Shown: positions 1 to 64,000 of the stretch, piece after piece
How positions within the stretch are numbered: the first letter of the stretch is position 1
Layout: each line of letters starts with the position of its first letter
Assembly: GCA_965199715.1 (NCBI GenBank)
Contig: OZ241322.1
Location: 1,920,001-1,984,000, forward strand
DNA length: 64,000 nt
Direction: 5' to 3'
From: Vicinamibacteria bacterium
GTDB lineage: Bacteria; Acidobacteriota; Vicinamibacteria; Marinacidobacterales; Marinacidobacteraceae
Position numbers and translations under genes: made by a program
Notes under the pieces: generated by a model
Seen by the model: only the letters and a program-made list of their open reading frames with translations
What the model was told of the DNA's origin: nothing
Database searches by the model: none

Positions 1-2
1 TG

Positions 3-1307
3 GCGCTCCAGTGGCTCAAGCGCGACCTAGTGGACACGGTGTTCATTGTCACGAAGAAATCGTTGGTTGAGAACTGGCGACGAGAAGTGGAGGCTCACTG
101 CGCGATCACACCGCACGTTCTGTCGAGTAACCGTGCGCGGAACAGCAAGGCACTCAACTCCCCAGTTCTTCTGTATATTATGCACTACGAGACTGTCGCG
201 TCGAACAAAGGGACTTTGGGACTGTTCTTGCGGACGTGTCGAGTTGGATGCATTCTCGATGAAAGTCAGAAAATCAAGAACCCACAGACAGCGCTATCGC
301 GAACCTTCCACGACATAGCGAGCGGGTTTGAACGTCGGGTCATCATGACGGGTACACCGGCCGCAAATCGTCCGTACGACATCTGGTCACAAATTCGTTT
401 TTTGGACGGCGGACACGCTCTCGGCGAGTCGTTCGACAGTTTTCGTGCGGAGATGGATCTGCCAAATGTTGGCACTAGTGTGGACGAATACGGTCAACGC
501 CTGAGCGCGATCCATCGACGACTAGCGCCATTTGCTGTGCGGGAGACAAAGGAGACGGCGGGCATTAGTTTGCCGGAAAAGACCATTGTCGGCCATCGAG
601 TGGAAATGGAGATGCGACAAGCGGAACGGTATTCCGCGTACCGAGACGAACTTGCGTTGGAGTATTTGAGGGAGGACGGCAATGTCGAGGTGGACGACGC
701 GGAGAACGTCCTCAAGCGGTTGCTGCGGCTGGTCCAATGCGCATCCAATCCGGCGTTGATCGATGAGGAGTATGACAGAGAGCCGGCGAAATTGCCGTTG
801 CTGCGGGACCTGTGCCAGGAGTTGATTCCGGACTCGAAATTGATTATCTGGACAGGATTCGTGGCCAATGTGGAGTGGCTGGCAACGAAACTAGCCAGCT
901 ACTCGCCATTGACTGTTCACGGAGGCCTCACGATGTCGCGACGAAATGACGCGATCTGCGAGTTTGTTGAGTCAAGACACTTGATTTTGATTGCGACGCC
1001 GGGAGCGGCCAAGGAGGGGCTCACTCTGACGGCGGCGAATCATGCGATTTTCTTTGATCGCAGTTTTAGTTTGGACGACTACCTTCAAGCACAGGATCGC
1101 ATTCACCGGATTTCTCAGACGCGAGAGACATTTGTGCACAACCTGATAGCGCAGAACACGATTGACGAATGGATCGATTCACTGCTCTCGGCGAAGTACC
1201 GTGCGGCGCAGATGGCGCAAGGTGACATCAGTGCGACACGGTTTCGCAACTCGTTCCAGTCGGATGTGGGCGAGATGCTTCGGGCGGTTCTCCGCTCCGG
1301 GCGGTAA
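3..1307 (+). CDS. SNF2/SWI2-family helicase (5'-truncated by window edge)
   Basis: Frame open from nt 3 (ALQWLKRDLVDTVFIV...). SF2/SNF2 motifs: II DESQKIKN, III MTGTP, V AKEGLTL, VI QAQDRIHRISQ. Walker A lies upstream of the window. Confidence 0.93.
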   Translation, partial: ALQWLKRDLVDTVFIVTKKSLVENWRREVEAHCAITPHVLSSNRARNSKALNSPVLLYIMHYETVASNKGTLGLFLRTCRVGCILDESQKIKNPQTALSRTFHDIASGFERRVIMTGTPAANRPYDIWSQIRFLDGGHALGESFDSFRAEMDLPNVGTSVDEYGQRLSAIHRRLAPFAVRETKETAGISLPEKTIVGHRVEMEMRQAERYSAYRDELALEYLREDGNVEVDDAENVLKRLLRLVQCASNPALIDEEYDREPAKLPLLRDLCQELIPDSKLIIWTGFVANVEWLATKLASYSPLTVHGGLTMSRRNDAICEFVESRHLILIATPGAAKEGLTLTAANHAIFFDRSFSLDDYLQAQDRIHRISQTRETFVHNLIAQNTIDEWIDSLLSAKYRAAQMAQGDISATRFRNSFQSDVGEMLRAVLRSGR

Positions 1308-1426
1308 TTGCGGGCGTTGCCCGGGGCGGGTTCGGACCACGCAGCTGGGTATCCGCCGCGGCGCGATATTGCGTTACGGGCGTAGGGGGCGGGGTGGTGG
1401 AGCGCATTGGGGGGTGCGGGGTCTGG

Positions 1427-1870
1427 ATGCTGGAGTCGCCCGATCGACTGCTGGATCAGTTTCTGGCGCAGCGGGGCTTCGCTGTGGCGTTCCACGAAGG
1501 GGACGCTGGTCAAGGCCTCGAAGGAGGCGGTCGCTTACCGGATCCTCGGGCCGGGATGGATGTCTGCCTGTATCGCGAGGAGGAGCGGGCGGCGGGGAAC
1601 CTTCGAAACGGGCGCAACCGGAAGCCGGCCTTACCGACGACGGGGAGATGGACCAAGGGGGTCCGCGGGGCCGCATGGGTGGACTCGGGTCGAGCCTCGT
1701 AGAGAAGCGCCTCCGGCGGCTGCTGGGGTTCGACGTGGAGACGCTCTCGAGGTCTCGCCGAACTTGTCTTGACGGTGACCGACGAGGCGCGATAGCAGCG
1801 GTCGCACGCGCTGGAGGCGACGTACGCGTTGATGTTCTTCGACGCGCTGCGGGTGAAGGTGCAGGATAAG
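1427..1870 (+). pseudogene. Degenerate IS256-family transposase fragment
   Basis: IS256-like peptides spread over several frames: DRLLDQFL, EEERAAGNLRNGRNRK, LTDDGEMD, LVEKRLRRLLGFD, LEATYALMFFDALRVKVQD. Multiple frameshifts, stops and an internal deletion. Confidence 0.75.
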
Positions 1871-1916
1871 TGTCTGTGCGGCCCAACCCCATCACGGCCG
1901 TCCAATGCGCTCCCAG

Positions 1917-2560
1917 TGGAGTTGCCCCGGTTTCGTGGACGGCTGACCTCTAGCGAGGAGGGCGTCCACGATGATGACCAAGAAGAAGCGGAAGCGTCCG
2001 CAGCGGTGCGCTTCGGAACGCGGCTGGTTGAGCTGGCGCGCTCGGGCCGGAGTCCGGAGGACCCGGCGCGGGAGCTCGAGCCTACCGCCGCGATGATCCG
2101 GACCTGGCGGCGGGCCGCGGACTTGGCCGAGGAAGCGGACGCCGACGGCTGGAGTCGGCCGGAGCGCGAGGAGATGCGCCGGCCGCGTCAGGAGAACTTC
2201 CGCCTCAAGCGCGAGCGGGAGATCCCGGGAAAGGCGGCGGCCTGGTTCGCCCGGGAGACCATCTCCGAGGGTGGAGGCTCATGAAGGCGCGCCGGGCCGA
2301 GTGTCCGATCGCCATGACGGCCCGCGTCCTGAAGGTCTCGAGGAGCAGGCGCTACGCGCGGCTGGGGCGCGAGCCGTCCTCTCGCGAGGGCGGACACGGC
2401 GCTGATGGAGGCGATCCGGGCGATCCACGAGGAGAGCCGGGAGGCGTACGGCGCGCCGCGGGCTCGGGCGGAGCCTCGCTCGCGGGAAGAGCGGGCGAGC
2501 CGGAAGCGGATCGCGCGGTTGATGCGGAGGCTGGGCGTTCAGGGAGCGTCGCGGCGGCTC
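1917..2560 (+). mobile_element. Truncated IS3-family element (orfA plus 5' part of orfB)
   Basis: IS3-like left end TGGAGTTGCCCCGGTTTCGTGGAC at ~1917. orfA-like LVELARSGRS..ARELE..ENFRLKREREI.KAAAWFARE. orfB-like MARVLKVSRS.Y and IRAIHEESREAYGAPR...RKRIARLMR. No integrase core or right end. Confidence 0.82.
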
Positions 2561-2679
2561 GGGGAATCGCCTACTGATTTCTTGGTACAGTGCGCTCGAA
2601 TTCCGCCATGGGACCCAAAACGGGCCCCCGATCAGGTCGTTACGGAGAGAGCGAAGAAAGTGAACGGACAGACCGCCCA

Positions 2680-3702
2680 ATGAGTTCGCATGGCCCCACA
2701 ATCACTTTACTGGGAACGACCATCGAAGGAACGGAGGAGAGCCTCCCCATAGAAGATCTCCGCTTCTTCCCAGAGAACCCGCGTGTACTGGCTGCCGTGC
2801 GAGAAATTACGGGTTTCGAGGAGCTGACGTTAGAGGAAAAACAGGAGCAAATCTACAAGCGCCTGCTGAAGGAACCCAGTGTCAAGAATCTCAAGCCCGA
2901 AATCGAGCGTGATGGCGGGCTCCAAGTGCCGATCATCGTTCGCGTAGAGACCAACCAGGTAATCGAGGGAAACTCGCGCCTTGCGGTGTACCGCGCGCTG
3001 GCCGAAGACAATAGAAGCGACGAGCGATGGACACACATACGGTGCCACGTCTTCTCCGGGCTTACGGACGAACAACAAACACGGATTTTGAGTGCAACCC
3101 ATTTACAGGGCATCACCGAATGGCCGCCGTATGCGAAAGCACTCTTCTGCTTCACAGCCGTGGAAGAGCGTCAGGTACCGATCGAAGCGTTCTCCAGCCT
3201 CACTGGAATGGGGAAGGCCGAGATACAGAAGCAGGTCAAAATAGTCAAGATGATGCAAGAAAACGCCGACAACAACTACGCGAATTTCAGCTACTACGAC
3301 GTGTTGGTGCGTTCTCGCAAACTCGCTCCTGCGATCCAAGACAACGAGACGCTTCGCAAGAAACTTCTCAGCGATATCAAGACGAGTGCCTTTACAGCAC
3401 GAGCAATGCGCGATCAGCTTCCAACTATCATGGATAAGCCGCGCGTATTTCGAAAATATATGCAGGGCGGAGTGACACTGGAGGAGGCCTACGATCGTTC
3501 GAAAATTAGCGGAGCTGAGCAGCTTCTGAAGCGGGTCCTCACGCGGTTGAAGGAAATCGAGGCGCCGGACATTACGAGTTTGGAAGCAACGCGCGCGCGA
3601 GCTCTTCAAATGCACGCCCGAAAGATCGAGAGAGAGATTCGACGCGTCTTGAGTGGCGTCGAACGGCACTTGAAGTCCGACGGAGAAAAAGGGATTCCAT
3701 GA
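2680..3702 (+). CDS. ParB/Srx-like N-terminal domain protein
   Basis: LRFFPENPR, IERDGGLQVPIIV and VIEGNSRLA match the ParB-N fold motifs. ATG at 2680 chosen over TTG/GTG-type start at 2590. Stop overlaps the next ATG. Confidence 0.82.
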   Translation: MSSHGPTITLLGTTIEGTEESLPIEDLRFFPENPRVLAAVREITGFEELTLEEKQEQIYKRLLKEPSVKNLKPEIERDGGLQVPIIVRVETNQVIEGNSRLAVYRALAEDNRSDERWTHIRCHVFSGLTDEQQTRILSATHLQGITEWPPYAKALFCFTAVEERQVPIEAFSSLTGMGKAEIQKQVKIVKMMQENADNNYANFSYYDVLVRSRKLAPAIQDNETLRKKLLSDIKTSAFTARAMRDQLPTIMDKPRVFRKYMQGGVTLEEAYDRSKISGAEQLLKRVLTRLKEIEAPDITSLEATRARALQMHARKIEREIRRVLSGVERHLKSDGEKGIP

Positions 3703-5324
3703 CCGCGTTCGGATCCGGGAAACGCATCCTTCTGGTGGAGCCGGGATACCGAAACAAGTATCCCCCGCTAGGCCTCATGAAGCTGGCGGCGTACCACGGG
3801 CCGGAGGGCCGGAGAGATATGGTTCGCTTCGTGAAGGGTGAAGACCCCGAGGTTCTTGAGCACGCTTGGGATCGAGTCTACGTGACCACGCTGTTCAGCT
3901 TTGAGTGGAAGCGGACTGCGGAGGCCATCGATTTCGCAGTGCGGGCCGCACACGGACAGGCCGAGCGGGTCTTCGTGGGGGGTATCGCCGCCACATTGAT
4001 GTTCGAGGATTTTGTGCGGGAACCGCGGTGGGCGGGAGTTCGCTTCATCACCGGACTCTTGGATCAGGCGCCCGCTCAGTCGCTCCAACTCTCGACCGCA
4101 GACGGTGACTTCGGCGCGGATGACATGGATGGATTGCCGATTGAGGAACGGGTGCCCGACTACACGATCCTCGATCACGTGCGCTATGGGTATCCGGTTC
4201 ACGATGCGTACTTCGGGTACGCCTCACGCGGATGTGTGAGGAAATGCGCCTTCTGCGGCGTCCCCAAATTGGAGGGTGGACAGCGGGAAATGCCACCGCT
4301 TACGGGGATGGTGCGCGACGTGTACGATCGATTTGGGCCCAAGAAGGATCTCATTCTTATGGACAACAACGTTGCGGCAAGCACGCGGTATCGGGAAGTT
4401 ATTGCAGAGATCCGTGACGTGGGTTTCCATCGGGGTGCACGGTTGGAGCGGGGAGGGAACAAGCCGATTAAGCGCCGCGTGGACTTCAATCAAGGTGTGG
4501 ACGCACGTATTCTTGTGAAGTCGCCGATGTACCTTGAGGAAATGGCCACGATATGTATTGATCCACTGCGGATTGCGTTTGATCACGTCGGGATGCGCCG
4601 AGTCTACGAGCGTGCGGTTCGCATGGCGGCGGAAAATGGCCTCACGTCATTGTCCAACTACCTGCTCTACAACTTCAAGGACTCACCGCGGGATCTCTAT
4701 CGACGCATGAAGATCAACATCGCTCTGAATGAGGAGCTCGGAGTACGGATTTGGTCGTTTCCGATGAGATACCTGCCTGTGACCATGAAGGACCGCTCCC
4801 ACGTCGGCGAACGATGGAACCGTTACTTCCTGCGGTCATTTCAGCTCATGCTGCAGGCGACGCATGGAGTTGTGTCGGGGAATGGGGAGTTCTTTCATCG
4901 GGCGTTCGGAGACGGGGAGGAGCAATTCGAGGAGCTGCTAGCGCTTCCCCACGCCTTCATTTTCGCGCGGAGCTTTTACGATCAAGGGGCGGGACGCGGC
5001 GTTTTCGACGACTACCTGGCGCTTCGGCGGCGAGCGTCGGCGAGTCAGCGTGCCGATCTTGTCGCTGTGCTCAGCGAGGTGTTGAATCTCCGCCCACGGC
5101 GGGACGCATTTCGGCGTCTGTTGGCGGATCGGTCCGTGGACCGTCTTACGCGCGAGCTGGCGCGCTTTCACGCCATCGACACGCGAGCGCCCAAGGTTAC
5201 CGAAGTGTCGCGCTTGGTTTCGGAGGTCGCGCCGGAGGAGGTACGAATCGAGGACGCGGGCTTGTATGATCCAATCGGCGGTCAGCCGGAGTCCGTAGAG
5301 ACACCGCTGCGCGCGAGCGGATGA
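3699..5324 (+). CDS. Radical SAM protein with N-terminal cobalamin-binding-like domain
   Basis: CxxxCxxC (CVRKCAFC, nt 4233-4256) after YASRG. N-terminal ILLVEPGY..KYPPLGLMKLAAY; also MDNN and VDFNQGVDAR. ATGA overlaps on both sides. Confidence 0.9.
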   Translation: MTAFGSGKRILLVEPGYRNKYPPLGLMKLAAYHGPEGRRDMVRFVKGEDPEVLEHAWDRVYVTTLFSFEWKRTAEAIDFAVRAAHGQAERVFVGGIAATLMFEDFVREPRWAGVRFITGLLDQAPAQSLQLSTADGDFGADDMDGLPIEERVPDYTILDHVRYGYPVHDAYFGYASRGCVRKCAFCGVPKLEGGQREMPPLTGMVRDVYDRFGPKKDLILMDNNVAASTRYREVIAEIRDVGFHRGARLERGGNKPIKRRVDFNQGVDARILVKSPMYLEEMATICIDPLRIAFDHVGMRRVYERAVRMAAENGLTSLSNYLLYNFKDSPRDLYRRMKINIALNEELGVRIWSFPMRYLPVTMKDRSHVGERWNRYFLRSFQLMLQATHGVVSGNGEFFHRAFGDGEEQFEELLALPHAFIFARSFYDQGAGRGVFDDYLALRRRASASQRADLVAVLSEVLNLRPRRDAFRRLLADRSVDRLTRELARFHAIDTRAPKVTEVSRLVSEVAPEEVRIEDAGLYDPIGGQPESVETPLRASG

Positions 5325-6832
5325 GACGGGAACGCCCGGCGCTCGTCGGGGGCGATATCCTGCGGCTGGTCACATCGGGGATTTATGACGACCCCTTGAT
5401 GTTGTATCGGGAATACCTCCAGAACGCGGCGGATTCGGTGGAGATTGAGGCTGGTGGGAAGGGAGCGGCGCACGTCGTTCTCGATCGACTTGCCGGACGA
5501 GTAACCGTACGTGACGATGGTGCCGGGTTGTCGCCGGCCGAGGCGGTCAACCGGCTGACGGATGTGGGGAACAGCCCGAAGGTTCCTGGGCGTCATCGCG
5601 GGTTGCGCGGAGTTGGGCGTCTGTGTGCGCTCGCGTTCGCGGAGAGCGTGCACTTCACAACGCGCGCCAGTGGGAGGGAACCGGTGACGCGCGTCTCTTG
5701 GAGCGGGCGCGCTTTCCGCGAAGGAGCCGGGGTCGACATGGACGCGAGGGAGGCGATTGAGTCCTGTACTGAAGTCCAGACGCTCTTGGGAGGGGACTGG
5801 CCCGAACGGTTCTTTGAGGTGAGAGTGGAACGCGTGACGCGGATGGCGGCCGGACTGGTGCTCAACGAAGATGCAGTCCGACGGTACATTGGCGAGGTGT
5901 GCCCCGTTCCCTTGGATTCATCTTTTCCATTTGCCACTGAGGTGAACGCGTTCCTCAGTCAACACATCAACTACTTCGGGCTTGACGTGCGGCTCAATGA
6001 ACGGGAGAGGCCGATCAAGCGACCATACGGGAAGGGTGTGAGAGTGACGGACGAGCTATTGGTTCCGTTCGAGCGACTTGAGACTCGTCTGATTCCGCGA
6101 ATCGATTCGGACCGGCCGGCGGCCGTCGTGTGGCTTGCGCACACGCCGTATATGGGCTCGATCTCGAAGCGACTGGCGATTCGGGGCCTTCGTGCACGAG
6201 TCGGGAACGTGCAAGTGGGTGGGGATCACGTGTTCGAGAAATTGTTTCATGAGTCTCGTTTCAATGGGTGGTGCGTAGGGGAGGTCCATATTGCGGATAG
6301 TCGGATCGCCCCCAACGGGAGACGCGACTACTTCGAGGTGAACCCGCATCTGCGGAATCTCGAGAACCATCTTGGGACGGTCGCGCGGGAGATTGGCGGG
6401 AGGTGTCGGCGGGCCTCGTCGCAACGCAACAGAATTCGTAACGTTCGGACGGTCATCGGTCAGGTCAAGCGAGCTCGGGAGTTGGCGATATCGGGGTACC
6501 TGTGTAGGGAGGACGCAGCGCGGCTGTTGCAGCGCCAGCGGGCGCGGATGGAGGAGATCAGGAAACACGTGCGGCTGCTTCCGGCCGCCCTGGGCGTGGA
6601 GGGGGGCGAAATGGAGTCTCTTGAGAGCGAGTTGGAGGAGGTCGACTTGGAAGCGCTCGGGCGCCGCGCCAACGACAGACTGACTGACTTGCCGCCTACG
6701 TCGGCACGCGCCCTGCGGTCGGCCTTTGGGGCGCTCGCTGCGACCATGTCGGTCGACGCAGTCTTCGAAGTCATTGCGCTCGTCGAAGGCCGGCTGTCTC
6801 GTGAGCGGGCTTTTCGGGCGAGCCGAGCGTGA
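5321..6832 (+). CDS. GHKL (HSP90/MORC/MutL-like, HATPase_c) ATPase
   Basis: N-box REYLQNAADS, G1 DDGAGL, G2 GLRGVG. S5-like second domain (GEVHI...PNGRRDYFE) and a helical C-terminus. Confidence 0.9.
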   Translation: MRRERPALVGGDILRLVTSGIYDDPLMLYREYLQNAADSVEIEAGGKGAAHVVLDRLAGRVTVRDDGAGLSPAEAVNRLTDVGNSPKVPGRHRGLRGVGRLCALAFAESVHFTTRASGREPVTRVSWSGRAFREGAGVDMDAREAIESCTEVQTLLGGDWPERFFEVRVERVTRMAAGLVLNEDAVRRYIGEVCPVPLDSSFPFATEVNAFLSQHINYFGLDVRLNERERPIKRPYGKGVRVTDELLVPFERLETRLIPRIDSDRPAAVVWLAHTPYMGSISKRLAIRGLRARVGNVQVGGDHVFEKLFHESRFNGWCVGEVHIADSRIAPNGRRDYFEVNPHLRNLENHLGTVAREIGGRCRRASSQRNRIRNVRTVIGQVKRARELAISGYLCREDAARLLQRQRARMEEIRKHVRLLPAALGVEGGEMESLESELEEVDLEALGRRANDRLTDLPPTSARALRSAFGALAATMSVDAVFEVIALVEGRLSRERAFRASRA

Positions 6833-7227
6833 CTTCCGCTGCGGCCGCTGCCCCACGCCTTCGCCCAAAGAAGACGGCGTCACCGCGCTCCTGCGGGGCC
6901 TGACCACCGTTCGGAGCTGGGGTGCGTATGCGCTCGACTGCTTTCCGGCCGGGGCGCTCCGAGGCTTCGGTGCTTACGACTCGGCGCCGTTGCGCCTGAC
7001 TCCGTCGGAATACGGGTCGGCCCGGCTGACCGGGTACGTGTCGTTCAGGTGGTACTCCGGATTGGGCGAGGCGTTAGGCTGCTGCGTCCGAATTGGGTGG
7101 TTCACGCCCTCGGCCCCGCTATTGGTCGTGAGCGAACGCCTCGTCGACGAGTGCGCCGCCGACGTGCTGCTCGCGACGAGTCGATTCTGGGCTTCCGCAA
7201 CCCCCAAACCGTCTGGGAGCGCACCTG

Positions 7228-7700
7228 ATGCTGCGTGAAGTGCAACTTGAGAATTTCAAGTGCTTCGAGCACTTGAAGCTCGACTGCGCGCCGCTGAGCC
7301 TCCTCTGCGGACTGAATGGCACGGGAAAGAGCAGCTTGATTCAGGCGCTGCTCGTGCTGAGACAGTCGTTCGCGAGCCGCGCCCTCGAAGACGGGCGCCC
7401 TTCGCTTCGCGGGGAGCTCGCCGGTCTCGGTGATGCCTCGGATGTTCTCTTTCAGCATGCGAAGATGCCAGAAGCGGCCTTCTCTCTTGGTGCTGGGTCC
7501 GAGCGCGAGGCCTGGAGCAAGCGGTTCCGACTCTCGAGCATCGGTCGGTTCGCGGCCGTCCGCGCGGACGAGGAAGTCCCGCACGCCTAGCGAGACGCAA
7601 CCCCGTTCGGCGGGCGCATGCTGCACGTGGGGGCGGAACGGGCGGGGCCCCGCAAGGCCTTTCCTCTCGCCGAAAAGGAGGCCCAGCCGGAGCACTTCGG
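7228..7700 (+). pseudogene. Truncated AAA/ABC-type ATPase (DUF3696-associated type)
   Basis: LENFKCF start and Walker A GLNGTGKSSLIQALL. In-frame TAG at 7588, after which homology resumes (LHVGAERAGPRKAFPL) and then stops abruptly at ~7700. No Walker B. Confidence 0.75.
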
Positions 7701-7713
7701 CCACAATGCCCCC

Positions 7714-8757
7714 GTGATCGCCCTCCTCGCGCAGGCGGCGCTGCTCGTCGCCCTTGAGGCGGTCGTGCTCGACGGGGGCGAGCCGGTTCGGGGACTCGAC
7801 GCGGAGGATTTCGAGGTCGTCGTCGCAGGCCGCGCCCATCCGGTCGCCGACGCCCGGAAGATGGAAGCCGGAGACGCGCCCCGTCGGTTCGTCTTCGTCA
7901 CGAATCGGCGCGGCGCCCGCGGGAGCGATCTCCAGCGAGCGCGGAACGGCTTGGAACGCTTCCTCCGGGAGCGGTTCGCCGAGGGAGACCGCGCGCTTCT
8001 CGTCGATTTCGCCGAGGTTCCACGGATCTCCCGGGGTTGGCGGAATCGGGCCGAGGCGCTCGCGGACGTCCAGTCGGCGGTGGCGGCCGGATTCCGGAGC
8101 CCGAGCGGAGCCGCCGCCGACGCGGCGGACGCCGCGCACATGCTGTTCGCGCTCGCGGAGCGGCTCGCCGGGGAGCCGGGCTCCAAGACCGTCGTCCTGA
8201 TGTCGGGGAGCCTCGCCGCCTTCGCCGGTGAGGCCGGGGGCGCCCTGGGCCAGAACCGCGTTCCGTTCGATCCGCCGAACTGGCTTCCGCGGCTGCCGAA
8301 GGACCGCAATGGAAACCGCGACGCGCCGGGCGCGCTCGCCCTCGCGTTCCGCGCCGCCGGAGCCACGCTCCACGCGATCCACCTTGAGGGCGCACGCCGC
8401 CACGACGGCGGCGTCCTCGTCTCGAGCCGCGCCGAGTCGGGCCCGATCTCGACGACCACGGGGGCGAACGGCGAGACAACGAGCGCCCAGCGCGTCTGGA
8501 ACTCCTCCGCGTCGCCCTCGGGCCGGACCCGCGACGCCTTCGCGCGCCCGACCGACGACTTCCTCTCTTCGCTCGCCTCCGACACGGGCGGCTCCTACGT
8601 TGCGCGCGCCGCCGACTTCGCCCGCGCGCTCGAGCGGATCGAGGCCCGAAGCCGGGTCTGGTATGGACTGGCCTTCGAGTCGCCGGGCGGCGCCTACGAA
8701 GTTCGCGTCCGCGGGAGGCCCGAACTCACGGTTGCCGCGCGCCTCGTCCCCGAGTGA
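7714..8757 (+). CDS. Acidobacterial VWA-related domain protein (paralogue 1)
   Basis: GTG start with CACAAT 6 nt upstream. Signal-like N-terminus; PVRGLDAEDFEV, GSKTVVLMSG, LSSLASDTGG, Y.L.F and VRVR motifs. Confidence 0.75.
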   Translation: MIALLAQAALLVALEAVVLDGGEPVRGLDAEDFEVVVAGRAHPVADARKMEAGDAPRRFVFVTNRRGARGSDLQRARNGLERFLRERFAEGDRALLVDFAEVPRISRGWRNRAEALADVQSAVAAGFRSPSGAAADAADAAHMLFALAERLAGEPGSKTVVLMSGSLAAFAGEAGGALGQNRVPFDPPNWLPRLPKDRNGNRDAPGALALAFRAAGATLHAIHLEGARRHDGGVLVSSRAESGPISTTTGANGETTSAQRVWNSSASPSGRTRDAFARPTDDFLSSLASDTGGSYVARAADFARALERIEARSRVWYGLAFESPGGAYEVRVRGRPELTVAARLVPE

Positions 8758-8840
8758 CCTGCGATCCTGTCGCAGCACGGCTGGGCCGCGCTCTTCGGGT
8801 ATCCTCCCTTTGAGGAGGTACATCGGATGGGGGTGATCGC

Positions 8841-9451
8841 GTGATCCGCGAGGTCCGCGCCATGGCCGAGGGGTACGCGGCGTGGCTGCGGGACTCGACG
8901 CACCTGCGCGAGATCGGGAACGCGGTCGAGATCACGACCCCCGTGTCTGGATCGACGCAACGACCATCTCCAGCTCCACGCCCGGTGCGAGAACGGTCAT
9001 GTGCTGCTGACCGACGAGGGCTACGTCCTCGCCGATCCGAAGATGTCCGGATGTCCGATTGACGCGCCGAGGTGCGCGGACCTGATCGATACGACGCTCC
9101 GGGGCGTCGGCGTCAGGCGGAACGGAGCTTCGCTTGAAGTGACGGCTTCGACGAACGACGTTCCGCCGAAAACGGACAGCCTCGTACAGGCCATGCTCGC
9201 CGGGAACCACCTGTCCTTCACGGTTCCCGCGGCGAATTCGGCTTGTGTCCGGAAGCCTGCGGCGCCCGACCGATCGCCTGGTTCGATCGGGACGCAGCCA
9301 AGCGAAATCTGATGGATCGGCGCCTAACGCGATGCGCGACGACGCGCCCAATGCACTTCCCCCGGTGTCGAGGCCGCGATGGAGGCCTACGGCGTGCGTC
9401 CGATCGCATGGTCCGGTCGTGGACGCGGTCCAAGAAGACCTGATCGCCTGA
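8841..9451 (+). pseudogene. DUF1828/DUF1829-like protein, frameshifted and internally deleted
   Basis: YAAWLRD...EITTP, then a frameshift in the C5 run at 8938-8942, then LDRRNDHLQL...LLTDEGY...SLVQAMLA. C-terminal AMEAYGVRPIAWS...EDLIA lies in further frames. Confidence 0.7.
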
Positions 9452-9491
9452 GTCCGGGCGCATTGGCGCCGTCGCGCGCGTCGGGTTCACA

Positions 9492-10487
9492 ATGACGTCG
9501 CTCGTGACCTTCCCTCTCGTCCTGCTCGCGGCGCTCGCGCAGGCGCCCGTGACGGTCGAAGCGCTCGTCGTGGACCGTCGGGGCGAGGCCGTCACCGGTC
9601 TCTCCGCCGCCGACTTCGAGGCGGAACTCCCCATCCTCGAGGCGAAGGCGGCGGGCGACGGCCCCCGGCGCCTCGTCCTCGTCTTCAACCGGCGCGGCGC
9701 TGTGGCGGGCCGGCTGAATCGGGCGAAGCGCGGCGTGGAGGCGTTCCTTCGGAGGCGCCTGCGGGAGGAAGACGAAGTCCTCTTCGCCGACCTCGGCGAG
9801 ACGTTGCGGATCGGGCGGGGCTTCGCTTCGGGGCGCGCCGCGGCGCTCGCGGGCCTCGGGACCATCCCCGCGATGGGATATCCGAGCCCCTCCGGCGCGC
9901 GGGGCGACGCGGCCGCCGCCCGGTCGCTCCTGGATCTCGTCGCCGAGCGGCTCGCTGGCGAGCGCGGCCGCAAGATCGTCGTTCTCTACTCTGGCAGCCT
10001 CAGCAGCTTCTCGGACGTCGGCGAGGACGTGCAGGGCGCCCGCAGCGAACCCGCCTACGCCGCGCTGGTGGAGGGATTCCTCGCGGCGCGGGCGCAAGTC
10101 CACGTGGCCCACCTCGCCGGAGTCATGGAGTTCGAGGACCGCATCCTGACCGCCGGCCGGGGCGAGCTCATCGTGAACTCCGAAGCCGGCGGCCGCGTGC
10201 TGGGCAGCATCTTCTCCTCGTCCACGAAGGACCAGCGGCGGATGGACTCCACGCCCCGCAGCGGCGACGACGTCCTGTCCAGCCTCGCCGCCGACACCGG
10301 TGGCCTGTATCTTGCTCGGACGACGGATTTCGGGAGCGCGCTCGACCGCGCGCTCGCCCATGACCGGAGTCGATACGTGCTGACGCTGCCCCGCATGGAA
10401 GAATCCGGGAAGATGGGGATTCGCGTTCCGGCCTGCGACGAATGCCGGGTGTTGCTCGCGCGCGTCGCGCGGGAGGACGAACAGTGA
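9492..10487 (+). CDS. Acidobacterial VWA-related domain protein (paralogue 2)
   Basis: Signal peptide; VVDRRGEAVTGLSAADFE, GRKIVVLYSG, LSSLAADTGG, YVL. True start may be GTG 9504. Confidence 0.8.
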   Translation: MTSLVTFPLVLLAALAQAPVTVEALVVDRRGEAVTGLSAADFEAELPILEAKAAGDGPRRLVLVFNRRGAVAGRLNRAKRGVEAFLRRRLREEDEVLFADLGETLRIGRGFASGRAAALAGLGTIPAMGYPSPSGARGDAAAARSLLDLVAERLAGERGRKIVVLYSGSLSSFSDVGEDVQGARSEPAYAALVEGFLAARAQVHVAHLAGVMEFEDRILTAGRGELIVNSEAGGRVLGSIFSSSTKDQRRMDSTPRSGDDVLSSLAADTGGLYLARTTDFGSALDRALAHDRSRYVLTLPRMEESGKMGIRVPACDECRVLLARVAREDEQ

Positions 10488-12418
10488 CCGGCAAGACCCT
10501 GACGCGCCTGATCCTGGCGCTGGCCGTGGCGGTTCCCGCCGCCGGCTCCGCCCAGACCTTCCGCTTCCGCGCCGAGGCGACGCGGGTGATCGTGGACGTC
10601 CTCGTTCTGGACGACGACGGGAGGCCGGTGCCCGGCCTCATGGCCGAAGACTTCGAGCTGGTCGAGGACGGCGAGCCGCAGCGGGTCGCCTCGATCGACG
10701 TCGTGGACTGGGAGCGCTACGACCTCGAGCGCTCCGATCCCGAAGCGGCGGAGGCCGTTCCCGGCGCGGCGCCGGCGCCCGAGGCCCGGGACGCGCAGGT
10801 CAACGCCTCGCCGCGGCGCTTCGTCATCGTGTTCAACCGCCGCCGCGCCGACCCGGTGAACCTGCGGCGGGCGAAGCGGGGCATCGAGGAGTTCGTGGTC
10901 CAGAACATGGTGGACGGCGACGAGACCATGCTCATCGAGTTCGCGAACCAGGTGCGCGTCCTCCAGGAGTTCTGGCCGGGCAAGGGGCAGACGCTCGCCA
11001 ACGTGCGGCGCATCGTGCCGGGCACTTACGAGAGCCCAGTGGGGCCGGAGATGGACGCCCGCGAATCCTTCCGCATGCTGCATGCGCTCGCCGGGGCGCT
11101 CGAGTCGATCGAGGGACGCAAGATCGTCGTCCTCTTCTCGATCGACCTCCAGACCTTCGCCGACCCGAGGCAGGTCGTCGGCGAGATCGCCGGGACCGAG
11201 GTGGACGAGTTCCCCGGCCGGCGCGCCTTCGACGAGACCGAGACCCTCCACCACGCGATCCGCCAGCTCAACCACGCGAACGCCACGCTCTACGCGGTGG
11301 ATCTCGAGGGGGTCTATGGAAGCGAGAACGACATCCTCGTCGCCTCGCGGAACTCGTTCGACATCTTCGGCAACGAGCTCGGAGTCGAGGGCAGCGACCA
11401 TCCGCTGGCTCGCATGGACGTCGCCGCCAACGTGCCCTCCGAGGGCGGAACCGCGTCGCTCGCGGTCGCGACCGGCGGCACCTGGTTCCCGAACCAGACG
11501 AACTTCGCGGTGGCCCTGAACCGCATCGGGATCCAGAACCAGCTCTACTACCTGCTCTCGTTCTCGCCCCGCAACAGCGAGCTGGACGGCTCGTACCGCA
11601 ACATCGAAGTGCGGGTCCGGGACCGTCCCGACCTGCGGGTGATCGCCCGCCCGGGATATTTCGCGCGCGAGCGCGAGGGGCCGGCGACCGAGATGGTGAC
11701 CGTCGCCCGGGGGAGCTACGGCTACGCCCTCCCGGAGAACCTGCACACCTACTCGTACCTGCTCGAGCCGCGCCCCGACGGAGCCTTCGGCGTGATCTCC
11801 GCCGCGCTCCCGGATTCGATGCTGGACGAGCCCGCCGACCTGCGGCTGCGCGTCTCGAACGCCGCCGGCGACGTCCTCGCCGAGGCGGCCGACCGGGTGG
11901 ACCGCGAGCGCTTCTTCGTGAGCGCGCCGGCGGACCTGCCCGCGGGCGAGCTGCTCCTCGAGCTCGTGCTGGAACGGGACGGGCGCGTCCTCCAGACGGC
12001 CGACTCGGATCTTCGGATCCCCGCCGACTTCGGCGCCGACTTCTCGCTTTCCAGCGTGTTCCCGTTCGTGGCCGAAGCCCACCAGGCGGAGGCCGTCGGA
12101 CCGCCGGTGCGGCCGGTGGCGACCTTCGCGGGGGCCGAGGACGCGCGGGTGGCGTTTTTCGTGTTTCCCGGCCGGGAGAACCCGGCCGCCGGGGTCCGGG
12201 TCGCCTACGAGATCCGCAACGCCGCCGGCGAGATCTCGGTCGAGGGCGAGCGTCCGGGGGTCTTCGACATCGATCCGTCGCGGCCGGGAGGCACGCCGAT
12301 CATGCTGGCGCTGCAGACCGGTTCGCTCCGCGCCGGGCTCTATACCGCGGTCGTCCGGGTCGAGGACCGGCGCGGGGACCGCAGCGCGGTGGGCGAGCTG
12401 GACTTCCTGATCCGCTGA
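10484..12418 (+). CDS. Acidobacterial VWA-related domain protein with C-terminal Ig-like domains (paralogue 3)
   Basis: GTG overlaps the previous stop and has a GGAGG RBS. Signal peptide then QTFRFRAEATRVIVDVLVLDDDGRPVPGL..EDF, GRKIVVLFS, LAVATGG, YYLLSFSP..DGSYRNIEVRV...ARPGYFA. Confidence 0.88.
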   Translation: MTGKTLTRLILALAVAVPAAGSAQTFRFRAEATRVIVDVLVLDDDGRPVPGLMAEDFELVEDGEPQRVASIDVVDWERYDLERSDPEAAEAVPGAAPAPEARDAQVNASPRRFVIVFNRRRADPVNLRRAKRGIEEFVVQNMVDGDETMLIEFANQVRVLQEFWPGKGQTLANVRRIVPGTYESPVGPEMDARESFRMLHALAGALESIEGRKIVVLFSIDLQTFADPRQVVGEIAGTEVDEFPGRRAFDETETLHHAIRQLNHANATLYAVDLEGVYGSENDILVASRNSFDIFGNELGVEGSDHPLARMDVAANVPSEGGTASLAVATGGTWFPNQTNFAVALNRIGIQNQLYYLLSFSPRNSELDGSYRNIEVRVRDRPDLRVIARPGYFAREREGPATEMVTVARGSYGYALPENLHTYSYLLEPRPDGAFGVISAALPDSMLDEPADLRLRVSNAAGDVLAEAADRVDRERFFVSAPADLPAGELLLELVLERDGRVLQTADSDLRIPADFGADFSLSSVFPFVAEAHQAEAVGPPVRPVATFAGAEDARVAFFVFPGRENPAAGVRVAYEIRNAAGEISVEGERPGVFDIDPSRPGGTPIMLALQTGSLRAGLYTAVVRVEDRRGDRSAVGELDFLIR

Positions 12419-14113
12419 CTACCAGCCGGCGGCGTGCCCCTCGCGCCGCTGGTCCGGGCCGCCGGAGAACACCCCCGAGCGCGGCCAGATGCGGATCGCG
12501 TTGAGCATTCCGAGCCGGGGCGCCGGCTGGCGCAGCCGGTGGCCCCTGGCGGCGAGCGCCTCGCGCGCCTCGTCGTCGAAGCCCTCCTCCAGCACGAGGT
12601 CGGTCCCCGGCAGGTAGGGGATCGAGTTGTCGAGGAAGCGCACGACGAAGCGCGGCGCGTCCACGGCCGCGGGCGCGTCCATGTCGTAGTCGAGCGCCCG
12701 CACCAGCACCTGCAGGATCGTCTGCGGGATCGTCCACCCGCCCGCGGAGCCGAGCGCGAGGAAGGGCTCGCCGTGGCGGGTCACGATCGTGGGGCTCATC
12801 ACGAACCGCGGTCGCTGGCCGCCCTCGATGAGGTTCACGTCGCCCTCGTCGAGGCTGAAGTAGGACATCCCGTTGTTGAAGATCACCCCGGTTTCGGGGA
12901 CCACGACCCCGGCGGGCAGCATCAGCGTCTGGGTGACCGAGACCACGTTGCCGTGGCGGTCCACGACCGTGTGGTGCGTCGTGTGCTCCACCGCGGTCGG
13001 GGTCTCGCCGGCCTCGCGCCGCGCCTCGTGGAACCGGGCGCGCTCGAGGTCCACCCGCTCCGCCTGCTCGGCCGCGTATTCCTTCGAGAGCAGCCGATCC
13101 AGCGGAATTTCGACGTCGTCCTTCCCGGTGTTGAAGGCGTCTTCGTCCACGAACGCGAGCTTCATCGCCTCGGCGAGCAGGTGCACGAAGTCGGGCGAGT
13201 TGTGCTCGAGCGCCGCCACGTCGAAGTTCTCGAGGATGTTGAGCGTCTGGAGCACCGTCATCCCCGACCCGCCGGGCGGCTGGCTGTGCACCCGGAACTC
13301 GCGGTAGTCGGTCGCGATGGGGTCCTGCCAGCGCGCCCGGTACGAGGCGAAGTCGTCCAGCGAGAGGATGCCGCCGTTCTCGCGGAAGAACGAGACGACG
13401 CGCTCGCCGACCGCGCCCCCGTAGAAGACCTCCGGGCCGCTCTCGGCGATCGCCCGGAGCGTTCCGGCGAGGTCCGGCTGCTTGAGGACGTCGCCCACCG
13501 GCCACGCTCCGCCGCCCTTGAAGAAGATCCCGGCCCCGTAGGGATACCGGGCGACCTCGGCCCCGAACCCGCCGGCCGAGAACGCGCCGTGCACCGCCGG
13601 GGTGACCGCGAAGCCCTCCTCGGCGTACCGGATCGCCGGCGCGAGCGCCTCCGGCCACGACATCGAGCCGTATTCGTCGAGCAGCGCCGCCCAGCCGGCG
13701 AGGTTGCCCGGCACGAGCGGCGCGAGGAAGCTGTCGCGGGCCGGGTGGCTGCGGTCCCACAGCCGACTCCCGGTCGTGAACGTCTCGGGCCGGGCCGCCG
13801 CCGGCGCCGCGCCGATGAAGTCGAGCGAGCGGATCCGCCCGGAGTCGCCCTCGTGGACCAGCGCGTACCCGCCGACCCCGCCCAGGCCGGACATGAGCGG
13901 CTCCACGACCGCGAGCACCGCGGCGCTCGCCACGGCCGCGTCGAAGGCGTTCCCGCCCGCCTGGAGGATCTCGAGGCCGGCCTGCGCGGCGAGCGGATGC
14001 GAGGTGACGACCATCCCGTTCGTGCTCATCCCGGTTCCCGACGCGGGCGCCCCCGCGATCCCGGGGAGCAGCGCGATCCCGATACCCGCGGCGAGGAGGG
14101 CCCTGCGCTTCAT
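12419..14113 (-). CDS. ggt: Gamma-glutamyltransferase-family Ntn hydrolase (exported)
   Basis: GGNAFDAAVA, SGLGG, QPDLAGTL, catalytic TTH(H)TVVD and GSAGG motifs; N-terminal signal peptide. Confidence 0.88.
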   Translation of the reverse strand: MKRRALLAAGIGIALLPGIAGAPASGTGMSTNGMVVTSHPLAAQAGLEILQAGGNAFDAAVASAAVLAVVEPLMSGLGGVGGYALVHEGDSGRIRSLDFIGAAPAAARPETFTTGSRLWDRSHPARDSFLAPLVPGNLAGWAALLDEYGSMSWPEALAPAIRYAEEGFAVTPAVHGAFSAGGFGAEVARYPYGAGIFFKGGGAWPVGDVLKQPDLAGTLRAIAESGPEVFYGGAVGERVVSFFRENGGILSLDDFASYRARWQDPIATDYREFRVHSQPPGGSGMTVLQTLNILENFDVAALEHNSPDFVHLLAEAMKLAFVDEDAFNTGKDDVEIPLDRLLSKEYAAEQAERVDLERARFHEARREAGETPTAVEHTTHHTVVDRHGNVVSVTQTLMLPAGVVVPETGVIFNNGMSYFSLDEGDVNLIEGGQRPRFVMSPTIVTRHGEPFLALGSAGGWTIPQTILQVLVRALDYDMDAPAAVDAPRFVVRFLDNSIPYLPGTDLVLEEGFDDEAREALAARGHRLRQPAPRLGMLNAIRIWPRSGVFSGGPDQRREGHAAGW

Positions 14114-14151
14114 CCTGCCGCCCGATTAGACCACAGGGTTAGGCTCGCCCC

Positions 14152-14793
14152 ATGCTTCCCGTGACGCTCGCCGCGCTGATGGCCCAGGCGTCGGCCGCCT
14201 ACGAGGCCGCTCAGGTCCGGCCCGAAGCGCTCGACTGGAGCCGAGCGCAGGAAGTGGCCTTCGGCCCCGCGCCCTGGCGGACCCGGTTCCGGGCCCTGTG
14301 GAGCGAGGCCGGCCTCCACCTTCGCTTCGAGTCCGAGGACGCGGACCCGTGGCACACGATGACCTCCCGCGACGATCCGCTCTGGGAGGAGGAGGTCGTC
14401 GAGATCTTCCTCGATCCCGAAGGCAACGGCCGCTACGTCGAGGTCGAGCTGAACCCGGCGAACGTGGTCTGCGACCTGCGCCGGCTCGGGCCCGGCGAGA
14501 CCGCGTCGGACCCGATCGGCCCGATGGACCGGGGCTTCGACGTGGAGGGAATCCGCACGAGCGTCGAACGGGACGAGGAAGGCTGGATCGGGACGATCTT
14601 CCTGCCCTGGACCGGGCTGGGCCTTCCCGGGCCGCCGGCCGGGCCCATTCCGTTCAACGTCTTTCGCATCAAGCGCCCGGGCGGACCGGAGGCGCCCGAG
14701 CGGGCCGCGGTCTTCGCCGCGTGGTCGCCCACCGGCAGCCCGAGCTTCCACGTTCCGGCGGCGTTTCGGCCGATGGTCCTGCTACGGCCCTGA
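14152..14793 (+). CDS. Carbohydrate-binding family 9-like (DOMON-like) protein
   Basis: T.FRALWS..GLHLRF, RDDPLWEEEVVEIFLDP, Y.EVELNP, FNVFRI, WSPTG.PSFHVP. Confidence 0.8.
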   Translation: MLPVTLAALMAQASAAYEAAQVRPEALDWSRAQEVAFGPAPWRTRFRALWSEAGLHLRFESEDADPWHTMTSRDDPLWEEEVVEIFLDPEGNGRYVEVELNPANVVCDLRRLGPGETASDPIGPMDRGFDVEGIRTSVERDEEGWIGTIFLPWTGLGLPGPPAGPIPFNVFRIKRPGGPEAPERAAVFAAWSPTGSPSFHVPAAFRPMVLLRP

Positions 14794-16779
14794 CTCGAGC
14801 GCCGCCAGCCGGTCCGCGATCTCGGGCTGGTCCGGGTCGAGGCCGAGCGAACGGCGGAACGCCGTGACCGCCTTTTCCGGCTCCCCGAGCCTCGACCACG
14901 AGATCCCGAGCGCGTTCAGCACCGGAGGGCGCGGCGGAGCGAGCGTGACCGCGTTCTCCAGATGCGGCGCGGCGGCCCGGAAGTTCTCCTTCAGGTAGAA
15001 GCCGAGGCCGAGCCCGACGACGACCTCGTACCGGTCGCCGTGCGCGTACTGGAGCGGCAGCAACAGCGCGAGCGCGGCTTCCGCCCGCCCGGCGCGCAGG
15101 TGCGCCGCCGCGAGCTTCCACTGCGCGTCGGGCGCGTCCGGGTCGGCCTCGGCGACGGCCCGCCGAAACGCCGCCTCCGCTTCCTCGAATCGTCCGGCCG
15201 CCCAGTGCTGGTCCCCGAGCGCGGTCGCGACGAGCGCCGCCCGGTCCGCGTCGAAGCTGCGCCGGGCGAAGACCCCGGCGCGGCGCACGCTCCGCCTCGG
15301 CGAGACGCTCAGCGGCGCTTCGGCCGCGGCGACGACCGCGCCGGCGGAATCCACCAGACGAACCCGGAGCGCGTAGCGGCCCGGCGGGGTCTCGCCGAGC
15401 GGGAAGACTTCGGAAACGAGCGGCGGCTCCGGCTCCCGAACCGGGCGCGACCGCTCGGCGACGACCTCGCCTTCCTGGAGGAGAGCCAGCCGGACCTCGC
15501 TCGCCGGGGCCCGCGCCTGGAAGGCGACGTGGATCTCGTCGCCCACGGCGAACGTCGCGCCCGGGGCCGGATGGATCCGGACGGTTCCCGCCTCGAAGGT
15601 CCGGAACGCTCCGCCCGCCGCCGATTCGGTCCGGAACCCGAGGATCAGGTCGCTGATTCCCGGGTCCGGCTCGACGCGCACCCTGGCCTCGGCCACCGTG
15701 TACTCCGAGGAGACCCGGTTCCGCAGAATCACCAGAACCTCGTAGTCCCCCGGAGCGAGCGGCGTCCCGTCCTGGTAGGCGAACCCCGACCCGGCGACCT
15801 GCCGGAGCTGCGCCGCCTCGAGCTGGAGGAAGGTCTCGCGCTCGTCGATCAGGACCGGGTCGCCGTCCGCGGTCGCGATCTCGAGCGTGGCGTCGAGCGT
15901 CGTGAACGACGGATCGTCCCCCTCGAGCGCGAGGTCGTCGAGTCCCATCTCGACGGTGAAGTGGAGGAAGGGCGTCCCGTCCGGGCCGTACAGCACGGCG
16001 AACGCGCTCTCGCTCGGGACGAAGCCGAAGGAGTACTCCGCAGAGACCCGGTCGCGCCAGCGTTCCCAGGCGTCGAGGTCGTCGTTGCGGACCGCCCGCC
16101 GGGGCGACGACTCGATCCGCGCGAGCACCGCCTGCGAGCCGAGCCCGGCCTGGCCTCCCAGCAGGTCCACCGGTTCCGCGGCGTCCATGGCGAGGGCGGC
16201 CCGGGCGAGTTCCGGCGAGACCTGGAGGAGCTGCTCCATGTCGCGCTCGGGGAAGGAGCGGGCCGGGCCGCGCAGCAGGTCGCCCGGGACATCGGCGCCG
16301 GGGACGAACAGCCGGTAGTCCGCCGCTTCCTGCCGGCGGAAGAAGATCAGGTAGAAGAACGATGGAAGGTCGCGGGTCCGGTCGCCCTGGTAGAACCACA
16401 ACTCCGTGTCGTGGAGGTTGTTCACGAACTCGAAGCGCTCGACGCTCCGGGGAGCGCCGAGGAGGATGCGCATCCGGCCCCGGTCGGTCCTCCAGCCGGG
16501 AACGAACGCCTCGCCCCGCAGCCGCTCGTTGGCGTAGGCCAGCCGCCGGTAGTGCTCGTCGCGGAACTCGTTTTCCGGCGTGCCCCGCACCGGATCCCGC
16601 TTGCGCCAGAACGCCTCGACGAAGCGATCCCGCTCGAGGTCGGACCCCAGCGATCGGAAGATCTGGGACTCCCGCTCGGTGACGAGGTAGGGCACCTCCT
16701 CCTCGATCCAGCGCCGGTGCCGCTCCGCTTGCGGCTGGCCGGCGGCGAGAAGGAGCAGTCCGGCGAGAAGGAGCTCCAT
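14782..16779 (-). CDS. GWxTD domain protein with Ig-like region and C-terminal TPRs
   Basis: FW.KRDP..TPENEFRDEHYRRLAYAN...PGWRTDRGR..ILLG.P; TPR-like helical repeats at the C-terminus. Start MELLL at 16779. Confidence 0.92.
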   Translation of the reverse strand: MELLLAGLLLLAAGQPQAERHRRWIEEEVPYLVTERESQIFRSLGSDLERDRFVEAFWRKRDPVRGTPENEFRDEHYRRLAYANERLRGEAFVPGWRTDRGRMRILLGAPRSVERFEFVNNLHDTELWFYQGDRTRDLPSFFYLIFFRRQEAADYRLFVPGADVPGDLLRGPARSFPERDMEQLLQVSPELARAALAMDAAEPVDLLGGQAGLGSQAVLARIESSPRRAVRNDDLDAWERWRDRVSAEYSFGFVPSESAFAVLYGPDGTPFLHFTVEMGLDDLALEGDDPSFTTLDATLEIATADGDPVLIDERETFLQLEAAQLRQVAGSGFAYQDGTPLAPGDYEVLVILRNRVSSEYTVAEARVRVEPDPGISDLILGFRTESAAGGAFRTFEAGTVRIHPAPGATFAVGDEIHVAFQARAPASEVRLALLQEGEVVAERSRPVREPEPPLVSEVFPLGETPPGRYALRVRLVDSAGAVVAAAEAPLSVSPRRSVRRAGVFARRSFDADRAALVATALGDQHWAAGRFEEAEAAFRRAVAEADPDAPDAQWKLAAAHLRAGRAEAALALLLPLQYAHGDRYEVVVGLGLGFYLKENFRAAAPHLENAVTLAPPRPPVLNALGISWSRLGEPEKAVTAFRRSLGLDPDQPEIADRLAALESGP

Positions 16780-16813
16780 GGGAGCGGAACCTAGCACCCG
16801 AAGCGGGTCGCGT

Positions 16814-16842
16814 TTGACGGGGGTGCCCGGCGCTGATATTCA
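16814..16842 (+). promoter_or_regulatory. Putative sigma70 promoter of the TonB-dependent receptor gene
   Basis: TTGACG, 17 nt spacer, then (TG)aTATTCA. GAGGAGG RBS precedes ATG 16881. Confidence 0.45.
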
Positions 16843-16880
16843 AGGGGGCACGAGTCGTCCTCGACTCAGAGGAGGCCACC

Positions 16881-19810
16881 ATGCGGACCTTGAACGCACT
16901 TGCGTTGTTGCTGCTTCCCGCCGTGCTCGGAGCGCAGGAGTCGGCGACGCTCTCCGGCCAGGTGGAGGACACGTCGGGCGGCGGCCTGCCCGGAGTGACC
17001 GTCGCCGTGACCGAAAACGCCACCGGCCGCCAGGACGTGGTCGTGACCGACGCGGGCGGCGCCTTCCGGGTGGCCGCGCTTCCTCCGGGCGTCTATCGGG
17101 TGGAGGCGTCGCTTTCCGGCTTCGCCAACATGATCCTTCCGGAGATCGAGCTGCTGGTCGGCCAGAACGCCAGCATCACGATCCAGATGGCGCTCGCCGG
17201 GGTCGAGGAGACGGTGACGGTCACCGCCGAGTCCCCGCTCGTGGATCTCCTCTCCTCTGAGGTCGCCGGCAACGTGGACCGGCGGATGATGGAGGAGCTT
17301 CCGGTGCAGGGGCGGAACTGGATGGAGCTGGCGCTGCTCGTGCGCGGAATCACCGCCAACGACACGAACAACAACCGCCCCGGCATCGCGCGGGACGAGA
17401 GCTTCCAGCTCAACCTCGACGGCCAGCAGATCACCCAGCAGGTCGCGAGCTCGTTCTTCGGGCAGCCGAAGTTCAGCCGGGAGGCGATCGCCGAGTTCCA
17501 GATCGTCACGAACCAGTTCGACGTGACCCAGGGCCGGTCCTCGGGCGGCCAGGTGAACGCGATCACCCGCTCCGGCACGAACGACTTCACCCTGAGCGCC
17601 TACGGGTACTTTCGGGACGACCGCTTCAACGCCGAGGACCACGTGGCCGAGCGTGTGCTGCCCTTCGAGAACCAGCAGATCGGCGGGGTCATCGGCGGCC
17701 CCGTCGTAGCCGACCGGGTCCATTACTTCCTGTCCTACGAGTACGAGCGGCAGCCCGGGAGCGTCTTCGTCGAGCCGGCCCGCCTGCCGAACCAGGAATG
17801 GGTCTTCGCGACGCCCCAGTACCAGAACAGCTTCACCGCCCGAGTCGATCAGACGTTGACTGACGACGACCAGCTCTCGTACCGGATGTCGTACTGGGAT
17901 TTCGAGACCGATTTCGACATGACGAGCACCCAGCATCCGTCGAACGCCCGCGCCCGCACGCAGGACTCGCTGAACGTTCTCGGCACGTGGACCCGACGCT
18001 GGACGGACTCCGTGTTCACCGAGCTCAAGCTCGGCTACAACGGATTCGAGTGGGCCAACCGGCTCGCCGACCCGTCCGTGGGCGGGTGCGACCAGTCTTT
18101 CGGCGGCCAGTCGGACCAGGCGTCCTGCATCCCGAACTACGTGTTTCCGGGCATCACCTTCGGCGGACCGCGCAACTTTCCCCAGCTCTTCACGCAGGAT
18201 CTCGGCTCGGCCCGCTTCCAGTTGAACTGGGCCCGGGACCAGCACGACTTCAAGATCGGCGGCGAGTTCCTCGGCTGGGTGGACGGCGGCGAGTGGCACC
18301 TCCTCGAGCGGGGCGAGTTCATCTTCAACTCCCGCCCGGACGACCTTGAGCGCCGGTTCCCGCAGGAATGCGCCACCAACCCGAGCTGCTGGGACGTGAG
18401 CGGCCTCGACTCCACGGTGGCCCGCTTCAACCAGAACGTGGGCAACTGGATCATCGACATCCCGAGGCCCACGGTCGCCTTCTGGCTCGCCGACACGTGG
18501 CGCATGTCCGATCGCCTCGTCGTGAACTTCGGACTCCGCTACGACCTCGACTGGGGAGCGCTCGCGCCTCCCGGCAACGACATCATGACGCCGTTCGCCG
18601 GGGCCAGCGCGGGCCGGAGCGCCGGGGACTCGCTCTACAGTTGGGACATCCGGGACACGAACAACTTCGCGCCCCGGGGCGGATTCGCGTATGACGTGGG
18701 CGGTGACGGCAACTTCGTGATCCGGGGCGGCTCGGGGATCTACCACACGATCAGCGTCTCGAACGTGACCTTCAGCCAGCAGTCCTTCAACGGGCAGCGC
18801 ATCCTCGTGAACTCCTTCCCGAACGACGGATTGCCCGGCTTCCTCGCCGATCCCACCCGGGGCGTGACGCCGCAGCAGATCCTCAACGGCGACGTGCCGG
18901 TGCCGCCGCAGGCCCCCCGAACCATCGCCCACAACTTCCAGATGCCGTACACGTGGCAGACGTCGCTCGGTTTCCAGCGGCAGCTCGGTGCGCTCTGGGG
19001 CTTCGAGACCGACCTGCTCTACTGGAAGGAGTACTACACCCCCCGCGCCACCGACCCGAACCAGATCTTCAACCCGGCGACGGGCTACACCCTCGACATC
19101 GGCGAGCACGGGCGGCTGGATCCCAAATTCACCACGATCCGGTACATCGAGAGCACCGGCGAGCAGGACTATCTGGCGCTGTCCAGCGGCCTCCGGCGGC
19201 GTTTCGGGAACGACTTCCAGCTCAACCTGACCCACACGCTGATGTTCTTCAAGCGGGACGACACGAGGGGTTGGTTCAACTTCCCGAACAACACTTTCGA
19301 CCCCGACGCCGAGTGGGCGACCGCGCTCGACTTCCAGCGCAACACCTTCCGGATCCATGGCGTGTACCAGCTTCCGTGGGACTTCACCGTCTCCGGGGCG
19401 TATTTCTTCGGCTCCGGCAACCGGTTCCGTACCTCGGTCGGGGGCGCCCCTACGGGAAAACGGCGAGCACGAACCGGCTCAACCTCGGCGACCCGATCCC
19501 GGTGAACCCGGACGTGCTGTCCCGCTTCGACGGGCCGGACACGATCGGTTCCGGCCCCGGCAACGAGGCGCCACGGAACGCGCTCAGCGGCGAAGCGATC
19601 CACAAGGTGGACTTTCGCGTGACCAAGGCGGTGACGCTCGGAGACATTCGGATCTCGGCCATCGCCGAACTCTTCAACCTGCTCAACCACGAGAACTACG
19701 GCGCGTACAACGGGACCATCGACTCCAGTTCCTTCGGGGATCCCCGTCAGGTCACTTCCACGGCCTACGGCCCCCGCGCCGCCCAGTTCGCGTTCCGCAT
19801 CGAGTACTGA
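16881..19810 (+). CDS. TonB-dependent receptor (Oar-like, carboxypeptidase-regulatory N-domain), frameshifted near 19440
   Basis: LSGQVEDTSGGGLPGVTV, ELPVQGRNWMEL, EFQIVTNQFD..GRSSGG.VN.ITRSGTN, NFGLRYD, DTNNFAPRGGFAYD. The C-terminal barrel end (ELFNLLNH...PRAAQFAFRIEY) is in another frame ending at 19810. Confidence 0.9.
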
Positions 19811-19838
19811 CCCCCGGGGGCGGAGCGGGCTGCCCGAA

Positions 19839-20798
19839 GTGATTGCTCCGAAGACATCTGACCATCTTGGCTCAGCCTGTCACGGCGTGGATGTGCGCTT
19901 GTCGGGATTCTGGGCGGTTCTCTGCATCTCGTTGTCGTGCTGTGCGCCCCCTGCGCATGAGGACCCTTCCTTGGCTCCTCCCCAGTTCTCGGCGGCGCAG
20001 CAGGATTCACTGATTGCCCAAATCCGCGCCGACACTACGCCGGCAGGCCAACTTGTGCTCGCGGCAGCAGCCGGGGATACCGAGGAGATCCTGAGCCGGC
20101 TCGCCCAAGACGTATCCGTCCGAGCGCCGAACGAGAGGGGCTGGATGCCCCTCCACGTAGCCGCGGCGTTCGGCCGAAGCGACACGATCCGGGTGCTGGT
20201 GGACCGCGGCGCCGTTGTGGATGAGCCGGACCGCCTGGGATGGAGCCCTGTCACATGGGCCGCTTGGCAAGCATCCGTCGAGGGGGTGAGCGCAATGCTC
20301 GCCCTTGGCGCGAATCCGAATGGGGCCGGTCGTGAGGGAGAAACCCCGCTTAACGTGGTGTTCAGCACATGGCACCTTGTCACGGAACTTGGCCCCGCAA
20401 GCAGTGAGGCGAGGCTTCCGGCCGCCTTCACGCCCGAAATCGGTATGGTCATCGCCCGCGCTCTTCTGGCAGCCGGTGCGGACCCGAACCAGTCCGGTTC
20501 GTCGGGGCCGCCGCTTGAATCGGCACTCTACACTTACGGTGCGGAGGCAGTCTCACTGCTCTTGGAACACGGAGCAAAACTTCGCAACGTGATGAGTGCC
20601 GGCCATTTCATAAATGGGGGAGGAAGAATCGGCCAGTTGCTTCGAACTGCTGCGAAGCGCCAGCAACTGGACCGTGACGACCTCATTCCCAATCACTCCT
20701 CCAGGAGGTCAGAACGAGGAAGGGATGGAAGACGCGGACTGTTGCTGCAGCGCTCCTTGCCGCATGGGCGTTCTCTTTCAAACCCCCTTGAACGGTAG
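19839..20798 (+). CDS. Ankyrin-repeat protein (possibly exported or lipoprotein)
   Basis: GWMPLHVAA, GWSPVTWAA, GETPL, LLAAGADPN, LLLEHGA repeats; hydrophobic Cys-containing N-terminal segment. Start uncertain. Confidence 0.85.
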   Translation: MIAPKTSDHLGSACHGVDVRLSGFWAVLCISLSCCAPPAHEDPSLAPPQFSAAQQDSLIAQIRADTTPAGQLVLAAAAGDTEEILSRLAQDVSVRAPNERGWMPLHVAAAFGRSDTIRVLVDRGAVVDEPDRLGWSPVTWAAWQASVEGVSAMLALGANPNGAGREGETPLNVVFSTWHLVTELGPASSEARLPAAFTPEIGMVIARALLAAGADPNQSGSSGPPLESALYTYGAEAVSLLLEHGAKLRNVMSAGHFINGGGRIGQLLRTAAKRQQLDRDDLIPNHSSRRSERGRDGRRGLLLQRSLPHGRSLSNPLER

Positions 20799-20824
20799 CT
20801 CAGGAGTACTGCGAGTACACTATC

Positions 20825-22042
20825 GGAAGGTCTGAATATCGCCGGGTTTCCGGCGTTGCACGCATGATTCCCGAGGCGAGACGTCAAGTCTCGGGCGATA
20901 CGAGGAATATGAAGCGCTATTCCGGGAAACGCCGGCGTCGTCCCGGCGCAACGTCCCGTGCGTTCATGCGCCCGACGCCGTGAACCGCACGGCGGGCGCA
21001 CCCGTCCCCTACGCCGGCGGCGCCCGCAACAGCGTTCGTCGCGCCGAGTACAGGTTCACCAGCGCGAACGGCGCCTTGATGTGACGCGCGTTCTTCGCGA
21101 GGCCCCGGAAGCGCGTCTTCCGGAACCCGAACACGCGCTTCAACACCAGGAACGGATGCTCCGCCCGCGCCCGCACCCGCGACTTCGTCCGGTTCCCGCG
21201 CCGCTCCTTCTCCGTGAGCGGTCGGTTCCGGGCCGCCTCGCTCAGCGTGTGGTCCTGCGCCCGAGGCGCGGCGGCCCGGATCCTCGCCTTCCGGCCCACG
21301 TACGCCTTGTCGCCCCACACCTTGGTCTCGGCCCCGTGGAGCAGCTTCCCCACGACCCGGGAGTCATGGACGTTGGCCGGGGTCACCTCCGCCGCGTGGA
21401 CGCACTTCGACCGGGAGTCCATCCCGATGTGCGCCTTCAAGCCGAAGAACCACCGGCCGCCCTTGTGCGTGCGCCCCATCTCCGGGTCCCGCTTCCGATC
21501 CCGGTTCTTCGTCGACGTGGGCGCGTCCACGATGGTCGCGTCGACCACCGTCCCGCGCCGCACCAGGACGCCCGACTTCCCGAGGCGCTCTCCGACGACC
21601 TTCAGGATCGCCTCCCCGAAGCCGCGCCGCTCGAGGAGCCCCCGGAACTTGCAGATCGTGGTCTCGTCGGGCGCCCGCTCCCGTCCGAGGTCGATCCCCG
21701 CGAACGTCCGCATGGCGCGCGAGTCGTGCAACTGCTCCTCCGCCCTGGGATCGGAGAGGTCGAACCAGCACTGCAGCAGATAGATCCGCAACATCCGCTC
21801 CAGCCCGATGGGCGGACGGCCGCGCTCCCCGGAGGGATACACGGGCTCGATCAGGTTGACCAGCTCGTCCCACGGGACGATCCGATCCATCTCCTCAAGA
21901 AACAGATCTCGCCGCGTCTTCTTCCGGAAACGATCGAACCCCACCGTCGCGGATGTCCGCCGCCGCATCACCGTAACCTCCGGAAGAAACGAACATCGGC
22001 ACTTTACCAGTGATCCGGTGTTGCGAATAAATCAGACCTTCC
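20825..22042 (-). mobile_element. IS5-family insertion sequence (1218 bp)
   Basis: Terminal inverted repeats GGAAGGTCTGA at 20825 and TCAGACCTTCC ending at 22042 resemble IS5 ends and enclose one transposase gene. Confidence 0.92.
21009..21971 (-). CDS. IS5-family DDE transposase
   Basis: TRRDLFLEEMD.IVPW, GRPP..LERMLRIY, PDETTI, and a DDE triad in VDATIV / GDKAY / RARAEHPF. Confidence 0.95.
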   Translation of the reverse strand: MMRRRTSATVGFDRFRKKTRRDLFLEEMDRIVPWDELVNLIEPVYPSGERGRPPIGLERMLRIYLLQCWFDLSDPRAEEQLHDSRAMRTFAGIDLGRERAPDETTICKFRGLLERRGFGEAILKVVGERLGKSGVLVRRGTVVDATIVDAPTSTKNRDRKRDPEMGRTHKGGRWFFGLKAHIGMDSRSKCVHAAEVTPANVHDSRVVGKLLHGAETKVWGDKAYVGRKARIRAAAPRAQDHTLSEAARNRPLTEKERRGNRTKSRVRARAEHPFLVLKRVFGFRKTRFRGLAKNARHIKAPFALVNLYSARRTLLRAPPA

Positions 22043-22680
22043 GTCAGTATGTTGCGACGGGCACTGCATCTGATGCGGAGGGAAGGATAGTTGTGGCTCC
22101 TTGTCCAATGCCGACATGACTGGGTTGTTCGAAGGGTTTATGTTGCTTTTGCGATATGGAGCGATATGAATCCGTCATTTGTATACGATGCATTTACCGG
22201 ACATGTGCCCGAATTTGCGCAGCAAGCGGTTTCGCGTGAACTACCGGACCCAGAACGGCTTGGCGAAATGTGGTGTTCGCTCCGTTCGCCGAGAGTGAGA
22301 TTTCCAATGTAGGGCAACGCAGGGAGAAATGACATGGTCGGTCGGTTCTGGGATGTCACGCCATTCGGAGCGCGTCATTGGCGGTAAGGCCGACATCTAA
22401 CCGATCATGGGTGATGGATTACGAAGAGCGATGCGCTTGGCATAGCCCAAGCGATAGGATCAGCCCACGTTCGCCAAGCGAGCCTCCGACGATGGGCGGA
22501 GTACTCTCGCGGGGAATCAGGCCGTCTTCACGCTGGTGCCGATTGGATGCCTGACGCGTCCAGGACATGGTGAAAGGGCAAGGGCGTGCGGTGAGTGCGC
22601 GGCCTTGGGGATGACTCGCCGCTGCGGCTCGCGATGCTGCCCGATCCATCTCGGCAGCGGCTGGGACGAGCGTTGCGATC

Positions 22681-24918
22681 GTGGGTCTTCTCGCCGTAGC
22701 GGGCGCGGCATGGCTCGCAGCGAACGGCGTGTGGGATCGAGTTATCAGGCACCCGCTGGCTTTTCCAGACGCGGATGAGCTTGTGGAAATCATGGTGGAA
22801 CGAGTGGCGCCCGGGGGAGTGCCCGTGCTGTTTGAGCGGGAGATACGGTTTCTTTCGGAGAGATCTGGCTCGTTTCGATCCCTTCATGTCTGGAAGCCTG
22901 GCCGACACGTGCTGGAGACGGACCCGGGCACGCGGGCGCTCCGGGCCGCCAGCGTGGACCCGGGGTTGCCTGACAGCTTGGGCGTAAATCCGGCGTTCGG
23001 TCGGCTGTTTCGCCCGGAAGACCACCAGTTGGCTGCATCGGGCGATTACGGCGTGGTGCTCGGCTGGCGACTGGCTCGGGACGTGTTCGGCGATTCCGCC
23101 GAAGCTGTGGGTCGGCACCTCCGACTGGACGGAGTTGAGCATCGCGTGCTCGGGGTCATGCCGGAACGCTTCGTTTTTCCTCGGCCCGGCTTCGTCGCGT
23201 GGACGCCGGCGCCGCCCCGGGAGCTCCCGAACGAAGGGCGGATCACCCTGCGTTCGGCTGTTTCCGTCGGACGTCTCGCACCGGGCGTTTCGGCTGCGGC
23301 TGCTGCCGCCGAGCTCACGGTGCTGCTGCCTCAAGCGAGAGTGCCTCTTCGTCCCGAACGAGACTTGGGTCTGCGCCGACTCTCCGAACAGGTCACCGCC
23401 GGCTATCGCCCGGCTCTGACGGCGATCCGACTCGGGAGTGTGATGCTGCTTCTGCTGGGTGTCGTTGCGGCCGTCATCCTCACCGCCGAGCGGACGAGAC
23501 GCAGCCGTCACGCCGCGTTCGTGCGGCGGGCTCTTGGAGGAAGCCTCGCGGACGAGGTGGTCGCCGCCGCCTTCCGAGCTCTCCTGATGAGCGGGGCCGT
23601 GGTCGGGTTGGCGGTTGTCCTTGTGGCGGCGCTTGCGCCGCTGTTCGGCGCTGCTTCAAGTCGTCTTGGAGCGGCGACACCGGTCCGGTTCTCCGTCGCG
23701 CCCGAGGCGGTGCTTGGCGTTCTCGCGGTCCTCGGAGTCGCTAAGTTTCTTACTGTGCCCATGCTGGGGGCTGGCGCTCGCGACCGGACGTTCGCTACCG
23801 CGTGGATAGGGATTGCGGTGGCTGGGGCAACCGTGGTCGGCTCCGCGACAGCCGTGCTGGCGTCCGGCGCGCTCCGCGTCATGAGCGGGGACGGGGTCTA
23901 TCCGGGGCGCAATCTCGTACACATGACGGTGGACTTCGGTAGGGGAGTCGTCATGGCGCCACCTGGTGAAACACTGCAGCGGCTTGTGGCGCGCCTCGCC
24001 TTGATCCCAAAGGTGGAATCGGTGAGCTTCGTGGACCGACTTCCCGAAATGGCCGGGAGCAGCTTTCTGGATGGTGCCGACATTGACGGGAACGCCAACT
24101 CCCGAGTCGTGGTGCATGCCGTGCACCATGAGTTGTTTCGTGCACTCGGCTTGGAGGTGACTCACGGCCGTGGGCTCCTGCCGTCGGACGGGCCGCCGGC
24201 GGAACCCGTGGCTTTGGCGGACGCGGCGCTTGCCCGCCGCCTCAGCGGCGATCCGCTCGGGGCCGTGATCCGCTCGGAGTCCGAGTACCATCGCATCGTC
24301 GGGGTGGTCCCCGAGACCCGCAGCCGCGGCCCCGCCCCCTTCGCGGTGGAGGGTGCCATGTTTGTTCCCTATGGCGGTTCTCGTCACTTCACGCCGCCCG
24401 TTACGGAAGTCGTCGCACGGTTACGGGAAACGCCTGCCCCGGAGTCGCTGCTCGCGCTCCGGAACGCGGCGCTCACTGTGAGCCCCGCTTTGCGCGTTCT
24501 GAAGGTGGAGACGGCGGCCCTTCGCCGTGCCTCGCAGCTTGGCGCCGACGCGATCGCAACGCTGGCCATTGTCGTTTTCGGCATCTCCGGGCTCCTGCTC
24601 GCCGTCGGTAGCGTCGTGGGTCAGGTCCATGGCGATCTCCGGCGGCGGGGCCGTGAATTCGCAATCCGGCAGGCGGTTGGCGCGGCTCCGATCCGCATCC
24701 ATTGGGAGGCTGCACGACCGGTTCTGTTGGCCGCGGGAGTTGGAGCCGCGTTCGGTGTACTTCTCTCCTGGCTTGGCCTTCCCGTTCTCGGGGCCCACTT
24801 CCTCTGGCTCGAGGAGCCCTCCGCGTACCTCGTCTTGCTCGCGGGAGCCGTCGTCGCCCTGAGCGCGGGGCTCGCCGCGTGGCCGCCGCGTCCGCCCCGC
24901 AGACTGGTCATCCGATGA
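22681..24918 (+). CDS. MacB/FtsX-like duplicated orphan ABC permease (ADOP-like)
   Basis: PLAFPDADELV, LGVNPAFGRLF, VLGVMPERF.FP, then a second repeat with GRGL, IVGVV and RGREFAIRQAVGA. No ATPase gene adjacent. Confidence 0.8.
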   Translation: MGLLAVAGAAWLAANGVWDRVIRHPLAFPDADELVEIMVERVAPGGVPVLFEREIRFLSERSGSFRSLHVWKPGRHVLETDPGTRALRAASVDPGLPDSLGVNPAFGRLFRPEDHQLAASGDYGVVLGWRLARDVFGDSAEAVGRHLRLDGVEHRVLGVMPERFVFPRPGFVAWTPAPPRELPNEGRITLRSAVSVGRLAPGVSAAAAAAELTVLLPQARVPLRPERDLGLRRLSEQVTAGYRPALTAIRLGSVMLLLLGVVAAVILTAERTRRSRHAAFVRRALGGSLADEVVAAAFRALLMSGAVVGLAVVLVAALAPLFGAASSRLGAATPVRFSVAPEAVLGVLAVLGVAKFLTVPMLGAGARDRTFATAWIGIAVAGATVVGSATAVLASGALRVMSGDGVYPGRNLVHMTVDFGRGVVMAPPGETLQRLVARLALIPKVESVSFVDRLPEMAGSSFLDGADIDGNANSRVVVHAVHHELFRALGLEVTHGRGLLPSDGPPAEPVALADAALARRLSGDPLGAVIRSESEYHRIVGVVPETRSRGPAPFAVEGAMFVPYGGSRHFTPPVTEVVARLRETPAPESLLALRNAALTVSPALRVLKVETAALRRASQLGADAIATLAIVVFGISGLLLAVGSVVGQVHGDLRRRGREFAIRQAVGAAPIRIHWEAARPVLLAAGVGAAFGVLLSWLGLPVLGAHFLWLEEPSAYLVLLAGAVVALSAGLAAWPPRPPRRLVIR

Positions 24919-25004
24919 GTCGGTGGCGCAGGGTTCTCTTGACGGCCCGCGACTTTCGCCGGGCGTCGAATACACCACGCCGGGGGCGGACATAGACTGC
25001 GGCC

Positions 25005-27842
25005 ATGCGTCTCGTCCGCCTCCTCGCGCTCCTCCTCGCTGCGGCCCCGGCTCTGGCGCAGGTCACCGTCACCGAGGGCGTCCTCACGTTCCCGACCTAC
25101 GCGCTGCTGCCGGACGACCCCAATCCCCAGTTCCGGGAGACCGACGGCTCCATCGTGTACCCGTACACGATGCAGGACAACCTCGGGTCGGTGCGCGCCG
25201 ACCGGGAATGGCGGGCGTTCTTCCTTGAGAACGAATATCTGAAGGTCGCCGTGCTGCCCGAGATCGGCGGGCGCATCCAGTGGGTGCTGGACAAGCGCCG
25301 CAACGAGCAGATGTTCTACAACAACCGGGTCATCAAGCCCGGCCTGATCGCGCTGCGGGGAGCGTGGATCTCGGGCGGCGTCGAGTGGAACCGGGGACCG
25401 CAGGGCCACACGGTGACGAGCTTCTCGCCAGTGAACGTGGCCGGGGTCCGGAACCCGGACGGCTCCGCCACACTTGTCATCGGCGAGATCGAGCAGAACT
25501 TCCGCACTGGCTGGGAGGTGCGCCTGACGCTCCGCCCCGGCGTGGCCCGGCTGGATCAGGAAATCAGCATCTTCAATCCGACCGAACTGCCGCATCCCTA
25601 CTACTTCTGGAACAACACGGCGTTCCCGCAGCGCGACGGAACCCGGTTCCTCTATCCCATGTCCCTCGCCACCGACCACTTCGGGACCAGCTTCTACCGC
25701 TTCCCCGAGGACGACGGCGTGGACCTGACGCGGCTGCCGAACTACCCGGAGCCCACGTCGATCTTCGCCTTCCACGCGGTCCACGACTTCTTCGGGGCCT
25801 ACGACTCGGGGGCCGACCGGGGGATCGTCCAGACTGCCGACCATCGGGAGCTTCCCGGCAAGAAGGGCTGGACGTGGGGGCAAGGGGACGACGGGATGTG
25901 GAACCAGCGCGCCCTGACCGACGAGGACGGCGCGTACATCGAGGTCCAGAGCGGGCCGCTGCCCACCCAGAGCGACTACGCATGGCTCACTCCGGGGCAG
26001 ACCGTCTCGTGGGAGGAGCAGTGGGCCCCGGTGTTCGGCCTCGGCGAGGGATTCGAGTTCGCGACTCCCGAGCTCGTGGTCGAGCGCGTCGGGGGACGGT
26101 TCCTCTTTCTGGCAGCCCGCACGTACCAAGGGGCCGCGGTTCGTCTCGCCGGGGCCGATCGGAACCACGAGGCCGTCCTTGACCTGACTCCCGGAGCCGT
26201 CGTCGCCGTGGAGTGGCCCGGCTCTCCCGGGGATTCGGTGGAGGTGCACGTCAGCGCGGCCGGCGCGGAGCTGCTCCGCTACCGCTCGCCGCTGGAGGTG
26301 CCCCGCCGGGACCCGCCGGAGCTCGTGAATCCGGGCGACCCCACGAGCGCGGAGGATCTCTTCCAGCGCGGCGAGCGGGCCGACAAGGATCTCGACCGCG
26401 CTGCCGCCCGGAGCCTCTACGGGCAGTCGCTCGCGCTCGCGCCGGAACACCCCGGAGCGGCCGTCGGACTGGCGGTGCTGGACCTCAAGGCGGGTCGCTA
26501 TCGGGAAGCCCTCGACCGCCTTGAGCGCGTGGCCGCCGCGGATCCGGAGAACGGCCCGGCGCGCCTTTATGGCGGCGTGGCGCGGCTCGGGCTCGGCGAC
26601 CTATCGGGGGCGCTCGACTCGGCATACGCGGCGACCAGGCTCGGCGGCGTGGAGCTTCCGGCGTGGCGTCTCGTCGGGCGCATCCGGATGCGCATGGGTT
26701 CGCCCGAGCTCGCGATCCCGGCGCTTCGGCGCGGGCACAGCTCGCTCCTTCCGGTCGCGCATCTCGCCGCCGGGGATTCCGAAACGGCGCTGCGGCTCGC
26801 CGGAGCAGCGATCGACCGGGGCACCGTGGACCTCATTCCGTGGGCCGTGCGGGCGCTCGCCGGGGAGGATCCGGCGGGAGCGGCGCGGGCGATGACCGCG
26901 CTTGCGGGCGAGCCGGAGTTCGCCTTCACCGAACTGTTCGTCGCGCTCGACGGCCTCGGTCAGCCGGAGATGGCACTTGACGTGCTGGACGCGCTCCGCG
27001 AGCACGGGGGCTTCCAGCCCGGTCCGGTGCTCGCGTTCCACGCCGGATGGGACGAAGCGGCGCTCGCCGCTCCGCTCGACTACGCCTTTCCGTCACGCCC
27101 GGAGTCGATTCCGGTGCTGGAGGCGGCCGCCGCTCGTCATCCGGACGCCGCCGCCCCCCGACTGCTCCTCGGGCATCTCTTTGCCGGGCTCGGGCGCTAC
27201 GACGAAGCGGTTCCCGCATGGGAGGCCGCCGCCGAGCGTGACCCGGGGCTCTCCACCGCGCACCGGGCGCTGGCGATGGTCCATTGGAAGGTGGAGGAGC
27301 GTCCCGCGGCCGCCGAGAGCCGCTTCCGCAGGGCGCTCGCTGCGCGTTCCGACGACCAGACGCTCGCCCGGGACCTCGCCCGCTTCCTCCTTGACGAGGG
27401 CCGTCCCGGCGACGCGATCCCGATACTCGAGGACATTCCCGCCGAGACGCGCCGCCACGACGTGACCGTCGAGATCGCCCGCGCGCTCAACGCCGCCGGG
27501 CGCTTCGCCGACACGGTGGCCACGCTCGGGACGACGCGGGTCAACTTCCGGGAGGGCGACGCCACGGTCTGGCGGCTCTACTCCCGCGCCCACATCGAAC
27601 TCGGCCGCGCCGCCGACGATCCGGAAACCGCCCTCGGCCACTTCGACCGGGCGCTGACCTATCCCGAGAATCTCGGCGTGGGCCGCCCGCACCGTCCGAC
27701 CGAGGCCCGTGCGCTGTTCCATCGTGCCCAGACGCTCCGGGCGCTCGGTCGGGAGAGTGAAGCCGCGGACGCGATGGCCGCCTGCGCCGGGAGCCACCCG
27801 CTCGACGACGAGCAGGCGCACTTCATCGCGCTTTGCCGTTGA
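25005..27842 (+). CDS. DUF5107 domain protein with TPR repeats
   Basis: YPYT...LENEYLKVAVLPEIGGRI, FYNNRVIKPGLIALRGAWISGGVEWN, YFWNN, GKKGWTWG, YIEVQSG; TPR-like C-terminal half. Confidence 0.88.
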   Translation: MRLVRLLALLLAAAPALAQVTVTEGVLTFPTYALLPDDPNPQFRETDGSIVYPYTMQDNLGSVRADREWRAFFLENEYLKVAVLPEIGGRIQWVLDKRRNEQMFYNNRVIKPGLIALRGAWISGGVEWNRGPQGHTVTSFSPVNVAGVRNPDGSATLVIGEIEQNFRTGWEVRLTLRPGVARLDQEISIFNPTELPHPYYFWNNTAFPQRDGTRFLYPMSLATDHFGTSFYRFPEDDGVDLTRLPNYPEPTSIFAFHAVHDFFGAYDSGADRGIVQTADHRELPGKKGWTWGQGDDGMWNQRALTDEDGAYIEVQSGPLPTQSDYAWLTPGQTVSWEEQWAPVFGLGEGFEFATPELVVERVGGRFLFLAARTYQGAAVRLAGADRNHEAVLDLTPGAVVAVEWPGSPGDSVEVHVSAAGAELLRYRSPLEVPRRDPPELVNPGDPTSAEDLFQRGERADKDLDRAAARSLYGQSLALAPEHPGAAVGLAVLDLKAGRYREALDRLERVAAADPENGPARLYGGVARLGLGDLSGALDSAYAATRLGGVELPAWRLVGRIRMRMGSPELAIPALRRGHSSLLPVAHLAAGDSETALRLAGAAIDRGTVDLIPWAVRALAGEDPAGAARAMTALAGEPEFAFTELFVALDGLGQPEMALDVLDALREHGGFQPGPVLAFHAGWDEAALAAPLDYAFPSRPESIPVLEAAAARHPDAAAPRLLLGHLFAGLGRYDEAVPAWEAAAERDPGLSTAHRALAMVHWKVEERPAAAESRFRRALAARSDDQTLARDLARFLLDEGRPGDAIPILEDIPAETRRHDVTVEIARALNAAGRFADTVATLGTTRVNFREGDATVWRLYSRAHIELGRAADDPETALGHFDRALTYPENLGVGRPHRPTEARALFHRAQTLRALGRESEAADAMAACAGSHPLDDEQAHFIALCR

Positions 27843-28314
27843 GTTCCTTCGGGCGGACGACTTCCTCGAGGCGACCGTCCGCGGCGAGCGCGTCCCACGA
27901 GGGCGTCGCGACGACGGCGAGCGCCGCGGTGGGGAACGGGTCCCACGCGCCGGCCAACCGGGCCACCAAGTCCTCCATGCCGGGGTTGTGGGCGACGACG
28001 AGCAGCGGCGACGTTCCGCCGAGATCCTCGACTACCGCGAGGATCTCGCCGGGGCTCGCTCCGTAGAGCTCGGGGACGAGCCGCAGCGCGTCCGGGGACG
28101 CCTCGGCGGCCCCGAGCGCGAGGCGGGCGGTCTCCCGCGCCCGCACCGCGGTAGAGGCGAGCGCCGCCCCTGGAACCAGCCCGTTTTCCCGGAGCAGGCG
28201 GCCCATGCGGGGGGCGGCGCGGAGGCCCCGGGGAGCCAGCGGGCGGTCGTGGTCCCGAAGGCCGGGGTGATCCCAGTCCGACTTGGCGTGCCGCAGCAGG
28301 AGCAGGCGGCGCAC
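27823..28314 (-). CDS. SixA-like histidine phosphatase
   Basis: LLLRHAKSDW, DHDRPL..RG, STAVRARET, VAHNPG. Confidence 0.88.
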   Translation of the reverse strand: MRRLLLLRHAKSDWDHPGLRDHDRPLAPRGLRAAPRMGRLLRENGLVPGAALASTAVRARETARLALGAAEASPDALRLVPELYGASPGEILAVVEDLGGTSPLLVVAHNPGMEDLVARLAGAWDPFPTAALAVVATPSWDALAADGRLEEVVRPKELNGKAR

Positions 28315-29280
28315 TCAGCGTTCGGCGACCGAGTTCGCGCCGCCGAGGATCCGCGCATACACCGCGGGATCCACGTTCCCGCCGGTGATCACGACGATCA
28401 CGTCCTTCCCGGCGAAGCGGTCCGGCTCGGTCAGGAGCGCCCCGATCCCGAGCGCCCCGGTCGGCTCCGCCTTCAGATTGGCCTCGCCGAACAGCCGCCG
28501 CACGCCCTCGGCGATGTTCCATTCGGGAACTTCCACGATGCCGGAAAGGCCGTCCCGGAGGATCGCCCAGTTGTTGGACCCGAGTCGGGGGAGCCGCGCC
28601 CCGTCGGCCAGCGAGAGCGCCTCTCCAGTGTGGCTACACAGTTCACCCCGGCGAAGCGACTCGGCGGCGTCGTTCGCAAGCAGCGGCTCGGCTCCGACCA
28701 CCGGTACGGCCCCGAACCCGGCGCGACGCAACCCGAGCACCATCCCGGAACTGATCCCGCCGCCGCCGATCGGAACCACGACGATGGTCCGCTCCACCCG
28801 CTCGGGGCTGCGCCCGCGCAGGCGGGCGGCGATCTCGGTTCCGAGGGTGGCGTTGCCGGCGATGACTTCCGGGTCGTCGTAGGCGCTCGCGACCTCGGCC
28901 CCCGGCGTGCCTTGAAGGAGCCGGGCCACCCGGTCGTCCCGGGACTCCTTCGTGACGTCGGTGAGTACGACCCGCGCCCCGTGGCTGCGCACGGCGTCCA
29001 CCTTGACGGCGGCCGAGGTCGTGGGCATCACGACGGTCGCCCGTTTCCCGAGGAGGCGGCACGCGAGCGCCAGCGCCTGCCCGAAGTTCCCCGAAGACGC
29101 CGCCAGAAGCTCGGTCGCCGAGGTGGAACGCGCCCGGTGCAGCGCGGCGCGGAACTTGAAGCTGCCCGTCCGTTGGAACGTCTCGGACGCGAGCGTGAGG
29201 TCGCAGCCGAGCCGGAGCTTCTCCGGCCGGAGCCACGTGGTGGGCCGGGCCGCCCGGGGCCGGTCGGGAATCGGAATCAT
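28315..29280 (-). CDS. PLP-dependent threonine/serine dehydratase family protein
   Basis: ETFQRTGSFKFR (PLP lysine), SSGNFGQA, PIGGGG, EPTGA, TGGNVD. Confidence 0.9.
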   Translation of the reverse strand: MIPIPDRPRAARPTTWLRPEKLRLGCDLTLASETFQRTGSFKFRAALHRARSTSATELLAASSGNFGQALALACRLLGKRATVVMPTTSAAVKVDAVRSHGARVVLTDVTKESRDDRVARLLQGTPGAEVASAYDDPEVIAGNATLGTEIAARLRGRSPERVERTIVVVPIGGGGISSGMVLGLRRAGFGAVPVVGAEPLLANDAAESLRRGELCSHTGEALSLADGARLPRLGSNNWAILRDGLSGIVEVPEWNIAEGVRRLFGEANLKAEPTGALGIGALLTEPDRFAGKDVIVVITGGNVDPAVYARILGGANSVAER

Positions 29281-30698
29281 GAGATCACCTGTTCAAGGAT
29301 GCGGTCGGGATCGGACTCCCCGGTCCGGTCCTGCACGTCGCGGCTCCGCTCCAGGAGCCGCCCGATCTCCGGCCCGGGAGGAATGCGGCGGGCGACCAGA
29401 TGCCGCCCGAGCACGGCGTCCTTCGCGGCCGCCCGGAAGACTCCCGCCGCTTCGGCCTGTCGCCGGAACTCGTCTCCCTCGGGAAAGCGCCGGGACCGGG
29501 CGACCGGTGTGCCGCGGCCGAGCCGGTCGGCGGTGGAGAGCTCCAGCAGCAGCTCCAGCGTCAGGCCGGCCGCCTCCATTTCGCGGGCGAGGCGGCGGTA
29601 GGCCGCGGGTTTCGCGCCCTGACGGGGGAAGAGCGCCGGGGCGAGGTGCCGCCGGGTGAGCGCTTCCACCTGGTCCACGACGGCGCGGCGCGCGCGGAGC
29701 CGCTCGAGGAAGCCTCGCGCGACGCCGGCGCCGTGGGCGTCGTGCCCCCACGACCTGATCCGCCCGTCCTTCCGAGTCCGGGTGGTCGCCGGCTTGCCGA
29801 AGTCGTGGCAGAGCGCCGCGAATTGGAACGTCGCCCGCACTTCCGGAGCCACCGGCCGCTTCGCCGCCTCGTCGAGAACCATCAGGGTGTGGGTCAGCAC
29901 GTCCCCTTCGGGATGGTGCTCCGCGTCCTGCGGAACCCCGGCGAGCGCCGCGACCTCGGGCAGGAACCGCAGGAGGCCGCTGCTCTCGAGGAAGCGGAAC
30001 CCGGCGGACGGAGCGGGCGCGAGGAGCGTCTTCAGGAGCTCGTCGTGGATGCGCTCCCGACTCAGTTCGGAAGGGTCCAGCCCGGCGGCGAGCCGGGTCA
30101 GTTCCGCGTCCGCCCGGAACCCGAAGCGGGCGGCGAAGGCGGCCACGCGGAGCCCCCGCAGCGGGTCTTCGGGGAAGTGGACCGGGTCGGTGGCGCGCAT
30201 GATCCCGGCGGCGAGGTCGCGCTTGCCTCCGAACGGGTCGAGGAATTCGCCGGTGAGCGGATCCAGTCCCATGGCGTTCAGGGTCAGGTCGCGCCGGCGC
30301 GCCGCGTCCTTGAAAGTGAGGTGCGGATCCGCCACCGCCTCGAACCCGAGGTGGCCCGGGCCCACCTTGGACTCCCGCCGGGGAAGCGCGATCTCGACGG
30401 CGAGGGATCCGATCCGCAACACCGGGAACGCCCGCCCCACCCGGCGCGGCCGCCCGAGCGGGCCCAGCGCCCGTTCGATCAGCGGGGCGGTCAACCCGAA
30501 GACCTCGAGGTCGGGTTCGCCGGTCTCGTCCAGCCCGAGCATCCGGTCGCGCACGTAGCCGCCGACGATCAGCGCCCGCCCGCCGGCGCGGCGCACCAGC
30601 TCCGCCACAAGGCGCGCGTCGGCTTCGGCGCCGGCGGCGTCTTTGGGGATGGGTCCGACGGGATGGATCCGAAAGGCCGGCGCCGTCAGGACGCCCAC
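29277..30698 (-). CDS. cca: CCA tRNA nucleotidyltransferase / poly(A) polymerase family with HD domain
   Basis: VGGYVRD, RRDLTLNAM, DPFGG..DL, EDPLRGLR, HHPEGDV..HT, HDFGKP. Start approximate (GTG 30698). Confidence 0.85.
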   Translation of the reverse strand: MGVLTAPAFRIHPVGPIPKDAAGAEADARLVAELVRRAGGRALIVGGYVRDRMLGLDETGEPDLEVFGLTAPLIERALGPLGRPRRVGRAFPVLRIGSLAVEIALPRRESKVGPGHLGFEAVADPHLTFKDAARRRDLTLNAMGLDPLTGEFLDPFGGKRDLAAGIMRATDPVHFPEDPLRGLRVAAFAARFGFRADAELTRLAAGLDPSELSRERIHDELLKTLLAPAPSAGFRFLESSGLLRFLPEVAALAGVPQDAEHHPEGDVLTHTLMVLDEAAKRPVAPEVRATFQFAALCHDFGKPATTRTRKDGRIRSWGHDAHGAGVARGFLERLRARRAVVDQVEALTRRHLAPALFPRQGAKPAAYRRLAREMEAAGLTLELLLELSTADRLGRGTPVARSRRFPEGDEFRRQAEAAGVFRAAAKDAVLGRHLVARRIPPGPEIGRLLERSRDVQDRTGESDPDRILEQVIS

Positions 30699-31138
30699 CG
30701 CACCGGGTCGCCCACGCGGATCGCGCCGCCCTCGACGACCTCCCCGAACGCGCCGCCGCGCCACGCCGGCCGGAGCGTCTCCAGCAGCGCCGGAGCGACG
30801 TCGCCCATGCGGCTGCACGGCTTCGTCTCGCCGTGGATCCGGATGCGGGTCGCCCCGACCGCTAGCGTGCGCCCGAGCGTGTCGGCGAGCCGCACCCCGG
30901 AGACCAGCAGGTTCGCCCGCCGCGCCACGGGGCCGGCGTCGGGAATCCCCGCCTCCGCCGCCGCGTCCGACCAGCCCTCCCGGGCGAGGATCGTGACCTG
31001 CCGCTTGCCGTGCGCCGGAGCCGAGCCCTCAAGGCCGCCGCCCGCCATGAGGACGCCCTCGTCCTGCGGAATCATGGGAGTCCGGGGAGCGCCCTTGGCC
31101 CAAATGGCGAGAAGCTGGCCGGTTTCGGTCTCGGTCAT
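30686..31138 (-). CDS. MOSC domain protein
   Basis: RQVTIL, RRANLLVSG, ETKPCSRM (conserved Cys), GG.FGEVVEGG.IRVGD. Confidence 0.85.
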   Translation of the reverse strand: MTETETGQLLAIWAKGAPRTPMIPQDEGVLMAGGGLEGSAPAHGKRQVTILAREGWSDAAAEAGIPDAGPVARRANLLVSGVRLADTLGRTLAVGATRIRIHGETKPCSRMGDVAPALLETLRPAWRGGAFGEVVEGGAIRVGDPVRWAS

Positions 31139-31169
31139 CGGAACCGGAATCGTATCCTTCCGGCCCGTC

Positions 31170-32201
31170 ATGCGCACTGCGGTTCTGGTCTCCGGAGGCG
31201 TGGACAGCGCGGTGGCGCTCGCGCTCCTCGCCGAGGCCGGCGGTGCGGTCGAGGCCTTCTATCTGAAGGTCTGGCTGGAGGACGAGCTGCGCGGGATCGC
31301 CGACTGCCCGTGGGAGGAGGACCTCGGCTTCGCCCGCGCCGTCTGCGAGCGCGTCGGAGTCCCGCTGCGTGTGGTCGCGCTGCAGCAGGTCTATCGGACC
31401 CGGGTCGTGGACTACCTGCTGGGCGAGCTCCGCTCGGGCGGGACCCCGAGCCCGGATCTGCTTTGCAATTCGCGGGTGAAGTTCGGCGCGTTCCTCGACT
31501 GGCTGGACGAGGAGGCGCCCGGTTTCGACCGCGTCGGCTCCGGCCATTACGCCGAGATCGCCCGGGGGCCCGAACTGCGCCGCGCCGCCGACCCGGTGAA
31601 GGACCAGACCTACTTCCTCTCGCGGCTCACCGGGACCCAGCTCGCGCGGGCGGCGTTCCCGCTGGGACGGCTGCGCAAGTCCGAGGTGCGCCGCCGCGCC
31701 CGGGGCCTCGGCCTCCGCCCGCACGACCGGCCCGACAGCCAGGGGATCTGCTTTCTCGGCGGAGTCCGCTACCGGGACTTCGTGCGCGCCTCGCTCGGCG
31801 AGCGGCCGGGGCCGATCGTGGACGAGTCGAGCGGCGCGGCGCTGGGGCGGCACCCGGGCCACTGGTTCTTCACGATCGGCCAGCGCCGGGGGCTCGGCCT
31901 CTCCGGCGGGCCGTGGTACGTGAGCGGCATGGATCCGGACTCGGACCGCGTGTTCGTCCGCCGGGACGCCGCGCCGCCGGTCCGGCGGTTCGCCGTCGGG
32001 GACGTCCACTGGATCGGGGAGCCGGCCCGCCCCGGCGAACCGCTGCTGCTGCGCCTCCGCCACGGCCCGGAACTTCTGCGCGGTCGCCTCGAATCCGGCG
32101 AGGTCTTCCTCGACGAGCCGGACCCCGGCGTGGCCGCCGGGCAGTTCGCGGTGTTCTACCGGGGGGAGCGCTGCCTCGGTTCGGCGCGTATCCGGCGATA
32201 G
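31170..32201 (+). CDS. mnmA: tRNA 2-thiouridylase MnmA
   Basis: SGGVDS PP-loop, TPSPDLLCN..VKFG, GHYA, KDQTYFL, DSQGICF, FTIGQRRGLG, GQFAVFY. Confidence 0.95.
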   Translation: MRTAVLVSGGVDSAVALALLAEAGGAVEAFYLKVWLEDELRGIADCPWEEDLGFARAVCERVGVPLRVVALQQVYRTRVVDYLLGELRSGGTPSPDLLCNSRVKFGAFLDWLDEEAPGFDRVGSGHYAEIARGPELRRAADPVKDQTYFLSRLTGTQLARAAFPLGRLRKSEVRRRARGLGLRPHDRPDSQGICFLGGVRYRDFVRASLGERPGPIVDESSGAALGRHPGHWFFTIGQRRGLGLSGGPWYVSGMDPDSDRVFVRRDAAPPVRRFAVGDVHWIGEPARPGEPLLLRLRHGPELLRGRLESGEVFLDEPDPGVAAGQFAVFYRGERCLGSARIRR

Positions 32202-32213
32202 GTGGGCGGTAGG

Positions 32214-32798
32214 TCAGGCCGGGGTCCGGCAGACGAACACCGCCGCCGGCGGGAAGTTCGCCCACACCGTCTGGCGTCCCTCCACGGTCTCGAAGCGGGC
32301 CTTCAGCAGCCGCGCGAAGAGCGAGCGACGCCAGATCGGCAGCGCGTGGAGGTAGATGTAGAAGACGAGCCGTCCGCCCGGCTCGAGCACCTCGACGATG
32401 CTCTCGAGGAGCTCGCGCCGGCGGTCCTCGCGCAGGACCGACCACGGCAGGGTCGCGATCACGGTCCCGACCCGGGTCACGCCGCGCTCCTCGCAGATTT
32501 CGCGCAGGTTTCTCAGGTCCCCGACCACGACTTCGAGATCGGGCATCCGCTTCGAGAGCGCCGCCGCCAGCGTCGGGTTCAACTCAACCGCGAAGAACGT
32601 CCCCTCCTCGGGTTTTTCGGCGGCGAGGAACTCGGTGATCGCGCCGCTGCCGGGACCCGCCTCCACGACGGCGCTGCCGGGCGACCAGGGAACGCAGGCG
32701 GCCACGGCGCGTCCGAGCGCCGGGGAACTGGGCGCGAGCGCGCCGATTTCCCGGGGACGGGCGACGAACTCGCGCAGGAACCCGGCGTCTCCGGGCAT
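32214..32798 (-). CDS. PmtA-like phospholipid N-methyltransferase (class I SAM-dependent)
   Basis: FLREF...IGALAPSS, VVEAGPGSGAIT, and the C-terminal NFPPA signature. Confidence 0.82.
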   Translation of the reverse strand: MPGDAGFLREFVARPREIGALAPSSPALGRAVAACVPWSPGSAVVEAGPGSGAITEFLAAEKPEEGTFFAVELNPTLAAALSKRMPDLEVVVGDLRNLREICEERGVTRVGTVIATLPWSVLREDRRRELLESIVEVLEPGGRLVFYIYLHALPIWRRSLFARLLKARFETVEGRQTVWANFPPAAVFVCRTPA

Positions 32799-33313
32799 CA
32801 GCGGACCGGGGCGCGCCGGGCGGTGAGCCGCCCGGTCGAAAAGCCGAGCCAGTGGAGCCGGCCGAAATGCCGCGCGTGCTCGACCTTCATGCAGCGGTCC
32901 ATGACGACCTCGAGGCCGAGCTCCCGCGCCCGTTCGGCCGCCTCCCGGTGGACCACGCCGTACTGGGTCCACAGGGACTTCGCCTTGCCGGCGGCCTCCT
33001 CGACAATCCCGGGGACCGCCGCCGGCGCCCGAAAGACGTTCACCACGTCCACCGGCTCGGGAATCGCGGCGACGCTCGGCCACGAGCGCTCCCCGAGGAT
33101 TTCAGGGGCTCGGGGGTTCACCGGCACGATCCGGTATCCGTTGCGCTGGAGGTAGAACGCGACGAAGTAGCTGGCGCGCAGCTCCTTCGGCGAGAGGCCG
33201 ACCACAGCCACCGTCCGGGCGGAGCCGAGCACCTCGCGGATCGTCGCGGGATTCTGGAAGGCGGCGAAGTCCGGCGCGGCCGCCGGCAGCTCGCACTGGG
33301 TCAGATCGGACAT
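32798..33313 (-). CDS. CoA-binding protein (YccU-like)
   Basis: AVVGLS....RAS..V..YLQ..GY.IVPVNP, VDVVNVFR, VVMDRCMKVEH. Confidence 0.9.
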   Translation of the reverse strand: MSDLTQCELPAAAPDFAAFQNPATIREVLGSARTVAVVGLSPKELRASYFVAFYLQRNGYRIVPVNPRAPEILGERSWPSVAAIPEPVDVVNVFRAPAAVPGIVEEAAGKAKSLWTQYGVVHREAAERARELGLEVVMDRCMKVEHARHFGRLHWLGFSTGRLTARRAPVR

Positions 33314-34608
33314 GCGGCGGGTTCTCCGGACGGCGCAGCCTGCAGGCCGTTTTCGAGATCGGCGATGAGGTCGTCGGGATCCTCGACGCCGACCGAGAGC
33401 CGGATCGTTCCCGGGCCGATCCCGGCTCCCGCCAGCTCCCCGTCGTCGAGCTGGCGGTGGGTCGTGCTCGCCGGGTGGATGACGAGGCTCTTCGCGTCGC
33501 CGACGTTCGCGAGGTGCGAGAAGAGCTCCAGCGCCCGGATGAGGCGGACTCCCGCCTCCCGGCCGCCGGCGAGGTCGAACGAGAACACCGATCCCGCGCC
33601 CTTGGGGAGATAGCGGGCGACGAGCGGCGCATAGCGGCTGCCCGGAAGGCCCGGGTGCGCCACCGAAGTCACCTCCGGGCGCTCGCTCAGGAACTGGGCC
33701 ACGAGCAGCGCGTTCGCCGCGTGCCGCTCCATCCGCAGCGGCAGCGTCTCGATCCCGGTGAGGAAGAGGAAGGCGTTGAACGGGGACAGGCAGGCGCCGA
33801 GGTCGCGCAGCGTCTCCGCCCGCAGCTTCATCAGGAACGCGTACTCGCCGAAGGTGCCGTGGAAGGGGAGGCCGTGGTAGGCGGGCGAGGGCTCCACGAG
33901 CCCCGGGAACCCTCCGTTGTCCCACGGGAACCGCCCCGAATCCACCACGACCCCGCCGATGCTGTTCCCGTGGCCGCCGAGGAACTTCGTGGCCGAGTGG
34001 ATCACGACGTCCGCGCCCCACTCGAGCGGCCGGCACAGCGCCGGGCTCGCGAAGGTGTTATCGACGACGAGCGGGACGCCGCGCCGCCGGGCCACTCCCG
34101 CGACCGCCTCGATGTCGAGGACGTTGCCGCCCGGGTTGCCGATCGTCTCGCCGAAGAAGAGGCGGGTGGAGTCGGTCGCGGCCTCGTCCCAGCGGGAAGG
34201 CTCGTCCGGGTCCACGAAGCTGACCGACAGCGAGAGCTTGCGCGAGAGGTGGCGAAGCTGGGCGAGCGTGCCGCCGTAGAGCGCCCGCGAGGCCACGATG
34301 TGGTCGCCGGGGTTCAGCAGCGTGAAGAAGGTCGCCGCCTGCGCCGACAGCCCCGACGCGAAGCCCACCGCGCCGAGTCCGCCCTCGAGGTTCGCGACGC
34401 GCTCCTCGAACGCGGCCACGGTCGGGTTCATGATGCGGGAGTACGTGTTCCCGTACTCCTGCAAGTTGAAGTACGCCGCCGCCGCGTCGGGATCCTCGAA
34501 GACGTAGCTCGCCGTCTGGAAGATGGGGACGGCGCGGGCGCCGGTGTAGGGATCCGGGCGCGCCCCCGCGTGCACCGCGCGGGTCCCGAGGCCGTATTCG
34601 CGAGGCAT
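33301..34608 (-). CDS. metY: O-acetylhomoserine aminocarboxypropyltransferase (sulfhydrylase)
   Basis: PIFQTASYVF, YSRIMNPT, VDNTF, HSATKFLGGHG, HLANVGDAKSLVIHPASTTH. Confidence 0.93.
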   Translation of the reverse strand: MPREYGLGTRAVHAGARPDPYTGARAVPIFQTASYVFEDPDAAAAYFNLQEYGNTYSRIMNPTVAAFEERVANLEGGLGAVGFASGLSAQAATFFTLLNPGDHIVASRALYGGTLAQLRHLSRKLSLSVSFVDPDEPSRWDEAATDSTRLFFGETIGNPGGNVLDIEAVAGVARRRGVPLVVDNTFASPALCRPLEWGADVVIHSATKFLGGHGNSIGGVVVDSGRFPWDNGGFPGLVEPSPAYHGLPFHGTFGEYAFLMKLRAETLRDLGACLSPFNAFLFLTGIETLPLRMERHAANALLVAQFLSERPEVTSVAHPGLPGSRYAPLVARYLPKGAGSVFSFDLAGGREAGVRLIRALELFSHLANVGDAKSLVIHPASTTHRQLDDGELAGAGIGPGTIRLSVGVEDPDDLIADLENGLQAAPSGEPAACPI

Positions 34609-34621
34609 TCCGGCAGGAAGG

Positions 34622-35752
34622 TTACTCGTCGAGAAACCGGCGGATTCGCGGCGTCATGCGCTCGGTCTCCAGCAGGAACGAATCGTGCCCGTAGGTCGTC
34701 TCGATGCGCTCGTGCGCGACCGCCCGCCCGGCGGCCCGAAGCGCCCGCGCGATCCGCTCGGAATCGCCGGGCGGATACAGCCAGTCGGACGAGAACGACA
34801 GCAGCAGCGTCCGGCAGCGGAACCGCCGCGCGGCCTCGACGAGATCCCCGCCCCCGTGGCGGGCGGCGAGGTCGAAGCGGGTCAGCGCCCGCGAGAGCAG
34901 CAGGAAGGCGTTCGGGTCGAAGCGCCGGGTGAACTTCGCCGCCTGATGGCGCAGGTAGGACTCGACCTGGAACTCGTCGCCGTCCTGGAGCCGCCGCCCG
35001 AACTTGGCCTCCATCCCCTCGCGCGACAGGTAGGTCACGTGCCCGACCATCCGGGCCACACCGAGTCCGCCGAGGGGCGGCGCCGAGGCCGGGTAGCGTC
35101 CGCCCTCCCAGTCGGGGTCGGCGGCGATGGCGTTCCGGCCGATGGCGTTCCAGCCGATTCCCTGCGCCGAGAGCGCGGCGGTGCTCGCGATGGGAACGAT
35201 CGCGGCGACCTCGTCGGGATGCCGGGCCGCCCATTCGAGCGCCTGCATCCCGCCGAGCGAACCCCCGGCGACCGCCGCGAGCCGAGAGGCGCCGAGCTCT
35301 CGAAGCCCGGCCCGCATGGCCTCGACAAGATCCCCGACGCTCACCTGCGGGAAGTCCGGTCCCCACGGCTCCCCCGCCGGTCCCGGGCTCCCCGGCCCGG
35401 TGGTGCCGCCGCAGCCTCCCAGGAGGCTCATGCAGACCACGAGGAACCGCTCGGTGTCGAACGACTTCCCCGGGCCGATCATGGCGTCCCACCAGCCGAT
35501 TCCGGCGGCGGCGCCGGCGAAACCGAAGCCGTCCACGGCGGGCTCCCCCGCTCCCCCGAATCCGGCCGCGTGCGCGTCGGCCGAGAGCGCCGGACAGACG
35601 AGGACGACGTTGTCCCGCGCCGCGTTCATCTCGCCCCACGTCTCGCAGGCGATCTCGATCTCCGGCAGCTCCCTTCCGTTCTCGAGCCGGAACGGCCCCG
35701 GCGGGCGCAGGCGCAGCCGCCGGTGGGGAGCGGCGTCGCCGGCCGTCGTCAC
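34622..35752 (-). CDS. metX: Homoserine O-acetyltransferase
   Basis: ETWG.MN..RDN.VLVC, GWWDAMIGPGK, GGSLGGMQ nucleophile elbow, D.LYP, GHDSFL. GTG start overlaps the upstream stop. Confidence 0.92.
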   Translation of the reverse strand: MTTAGDAAPHRRLRLRPPGPFRLENGRELPEIEIACETWGEMNAARDNVVLVCPALSADAHAAGFGGAGEPAVDGFGFAGAAAGIGWWDAMIGPGKSFDTERFLVVCMSLLGGCGGTTGPGSPGPAGEPWGPDFPQVSVGDLVEAMRAGLRELGASRLAAVAGGSLGGMQALEWAARHPDEVAAIVPIASTAALSAQGIGWNAIGRNAIAADPDWEGGRYPASAPPLGGLGVARMVGHVTYLSREGMEAKFGRRLQDGDEFQVESYLRHQAAKFTRRFDPNAFLLLSRALTRFDLAARHGGGDLVEAARRFRCRTLLLSFSSDWLYPPGDSERIARALRAAGRAVAHERIETTYGHDSFLLETERMTPRIRRFLDE

Positions 35753-36501
35753 GTCCGCAGCCACAGCGCCGCCGCGAACGCGCAGGTGACGAGGCCGACG
35801 ATCCACCGCAGCGCCGTCTCGCCGGCGCGCAGCGTCACCCGCACGCCGAGGAGCGCTCCGGCGAACGTGCCCGCGCCGAGCGCGAGCCCGGCCCCCCATT
35901 CGACGGCTCCGGCGCTCGCGAAGACCGCGAGCGAGAGCACGGAGAAGAGCAGGATGCACGCGACCTTGATCGCGTTGCCGGCGACGAGGCCGAGCCCGGC
36001 GCGCGAGGTGATCGCGAGCGAGAGGAACCCGACCCCGGCCTGGACGAAGCCGCCGTAGAACCCCACCACGAGGAATCCGCCGAGGAGCGCCGGGCCGACC
36101 CGCAGCGCCGCGCCGTCCGCGTCCGGCGGCGTCGTCCACCGGGTGAGCAACTGGACGAGCGTCAGGACCACCATCACCACTGCGAGCGAGCGCAGGAAGG
36201 TCGTCTCGCCGACCCGGATCGCGAGCGCGCTGCCGAACCCGGCGCCGAGCGCGGCGGCGAGGCCGATCCCGGCGAGCTGGCGCAGCGGCGTCCGCCCGGA
36301 GCGCACGAAGGAGGCGGTCGCGCCGCAGCTCTGGATCAGGATCGCGAGCCGGTTCGTCCCGTTGGCCACGTCGTGCGGCAGCCCGAGGAAGATGAGCGTG
36401 GGGAGCGTGAGGAACGAGCCGCCCCCGGCGACGGTGTTCAGGAATCCGGCGACGACCCCCACCGGAACCAGCAGGAGCGCCGCGACGAGCGGTTCAGCGA
36501 T
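35749..36501 (-). CDS. Sulfite exporter TauE/SafE (TSUP) family membrane protein
   Basis: [33 protein letters not shown]; multiple TM segments. First canonical start is GTG 36462, but the frame and first TM helix extend to ATC 36501. Confidence 0.88.
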
Positions 36502-36913
36502 CGCCGTCGCCCTCCCCGGACTCGAAGTCGAGCGAGGCCGAGTTGATGCACCACCGCTCGCCCGTCTCGTCCGGCGGACCGTCGGGGAACACGTGCCCGA
36601 GGTGCGCCCCGCAGCGGTCGCACTGCGCCTCGGTGCGGATCATGCCGAAGCTCGTGTCGAGCGAGGCGCGGATAGGCGCCGCCTCCGCCGGTCGGGTGAA
36701 GCTCGGCCAGCCGCATCCCGAGTCGAACTTGTCTTGCGAGGCGAAGAGAACCTCGCCGCAGCACACGCACCGGTAGTCGCCTTCGGCCTTGTTGCCGAGC
36801 CACTTCCCGGTGAAGGGCCGCTCGGTGCCGCCGCGCCGGGCCACCTCGTACTGCGTCGGGGTCAGCTTCTCGCGCCACTCGGCGTCGGACCGGACGACCC
36901 TCGGCTTCTTCAC
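36494..36913 (-). CDS. msrB: Peptide-methionine (R)-S-oxide reductase MsrB
   Basis: GTERPFTG, CxxC pairs, [27 protein letters not shown]. Confidence 0.95.
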
Positions 36914-37089
36914 GAGGCGATCCAGTCCCGGACGACGATGAGCACCCAGAAGAGGACCATCGCCACCACCAGCGCCCGCCCGAATTCGCGCACCTTGCCC
37001 ATCAGTCGCCGCTTGCGCTCCGCCGGAGCGAGCGCGTAGGCCGCGCCCGCGATGAGCAGGACGATCGCCGCGTTGCGAAAGCGCAGCAC
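36910..37089 (-). CDS. Small (59 aa) two-helix membrane protein, absent from the ORF track
   Basis: [59 protein letters not shown] exactly fills the gap. Its TGA overlaps the msrB GTG and codon usage is GC3-rich. Confidence 0.7.
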
Positions 37090-37092
37090 GCC

Positions 37093-38160
37093 TCACCGCC
37101 CGGGGTCGAAGCGGACCGCGTACACCGGCGGAAGCTCGGCCGTGACCAGATCCCACGAGTCGCCGAGATCCTCCGAAATCCACAGCGCGCCGGTCGTCGT
37201 GCCCATGGCCAGCACCGGGCCGTCCGGGTGCGCTTCGAAGCCGTGCCGATAGACCACGGCGAAGGAATGCTCCTGCGGGAGTCCCCGACCCCCGGCGGTC
37301 CACGACTCGCCGCCGTCCCGGGTGCGGGCCACGACCATGCGCCCGTCCTTCGGAATCCGGTGCTCGTCCTTCACCAGGGGAACGGCCCACGCCGTGTCGG
37401 CGTCGCCCGGATGCGCCTCCACGGCGAACCCGAAGGACGACGGCGGAAGGTCGAGGCTGGTCCAGGTCGCGCCGGCGTCGTTCGAGCGGAAGAAGCCGCT
37501 GTGGTGCTGGCACCACAGGCGCGCGGGGTCGGCGGGGCTGCGGGCGATCCGGTGCGGATCCTGGATGTTCGGATCCTCGCGGCGATCCGGCGGCATGTAC
37601 TCCGCGAACATTCCCTTGGTCGAGACGCGGAAGGAAGCCCCGCCGTCCTCGCTGATCCAGACCCCGCCGCACGAGACCGCGGCGAGGATGCGTCCCTTGT
37701 CGGGGCCGACGAGGACCGTGTGGATTCCCGGCTCGTCGTACCCGCCGCCGAACCAGTCCTTGCGCGCCGGCGCGTTCCACAGCGCTTCGTTGAGCGACCA
37801 CGAGGCGCCGCCGTCGGCGGAGTGGAACAGCGCCCCGGGAATCGTTCCCATGAGCAGGCTTCCCGGCGCCTCGCCCGCCTCGAGGCACCATAGCAGGCTC
37901 ACCGAGGGGCCGTCCCCGCCCTCGGCCGGGAAGGCCGGCGCGGGAAGCTCGCGAAACGAGCGGCCCCCGTCCTCCGAGACCCGCAGTTTCGCGCCGAAAT
38001 GCCCGAGATCGAGCGCCGCGTAGAGCCGGCCGTCGCGTTCGTCGGGGAGGATCTGGCTCACCGGGTCGCCGAGGAACGCGGTCGTCCGGACGCGCCAGTC
38101 GGCCTTTCCGGCGCGCTCGAACCCGAGATACCCCTTGCGGGTCGCGACGTGGAGAAACAT
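37093..38160 (-). CDS. BNR/Asp-box beta-propeller protein (sialidase-like fold)
   Basis: VATRKG start; repeated SxDGGxSW/F Asp boxes; QHHSGFFRS. Confidence 0.85.
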
Positions 38161-38163
38161 CCG

Positions 38164-38433
38164 TCACCCTCCCGAGAGCGCTTGCATCACGTGGACCTCG
38201 GATCCGCCGGCGACGGCGTCGCCGAGCCGGACCCGGTCGCGGACCGGATTTCCGTCCACGTACACGGCGACGTGGGCGCGCAGCCGGCCTTGGTCATCGA
38301 CTACGTAGGAGCGGACCTGGGGGTTCGCCTCGAAGACGCCCTCGAGCGTCTCGCGCAGCGTTCCCGGCGGCGCGTCCATGCTCGCGGCGTCGAGGTGCCG
38401 CCGAAGGTTCGGCGTGAAGTGGACCCGCGCCAC
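38164..38433 (-). CDS. MoaD/ThiS family ubiquitin-like protein
   Basis: 89 aa beta-grasp pattern ([16 protein letters not shown]) ending QALSGG. Confidence 0.9.
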
Positions 38434-38441
38434 CGGACCGC

Positions 38442-39296
38442 TCAGAGCCGCGCCCGCAGCCGCAGGTGCTCGACCAGGGGCGCGAGCGCGGCCTGGATGC
38501 GGCGCTGGTTGTCGGGGCCGAAGCGGACCAGATGCTTGCTCGCCGGATCGAGCGCCTCGATCTCCGCCTCGGCGAACTCGTAGCGCAGCGTCTCCTGCCG
38601 GAGCAGGATGGGCGACTGCGGCACCGGCGCGGTCAGCAGGCGCTCGAGCGCCAGCAGCAGCGCCTCGGCGAAGCCCCGGTCGGGTCGGCCCAGCTCGGCG
38701 TAGGCCCGCTCGAGCAGGGGCATCAGATCGTCGAGCGTCGTCGCAACCAGCGCGATGTCGGCTTCGGCGATGACCGCGGTCACGCCGTCGTAGCGGGCGA
38801 AGCTGGCCGGGTCCACCTCGACCCCCGCCTCGGTGGCGCGGGTCTCGAACATTCCGTCCGGCGCGAGGCGCGAGAGCGCGCGGCGGGGACTCACGCCGTC
38901 GGCGACGTTGTCGGTGGCGATCGCGACCCGCCGCGCGATCTCGTCGGTCCGGAGCCAGCCGAGGCCCTCCGAACCGGTCATCAGCGCCTCCAGCAGGGTA
39001 CGCAGCAGGCCGTCGCTCTCGTCGAGCGCCGGAAGCGCCGGCCCCGGATCCTCCGGCGCGGCCTCGGCCACGGGCTCGGAAGGCGGCGCGGGCCCCGCCC
39101 GAGTCCCGAATCCCGGCCCCAGCACGAACCATCCGGCGACCGCGGCGACCGCCAGAAGCGCGACCCCGATCCAGATTCCCCGCCGTCCCGAGGAGGAGTC
39201 CCCGCCGGGCGCCCCCAGCCCAGCGGGATCCGGAACCTTCTCCGCGGATTCCACCGGCTCCCAAACATCCGACGAGTCGCCCGAGAACGCCGCCAT
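38442..39296 (-). CDS. DUF3014-like membrane-anchored protein
   Basis: Single TM, Pro-rich linker, LPALDESD, SFARYD, PLLERAYAELG, YEFA...EAL....KHLVRFGPDN. Confidence 0.78.
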   Translation of the reverse strand: MAAFSGDSSDVWEPVESAEKVPDPAGLGAPGGDSSSGRRGIWIGVALLAVAAVAGWFVLGPGFGTRAGPAPPSEPVAEAAPEDPGPALPALDESDGLLRTLLEALMTGSEGLGWLRTDEIARRVAIATDNVADGVSPRRALSRLAPDGMFETRATEAGVEVDPASFARYDGVTAVIAEADIALVATTLDDLMPLLERAYAELGRPDRGFAEALLLALERLLTAPVPQSPILLRQETLRYEFAEAEIEALDPASKHLVRFGPDNQRRIQAALAPLVEHLRLRARL

Positions 39297-39418
39297 GACG
39301 GCCAGTATATCGGCCGCCGAGGCCTCGCCCGCCCCGGTTCGCATCCCGCCCGGAACTGGGTACACTCCGCGAATTCCGTGCGCCTCGCCCCGGTCAGGCG
39401 CACCGGGGAATCGCATTC

Positions 39419-40918
39419 TTGAGCTCCGCCGGCGCGCCGTTTCACCCCCTCGTCCGCACTCTGGATCTGCGGCTGCGCACGGGCCGCCTGCTGCGCGATC
39501 TGGCTTGGTTCGCCGGGGCCGTCGCGCTCGCGCTGGCGCTGCCGCGCCTTGGCGGCGACGGCCTCCCGCTCCTCGCGGCCGGAGTGGCCTTCGCGGGAGC
39601 CGCACTCGTGTTCTGGCGCTTTTGGACCGGCGGCGGCCTTCTCGCCGCCGCCGCCGCCGGGGACCGGGGCGGGGGACTGGCCGACGAGCTGGGCTCGGCG
39701 CAGTGGTTCTTCTCGCAGGATGCGCAGACCTCCTGGGAGTCGTTCCAGATCGCCCGCGCCCGCGGGATCGCCGACGGGGCCGATCCTGCGGGCCTCGTGC
39801 CGGTCGCCGTGCCCCGGGCGACTTGGGGCGCGCTCGGCTCGGTCGCGCTGTTGCTCGTCGCGCTCCCGCTGATCGAGGGGCCGCTCGTTCCCGAGGCGCT
39901 GCGGGCGCGGCTCGCCAGCGGGCTCGCTGGAAGCGTCGGGACCGAGCCCGAGCCCGAGCTCGCCGGCCTCGCTCCCGAGGAGGAAGCCGAGGACGCCCGG
40001 CTCGAGGCCCGCTCGCCCGAGGAAGTCCTCGAGGCGCTGCGCGCCGGCGAGGTTCCCATGGCGGACCCGGCGTTCGAGGACGAGGCGGCGCTCGAGGCGG
40101 CGCTCGCCCGCGCCATGGAGGAGCAGGCGTTCGGCGAATCCAGCGAGGAGGTCACCGCCGCGCTCGCGGGTCTCGCCGATTCGCTCGAGGACGCCGAGTG
40201 GATGGAGGGGCTCGCCGAGGCGATGCAGAACGGGGCCACGAGCGAGGAGCTGCGGGCGCTGCTCGAGGCGCTCGAGGCGGACGGCGCCTTCGCCGAGGCC
40301 GCCGCCGAGATGGCGGAGCTGCTGGAGGCCGGCATGGATCCGCAGGCCGCGTTCGAGCAGCTCGCCGAGAACATGCAGGCGATGGACGGCGAGGCAATGC
40401 AGGGCCAGGGCGGCGAGGGCCAGCAGATGCCCTTCCCGGGCGAGGGCGAGGGCGGCGGCCAGCCGCAGGCGGGCGAGGGCGGCGAGCCCGCGGGCGGCAT
40501 GCCGCAGGGCGCGTCCGGCCTCTCGGGCGCGGTCCAGATGATGGCCGCCGAGGGCCAGATGGGCGCCCCGATGCCGATGGACGCGGGACCGGCGGGCAAC
40601 ATGACCGGCCCCGGAGGCGGTGGCGAATCCGACGTGTTCGGCGACTCGACGAGCCTCGAGGTGCAGCTCGCCATGGAGGCGATTCCCCCGTCCGAGGACG
40701 TCGAGCCGGTTCCGGAGCAGATCGTCGAGCGGCAGAGCCGCCGCGAGGACGCGAGCGTCGAGTTCGACAGCGTGCGTTCGCTCGACGAGTACGCAGACGA
40801 GACCGTCGCCCGCCGGCGCGTCATTCCCGCCGGCCTGCGGCCCCTCGTCCGCGCCTATTTCCTGATGATCCGGGAGACCGTCCCCGACGCGGAACCGGAA
40901 GGAGCAGAGCAGCCATGA
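39419..40918 (+). CDS. Hypothetical membrane protein with acidic coiled-coil and G/Q/M-rich region (MoxR operon)
   Basis: N-terminal TM helices, E/A-rich helical middle, and C-terminal IP...R.LVRAYF. Stop overlaps the moxR ATG. Confidence 0.75.
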   Translation: MSSAGAPFHPLVRTLDLRLRTGRLLRDLAWFAGAVALALALPRLGGDGLPLLAAGVAFAGAALVFWRFWTGGGLLAAAAAGDRGGGLADELGSAQWFFSQDAQTSWESFQIARARGIADGADPAGLVPVAVPRATWGALGSVALLLVALPLIEGPLVPEALRARLASGLAGSVGTEPEPELAGLAPEEEAEDARLEARSPEEVLEALRAGEVPMADPAFEDEAALEAALARAMEEQAFGESSEEVTAALAGLADSLEDAEWMEGLAEAMQNGATSEELRALLEALEADGAFAEAAAEMAELLEAGMDPQAAFEQLAENMQAMDGEAMQGQGGEGQQMPFPGEGEGGGQPQAGEGGEPAGGMPQGASGLSGAVQMMAAEGQMGAPMPMDAGPAGNMTGPGGGGESDVFGDSTSLEVQLAMEAIPPSEDVEPVPEQIVERQSRREDASVEFDSVRSLDEYADETVARRRVIPAGLRPLVRAYFLMIRETVPDAEPEGAEQP

Positions 40919-41943
40919 GCCCCGAAGCCGCGGTCACGGATCCGCCGACGAGCGCCGACATCGAGCGGCGCATCGAGAGCTTCCGCGACCGCCACGACCG
41001 CATCCAGGCCGAGGTCGGCCGCGTGATCGTCGGCAACCGGGAGGTCGTCAGCGGAATCGTCACCTGCCTCCTGACCCGAGGCCACGTGCTGCTCGAGGGA
41101 ATCCCCGGTCTCGGCAAGACGAAGATCGTGCAGACGCTGTCCGAGGCGATGCACCTCAAGTTCAACCGGATCCAGTTCACGCCGGACCTCATGCCCGGCG
41201 ACATCCTCGGAACCAACGTGGTTCGCGAGACCGAGACCGGCGAGAAGTACCTCGACTTCCAGCCGGGCCCGATCTTCTGCCACCTCATGCTCGCCGACGA
41301 GGTGAACCGCGCCACGCCCAAGTCGCAGTCGGCGCTGCTCGAGGCGATGCAGGAGAAGAGCGTCTCGGTCGGCAACACGACCTACAAGCTGGAGGAGCCG
41401 TTCTTCGTGATGGCCACCCAGAACCCGATCGAGCTGGAAGGCACCTATCCGCTTCCCGAGGCCCAGATGGACCGCTTCCTCATGAAGCTGCGCATCGGCT
41501 ACCCCGACGAGGAGGAGCTGCGCGAGATCGTGGACCGGACCACCTCCGTCGAGGAGCCGACCGCGAGCGCGATCGTTCACCGCGACGAGGTGCTCGACAT
41601 GCGCCGGACGGTGCTCTCGGTGCCGGTGGCGCAGCCGGTCCTCGACTACGCCATCCGGCTCGCCATGGGGACGCACCCGGAATCGCGCTACGCCCACGCG
41701 CTCACGAACCGCTATGTCAAGTTCGGGGCGAGCCCCCGGGGCGTGCAGGCGCTCGTGCTCTCGGGGAAGGTCCGGGCGCTCCTCGCCGGTCGTCCGCACG
41801 TCGCCGCCGAGGACATCCGCGCCGGGGTCAAGCCGACGCTCCGCCACCGGCTCCTCCTCAACTTCGAGGGCGAGGCCGACAAGGTGGATCCGGACGACAT
41901 CCTCGAGCAGATCGTCGAGACCATCCGTCCGCCCGCCGCTTGA
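40915..41943 (+). CDS. moxR: MoxR-family AAA+ ATPase
   Basis: HVLLEGIPGLGKT, RIQFTPDLMP.D, LADEVNRATPK.QSALLEAM, ATQNPIE.EGTYPLPEAQMDRF, GASPRG. Confidence 0.95.
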   Translation: MSPEAAVTDPPTSADIERRIESFRDRHDRIQAEVGRVIVGNREVVSGIVTCLLTRGHVLLEGIPGLGKTKIVQTLSEAMHLKFNRIQFTPDLMPGDILGTNVVRETETGEKYLDFQPGPIFCHLMLADEVNRATPKSQSALLEAMQEKSVSVGNTTYKLEEPFFVMATQNPIELEGTYPLPEAQMDRFLMKLRIGYPDEEELREIVDRTTSVEEPTASAIVHRDEVLDMRRTVLSVPVAQPVLDYAIRLAMGTHPESRYAHALTNRYVKFGASPRGVQALVLSGKVRALLAGRPHVAAEDIRAGVKPTLRHRLLLNFEGEADKVDPDDILEQIVETIRPPAA

Positions 41944-41972
41944 GGACGGCCGTCCGCCCGCGCCGGCCGCCG

Positions 41973-42857
41973 ATGAGCTCCGACACGCTGTTTGACGCCT
42001 CCTTCATGGAGCGGCTCGAGTACCTCAAGATGATGGCCGCCCGGATGCTGCCGAGCCGGCATCGGGGCGAGCATCGGGCGAGAAAGCGCGGCTCGGGGAT
42101 CGAGCTCGCCGACTACCGGCCCTACGTCCCCGGCGACGACACCCGCGACGTGGACTGGAAGGCCTTCCTGCGCCTCGACAAGCTCATCCTGCGCGTCTTC
42201 GAGGAGGACGCCGACCTTCCGGTGTACCTGTTCGTGGACCGAAGCGCCTCGATGGCCTTCGGGAACCCCTCCAAGTTCGATCACGCCCGCAAGCTGGCCG
42301 GCGCCCTCGCCTACATCGGCTTGCTGAACCACGACCTCATCACGATCGTCTGGTACGGCGACGCGATGGGCGAGGCGCTGCCGGGCAAGCGCGGCCGCAA
42401 CCAGGTGTTCCGGGCGTTCCGCTTCCTCGACGCCGGCGAGTCCGGCGGCCGGACCTCGCTGGCCGCCGCCTTCCGCTCGTTCTTCGGCTCGCGCCGCAAG
42501 CGCGGACTCGCGGTGATCCTGTCCGACATGATGGACAGCGGGGACCTGGTCGCGGCGTTCGACGCCTGCCGCCACCAGAAGCACGACATGTTCCTCGTCC
42601 AGGTGCTCACGCCCGAGGAGCTCGACCCGACGCTCCCCGACGAGGCGCTGCTCACCGACAGCGAGGACGGCTCCGAGCGCCGGGTCCGGGTCACCCCGCG
42701 ACTGCTCGCCCGTTACGGCGAGGCGCTCGAGGAGCACCGCCGCCAGATCGGCGAGTACTGCGCGAAGTACGGCTTCGGCTGGTCGCTCGCGAGCACCGGC
42801 GAGCCCTTCGAGGAGGCCGTCCTCGCCATCTTCAAGCAGGACCGCTTCCTCCGCTGA
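41973..42857 (+). CDS. DUF58 domain protein
   Basis: GSGIELADYRPYVPGDD.R.VDWK and VDRSASM. Confidence 0.92.
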   Translation: MSSDTLFDASFMERLEYLKMMAARMLPSRHRGEHRARKRGSGIELADYRPYVPGDDTRDVDWKAFLRLDKLILRVFEEDADLPVYLFVDRSASMAFGNPSKFDHARKLAGALAYIGLLNHDLITIVWYGDAMGEALPGKRGRNQVFRAFRFLDAGESGGRTSLAAAFRSFFGSRRKRGLAVILSDMMDSGDLVAAFDACRHQKHDMFLVQVLTPEELDPTLPDEALLTDSEDGSERRVRVTPRLLARYGEALEEHRRQIGEYCAKYGFGWSLASTGEPFEEAVLAIFKQDRFLR

Positions 42858-44656
42858 TGGTCTTCCAGGCGTCCCCGTTCTGGATCGCGCTCGGCGCGCT
42901 CCTGACGCTCGGCGCGATCCTGCTGCTGTATCTCCTCCGCCCGGAGCCCCAGCCGGTCGTCGTCCCGTCGAACCTGATCTGGCGGCGGGTGCTGGACGAG
43001 CGCCGCCGGCGCGAGGACTTCTGGCGGTGGCTCGTCTCGCTCCTCGTCGCGCTGCTCATCGGCCTTGCGGTCATCCTCGCAGTGGGCCGCCCGACCCCGT
43101 CGGCGGTGGCGGACGCCGGCGGGCGCACGGTGCTGGTGCTGGACGACTCCCCGGGCATGGCGGCGGTCGGGCCGAGCGGGGTCTCGCGCTGGGAGCTGGC
43201 CCGCTCGCACGCCCGGAACATCGTGCGGTCCGGGAACGAGACCAGCGAGTTCCTCGTCCTCGACACCGCCGGAAGGCGCGGCGGACGCTCGTTCACGTCC
43301 GCCCGGGACGCCCTCGCCGATCTCGAGGCCATGACCCCGGTGCACGGCGCCGAGCACCGCTTCCCGGATCTCGCCGACGTCCTCGGCGCGGGATCGGCGT
43401 CCGTGATCTTCCTCGGCGACGGCGTCCGGGTGCCGTCGCTCCCGCCCGGCGTCGAGCGCGTGTCGGTGTTCGAGCCGGTGGGCAACGCCGGGATCACCGC
43501 CTTCGACGTGCGCCCGCTGCCCGCCGACCCGGGGCGTTTCGAGGCCTTCGTGGAGGTCGTGCGCCATCCGGCCGGCCCCGGCGACGAGGACGCGATCGTG
43601 GCGCTCCAAGTGGACGGCGCCGGCGGCGCGAGCCTGCGGCGCACGCTGCGGCTCCAGCCGGGAGTCCCCGAGGGAAACGCCATCCCGCTCGGGGGCTTCG
43701 TCTCCGGCCCCATCCGCGCCGTCATCGCCGTCTCCGGCGAGGACGGGTACGCCGCCGACGACGTGGCGCACGCCTACGTGCCGTCGCGCAACCGGCTCCG
43801 GGTCGCGCTGCTCGGCCCCGAGAACCCCTATCTGGAGGCCGGGCTGCGCCTCGACCCGAGGGTGACGCTCACGCGGCCCGATTCGGTGGACGCGGTGGAT
43901 CCGGCGGCGACCGACCTGCTCGTCGTCTCCGGGCCGGCTCCCGAGACGACTCCGGCGCTTCCGGTGCTGTTCGCCGGGACCGGCTCGGCGGACTGGTTGC
44001 CGCCCCGGCTCGAAGGCGCCGAGGGAGCCGGCGCGGTCGAGCTGCGGGCGCGGGCCGAGGACCATCCGTTGGTCCGGGGCCTCGTCCTCGACGATTCGGT
44101 CGCGCCCGCGGCGACTGCGTTCGACGGGTCCGCGGCCTCGTGGGAGGTGCTCCTCGGCGACGCGCGCTCCGGCCTGCTCATGGCCCGGAGCTGGCCGCGA
44201 CCGGCGCTCGCGTTCTCGTTTCCGGTGGCGCTGTCGAACCTGCCGCTCGCGCCCGACTTTCCCGTGCTGCTCTCCCGGGCGCTCGGGTGGCTCACCGACG
44301 TGGCCGTGCGCCGCACCGGCCTCGGGCCGGTCCGGGTGGAGATCGCGTCCGGGGCGGTCTTCGACGACGACGGCGCCGAGGTGGAGGTCCGGCCGATCGG
44401 CTCGACGATTTCCTTCGACGCGGCCGAGCCGTCGCTCTACTACGTGGCCGGCGACGGGCAGGAACTGGTCGTCGCGGCGAGCCTGCTGGACCGGACCGTC
44501 TCCGACCTGAACCGCTCGGCGTGGGCCGGGGAGGCGCCGGCCCCCCCCGGCGGCGGGACCGACCCGGCGCGGCCGGTCTGGCCGTGGCTCCTGCTCGCCG
44601 CGTTCCTCCTCGCGGTGGGCGAGTGGGTGGCCTTCCACCGGCACGCGACGGTCTGA
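42857..44656 (+). CDS. BatA/VWA domain membrane protein
   Basis: BatA-like LLYLLR...VVPSNLIW; VWA-like VLVLDDSPGM and FLGDG; C-terminal WPWLLLAA..L..EW. Confidence 0.85.
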   Translation: MVFQASPFWIALGALLTLGAILLLYLLRPEPQPVVVPSNLIWRRVLDERRRREDFWRWLVSLLVALLIGLAVILAVGRPTPSAVADAGGRTVLVLDDSPGMAAVGPSGVSRWELARSHARNIVRSGNETSEFLVLDTAGRRGGRSFTSARDALADLEAMTPVHGAEHRFPDLADVLGAGSASVIFLGDGVRVPSLPPGVERVSVFEPVGNAGITAFDVRPLPADPGRFEAFVEVVRHPAGPGDEDAIVALQVDGAGGASLRRTLRLQPGVPEGNAIPLGGFVSGPIRAVIAVSGEDGYAADDVAHAYVPSRNRLRVALLGPENPYLEAGLRLDPRVTLTRPDSVDAVDPAATDLLVVSGPAPETTPALPVLFAGTGSADWLPPRLEGAEGAGAVELRARAEDHPLVRGLVLDDSVAPAATAFDGSAASWEVLLGDARSGLLMARSWPRPALAFSFPVALSNLPLAPDFPVLLSRALGWLTDVAVRRTGLGPVRVEIASGAVFDDDGAEVEVRPIGSTISFDAAEPSLYYVAGDGQELVVAASLLDRTVSDLNRSAWAGEAPAPPGGGTDPARPVWPWLLLAAFLLAVGEWVAFHRHATV

Positions 44657-44664
44657 GCGGTCCG

Positions 44665-46014
44665 GTGGGCGTCCGCACCCGGATCGCTCCGTCGCCGACC
44701 GGCGACCCCCACGTCGGGACCGCGTTCCAGGCGCTGCTGAACTACGCCTTCGCCCGCCGGGCGGGCGGAGCGTTCCTGCTGCGGATCGAGGACACCGACC
44801 GCGCCCGCTCGACCGCCGCGTCGGAGGCGGCCATCCTCCGGTCGCTCCGCTGGCTCGGCCTCGAGTGGGACGAGGGGCCGGACGTGGGCGGCCCGTTCGG
44901 CCCGTACCGCCAGAGCGAGCGCACCCCCCGGTATCGGGAAGTCGCCGATCGGCTGCTCGCCTCGGGCCACGGCTACCGGGACGGCGGCGCGATCCGGCTC
45001 CGCACGCCCGGCGACGGGCAGGTCGCGCTCGCCGACGAACTGCGCCCGGGGCTCAGCAAGGACTGGGCCTCGGTGGACGACCCGGTGCTCCTGAAGTCGG
45101 ACGGCTTCCCGACGTACCACCTCGCGAACGTCGTGGACGACCGCCTCATGGGGATCACCGACGTGATCCGGGGCGAGGAGTGGATCGCGTCGCTCCCCAA
45201 GCACGTCTTCCTCTACGAGGCGCTCGGCTGGACCCCGCCGCGCTTCTGGCACGTCCCCCTGCTGCGCAACAAGGACCGCAACCGGTCCAAGCTGAGCAAG
45301 CGCAAGAGCCCCACGTCGGTGGACTTCTACCGGGAGGCCGGGTTCCTGCCCGAGGCGCTCCTGAACTTCCTCGGGATGCTCGTGTGGACGCGGGCGGAGG
45401 GCGAGGAGAAGTTCGACCTCGACGCCTTCGTCGCCGGGTTCGACCTGTCACGGATCTCGCTCGCAGGCGCGGTCTTCGACCAGGACAAGCTCGCGTGGCT
45501 GAACGGCCGCTACATCCGCGAGGACCACGCCCCCGAGGATCTGGCCCGAAGGCTCCGCGAGTGGCGCCTCGACGATCCCACGCTCGCCCGGATCGCCGCG
45601 CTGGCGCAGCCCCGGATGCGCACGCTGGGCGACTTCGGCTTCCTCACCCCGTTCTTCTTCGCCGACGAGGTGCCGCTCGACCCCGCCGCGCTGGCCGGCG
45701 GGCGCGAGCCCGCCGAGGTCGCCGAGTGGCTGCTGCGCGCCGAGTGGGCGGTCGGCGAACTGGCGGAGTTCGACGAGGGCTCGATCCGGGACGCTCTCCG
45801 CGCTCTCGCCGGGGATCTCGGCGTCGGCCTCGGCAAGCTCACCGGCCCGCTCTACGTCGCCGTCAGCGGTTCGTCCTCCTCGACGCCGCTGTTCGGCTCC
45901 ATGGTGGTGCTCGGCCGCGGCATGACCCGGATGCGCCTGCGCCGCGCCCGCGCCGCGCTTGGCGGGGTGACGCGCCGCCGGGAGAAGGAGCTCGAGGCTC
46001 AGCGCAGCCCGTAG
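44665..46014 (+). CDS. gltX: Glutamate--tRNA ligase
   Basis: VRTRIAPSPTG.PHVG (HIGH), LRIEDTD, YRQSER, PTYHLANVVDD, IRGEEW, KLSKR. Confidence 0.93.
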   Translation: MGVRTRIAPSPTGDPHVGTAFQALLNYAFARRAGGAFLLRIEDTDRARSTAASEAAILRSLRWLGLEWDEGPDVGGPFGPYRQSERTPRYREVADRLLASGHGYRDGGAIRLRTPGDGQVALADELRPGLSKDWASVDDPVLLKSDGFPTYHLANVVDDRLMGITDVIRGEEWIASLPKHVFLYEALGWTPPRFWHVPLLRNKDRNRSKLSKRKSPTSVDFYREAGFLPEALLNFLGMLVWTRAEGEEKFDLDAFVAGFDLSRISLAGAVFDQDKLAWLNGRYIREDHAPEDLARRLREWRLDDPTLARIAALAQPRMRTLGDFGFLTPFFFADEVPLDPAALAGGREPAEVAEWLLRAEWAVGELAEFDEGSIRDALRALAGDLGVGLGKLTGPLYVAVSGSSSSTPLFGSMVVLGRGMTRMRLRRARAALGGVTRRREKELEAQRSP

Positions 46015-47213
46015 AGGGTCAGCCCGGACACGTCCTTCACCCAGATCCGGTCGCCGTGGAGCGTCGGCTGGGTCCACGTCGCGCTGTTCCCCACCTCGTA
46101 GCGGCGGATCTCCTCGAGCCCGTCGCGGGACGCGCCGAAGACGACCAGCTCGCCGTCGGTCTCGAGGGACAGCACCGTGCTTCCGGCCCGCAGCATCGCG
46201 GCGTTGTCCGCCTGCCTCGGCGCGCTCTTCCACAGCGCCTCGCCGGTTTCGAGGTCGATCGCCACGTACTGCCCGCTGTTGCGGTGCGAGAGGCCGAAGA
46301 GCACCGAATCCCCGACGACCGGGTTCGCCATGTGGAGCGAGGCCTCGTCGGTGCTCCAGACGTCCTCGGTCGTCCATCCGGTTCCTTCGCGGACGACCCG
46401 GAACGCGGTGATCCCGTTCGAGCGTCCGTTCTGGATCACGAGGTCTCCGAAACGCGCCGGCGTCTGCGAGGTGGTGTCGGAGGGCGTCGTGAAGGGGCGG
46501 CTCCAGAGCAGCCGGCCGCTCTCGAACTCCACGCCCACAAAGTGGTTCTGGGTGAACACGACCACCTGCGGGACGCCGTCGAACGCGAAGAGCATCGGGG
46601 AGCCGTAGGCGGGACCGTCGCCGTCCCAGCTCCAGCGGACGTCCCCGGTCGCGGCGTCGAAGGCGGTCAGCGCCCCGTCGTCGTGCCCGCCCACGTGGAC
46701 GATCGCGAGGCCGTCGCGGACGAGCGGCGACATCGACGTGTGGTAGAGCGGATGGACGCCGGTTCCCGGCACGTGCCAGAGCCGCTCGCCGGTGGCGGCG
46801 TCCCACGCGGTCACCGAGCCGGTCATCCCGTGCGCGTGGAGGCGTCCGTCCCGGAAGGCGGGCGTGGACTTGGGGCCGGCCCCGTGACGCGCCGTCGCCG
46901 GGCTCATGTCGAACTGCGCCGGGTACGCGCTCCGCCAGCGGGTCGCGCCGGTCGCCGCGTCGAGCGCCAGCATGACCTCGTCGTCGCCCTGCCGGACGAA
47001 CTGGAAGATCGCGTCCCCGACCAGGAGCGGGGTCGCGTAGCCGAGCCCGACCTCGACGGACCAACGCTCGACGAGCTCCTCCGGCCACGTCTCCGGAACC
47101 TCGAAATCGGCCGCCACGCCGTCGCGTTCGGCGCCCCGCCACTCGGGCCAGTCCCCGGCGGCGGCAGGAAGCGCGGCCAGCAGCGCGATCAGCGTCAGCG
47201 AGTGTGGTTGCAT
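45999..47213 (-). CDS. PQQ-binding-like beta-propeller protein
   Basis: Signal peptide, DWPEWRG..RDG, and repeated ALDAATG..RW motifs. Confidence 0.88.
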   Translation of the reverse strand: MQPHSLTLIALLAALPAAAGDWPEWRGAERDGVAADFEVPETWPEELVERWSVEVGLGYATPLLVGDAIFQFVRQGDDEVMLALDAATGATRWRSAYPAQFDMSPATARHGAGPKSTPAFRDGRLHAHGMTGSVTAWDAATGERLWHVPGTGVHPLYHTSMSPLVRDGLAIVHVGGHDDGALTAFDAATGDVRWSWDGDGPAYGSPMLFAFDGVPQVVVFTQNHFVGVEFESGRLLWSRPFTTPSDTTSQTPARFGDLVIQNGRSNGITAFRVVREGTGWTTEDVWSTDEASLHMANPVVGDSVLFGLSHRNSGQYVAIDLETGEALWKSAPRQADNAAMLRAGSTVLSLETDGELVVFGASRDGLEEIRRYEVGNSATWTQPTLHGDRIWVKDVSGLTLYGLR

Positions 47214-47222
47214 AGCGGGATT

Positions 47223-48791
47223 ATGCGTCCCTGGCCGCTCCTCGTCGTGCTCGCCGCCGCCTGCGGCCCGGCCCCGGTGGACGTGCTCCTCCAGGGAGGA
47301 CTCGTCCACGACGGCGGCGGTGGGGAGCCGTTCCCGGCGGACGTCGGAATCCGGGGCGATCGGATCGCCTTCGTCGGCGACGGCGGCGAGTTGGAGGCGG
47401 CCGAGGTCGTGGACGTCTCCGGCCTCGTCGTCGCGCCCGGGTTCATCGACATGCACTCCCATTCCCAGGTCGGCGAGGAATGGGCGCGGGAGGCGCTGCC
47501 GTTCCTCTACCAGGGGATCACGACGGTGGTGCTCGGCGTGGACGGCGGTGGCGCGCCGGAGGTGGGCGACACGCTCGCCGGCTGGGACGCGAGCGGGATC
47601 GGAGTGAACGCGCTCACCTACGTCGGGCATGGCGCGGTCCGGCGCCGGGTGCTCGGAGCGGAGGACCGCGCCCCCACCGGCGAGGAGCTGGACGAAATGC
47701 GCGCGCTGGTGCGGCGGGGGCTCGAGGAGGGCGCCTTCGGGCTCTCGACGGGGCTCTTCTACGTTCCTGGAACCTACGCCACCACCGAGGAGGTCATCGA
47801 GCTGGCGCGGGTGGCCGCCGAATACGCGCCGGCCATCTACGACACCCACGACCGGGATCTCGGGGCGTCGTACCCGAGCTTCGGGTATCTCGCCTCGATC
47901 GAGGAGGCCATCCGCATCGGCGAGGAGTCGGGAACCAAGGTCATCTTCAGCCACTTCAACGCGCAGGGCGCGGCGAACTACGGCCGCGCTCCCGAGGGCG
48001 CGGCGCTCATCGAAGAGGCCCGCGCCCGGGGCGTCCCCGTGTTCGGGGCGCAGCACGTGTATACGGCCACCCAGTCGAGCCTGCGCGCCTACACGGTGCC
48101 CCGATGGGCCTCGGCCGGGGGCCGCGACGCGATGCTCGAGCGGTTCGACGACCCGGACACGGCGCGGGTGCTCGACGAGGCCATGGCCGAGATGCTCGCG
48201 ATCCGGGGCGGCGCCGAGCGGATCCGCTTCTCCGACTCCCGGCCGCACCTGAACGGCCGCACGCTCGCGGAAGTCGCGGAGGAAGGGGGCGCGTCCGCTC
48301 CCGAGGCGGCGCGGCGCATCCTCGCCGAGGGGAACGCCTCGGTGATGAACGTGGGCCTCTACGACCCGGTGAACACCGCCTTCCTCGCCGAGCAGGACTG
48401 GATGATGACCTGCACCGACGGGCGCGACATCGCTCCGGGCACGGCCGTCGGGCATCCCCGGGTGTACGGGGCGTTCACCCGGAAGCTGCGCGACTACGCG
48501 CTCGACGAGGGCCGGATCCGCGTCGGGTTCGCGATCCGCAGCATGACCGGCCTCGCGGCGGAGTTCCTTGAGCTTGCGGACCGGGGCTTCCTGAAGGAGG
48601 GCATGCTCGCCGACGTCGCCGTTCTCGATCTCGAGCGGGTCCGGGACCGCGCGACCTACGACGATCCCCACCAGTACTCCGACGGGACGGTGCATGTCCT
48701 CGTGAACGGGGCGTTCGCGATCCGCGACGGGGCGCACACCGGCGCGCTGGCTGGGCGGGGGCTCGTCCCGACGCGCCTCGCGCCCGGGTAG
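47223..48791 (+). CDS. N-acyl-D-amino-acid deacylase family amidohydrolase (lipoprotein)
   Basis: LAAAC lipobox, APGFIDMHSH, GLSTGLFYVPG, HPRVYGAF, ADVAVLD, VLVNG. Confidence 0.9.
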   Translation: MRPWPLLVVLAAACGPAPVDVLLQGGLVHDGGGGEPFPADVGIRGDRIAFVGDGGELEAAEVVDVSGLVVAPGFIDMHSHSQVGEEWAREALPFLYQGITTVVLGVDGGGAPEVGDTLAGWDASGIGVNALTYVGHGAVRRRVLGAEDRAPTGEELDEMRALVRRGLEEGAFGLSTGLFYVPGTYATTEEVIELARVAAEYAPAIYDTHDRDLGASYPSFGYLASIEEAIRIGEESGTKVIFSHFNAQGAANYGRAPEGAALIEEARARGVPVFGAQHVYTATQSSLRAYTVPRWASAGGRDAMLERFDDPDTARVLDEAMAEMLAIRGGAERIRFSDSRPHLNGRTLAEVAEEGGASAPEAARRILAEGNASVMNVGLYDPVNTAFLAEQDWMMTCTDGRDIAPGTAVGHPRVYGAFTRKLRDYALDEGRIRVGFAIRSMTGLAAEFLELADRGFLKEGMLADVAVLDLERVRDRATYDDPHQYSDGTVHVLVNGAFAIRDGAHTGALAGRGLVPTRLAPG

Positions 48792-48815
48792 CATTCCCGC
48801 ACGAGGTACCCGCAC

Positions 48816-49292
48816 ATGCGCCCGATCCGCCGTCTCGCCCCGCTCGCCGCCGTCCTCGCGGTCGCGGCCGCCGCGCTCGCCGCGCAGCAGCCCGACGCCG
48901 GAACCCCGCGCTTCGGGGTTTGGAAGCTGCGTTCCGACGCCCCGGCGCCGTTCAGCAACGTGATGACCTACGAGCCGTGGAGCGACGGCGGCATGAGCAT
49001 CACCGTCGCGAGCACCAACGCCGAGGGGCGCTCCTCCGAGTGGGGCTACAACACGATGTTCGACGGCGTGTTCCGGACGGTGAGCGGGCTTGCGGGCTCG
49101 GACACCGCGGTCGAGGTCGTGGACGAGCGCTCCACGCGCATCCTCAACCGGCGCGACGGCCATGTCTATCAGGTCATCATCAACACCCTCTCGGAGGACG
49201 GGAACCGGATCGACAACGACTACGTCCGGTTCGACGACGAGGGGCGCGTGGTCCGGGTGACCCGCGCGATCTACGACCGGATCGAGGACTGA
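48816..49292 (+). CDS. Hypothetical exported beta-rich protein
   Basis: Signal peptide; FGVWKL (lipocalin-like GxW); LSEDG..I; GAGG RBS. Confidence 0.7.
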   Translation: MRPIRRLAPLAAVLAVAAAALAAQQPDAGTPRFGVWKLRSDAPAPFSNVMTYEPWSDGGMSITVASTNAEGRSSEWGYNTMFDGVFRTVSGLAGSDTAVEVVDERSTRILNRRDGHVYQVIINTLSEDGNRIDNDYVRFDDEGRVVRVTRAIYDRIED

Positions 49293-49295
49293 GCG

Positions 49296-49646
49296 ATGCC
49301 CGACGTGACCTGGCGGTACCACCGCCCGGGTTGAACGAGCTGCAAGCGGACGCAGGAGTTTCTTGCGGAACATGACGTCGCGGACGGGGAAGTCCACAGC
49401 GCCACGCGGAACCCGATTGCCGGCTCCGACTCGCTGGCCGCGCTCGAGGGAGTCGCCGAGCTGCTGGTCGCGAAGGGTCGGAAGTACGAGACCCACGACC
49501 TGACCGGCGGCCTGCCGGACGACCCCGAGTCGCTCCTGCTGGGGCGCTCGGGCAAGCTGCGCGCCCCGACGCTTCGGGTCGGCGACCGGCTGCTCGTCGG
49601 CTACAACCGGAAGATGTTCGAGGCCGTCTTCGGCGTGGGCGGCTGA
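49296..49646 (+). CDS. ArsC/Spx-like thioredoxin-fold selenoprotein (UxxC), 116 aa
   Basis: GAGGA RBS then [15 protein letters not shown](49332)[10 protein letters not shown]...[24 protein letters not shown]. The TGA sits at the first Cys of the CxxC site and ArsC-like homology continues past it. Confidence 0.85.
49351..49367 (+). promoter_or_regulatory. Putative bacterial SECIS hairpin
   Basis: CGCAGGA-GTT-TCTTGCG: 7-bp stem (one G-U pair) with a G-led loop about 24 nt downstream of the in-frame UGA. Confidence 0.55.
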
Positions 49647-49812
49647 ACGCGGGCGCGCCCGCCGCGCATCGAACGTCCGGACCCGTTCGTCGCCGACGAC
49701 CCGCGGAGGGAGCGTTCCGAAAGATCGACTCGCTCGTGACGCGGATTCCGCCCAACCACGCGGCCTGATCGCAGCCGGCGCCGCCCGGCCGGCGTGCTAC
49801 TTTCTCCGCGCC

Positions 49813-51747
49813 GTGAGCCGCCGCCCCTTCGACGACGTCGATCGTCTCGCCGTGAACGCCCTGCGGGGCCTCGCCATCGACGCCGTCGAACGAGCGAATT
49901 CGGGGCATCCGGGGCTGCCGCTCGGCGCCGCTCCGATGGCGTGGGTCCTCTGGAGTCGGTTCCTGCGCCACGCGCCCTCCGATCCCGGCTGGCCCGACCG
50001 CGACCGCTTCGTGCTCTCCGCCGGCCACGGCTCGATGCTGCTCTACGCGCTGCTGCACGTCTTCGGCTATCCGGTCTCGCAGGGCGACCTGCGCCGCTTC
50101 CGCGTCTGGGGGAGCGTCACGCCGGGGCACCCGGAGAGCTTCGCCACGCCCGGAGTCGAGGCCACGACCGGGCCGCTCGGGCAAGGAGCCGGAAACTCGG
50201 TCGGCATGGCCATCGCCGAGCAGGCGCTGCGGACCGAGTTTCCCGGCCTCCAGGACCACCGGACGTTCGCGCTCGTGTCCGACGGCGATCTCATGGAGGG
50301 CGTCGCGCACGAGGCGGCCTCGCTCGCCGGCCAGCTTCGGCTCTCCCGCCTGACCTGGCTCTACGACGCCAACGACGTCACGCTCGACGGCCCGGCGTCC
50401 CTCGCCTTCGACCGGGAGGACGTGGCCGCCCGCCATCGCGCCCTCGGCTGGCACGTCCAGACGGTCGAGGACGGGAACGCCGACCTCGACGCGATCGAAG
50501 CCGCGCTCCAGGCCGCGACCGAGGACGACCGCCCGTCGCTCATTCGCATCCGCACCACGATCGGCTTCGGCTCCCCGGCGAAGTCCGGCACCGCGGGCGC
50601 GCACGGCGCCCCGCTCGGCGGCGACGAGGCCCGACGGACCAAGGAAGCGCTCGGCCTCGACCCGGACGCCGCGTTCCACGCGCCCGAGTCCGTCCGCGAG
50701 CGGGCCGCCGCGTGCGCGGCCGAAGGAGAAGCCGCCCGCGAGGCGTGGAGCGGAGGCGAGGAACTGGAGCGCCGCTTGCGCAACCGGCTTCCCGAGGACT
50801 GGGACGCGGACCTCCCCGAGTGGGAGCGCGGCGCGAAGCTCGCCACCCGCACCGCGTCGGGCGAGACCATGAACCGGATCGCGGTCCGCGTGCCCGAGTT
50901 CCTCGGCGGCGACGCCGACCTCTCCACCTCGACCAAGACCGACCTCAAGTCCGCCCGCTCGCTCTCCGCCGCCGAACCGGGCGGACGCAACATCCATTAC
51001 GGGGTCCGCGAGCACGCGATGGGCGCGGCGGCCAACGGGATCGCGTACCACGGCGGGCTGCGCAGCTTCACCGCCACCTTCTTCTGCTTCGCCGACTACA
51101 TGCGGCCCTCGATCCGCCTCGCGGCGCTCGCCGGCCTTCCGGTCGTCCACGTCTTCACCCACGACTCGATCGGCGTGGGCGAGGACGGCCCGACCCACCA
51201 GCCGGTCGAGCACCTCATGTCGCTGCGGGCCATGCCCAACCTGCACGTGGTCCGCCCCGCCGACGCGAACGAGACCGTCGAGGCGTGGCGCCACGCGCTC
51301 TCCCGCACCGACGGCCCGACCGCGCTCGTCCTCAGCCGCCAGAACCTGCCGGTCGCGACCGACCGGGCGACGGCCCGGGGCCTCCACCGGGGCGGCTACG
51401 TCCTCGCGGGCGAGGGGGATCCGGACGTGGTCCTGATCGCGACCGGCTCCGAGGTCGCCGTCGCGCTCGAGGCCCGGGAGATCCTCGCCGGGGAAGGCGT
51501 CGAGGCCCGCGTGGTCTCGCTTCCCTGCTGGGAGCTCTTCACGAACGAGGACGGAGCGTTCCCGCCGGGCGTTCCCCGGGTCTCGGTCGAGGCCGGCGCC
51601 ACGCTCGGCTGGGAGCGCCACGTCGGCGACGGGCGCATGATCGGCGTGGACCGCTTCGGCGGCTCCGCTCCGGGGCCGACCGTCGCCGAGCGCCTCGGCC
51701 TCACCGCCGAGCGGGTGGCGGCCGCGGCGCGGGAGCTGCTTTCTTGA
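49813..51747 (+). CDS. tkt: Transketolase
   Basis: [60 protein letters not shown]. Confidence 0.96.
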
Positions 51748-54503
51748 GCCTCGCCGACCACCCCTGGGCATCGTTCCTCCACGAGGTGAAGGCGCCCTCG
51801 CGCTACGCCGGCGGAGAACGCTTCGCCCGGGTGAAGCCGCCGGGCCCGGACATCCGCTCGCGCATGGCGTTCGCCTTTCCCGACGTGTACGACATCGGGA
51901 TGAGCCACCTCGGGGCCAAGATCCTCTACAAGGTCGTGAACGACCACCCGGATCTCGCGCTCGAGCGGGCGTTCTGCCCGTGGCCCGACATGGAGGAGCA
52001 GCTCCGCCGGCGCGGGCTCCCGCTCATCAGTCTCGAGACGCGGCGTCCGCTCTCGGAATTCGACCTCGTCGGGTTCTCGCTCCAGTACGAGCTCACGTTC
52101 ACGAACGTGCTCACCATGCTGGATCTCGGCGGGATTCCGATCCGCTCCGAGGACCGGGACGAATCGCATCCGCTGATCCTCGCCGGCGGGCCCGTCGCCA
52201 CCCACCCCGAGCCGCTCGCGCCCTTCGTGGACGCCTTCCTCGTCGGCGACGCCGAGGAGCGCCTTCCCCGGCTCATGCGCGACTGGGCCCGGCTCCGGGA
52301 CGAGGGCGTCGCCGACCGGGAGGAGCTCCTCTTCCGCCTCCAGCAGGGCGGGGGCCTCTACTGCCCGGCGCTCTACGAACGCGAGATCTGCCCCGAGTCC
52401 GGCCGGGCCGTCGTCGCCCGCGCCCGGCGCGAGGGCGTCCCGCTGAAGGTCGAGCGCGCCCTCGTCCCCGACATCGACCGCTATCCCTTCCCCGACGAGT
52501 CGCCGGTCCCCGTCGCCGAGGCCATCTTCGACCGCACCTCGGTCGAGATCGCCCGCGGCTGCACCGAAGGCTGCCGCTTCTGCCAGGCCGGGATGATCTA
52601 CCGCCCGGTGCGCGAGCGCGATCCGAAGGAAGTCGTGCGCACCGTCGTCTCCGCCGTCGAGAAGGGCGGCTACGACGAGGCCTCGCTGACGTCGCTCTCG
52701 ACGGCCGACTACTCCTGCGTCGCGCCCCTCATCAAGGAGGTCGCGAAGGAGCTCACCCCGAGGAAGGTCGCGCTCGGCGTGTCCAGCCTGCGCGCCTACG
52801 GACTCTCGGAGGACGTGCTCGACGACGTGTCCCAGGTCAAGGCCACCGGCCTCACCTTCGCGCCCGAGGCCGGAACCCAGCGGATGCGCGACGTGGTGAA
52901 CAAGAACATCAGCGAGGCGGACATCTACGAGACGTGCCGCCGAGTGTTCTCGCGGGACTGGGACAGCGCCAAGCTCTACTTCATGATCGGGCTGCCCACC
53001 GAGGAGGACGAGGACGTCCTCGGGATCGCCGCCATGGCCCGGCAGGCGCGGGAGGTCGGAGACTCGGTCTCGCAGCGCCGCGTCCGCATCACCGTCTCGG
53101 TCTCGAGCCACGTCCCGAAGCCCCACACCCCGTTCCAGTGGTGCGCCCAGGACGGGATGGCCGAGATCGACCGCAAGCAGTCGATGCTCCGCGACCGCGC
53201 CCGCAAGGACGGCTTCCGCCTCAAGACCCACGACCAGCAGGTGAGCTGGCTCGAGGGGATCTTCTCGCGGGGGGACGTCCGCGTGGGCCGGCTGCTCGAG
53301 ATCGCGTGGCGGAAGGGCGCCCGCTTCGACGGCTGGAGCGAATGCTTCGCTTTCGATCGCTGGACCGAGGCGCTCGACGAGTGGGAGGCCGAGACCGGCG
53401 TCCGCCGCGAGGAGTTCCTCGCCGCGCTCCCGGTGACCGGCCGGCTCCCGTGGGACCACATCGACGTCGGCCTCGCCGACGGCTTCCTGCTGCGGGAGTG
53501 GCGCCGGGCGCTCCGCCACCGGGGCTCCCCGCCGTGCGGGAAGCCGGTCGGCCAGCTCGTCCACCACGCGACCGTCCCCGACGCCGTGGCCGACGAGCGC
53601 CGCCTCGTCTGCTACCACTGCGGGGTCGCCTGCGACATGGACGCGATGCGCGAGGAGCGGATCGAGTTCCTCGAGTCCATGGGCGCGGACGGCGAGATCC
53701 GCCTTCCGGTGCTCCCGGCGGTCACGCCGGCGGCGGAGCCCGAACCGGTCCGCTACCGCGTCCGCTTCGAGAAGGTCGGGCCGATGGCGCTGCGGGGCCA
53801 CGGCGACCTCATCCGGGTGCTGCCGCGCATCCTCCGCCGCGCCGGCCTCCCGATCCGCTTCACCGAGGGCTTCTCGCCGCACCCCCAGATCAGCTTCGGG
53901 CCGGCGCTCCCGCTCGGAGTCCAGTCCCGCGCGGAATACTGCGAGTTCGCCCTCACGAAGGCGCTGCCCCCGGACGACCTGCTCGCGTCGCTTCAGGCGT
54001 CCACCGAGGAGGGCGTCCGCTTCCGCGAGGTCGCGCACGTCCCGCCCGGCGCAGCCCGCCTCGCGCAGTGGCTCGGAGCGCTCCGCTACGCGGTGCTGCT
54101 TCCGGCGGACGCCCCGAGGGAGCCGCTCGCCGCCCGCCTCGAGGCGTTCGCGGCGGCTTCGGCGTGGCCGCTGACGCTCACCCGCCGGGTGAAGCGCAAG
54201 CCGCGCCGCCGCCGCGACGGCCCCCGCGAGCGCCAGGTCGAGATCGACCTGCGGGCGGCGGTCGGCGGCGCGCGGATCGCGCCGGCGGGAGACGAGGCCG
54301 CGCTCCTCGGCTGCCCCGCCGCCCGCGCGACGCTGCGGTTCCGCATGGTCGCGAGCTCCGACGGCCCCTCCCCCCGCCCGGCCGAAGTGGCGCGGGAGCT
54401 GGCCGGCTACGAGCCGCTCGCGGTGGAGATCGTCCGCTGCGGGGCGGATCCGGCGCCCGGCGCCGTCGCGTCGGATCCGCCGGCCGCCCGCGAGCGGGCA
54501 TGA
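51744..54503 (+). CDS. TIGR03960-type B12-binding radical SAM protein fused to a DUF2344/TIGR03936-like domain
   Basis: [53 protein letters not shown]; C-terminal [28 protein letters not shown] start overlaps the tkt stop. Confidence 0.9.
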
Positions 54504-56212
54504 CGCCGCTTCTCGTCGTCGCGCTGCTGGCGATCCAGCCGGATCCCGACCTCCACGCGCTCTTCGACGAGTTCATGGAATTGCGCCGCGCCGAGGAGCC
54601 GCGCTTCGCCGCGTCGCTCGCCGGAACCGTCCCCGAGACGCTCGGCTCGATGACCCAGGCGGACATCGCCCGGCGCGCCGAAGCGGCGGCCGGACTTCGG
54701 GAGCGGCTGCTCGCGATCCCCGAGGATCGCCTGTCGCTCGACGACCGAGTGCACCGGGGCGTGTTCGAGGCCGCGCTCGACGAGCGGATCGGCGACGCCC
54801 GCTTCGCCTCCCACCTCATGCCGCTGAACGCCGATTCCGGCTTCCACATCGGCATGGCGCGCCTTCCGAACTCGGTCCCGCTGCGCAGCGTCGCGGACTA
54901 CGAGGGCTACATCGCCCTGCTGGCGGACGTCCCGCGCTGGTTCGAGGAGCACATGGACCTCATGCGGCTCGGGCTCGAGACCGGCATGACCGTCCCGCGC
55001 GTCGTGCTCGAGGGCTACGAGGTCACGATCGAGAGCCACGTCGTGGAGAACCCGGAGGAGAGCGTCTTCTTCGCGCCCTTCGCCGCGTTCCCCGACTCGG
55101 TGCCCGCCGCCGAGCGCGACCGGCTCCGGACGGACGGCGCCGCCGCGGTGCTCGAAGGACCCGTCCGCGCCTACCGCGAGTTCGTCGAGTTCTTCACCCG
55201 GACCTACCGGCCCGGGGCGCGCGCGACCATCGGCGCTTCCGACCTGCCCCGGGGCCGCGCCTACTACGCGTGGCTCGTCGGCCGCTTCACCACCCTCGAC
55301 CAGACCCCCGACCAGGTCCACCAGACGGGCCTGCGGGAGGTCGCCCGGATCCGCGCCGAGATGGAGGACGCGATGCGGGCGACCGGGTTCGAGGGCGAGT
55401 GGGAGGAGTTCCTCGACTTCCTGCGGACCGACCCGCAGTTCTACGTCGAGACCCCCGAGGCGCTGCTGCGGGAGGCCATGTGGATCGTCAAGCGGATGGA
55501 CGGCGCCCTGCCGCGCCTGTTCCGTTCGCTCCCCCGCCAGCCGTACACGGTCGAGCCGGTGCCCGACGCCATCGCCCCCAAATACACCGGCGGCCGCTAC
55601 GTCGGCGCCCCGCTCGACTCCACCGAGCCCGGCCGCTACTGGGTGAACACCTACGCGCTTGAGAGCCGGCCGCTATACACGCTCGAGGCGCTAAGCCTCC
55701 ACGAGGCGGTCCCCGGCCACCACCTCCAGATCGCCCTGACGAAGGAGCTGGACATGCCCGAGTTCCGCCGGCACTTCGGGATCGGGGCCTACAGCGAGGG
55801 CTGGGGTCTGTATTCGGAGCGGCTCGGCCTCGAGGTCGGGTTCTACGAGGACCCGTACAGCAATTTCGGTCGGCTCACCTACGAGATGTGGCGCGCCTGC
55901 CGGCTCGTCGTGGATACCGGGATGCACGCGTTCGGCTGGACCCGCGAGCGGACGATCGACTACCTCGAGGCGAACACCGCGCTCTCGCTCCACGAGATCA
56001 CGACCGAGACCGACCGCTACATCGCCTGGCCGGGCCAGGCGCTCGGCTACAAGATGGGCGAGCTCAAGATCCGCGAGCTCCGGACGCTCGCCGAGGACAC
56101 GCTCGGGGACGCGTTCGACTTGCGGGAGTTCCACGACCGGATCCTCCTGAGCGGACCGGTCACCCTACCGCTGCTGGACGACCTGATCCGGGCCTGGCTC
56201 GCCGGCTACTGA
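54500..56212 (+). CDS. DUF885 family protein (putative metallopeptidase)
   Basis: [48 protein letters not shown]. Confidence 0.92.
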
Positions 56213-59200
56213 ATCCGCCTCCCCGGCGTCCACGGCGCCCCGGCGGCCGCAAGATCGGCCTCCAGCTCCGCGAGACCGTCGATCAGCTCCCCCAGGTCCG
56301 CCTCGATCCCGGCGAAGTCGGCCGCGGCGACCCGCAGGCTCTCCCGCTGGGTCGTCGTGGGCATGAGCCGGGTGTCCCAGTGGCCGCCAGCGACCTGTCC
56401 GGCCCGGTCCCGCACCGACGGCTCGGCGGGGTGGTTGCGCGACTGCCGCGCCGGGTCCCCGTTCAGCCGGACCTCGATCTCCGAGAGGTTCCCCAGAATC
56501 GAGTCCATGCGGGCGAAGAGCGCGGGATCGGCCGAGGGCGTCTCGACGAGCGCCGCGCGCAGATGCCGCAGCCGCTCGCGAACGCGGCGCGCCTCGGCGG
56601 CCGCCCCGTGCGCCTCGCGCAGCAGCGCGGCGGTCTCCTGCTGGAACGCCGCGACCGCGGCCGGATCGGTCCCCTCGGGCAGCGTCGGAACCGGCTTCAC
56701 CATGAAGCGCTGCGGCTCCCCGAGGCCCTGGACCCCGTCGCCGCCGACGGCGACGAGCCGGGCCTCGTACTCGCCGGGAGCCACGAGCGGCCCCCGGGGC
56801 GGGCGCACCCACGGCGGACTGAATCCCGGCGTCGTCAGGTTCACCGGGTTGGGCGGCGGCCCGCGCAGATCCCAGCTCACCCGGTGGACCCCCTTCTTCG
56901 CGCCGCCGGCCACGCGCCGGACGACCGTTCCGCCCGAGTCCCGAATCTCGACGAGCACGCTGGGCGCCGCCTCGAGGCCCTCGATCCGCAGCGCGTCGAA
57001 GCCGGGGAAGGGGACGTCCTCGCCCGCCTCGCGCGCCTCTTTCTCCCGTGCGCGCCTCGTCTCGCGGGCGGTCTTGAGATCCTCGGGCAGCCGGTAGGTC
57101 ACGACCGCGCCGAAGGGCGGGTTCTCCGCCACGTAGGCGGTGCTGCCCTGCGTCGGGCGTCCCGGGGCCTGCGCCGGAACCGAGGGCACGTACCACCAGG
57201 CGTCGCGCACCGGAAAGAGGGTCGGCTCCCCCGATTCCACGGCGGCCGCCATCTCCCGCAACGGCCCGTAGTCGTCGAGCACGTAGAACCCGCGCCCGAA
57301 CGTCGCGCCGACGAGGTCGTCGTCGCGCCGGTGGACCTTCAGGTCGCGGAACGCGATGGTCGGCGCTCCCTTGAGCGGCGCCCAGTTCTCCCCGCCGTTC
57401 AGCGAGACCCGCAGCCCGTGCTCGGTCGCGAGGAAGAGCAGGTTGGGATCCTCGTGGTCCTGCTGGATCGCCCACAGGATCGTCCGGTCGGGAAGGTCGC
57501 CCGCGATCGAGCGCCAGCTCGTTCCCATGTCGTCGCTCGCGAACAGGAACGGGCGGAAGTCGCCCATCTTGTGGTTGTCGGCGACGACGAAGATCGTCTC
57601 CGCTTCGTGGACCGAGAACTCCACGTCGTTGACGAACGACAGCGCCGGAAGCCCCGGCAGGTCCGCCGCCCGCGACCAGCTCGCGCCGCCGTCGGAGCTC
57701 GCGTGCACCAGCCCGTCGTCGCTCCCGGTCACGAGCGCCCCCGCCCGCACCGGCGACTCGCTGATCGCGGTTAGGGTCGCGTACCGGGACATCGCGCCGG
57801 TGTCATGCAGCGCGTCCACGCTCCAGATCCGGTCGTAGAACGGGAGTTCGTAGCGGTTCCGCCCGGTGGTGAGGTCGGGGCTGGCCGCCGTCCACGACTC
57901 CCCCCGGTCGTCGCTCCGCCATACCCGCTGCGAGCCGAACCAGACCCGGTCGGGGTCGTGCGGACTGAGCAGCAGCGGCGCGTCCCAGTTCCACCGCTCC
58001 GGCGGCTCGCCCGGGGCCGGAAGCGGCTGGATGTGGAGGACTTCCTCGTTGCGCCGATGCACCCGCTGCAGGTTGCCCTGCTGGGTCATCAGGTAGAGCA
58101 GGTCGGGGTCGCGGGGATCCATCGCGACCCCGTAGCCGTCGGCGCCGAGCGGGACGTACCAGTCCCGGTTGCGCACGCCCTCGACGTTCGTCGTGCGGGC
58201 CGGCCCGTGGACGGTGCCGAGATCCTGCGCCCCGCCGAGGATGTCGTAGAACGGCTCCCGGTCGTTCAGCGCCACCTTGTAGAACTGCGAGATGGGCATG
58301 TTCGGGAAGTGCCGCCACGTGGTTCCGCCGTCGAAGCTCTCGTACAGGCCGGCGTCGCTGCCTCCGAGCAGATGACGGGGATCCTCCGGGTCGATCCACA
58401 GCGCGTGGTTGTCGCTGTGCTTCTCCCGGCCGGTTCCGAGCACGTCGAACGAGCGCCCGCCGTCGCGGGTGACGTGGAAGAACACGTCCATCTGATAGAC
58501 GGTGTCCGCGTCGGTCGGATCGGCCTCGATCTCCTGGTAGTAGTGGGGCCCGGTGCCCCCGGAGATGTAGGAGTTGCGCTTCTCCCAACTCTCGCCCCGG
58601 TCGTCCGACCGGTAGAAGCCGCGCTCGTCGGCGTCCGCCTCGATCGTCGCGTACACGATCTCGGGCGCGGCCGGGGTCACGGCGAGGCCGATCTTGCCCA
58701 CGTCCCCCTTGGGGAGGCCGCGGGCGATCTTGCGGAACGTCGCCCCGCCGTCGGTGGACTTGTGGATCCCGGAGCCCGGCCCGCCGGCGAGGAAGGACCA
58801 CACGTGGCGCCGCCGCTGGTACGCCGCCGCATAGACGACGTCCGGATCGTCCGGCGCGAATTCGAGGTCGGTCGCCCCGACGTCGGGGCCCAGATCCAGC
58901 GTCCGGGTCCACGTGGCGCCGCCGTCCTCGGTGAGGAAGACCCCGCGCTCGCCGCCGCCGCTCCACAGCGGCCCCTCGGCCGCGACCAGCACCCGGTCGC
59001 CGTCGCGGGGGTCCACGAGGATCCGCCCGATGTGCTCGGACGCCTCAAGCCCCATCCGCTCCCACGAGCCGCCGCCATCCCGGCTCCGATACGCGCCGTC
59101 GCCCCAGCCGACGTGCCGTCCGCTCACGTTCTCGCCGGTGCCCGCCCACACCGTCTCCGGGTTCGAGGGGTCGAGCGCGACGGTTCCGATGGAGTAGGAC

Positions 59201-59445
59201 GGCTGGTCGTCGAAGATCGGCGTCCACGTCGTGCCGGCGTTCGTCGTCTTCCACAGGCCCCCCGATCCCACCGCGACGTACCAGGTCGTGGGCCGTTCGG
59301 GATGGACCGCCACGTCGGCGATGCGCCCGCCCATGAGCGCGGGTCCGACTTCCCGGAGCTTGAGGCCGCCGACGGCGTCGTCGATCTGCGCGGCGGCGGG
59401 GGCCGCGGCCAGCAGGAGGATGGCGAGAAGGCGGCTTCGTGCCAT
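56206..59445 (-). CDS. Large BNR/VPS10-like beta-propeller glycosyl-hydrolase-like protein
   Basis: Signal peptide, REVGPALMGGRIAD, many S/TxDGGxTW boxes, RWNWDAP, ATFGRGFYVLDD; AAGGAG RBS. Confidence 0.88.
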   Translation of the reverse strand: MARSRLLAILLLAAAPAAAQIDDAVGGLKLREVGPALMGGRIADVAVHPERPTTWYVAVGSGGLWKTTNAGTTWTPIFDDQPSYSIGTVALDPSNPETVWAGTGENVSGRHVGWGDGAYRSRDGGGSWERMGLEASEHIGRILVDPRDGDRVLVAAEGPLWSGGGERGVFLTEDGGATWTRTLDLGPDVGATDLEFAPDDPDVVYAAAYQRRRHVWSFLAGGPGSGIHKSTDGGATFRKIARGLPKGDVGKIGLAVTPAAPEIVYATIEADADERGFYRSDDRGESWEKRNSYISGGTGPHYYQEIEADPTDADTVYQMDVFFHVTRDGGRSFDVLGTGREKHSDNHALWIDPEDPRHLLGGSDAGLYESFDGGTTWRHFPNMPISQFYKVALNDREPFYDILGGAQDLGTVHGPARTTNVEGVRNRDWYVPLGADGYGVAMDPRDPDLLYLMTQQGNLQRVHRRNEEVLHIQPLPAPGEPPERWNWDAPLLLSPHDPDRVWFGSQRVWRSDDRGESWTAASPDLTTGRNRYELPFYDRIWSVDALHDTGAMSRYATLTAISESPVRAGALVTGSDDGLVHASSDGGASWSRAADLPGLPALSFVNDVEFSVHEAETIFVVADNHKMGDFRPFLFASDDMGTSWRSIAGDLPDRTILWAIQQDHEDPNLLFLATEHGLRVSLNGGENWAPLKGAPTIAFRDLKVHRRDDDLVGATFGRGFYVLDDYGPLREMAAAVESGEPTLFPVRDAWWYVPSVPAQAPGRPTQGSTAYVAENPPFGAVVTYRLPEDLKTARETRRAREKEAREAGEDVPFPGFDALRIEGLEAAPSVLVEIRDSGGTVVRRVAGGAKKGVHRVSWDLRGPPPNPVNLTTPGFSPPWVRPPRGPLVAPGEYEARLVAVGGDGVQGLGEPQRFMVKPVPTLPEGTDPAAVAAFQQETAALLREAHGAAAEARRVRERLRHLRAALVETPSADPALFARMDSILGNLSEIEVRLNGDPARQSRNHPAEPSVRDRAGQVAGGHWDTRLMPTTTQRESLRVAAADFAGIEADLGELIDGLAELEADLAAAGAPWTPGRRIQ

Positions 59446-59505
59446 GGTCACGCTCCTTCGAAGGGCGCTCCATCGTACACTCGCGACCCCGTAGAATCCC
59501 GCGCC

Positions 59506-60564
59506 ATGCGCGTTCTCCTCCCCGCTTCCCTGCTGATCCTCGGCTGCGGCGCTCCCGCCGAAATGGAGCCCGAACCCGAGCCCCAGACGGTCTCGCCGAA
59601 TGACGATTTCCCGAATCCGTTCGAGCCCGAAGCGATGTGGGGCGACCTCCCCGGTGACCGGATCTGGGGCGCGATCAGCGCCATCTACCCCGCCGCCGAC
59701 GGGAACATGTGGACCGCCGAGCGCTGCGGCCAGAACTGGTGCGGGGACCGGCCCGACGTGGACATGATCGTGCTTTTCACGCCCGAGGGCGAGGTCGTGC
59801 GCACCTTCGGCGCCGGCGTCATCGCGTGGCCGCACGGTATGTTCGTGGACGATGACGGGAATCTCTGGGTCGCTGACGCGACCGGCTTCGTGGAGCCCGA
59901 GGACGTCCCCGAGGGGCTCGGCCACCAGGTGGTCAAGTTCAGCCCCGAGGGCGAGGTGCTGATGGTGCTCGGCGAGCCCGGCGTCGCGGGCGACGGCGAC
60001 GGCCAGTTCCGGATGCCGTCGGACGTGCTGGTCGCTCCCGACGGGACGATCTTCGTGGCCGACGGGCACAACTCCAGCGGCAACAACCGCATCTCCAAGT
60101 TCTCGGCCGACGGCGAATACCTGACGAGCTTCGGCGAGACCGGGACCGACCCCGGCCAGTTCCGCGATCCGCACGCGCTCGCCATGGACTCGCAGGGCCG
60201 CCTCTTCGTCGGCGACCGCGGCAACAACCGCATCCAGCTCTTCGATCAAGACGGGAACTTCCTCGAGGAGTGGCTGCAGTTCGGACGTCCGAGCGGGGTC
60301 TTCATCGACGGCGACGACCGCATCTACGTCGCCGATTCGGAGTCCACCTCGGAAGCGAATCCGGGATTCGGGCGCGGGATCCGCATCGGCAGCGCCGCGG
60401 ACGGCGGCGTCAGCCACTACCTCCCCGACGACGTGTCCGACCTCGAGCCGGGCGCCGAGCCCGTGACCAGCGGCCCCGAGGGCGTCGCGGTCGACGCGCA
60501 CGGCGCGGTGTACGGCGGCGAGGTCCGCCAGCGGATGGTGCGGAAGTTCTCTCCCGCCCCGTAG
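59506..60564 (+). CDS. NHL-repeat lipoprotein (peptidyl-alpha-hydroxyglycine alpha-amidating lyase-like)
   Basis: LILGC lipobox; PHGMFVD, F..PSDV.V, FVADGH, F..PHALA.D, DRGNNRIQ.F repeats. Confidence 0.88.
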   Translation: MRVLLPASLLILGCGAPAEMEPEPEPQTVSPNDDFPNPFEPEAMWGDLPGDRIWGAISAIYPAADGNMWTAERCGQNWCGDRPDVDMIVLFTPEGEVVRTFGAGVIAWPHGMFVDDDGNLWVADATGFVEPEDVPEGLGHQVVKFSPEGEVLMVLGEPGVAGDGDGQFRMPSDVLVAPDGTIFVADGHNSSGNNRISKFSADGEYLTSFGETGTDPGQFRDPHALAMDSQGRLFVGDRGNNRIQLFDQDGNFLEEWLQFGRPSGVFIDGDDRIYVADSESTSEANPGFGRGIRIGSAADGGVSHYLPDDVSDLEPGAEPVTSGPEGVAVDAHGAVYGGEVRQRMVRKFSPAP

Positions 60565-60568
60565 GGTC

Positions 60569-61000
60569 TTACTCGGCGGCGATCGACACCGACATCAGGA
60601 ACCGGTAGTCGATCGCCAGGATCCGCTCCGTCTGCGCCGTCGGCTCGACTCCGAGCATCCGGATCTCGAGCCCCTCGAAGGTCCGGGTCGTCTCGCCGCT
60701 CGTGGGCACGCTCATCGCGAGCGAGTTCTGGAGGGTCGCGGTCTCCACGTCGAACGAGATCTCGAGGTAGCCGGGATCGGCGCAGGTCGCGCCCGCGGCG
60801 CAGCGGGAGTCCTGCCCCACGTGCAGCACGCTGATGTAGAGGTACTGCCCCGCGCCCGCGATCAGGCCGAGATCCCCGGCCCGCAGCACGAACGGCGCGT
60901 CGAAGGGCGCCTGGAACGTCGGCGTGGGCAGGCTGCTGGTCGTGCTCGTGCCGCAGCCGGCGAGCGCGAGGGCGGCGAGCGCGAGCCGCAGGAGCCTCAT
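60569..61000 (-). CDS. Hypothetical lipoprotein
   Basis: MRLLRLALAALALAGC lipobox; DSRC....C motif. Start set at ATG 61000. Confidence 0.75.
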   Translation of the reverse strand: MRLLRLALAALALAGCGTSTTSSLPTPTFQAPFDAPFVLRAGDLGLIAGAGQYLYISVLHVGQDSRCAAGATCADPGYLEISFDVETATLQNSLAMSVPTSGETTRTFEGLEIRMLGVEPTAQTERILAIDYRFLMSVSIAAE

Positions 61001-61010
61001 GCTGGCCATT

Positions 61011-62012
61011 CTAGAGGCGCGTCAGCTCGTCCGCCTCGAACTCGGGGAGCTCCCGCCGGACCGATCCCCGCACGAGCGTGACGCCCTGCTCGGGCCGGGT
61101 GAACCGCCCGATCACCTGCGCCGGGACCTCGGCCTTCGCGAGCCCGTCGAGCAGCGCGCTCGCTCCGTCCTCGGCGCACGCGATCAGCAGCGCTCCCGAC
61201 CCGAGCGCGCCGAGGAGGTCGAGCCCGAAGCGCTTCAGGAGCCGTTTCGACTCGTAGTACCGGGGAATCTCGGCGTCGGCGACGACGCAGCCGACCCCCG
61301 ACGCCCCCGCCATCTCGCGGATCGCCGTGGCGACGCCGCCCTCGGTCACGTCGTGCATCGCATGCACTTCCGCAATCCCCGCCGCCGCCCGCGCGTCGGC
61401 GAGCACCGAGATCCCGGGGTCCTCGGCGAACCGCTCGCAGCGCCGGGCGAAGTCCGCTCCGAACTCTCGCTCGACCTCCTCCCGCCGCGCCGCGGCCACG
61501 ACCGCCGTGGCCTCGATCGCGATCCCCCGGGTGATGACGAGCAGGTCTCCCGACTGCGCGCCGCCGGTCGGCTTGATCCGCTCCGGAGTCGCGATCCCGA
61601 CCATGGCTCCCGCGACCACCGGCCGCGCGACCGCTCCCGTGATCTCGGTGTGCCCGGTCGCCGGAACCGCGCCGACCTCCCGGCAGCCCTCGGCGATTCC
61701 GTCGGCGATCCCGGCGAGCTCCTCCTCCGCGGTCCCCGGCGGAACGAGCACCGTGGAGAGGAACCAGCGCGGCTCGGCCCCGGTGGCGGCCACGTCGTTC
61801 GCGTTCACGATGACCGAATGCCAGCCCGGCCGCCGGGTCGGGAAGGTGACCGGATCGGCGGCGAGAACGAGCCGCGCGGTCCGGTCGCCGCGCGTCACCG
61901 CCGCGTCCTCTCCCGCGCCGGGACCGACCAGAAGATCCGGGTCGGACGCCCCGAGCCGCGCGAGCAAGGCGGCCAGGACGGCGGGAGGCGGCTTGCCCTC
62001 GGGCAGATCCAC
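61011..62012 (-). CDS. AIR synthase-related (PurM/HypE-like) protein
   Basis: GPGAGEDAA, DPVTF, VNANDVAATGA, GHTE, AMHDVTEGG, GSGALLI. Confidence 0.85.
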   Translation of the reverse strand: MDLPEGKPPPAVLAALLARLGASDPDLLVGPGAGEDAAVTRGDRTARLVLAADPVTFPTRRPGWHSVIVNANDVAATGAEPRWFLSTVLVPPGTAEEELAGIADGIAEGCREVGAVPATGHTEITGAVARPVVAGAMVGIATPERIKPTGGAQSGDLLVITRGIAIEATAVVAAARREEVEREFGADFARRCERFAEDPGISVLADARAAAGIAEVHAMHDVTEGGVATAIREMAGASGVGCVVADAEIPRYYESKRLLKRFGLDLLGALGSGALLIACAEDGASALLDGLAKAEVPAQVIGRFTRPEQGVTLVRGSVRRELPEFEADELTRL

Positions 62013-62069
62013 GCCCCAATGCTACGGCCGCGTGAGTACACTCCGGCGCGTCGTGGCCCCCCTGCCGTC

Positions 62070-63443
62070 ATGCGAGTCGTAGTCCTCGGCGCGGGACAGA
62101 TGGGCGGACACCTGCTCCGCCAGTTGAGCCGGCTGCCGGAACAGCCCGACGTGACGCTCATCGAGCGCCATGGGGACACGGCCGAGGCGCTGGGCCGCAA
62201 GTTCGACATCGGCGTGGTCGGGGCGGACGCCTCGGTCCCCGCGGTGCTCGAGACCCACGCCCGCGACGCCGACGTGCTGTTCGCGCTCACGAACGACGAC
62301 GCGGCGAACATCGTCGCCGCGCTGACCGCGACCCATCCGGCCATCGGCGTCCGCCGCGCCGTGGTGCGGATCAGCGACCCCCGCCATCGGGACGGCCCGC
62401 TGCTCCGCGACGCCCCCAACATCGAGACCATCCTTCCCGAGGCGCTCATCGCCGAGGAGATCCTCGGGCTCATCCGGTTTCCCGGAACCCGGTCGGTCCG
62501 ATCGCTCGGCGACGGCGGCCTCGTGCTGCTGCGCGCCCGCCCCGCCCGCGAGTCGGTCTTCGGCCGCCCGCTCGCCGAGATCGACACCGCGCCCCGCGGC
62601 TGGATCCTCACCGGGATCCTGCGCCCGAACCGCTCCGCTCCCGAGCCGGACCTCATCATTCCGAGGGGCTCGACGCGCCTTCGCGAGGGCGACGAGGTGT
62701 TCGCCGTGGGACCCGAGGCCGAGGCCGACAACTTTCTCCACGCGATCGGCCTGCGCCACGAGCGGGTGCGACGGGTGATCGTGGCCGGCTACGGCCAAGT
62801 GGGTTCCCAGCTCCTCGAGCGGCTCCCGGCGAAAATCGACGTCACCGTCATCCGCCGGACCGCCGGGGCCGCCGACGTCCCCGGCCACGCGGTGACCATC
62901 CGCGGCGACGCCACCGACGAGGACATCCTCCGCGAGGCCGGCGCGGCGCGGGCGGACTGCTTCATCGCCCTCACCGGCGCGGACGAGGTCAACTTCATGG
63001 CCGCGTGGCTCGCGAAGAAGTCCGGCGCCAGCGCGACCATCGCGCTCCACAACCGCATCGTCTTCCAGACCCCGATGCTCCGCTCGGGGGTGGACTACCC
63101 GATCTGCCCGGCCAGCGTGGTGGTCGGCTCGCTCCTGAAGCCGCTGCACTCGCGGGCCATGATCCGGCTCGACTGGATCGACGGCGGCGGGGAGATCGTC
63201 GAGATCCAGGTGGTCGAGGGCGCCCCGGCGACCCGTGCGCCGCTGCAGGATCTGGACCTCCCCCGCGATTCGATCGTGGGCGAGCTGGTCCGGCCCGGCG
63301 TCGGAACGTTCGTTCCCGGCGGCTCGACCCGCTTCGAGGCGGGGGACATCGCCCTCGTCTTCTTCGCGATGCGCGGCGAACCGGGATCCCCGTTGAACGA
63401 GGCCGTGATCCTCGAGCTGGAGCGCCTGTTCGCCGGCGCCTGA
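62070..63443 (+). CDS. trkA: Trk potassium uptake NAD-binding subunit
   Basis: Two RCK_N/RCK_C repeats: VVLGAGQMG and [19 protein letters not shown]; 457 aa. Confidence 0.9.
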
Positions 63444-63446
63444 AGC

Positions 63447-64000
63447 GTGCGCTCCCGCGACGTCCTCGCGCTGCTCGGGCGGCTCGCCGGGGCGCTCGGC
63501 CTCGCGATGACGCCCTCGCTCGCGCTCGCGCTCGCGCTCGGCGAGTCGGCGTGGCCCGCCTTCGCGTTGTCGTCCGCGAGCCTCCTGCTCGTCGGCGTGC
63601 TGAGCTGGCGCGCGTCGCTCGACCGGGCCGGGCTCGAGGTCCAGCGGGAGGGGGTCGCCGCGTTCCGCTTCGTGGTGGCCGCGTGGTGCCTCGCCACGTT
63701 CGCCGGGGCGCTGCCCTACGTCCTCCACTTCGGGGTCGGCTTCTGGGTGGACGGCGTCTTCGAGTCGGCGTCCGGCTTCTCCACGACCGGCGCCAGCATC
63801 TTCGCCGACGTGGAGTCGCTGCCCCGCTCCGTCCTCCTCTGGCGGGCGCTCACCCAGTGGCTCGGCGGGCTCGGCGTGGTGATCCTCTTCGTCTGGATCC
63901 TCGGCGCCCGGCAGTGGGGCGTGGAGGTGCTCTCGGCGGAAGCGCCCGGCCCGACCCCCGAAAAGACCGAGCCCCGGCTCACCGAGACCGCCCGCGACAT
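63447..64000 (+). CDS. trkH: Trk potassium uptake membrane subunit (3'-truncated by window edge)
   Basis: [39 protein letters not shown]. Confidence 0.92.

Follow-up and report, generated by a model that had tools for sequence, protein, structure and literature searches.

A foreign six-gene cassette in a Vicinamibacteria bacterium couples a radical-SAM enzyme with an Hsp90-type ATPase, ParB-like proteins and a nuclease module, and may write a self-mark on DNA

The cassette described here is a horizontally acquired unit of six intact genes, in which a radical-SAM enzyme and an Hsp90-type GHKL ATPase are joined by two ParB-like proteins, an SNF2-family helicase and a small protein with a nuclease motif. 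The reading that we favour, though we give it a little less than an even chance, is that it is a restriction-modification-like conflict system with two modules: the radical-SAM enzyme marks self DNA and an accessory arm restricts. The narrower proposal that this enzyme, loaded by a ParB-type clamp and the Hsp90-type ATPase, installs a novel covalent DNA mark as the self-label of a widespread restriction-like family is possible but more doubtful.

The cassette spans approximately positions 1918395-1926832 of contig OZ241322.1, and its downstream two-thirds are covered by the window, that is, the whole analysed stretch of 64,000 nucleotides (contig positions 1,920,001 to 1,984,000). The parts of the cassette follow in the order ParB1, a mini PD-(D/E)xK nuclease, the SNF2 helicase, insertion sequence (IS) relics, ParB2, the radical-SAM enzyme and the GHKL ATPase, making six genes at this locus and up to nine elsewhere. 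The first-pass annotation had proposed a set of four genes; these do occur together, but the unit is larger, and retrieval of the upstream flank, which it had suggested, yielded two further members, ParB1 and a 149-aa gene with the PD-(D/E)xK motif, immediately upstream of the window. All six reading frames are intact. Those in the window (3..1307, open at the 5' end, 2590..3702, 3699..5324 and 5321..6832) run uninterrupted on the plus strand, and the two reported ATGA couplings are present in the sequence, as 'ccATGAcc' at 3699-3702 and 'ggATGAga' at 5321-5324. The four window genes are also A/T-richer, as had been noted, with a GC content of 50-65%; that of the genome is 71.5% and that of the flanks 70-75%.

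Several observations show the island to be foreign. It was not found in any of the three same-genus genomes searched, only one true orthologue was found among 40 relatives examined, and the synteny stops exactly at position 10189 of locus L001 (on whose scale 11850 is contig position 1919850). The conjugative plasmids pNL1 and pR132505 also bear the cassette, and its carriers include Rhizobium leguminosarum WSM1325, Novosphingobium aromaticivorans DSM 12444 and Sinorhizobium kostiense DSM 13372. In two RNA libraries from a single study, contigs match pieces of every cassette gene at 99% identity or more, the SNF2 gene thinly, and bridge the ParB2/radical-SAM and radical-SAM/GHKL junctions, though such matches do not prove transcription.

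The SNF2-family helicase (about 485 aa; 1..1307, plus strand) is truncated by the window edge, and its start is probably the TTG at contig position 1919850 (L001 11850), 151 nt upstream of the window. It was identified from its orthologues, from Pfam (SNF2-rel_dom, 1.2e-22; Helicase_C, 7.1e-14), from the motifs GxGKT and DESQ, and from PADLOC matches to ZorD (8.7e-39), DpdE (6.5e-31) and DrmD (1.4e-14), which concern the helicase core only. Between it and ParB2 lie two GC-rich (64-75%) IS relics (1308..2679) that are not part of the system; they put 1.37 kb inside the cassette, where homologous loci have a matching gap of about 45 nt (L002 8918 to 8966). The segment 1441-1866 matches a Mutator/IS256-type element at C1:2217465-2217968 of the same genome, whose full copy gives Transposase_mut at 2.3e-100, and 1912-2557 matches an IS3-type element at four other sites of the genome, whose full copies carry rve and HTH_Tnp_1. 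Because the relics lie between the two halves, they could separate the downstream three genes from their promoter, and the window copy may be silent or decaying. On the downstream side, plus-strand positions 7228..7590 hold the decayed remnant of an AAA_15/OLD-type ATPase gene, a stub of 120 aa (Pfam AAA_15, 7.8e-11, profile positions 1-48 of 374) that neighbours the cassette but lies outside it. The earlier remark that IS relics and a defence-type pseudogene lie nearby is thus correct, the latter being this N-terminal stub.

ParB2 (340 aa; 2680..3702, plus strand) most likely starts at ATG 2680 and not at GTG 2590, because the homologue alignments begin at that Met. A Pfam search with it gave no match; its assignment to the ParB/Noc/KorB fold comes from the AlphaFold2 (AF2) model (pLDDT 92.5), whose Foldseek matches in the PDB at E <= 0.001 are all ParB/Noc/KorB/Spo0J or pNOB8-type ParB proteins (best 1.6e-5), including the N-domain of pNOB8-type ParB (5k5d, E 1.3e-4). 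Similarly, one homologue is labelled 'ParB N-terminal domain-containing protein' in RefSeq. ParB1 and ParB2 are paralogues (hhalign between the families, prob 99.9, E 4e-36), and the NPR (33-35 in ParB2) and GNxR (G97-N98-x-R100) motifs are invariant in both families. Predicted structure and alignment agree that ParB2 has the N-domain fold of the ParB/Srx superfamily with its NTP-site Arg motif. The mini nuclease (149 aa), for which neither Pfam nor the PDB sequences gave a match, was identified by its invariant D...PD...ExK motif alone.

The radical-SAM enzyme (541 aa; 3699..5324, plus strand) consists of an N-terminal Rossmann domain resembling B12-binding domains, a core with CxxxCxxC (C179/C183/C186) and a disordered tail that bears a conserved EDAGL motif (518-522). 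Each of the 39 homologues aligned has these three cysteines, which are the sole invariant Cys residues, and C286 within the core domain is near-invariant. The Pfam radical SAM match is weak (0.0092; 16.6 bits against a cut-off of 29.5), and the enzyme is placed in the superfamily by the CxxxCxxC motif in a partial TIM barrel, seen in the AF2 model (pLDDT 85.8). In Foldseek this model matched MgmA best (5.7e-11), followed by OxsB, MiaB, TsrM, AprD4, TokK and CysS, all at 10-15% identity and TM-scores of about 0.41-0.49. The two-domain fold and CxxxCxxC are common to the class B methylases MgmA, TsrM, TokK and CysS and to OxsB, AprD4 and MiaB/RimO; since matches at such TM-scores span protein, tRNA and small-molecule substrates, the fold is uninformative on the substrate. 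A search of the protein for nucleic-acid-binding domains found none, and its longer relatives yielded no informative extra domain.

As to the cofactor, the earlier description of a cobalamin-type enzyme holds only as a fold resemblance of the N-terminal domain. The domain resembles those of MgmA, OxsB, TsrM and TokK, but also those of AprD4 and MiaB, neither of which is known to use B12. The Pfam B12-binding family was not detected in the window protein and scored below threshold in three relatives (7.3e-3, 2.2e-4 and 9.5e-4). A methylthiotransferase of the MiaB/RimO type was considered and rejected because there is no second conserved N-terminal Cys triad; the sequence similarity to RimO (E about 7e-4) is confined to the surroundings of the cluster motif. 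The family is large, with at least 7995 database homologues (best 69-74% identical) and 268 cluster representatives at E <= 1e-30, and is found in bacteria from soil, the sea and symbioses as well as on plasmids of rhizobia and sphingomonads.

The GHKL ATPase (503 aa; 5321..6832, plus strand) is of the Hsp90/HtpG-like kind, as judged from Pfam and profile matches. HATPase_c_3 was matched at 1.5e-5 (25.5 bits against a cut-off of 25), the NCBIfam HSP90 family at 1.2e-8, below the cut-off of that family, and HtpG/Hsp90 N-domains at 2.4e-14 when its profile was run against PDB sequences. The Bergerat motifs of the Hsp90/MutL/MORC type are intact, namely the N-box ExxxNxxD (E31, N35, D38), G1 DxGxG (D65xGxG) and the G2 glycines (G94/G97/G99), and these seven residues are invariant in 45 sequences; the middle domain is conserved as well. 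Thus Pfam, motifs and AF2/Foldseek agree with the domain identities (SNF2, ParB-like, radical SAM, GHKL) given in the first-pass annotation.

To describe the company of these genes, we used two surveys, one of the best 80 loci of 134 relatives fetched with the radical-SAM enzyme and one of the best 80 metagenome loci of 527 relatives fetched with a ParB1 profile; because only the best 80 were taken, both are skewed to close relatives, and kin are not independent. Among the radical-SAM-fetched loci (best 80 of 134), the GHKL gene adjoins the radical-SAM gene in 76, and orthologues of SNF2 (38-70% identical), ParB2 and ParB1 are each present in 45 and the nuclease in 34. SNF2, ParB2, radical-SAM and GHKL genes occur together in 42 of the 80, all six in 32, and 26 show exactly the window gene order with no other genes of the query set. 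The hosts include Acidobacteriota, Alpha- and Gammaproteobacteria, Binatia, Gemmatimonadota, Nitrospira and Verrucomicrobiota, so the recurrence of the four genes, on which the earlier proposal had been made to depend, is found across many phyla. Moreover, in one 1359-aa fusion (a single sequence from one contig) a DndB-like part, the radical-SAM enzyme (37% identity) and the GHKL ATPase (31% identity) follow each other in operon order. The GHKL ATPase had earlier been put in the restriction arm; this is not borne out, and from its place beside the radical-SAM gene and the fusion we assign it to the core module.

The co-occurrence is asymmetric. The radical-SAM/GHKL pair stands without the ParB/SNF2 module in 35 of the 80 radical-SAM-fetched loci (best 80 of 134). 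In the reverse direction, ParB1, SNF2 and ParB2 occur together in 48 of the ParB1-fetched loci (best 80 of 527), and 41 of these 48 have the radical-SAM gene; every one of the seven that do not has less than 3.5 kb on one side. Where the flanks reach 3.5 kb or more on each side, which is so in 20 of these loci, it is always present, that is, no ParB/SNF2 module without a radical-SAM gene was seen among them. Other partners can take the place of this module (best 80 of 134): PIN_8 with a second GHKL protein in 21 loci, a 615-aa protein without Pfam match, again with a second GHKL protein, in five, and a HerA/DUF87-type ATPase beside a second GHKL protein in one. These two-way counts identify the radical-SAM/GHKL pair as a constant core and the nuclease modules as swappable, and the asymmetry fits the earlier placing of the radical-SAM enzyme in the modifier slot.

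The pair's occurrence alone in those 35 loci would also be expected if the radical-SAM/GHKL genes formed a system of their own that simply neighbours an AbiR-like one of ParB, nuclease and SNF2, as is common in defence islands. The relative orientation of the two modules varies (27 co-oriented, 10 divergent and 4 convergent among the ParB1-fetched loci, best 80 of 527), and the IS relics part the halves in the window genome. We nevertheless regard two independent systems as improbable: besides the 20 of 20 adequately flanked loci, the two halves are linked through ParB2, which overlaps the radical-SAM gene by ATGA and is paralogous to ParB1, and in most homologous loci a gap of only about 45 nt lies between them.

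A single system could still serve mobile elements and not host immunity, its core hypermodifying element DNA against restriction, or the whole acting in partition, in DNA repair or in conflict between plasmids. Such conflict is mediated by ParB/Srx proteins, the cassette is found on the conjugative plasmids named above, and a set of GHKL, SNF2 and nuclease proteins could serve repair too. Phage records also contain radical-SAM homologues, in one case next to genes annotated as HerA and exonuclease, but these homologues are distant (<=34% identity) and without the cassette. Most of the 80 radical-SAM-fetched loci (best 80 of 134) are on chromosomal contigs whose lengths range from hundreds of kb to the Mb scale, and swappable PIN, HerA and REase modules together with a fast-evolving small nuclease are typical of immunity; a role as a mobile-element tool therefore seems rather unlikely to us. 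Across phyla the identity is 53-73% for the radical-SAM enzyme, 28-56% for ParB2 and 22-47% for the nuclease, and this uneven conservation fits a fixed chemistry paired with putative fast-evolving recognition or effector parts.

No named system for this gene set was found in PADLOC v2, Pfam, NCBIfam or searches of the literature, in agreement with the first-pass annotation, and the models of PADLOC v2 cover none of the radical-SAM, ParB2, nuclease and GHKL proteins. The lack of a defence-model match to the core proteins would be equally expected from a non-defence function. Among the closest analogues, with Dpd and Dnd, is lactococcal AbiR (AbiRi/ii/iii, plasmid pKR223), which, according to excerpts of a review (PMC13064643), consists of a sigma70-like protein, a ParB-like protein and a REase/SNF2 protein, acts on DNA replication, needs a neighbouring methylase and is toxic without it; 5K5D, which ParB2 also matches, is the structure aligned to AbiRii there. 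The earlier account of AbiR was accurate as to SNF2 and methylase dependence, whereas a GHKL component is not mentioned in these excerpts. Like AbiR, the cassette combines ParB-like and SNF2 parts, here with a putative nuclease, the ParB-like component being present as the ParB2 fold and its paralogue ParB1, and the company of ParB1, mini nuclease and SNF2 with the radical-SAM core in all 20 adequately flanked loci parallels the methylase dependence. Unlike the cassette, AbiR as excerpted has nuclease and SNF2 in one protein, a sigma70-like third component, no second ParB and, as modifier, an ordinary methyltransferase of a type II restriction-modification system. In the cassette, a gene of its own (149 aa) encodes the putative nuclease and the radical-SAM/GHKL pair takes the neighbouring place, and Pfam detected no sigma-factor family among the six proteins that could correspond to AbiRi.

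The 7-deazaguanine system Dpd (DpdA-K) is likewise multigene and restriction-modification-like, with a ParB-like ATPase, DpdB, required for DNA modification, and an SNF2-type DpdE in the restriction arm, as far as excerpts of PMC10164549 and PMC12839542 describe it. The cassette SNF2 protein covers only the helicase core of such models (about 850-1300 positions), neither DpdA (a TGT-like transglycosylase) nor DpdC was found among the six genes with Pfam, PADLOC or NCBIfam, and the modifier candidate is a radical-SAM enzyme instead. In Dnd/Ssp systems, a conserved modification core goes with exchangeable restriction modules, DndB (ParB-superfamily, DGQHR) stands beside the modifier, and DndC is a PP-loop enzyme outside the radical-SAM superfamily (excerpts of PMC10853773). 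The radical-SAM/GHKL pair with its varied nuclease partners shows this same pattern. In addition, a ParB-superfamily gene immediately precedes the radical-SAM gene: in many relatives this gene is DndB/DGQHR-like (two of the larger upstream proteins match Pfam DndB at 3.3e-12 and 2.3e-12, the others more weakly, below threshold), as RefSeq annotation likewise places it, whereas the window cassette has ParB2 in this slot. Homologues of DndA, DndC, DndD and DndE were not detected among the six genes by Pfam, PADLOC or NCBIfam. Zorya ZorD and DISARM DrmD share the SNF2 helicase core, but the cassette protein matches only the C-terminal helicase part of these models (about 750-1200 positions) and reaches 62 bits against the cut-off of 1500 for the NCBIfam ZorD equivalog; no ZorABC or DrmABC partners were detected, and the other cassette proteins match no Zorya model.

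In the restriction-modification-like reading that we favour, the core module would comprise a ParB-family protein, the radical-SAM enzyme and the Hsp90-type ATPase. The ParB-like protein and an ATP-driven GHKL dimer would load on DNA and recruit the radical-SAM enzyme, which would then mark self DNA covalently via a 5'-deoxyadenosyl radical, possibly by C-H methylation or another C-C/C-X bond on base, sugar or backbone. The accessory module (ParB1, small nuclease and SNF2 motor) would be an AbiR-like restriction arm that translocates on unmarked DNA and cuts. We infer in this way that the radical-SAM enzyme acts on DNA, that self is protected by the mark, that restriction is the task of the arm and that the system defends against phages or plasmids.

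Defence without self-marking would assign the same proteins differently: the radical-SAM enzyme would be an effector or would produce a small molecule with antiviral action, for instance a modified nucleotide of the viperin kind or a damaged nucleotide pool, the ParB-like and GHKL proteins would be sensors or switches, and the nucleases back-up effectors. To our knowledge, the radical-SAM enzymes so far known in immunity are nucleotide modifiers (viperins), and this favours such a role. So do the diol dehydratase AprD4 among the fold matches and the binding of CTP or other NTPs by ParB-fold proteins, as given in the PDB titles of the ParB2 matches. Moreover, a neighbourhood of HSP90, radical SAM and nucleotide cyclase was read as toxin-antitoxin-like in excerpts of a preprint (10.64898/2026.10.19.760177). 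However, by its occurrence the ParB/SNF2 module appears to depend on the radical-SAM/GHKL pair and not the reverse, which a protective mark predicts and an effector does not require. The DndB-like gene directly upstream of the radical-SAM gene in many loci also speaks for marking, as DndB and DpdB act in DNA modification (excerpts of PMC10853773 and PMC10164549). We consider defence without self-marking unlikely.

Finally, culturable and non-pathogenic carriers of the cassette exist, which makes the question directly testable. If the proposed DNA marking is true, a protein family whose database members number in the thousands would write DNA marks of a new kind, the first ones written by a radical-SAM enzyme for self/non-self discrimination. 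This would give a mechanistic partner to the long-unexplained ParB/SNF2 defence of the AbiR type and a first function to the prokaryotic Hsp90-like ATPases encoded beside radical-SAM genes. It would also bring new chemistry to bacterial epigenetics and a new enzyme class for DNA labelling.

The cassette extends beyond the four genes at the left end of the window that the first-pass annotation had singled out as co-oriented, intact and A/T-richer, with the last three coupled by ATGA overlaps. This description itself holds: the genes for the SNF2 helicase (1..1307), ParB2 (2680..3702), the radical SAM protein (rSAM; 3699..5324) and the GHKL ATPase (5321..6832) are all on the plus strand and uninterrupted in sequence, the ATGA overlaps are present at 3699 and 5321, and cassette genes have 50-65% GC versus 70-75% on either side, in a genome of 2.66 Mb (2 contigs) with 71.5% GC. 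The low-GC stretch begins about 1.8 kb ahead of the window and holds two further plus-strand genes, located in the upstream-flank locus L001 (G000:C1:1908001-1928000, the window being G000:C1:1920001-1984000; window position is L001 position minus 12000): ParB1 (L001 10395-11429, +, 344 aa) and a small nuclease-motif protein (L001 11416-11865, +, 149 aa), whose gene overlaps the ParB1 stop. SNF2 most likely starts at the TTG at L001 11850, a start that overlaps the end of the small gene and is also the residue where alignments to homologues begin. A longer ORF predicted upstream is an Arg-rich out-of-frame read. A frameshifted fusion of SNF2 with upstream sequence was rejected on two grounds: homologues share the SNF2 start residue, and the frame ahead of it codes for the conserved small nuclease. 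All six cassette frames are whole.

The SNF2, GHKL and rSAM proteins could be placed in broad superfamilies. SNF2 matches Pfam SNF2-rel_dom (1.2e-22) and Helicase_C (7.1e-14); the PADLOC models for ZorD and DpdE match it over the helicase core only, and its NCBIfam scores are far under the equivalog cut-offs. GHKL barely exceeds the cut-off of Pfam HATPase_c_3, and a profile of 45 family sequences, all of which keep the N-box and G-box residues, retrieves the N-domains of HtpG, TRAP1, Grp94 and Hsp90 (best E 2.4e-14). The Pfam match of rSAM is sub-threshold; its sole invariant cysteines among 39 homologues are C179/C183/C186, and its AF2 model (pLDDT 85.8, pTM 0.83) matches two-domain enzymes with Rossmann and radical SAM domains, namely MgmA (5.7e-11), OxsB, MiaB, TsrM, AprD4, TokK and CysS; the TM-scores are about 0.41-0.49. 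The Rossmann domain of this model would allow cobalamin use. Methylthiolation is disfavoured because the second Cys triad of a methylthiotransferase is absent from the 39 homologues. The C-terminal 40 residues are disordered in the model, yet E518-D519 is invariant within a near-invariant EDAGL motif. Ten longer rSAM relatives gave no informative additional domain in Pfam.

ParB2 has no match in Pfam, PADLOC or NCBIfam, and its profile found nothing significant among PDB sequences; every match of its AF2 model (pLDDT 92.5) at E <= 0.001 is to ParB, Noc, KorB, Spo0J or pNOB8-ParB. ParB1 is a full-length paralogue of ParB2 (hhalign probability 99.9, E 4e-36), and its profile gave only weak matches to ParB, Noc and SbnI among PDB sequences (E 0.026-0.9). 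NPR and G-N-x-R, which we take to be the nucleotide-site boxes of ParB, are invariant in both families. The small protein has no family match and its profile nothing significant among PDB sequences; with D30, P45-D46 and E62-x-K64 invariant in 33 sequences, it carries the signature of a putative PD-(D/E)xK nuclease, an assignment made from motifs.

The first-pass annotation had expected the genes to recur together if they form one system, and they do so in both directions of search. In the forward survey, the rSAM protein was searched against contigs of one genome per species, and the best 80 of 134 relatives were examined by tblastn with the six window proteins. GHKL adjoins rSAM in 76 of the 80 loci, ParB1, SNF2 and ParB2 are each present in 45 and the small nuclease in 34; 42 loci carry SNF2, ParB2, rSAM and GHKL, 32 carry all six genes, and 26 have the window's exact order with nothing more from the six-protein query set. 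Identity to the window proteins across these loci is 53-73% for rSAM, 38-70% for SNF2, 33-60% for GHKL, 28-56% for ParB2 and 22-47% for the nuclease. In the reverse survey, a ParB1 profile was searched against metagenome contigs and the best 80 of 527 relatives were taken; ParB1, SNF2 and ParB2 occur together in 48 loci, 41 of which also have rSAM. Each of the seven loci without rSAM has less than 3.5 kb on at least one side; where both flanks reach 3.5 kb or more, rSAM is present in every case (20 of 20 loci). The rSAM gene lies downstream and co-oriented in 27 of the 41 loci, upstream and divergent in 10, and downstream and convergent in four. Both samples consist of best-scoring loci, including those of related genomes, so that the loci cannot be counted as independent trials.

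Judged from record titles, the hosts comprise Acidobacteriota, Alpha- and Gammaproteobacteria, Binatia, Gemmatimonadota, Nitrospira, Verrucomicrobiota and others, and many of the 80 forward-survey loci come from sponge-associated MAGs. One Chromatiales MAG has three tandem ParB1-like genes beside SNF2, upstream of rSAM-GHKL (L051 5886-8738, minus strand). The rSAM family counts at least 7995 proteins at E 0.001 in a word-indexed search; the best matches share 69-74% identity, and nearly all are 540-556 aa in length. Among 50%-identity representatives, searched exhaustively, 268 reach E <= 1e-30, 786 reach <= 1e-10 and 1568 reach <= 1e-3.

The constant pair of the cassette family is rSAM-GHKL, around which other modules are exchanged. 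The pair stands with a PIN_8-domain protein (4.7e-21) and a second GHKL (21-31% identical) in 21 loci, and with a 615-aa protein lacking a Pfam match and that second GHKL in five; a HerA/DUF87-type ATPase adjoins a second GHKL in one other locus, and seven loci have both the ParB/SNF2 and the PIN/GHKL modules. Ten of the 80 loci showed no accessory module, several of them being short contigs, and in the four inspected module-less loci the gene beside the core is DndB-like. Moreover, many loci have a DndB/DGQHR-like gene directly upstream of rSAM, including 24 of the 41 rSAM-bearing loci of the reverse survey. The RefSeq label of this upstream gene is 'DGQHR domain-containing protein', and two of the larger upstream proteins match Pfam DndB (3.3e-12 and 2.3e-12), the rest being weaker and sub-threshold. 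Large DndB-like proteins also occur in L052, where the gene immediately precedes rSAM (stop-to-stop frame of 822 aa), and in L075, where it lies close to rSAM (785 aa). The DndB-like slot directly upstream of rSAM is taken by ParB2 in the subtype found in the window. One protein of 1359 aa (P0126) joins a DndB-like part, rSAM (37% identity) and GHKL (31% identity) into one chain that follows the operon order. This sequence, from one metagenome contig, was the only fusion recovered by a search for longer rSAM homologues, in which a low yield is weak evidence.

Versions of the cassette are also found on conjugative plasmids: a nine-gene version on pR132505 of R. leguminosarum WSM1325, and one with PIN, two GHKL genes and two DGQHR genes on pNL1 of N. 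aromaticivorans. In the pNL1 locus, a 769-aa 'DGQHR domain-containing protein' is encoded directly downstream of the rSAM-GHKL pair (L082 12180-14489, minus strand). Phage records gave only distant rSAM homologues, with at most 34% identity. The temperate Marinitoga camini virus 1 (KP836355.1) has a 29%-identical homologue beside genes annotated as HerA helicase and Rad50/Mre11-associated exonuclease (L084 6998-10824).

ParB-fold clamps and GHKL dimers are nucleotide-driven machines that embrace DNA, as in ParB, Noc, MutL and MORC. We favour reading the cassette as a restriction-modification-like system, each functional step of which we infer. The core, consisting of the ParB-family protein, the radical SAM enzyme and the Hsp90-type ATPase, would be the modification-like module, and ParB1-nuclease-SNF2 would be the restriction-like arm. 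The earlier reading of a four-gene unit, with the radical SAM enzyme as modifier and the ATPases and ParB as restriction arm, is thus supported in part: the gene set is enlarged to six and GHKL moves to the core. In the surveys, every arm with enough flanking sequence was accompanied by the core, and the core often stood without the arm, an asymmetry that matches the prediction for a protective mark. The DNA-modifying enzyme of Dpd requires a ParB-like ATPase to act (PMC10164549). The closest studied analogue of the arm is AbiR, which comprises a ParB-like protein and a REase/SNF2 protein; it blocks phage DNA replication, depends on the methylase encoded next to it and becomes toxic if that enzyme is missing (PMC13064643). 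Membership in Zorya, DISARM, Dpd or Dnd was rejected, as their partner genes were not detected among the cassette proteins by Pfam, PADLOC or NCBIfam.

The cassette lies in a stretch of foreign origin. A search of all three same-genus genomes did not find the rSAM gene, and among 40 relatives the sole true orthologue is in G006 (66% identity, one internal TAG), the three other matches being weak (E 2e-8 to 1e-3). Same-genus synteny ends exactly at L001 10189 and picks up again near window 10542. In the DNA run X3, the left-flank contig (depth 164) stops at L001 10189, and a contig of the island (depth ~68) begins at 10160 (G000:C1:1918160-1918189); this drop in depth at the left edge hints that some cells lack the island or that strains are heterogeneous, although depths of contigs do not equal copy numbers. 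ORFs on either side of the island have no Pfam match at E <= 0.001, and at E <= 0.1 there is a lone sub-threshold SoPB_HTH match, on window 7618-8757. This ORF and those at 9492-10487 and 10442-12418 (all +) look alike by eye, with common 'FNRRGA...' and '...TGG.Y.AR' stretches; the first two fall in the stretch without counterpart in same-genus genomes.

This copy also bears marks of insertion and decay, and the earlier mention of IS relics and defence-type pseudogenes nearby proved correct. SNF2 and ParB2 are separated by a GC-rich insert of 1.37 kb versus about 45 nt in homologous loci. Window 1441-1866 matches one further place in the genome and 1912-2557 matches four, and full copies of the matched elements encode a Mutator-family transposase (2.3e-100) and an rve + HTH_Tnp_1 pair; the insert therefore consists of the remains of two insertion sequences that entered the cassette. 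Within the Mutator/IS256-type relic, a 72-nt piece (L001 13809-13881, window 1809-1881) matches at least eight places in the same-genus genome G003 at 81-82% identity, and this element family is active in the lineage or abundant there. Immediately past the 3' end of the cassette lies a decayed defence-type gene, left as a 120-aa stub of the N-terminus of an AAA_15/OLD-type ATPase (window 7228-7590, +; Pfam 7.8e-11, profile positions 1-48 of 374). ParB2-rSAM-GHKL may have lost their upstream promoter to the IS relics, and a consensus promoter scan gave nothing useful. Contigs of two RNA libraries from one study match pieces of every cassette gene at >=99% identity, thinly on SNF2, and span the ParB2/rSAM and rSAM/GHKL junctions; they hint weakly that the cassette is expressed in this genome, as DNA can be present in such libraries. 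The IS-relic gap and the left junction have no contigs from these libraries, and this lack was given no weight. Elsewhere, the rSAM orthologues of L030 (10001-11599) and L086 (G006:C1:1912504-1914072) have one internal stop each, L030 having no detectable GHKL neighbour, and both loci exemplify decay of the system.

Finally, the failure to match the set to a named system is borne out within the sources covered, and the observation as a whole is confirmed. No model of PADLOC v2.0.0 (2023) covers rSAM, ParB2, the nuclease or GHKL, NCBIfam and Pfam give only generic names for cassette proteins, the labels in RefSeq are 'radical SAM protein', 'ATP-binding protein', 'DEAD/DEAH box helicase' or 'hypothetical protein', and a full-text literature search found no paper describing the gene set. 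A neighbourhood of HSP90, radical SAM and cyclase described in a preprint (10.64898/2026.10.19.760177) may bear on this novelty. We regard the cassette as a probable new variant within the modification-restriction kind of defence, widespread among bacteria, with a function that we infer. Culturable, non-pathogenic carriers make it directly testable.
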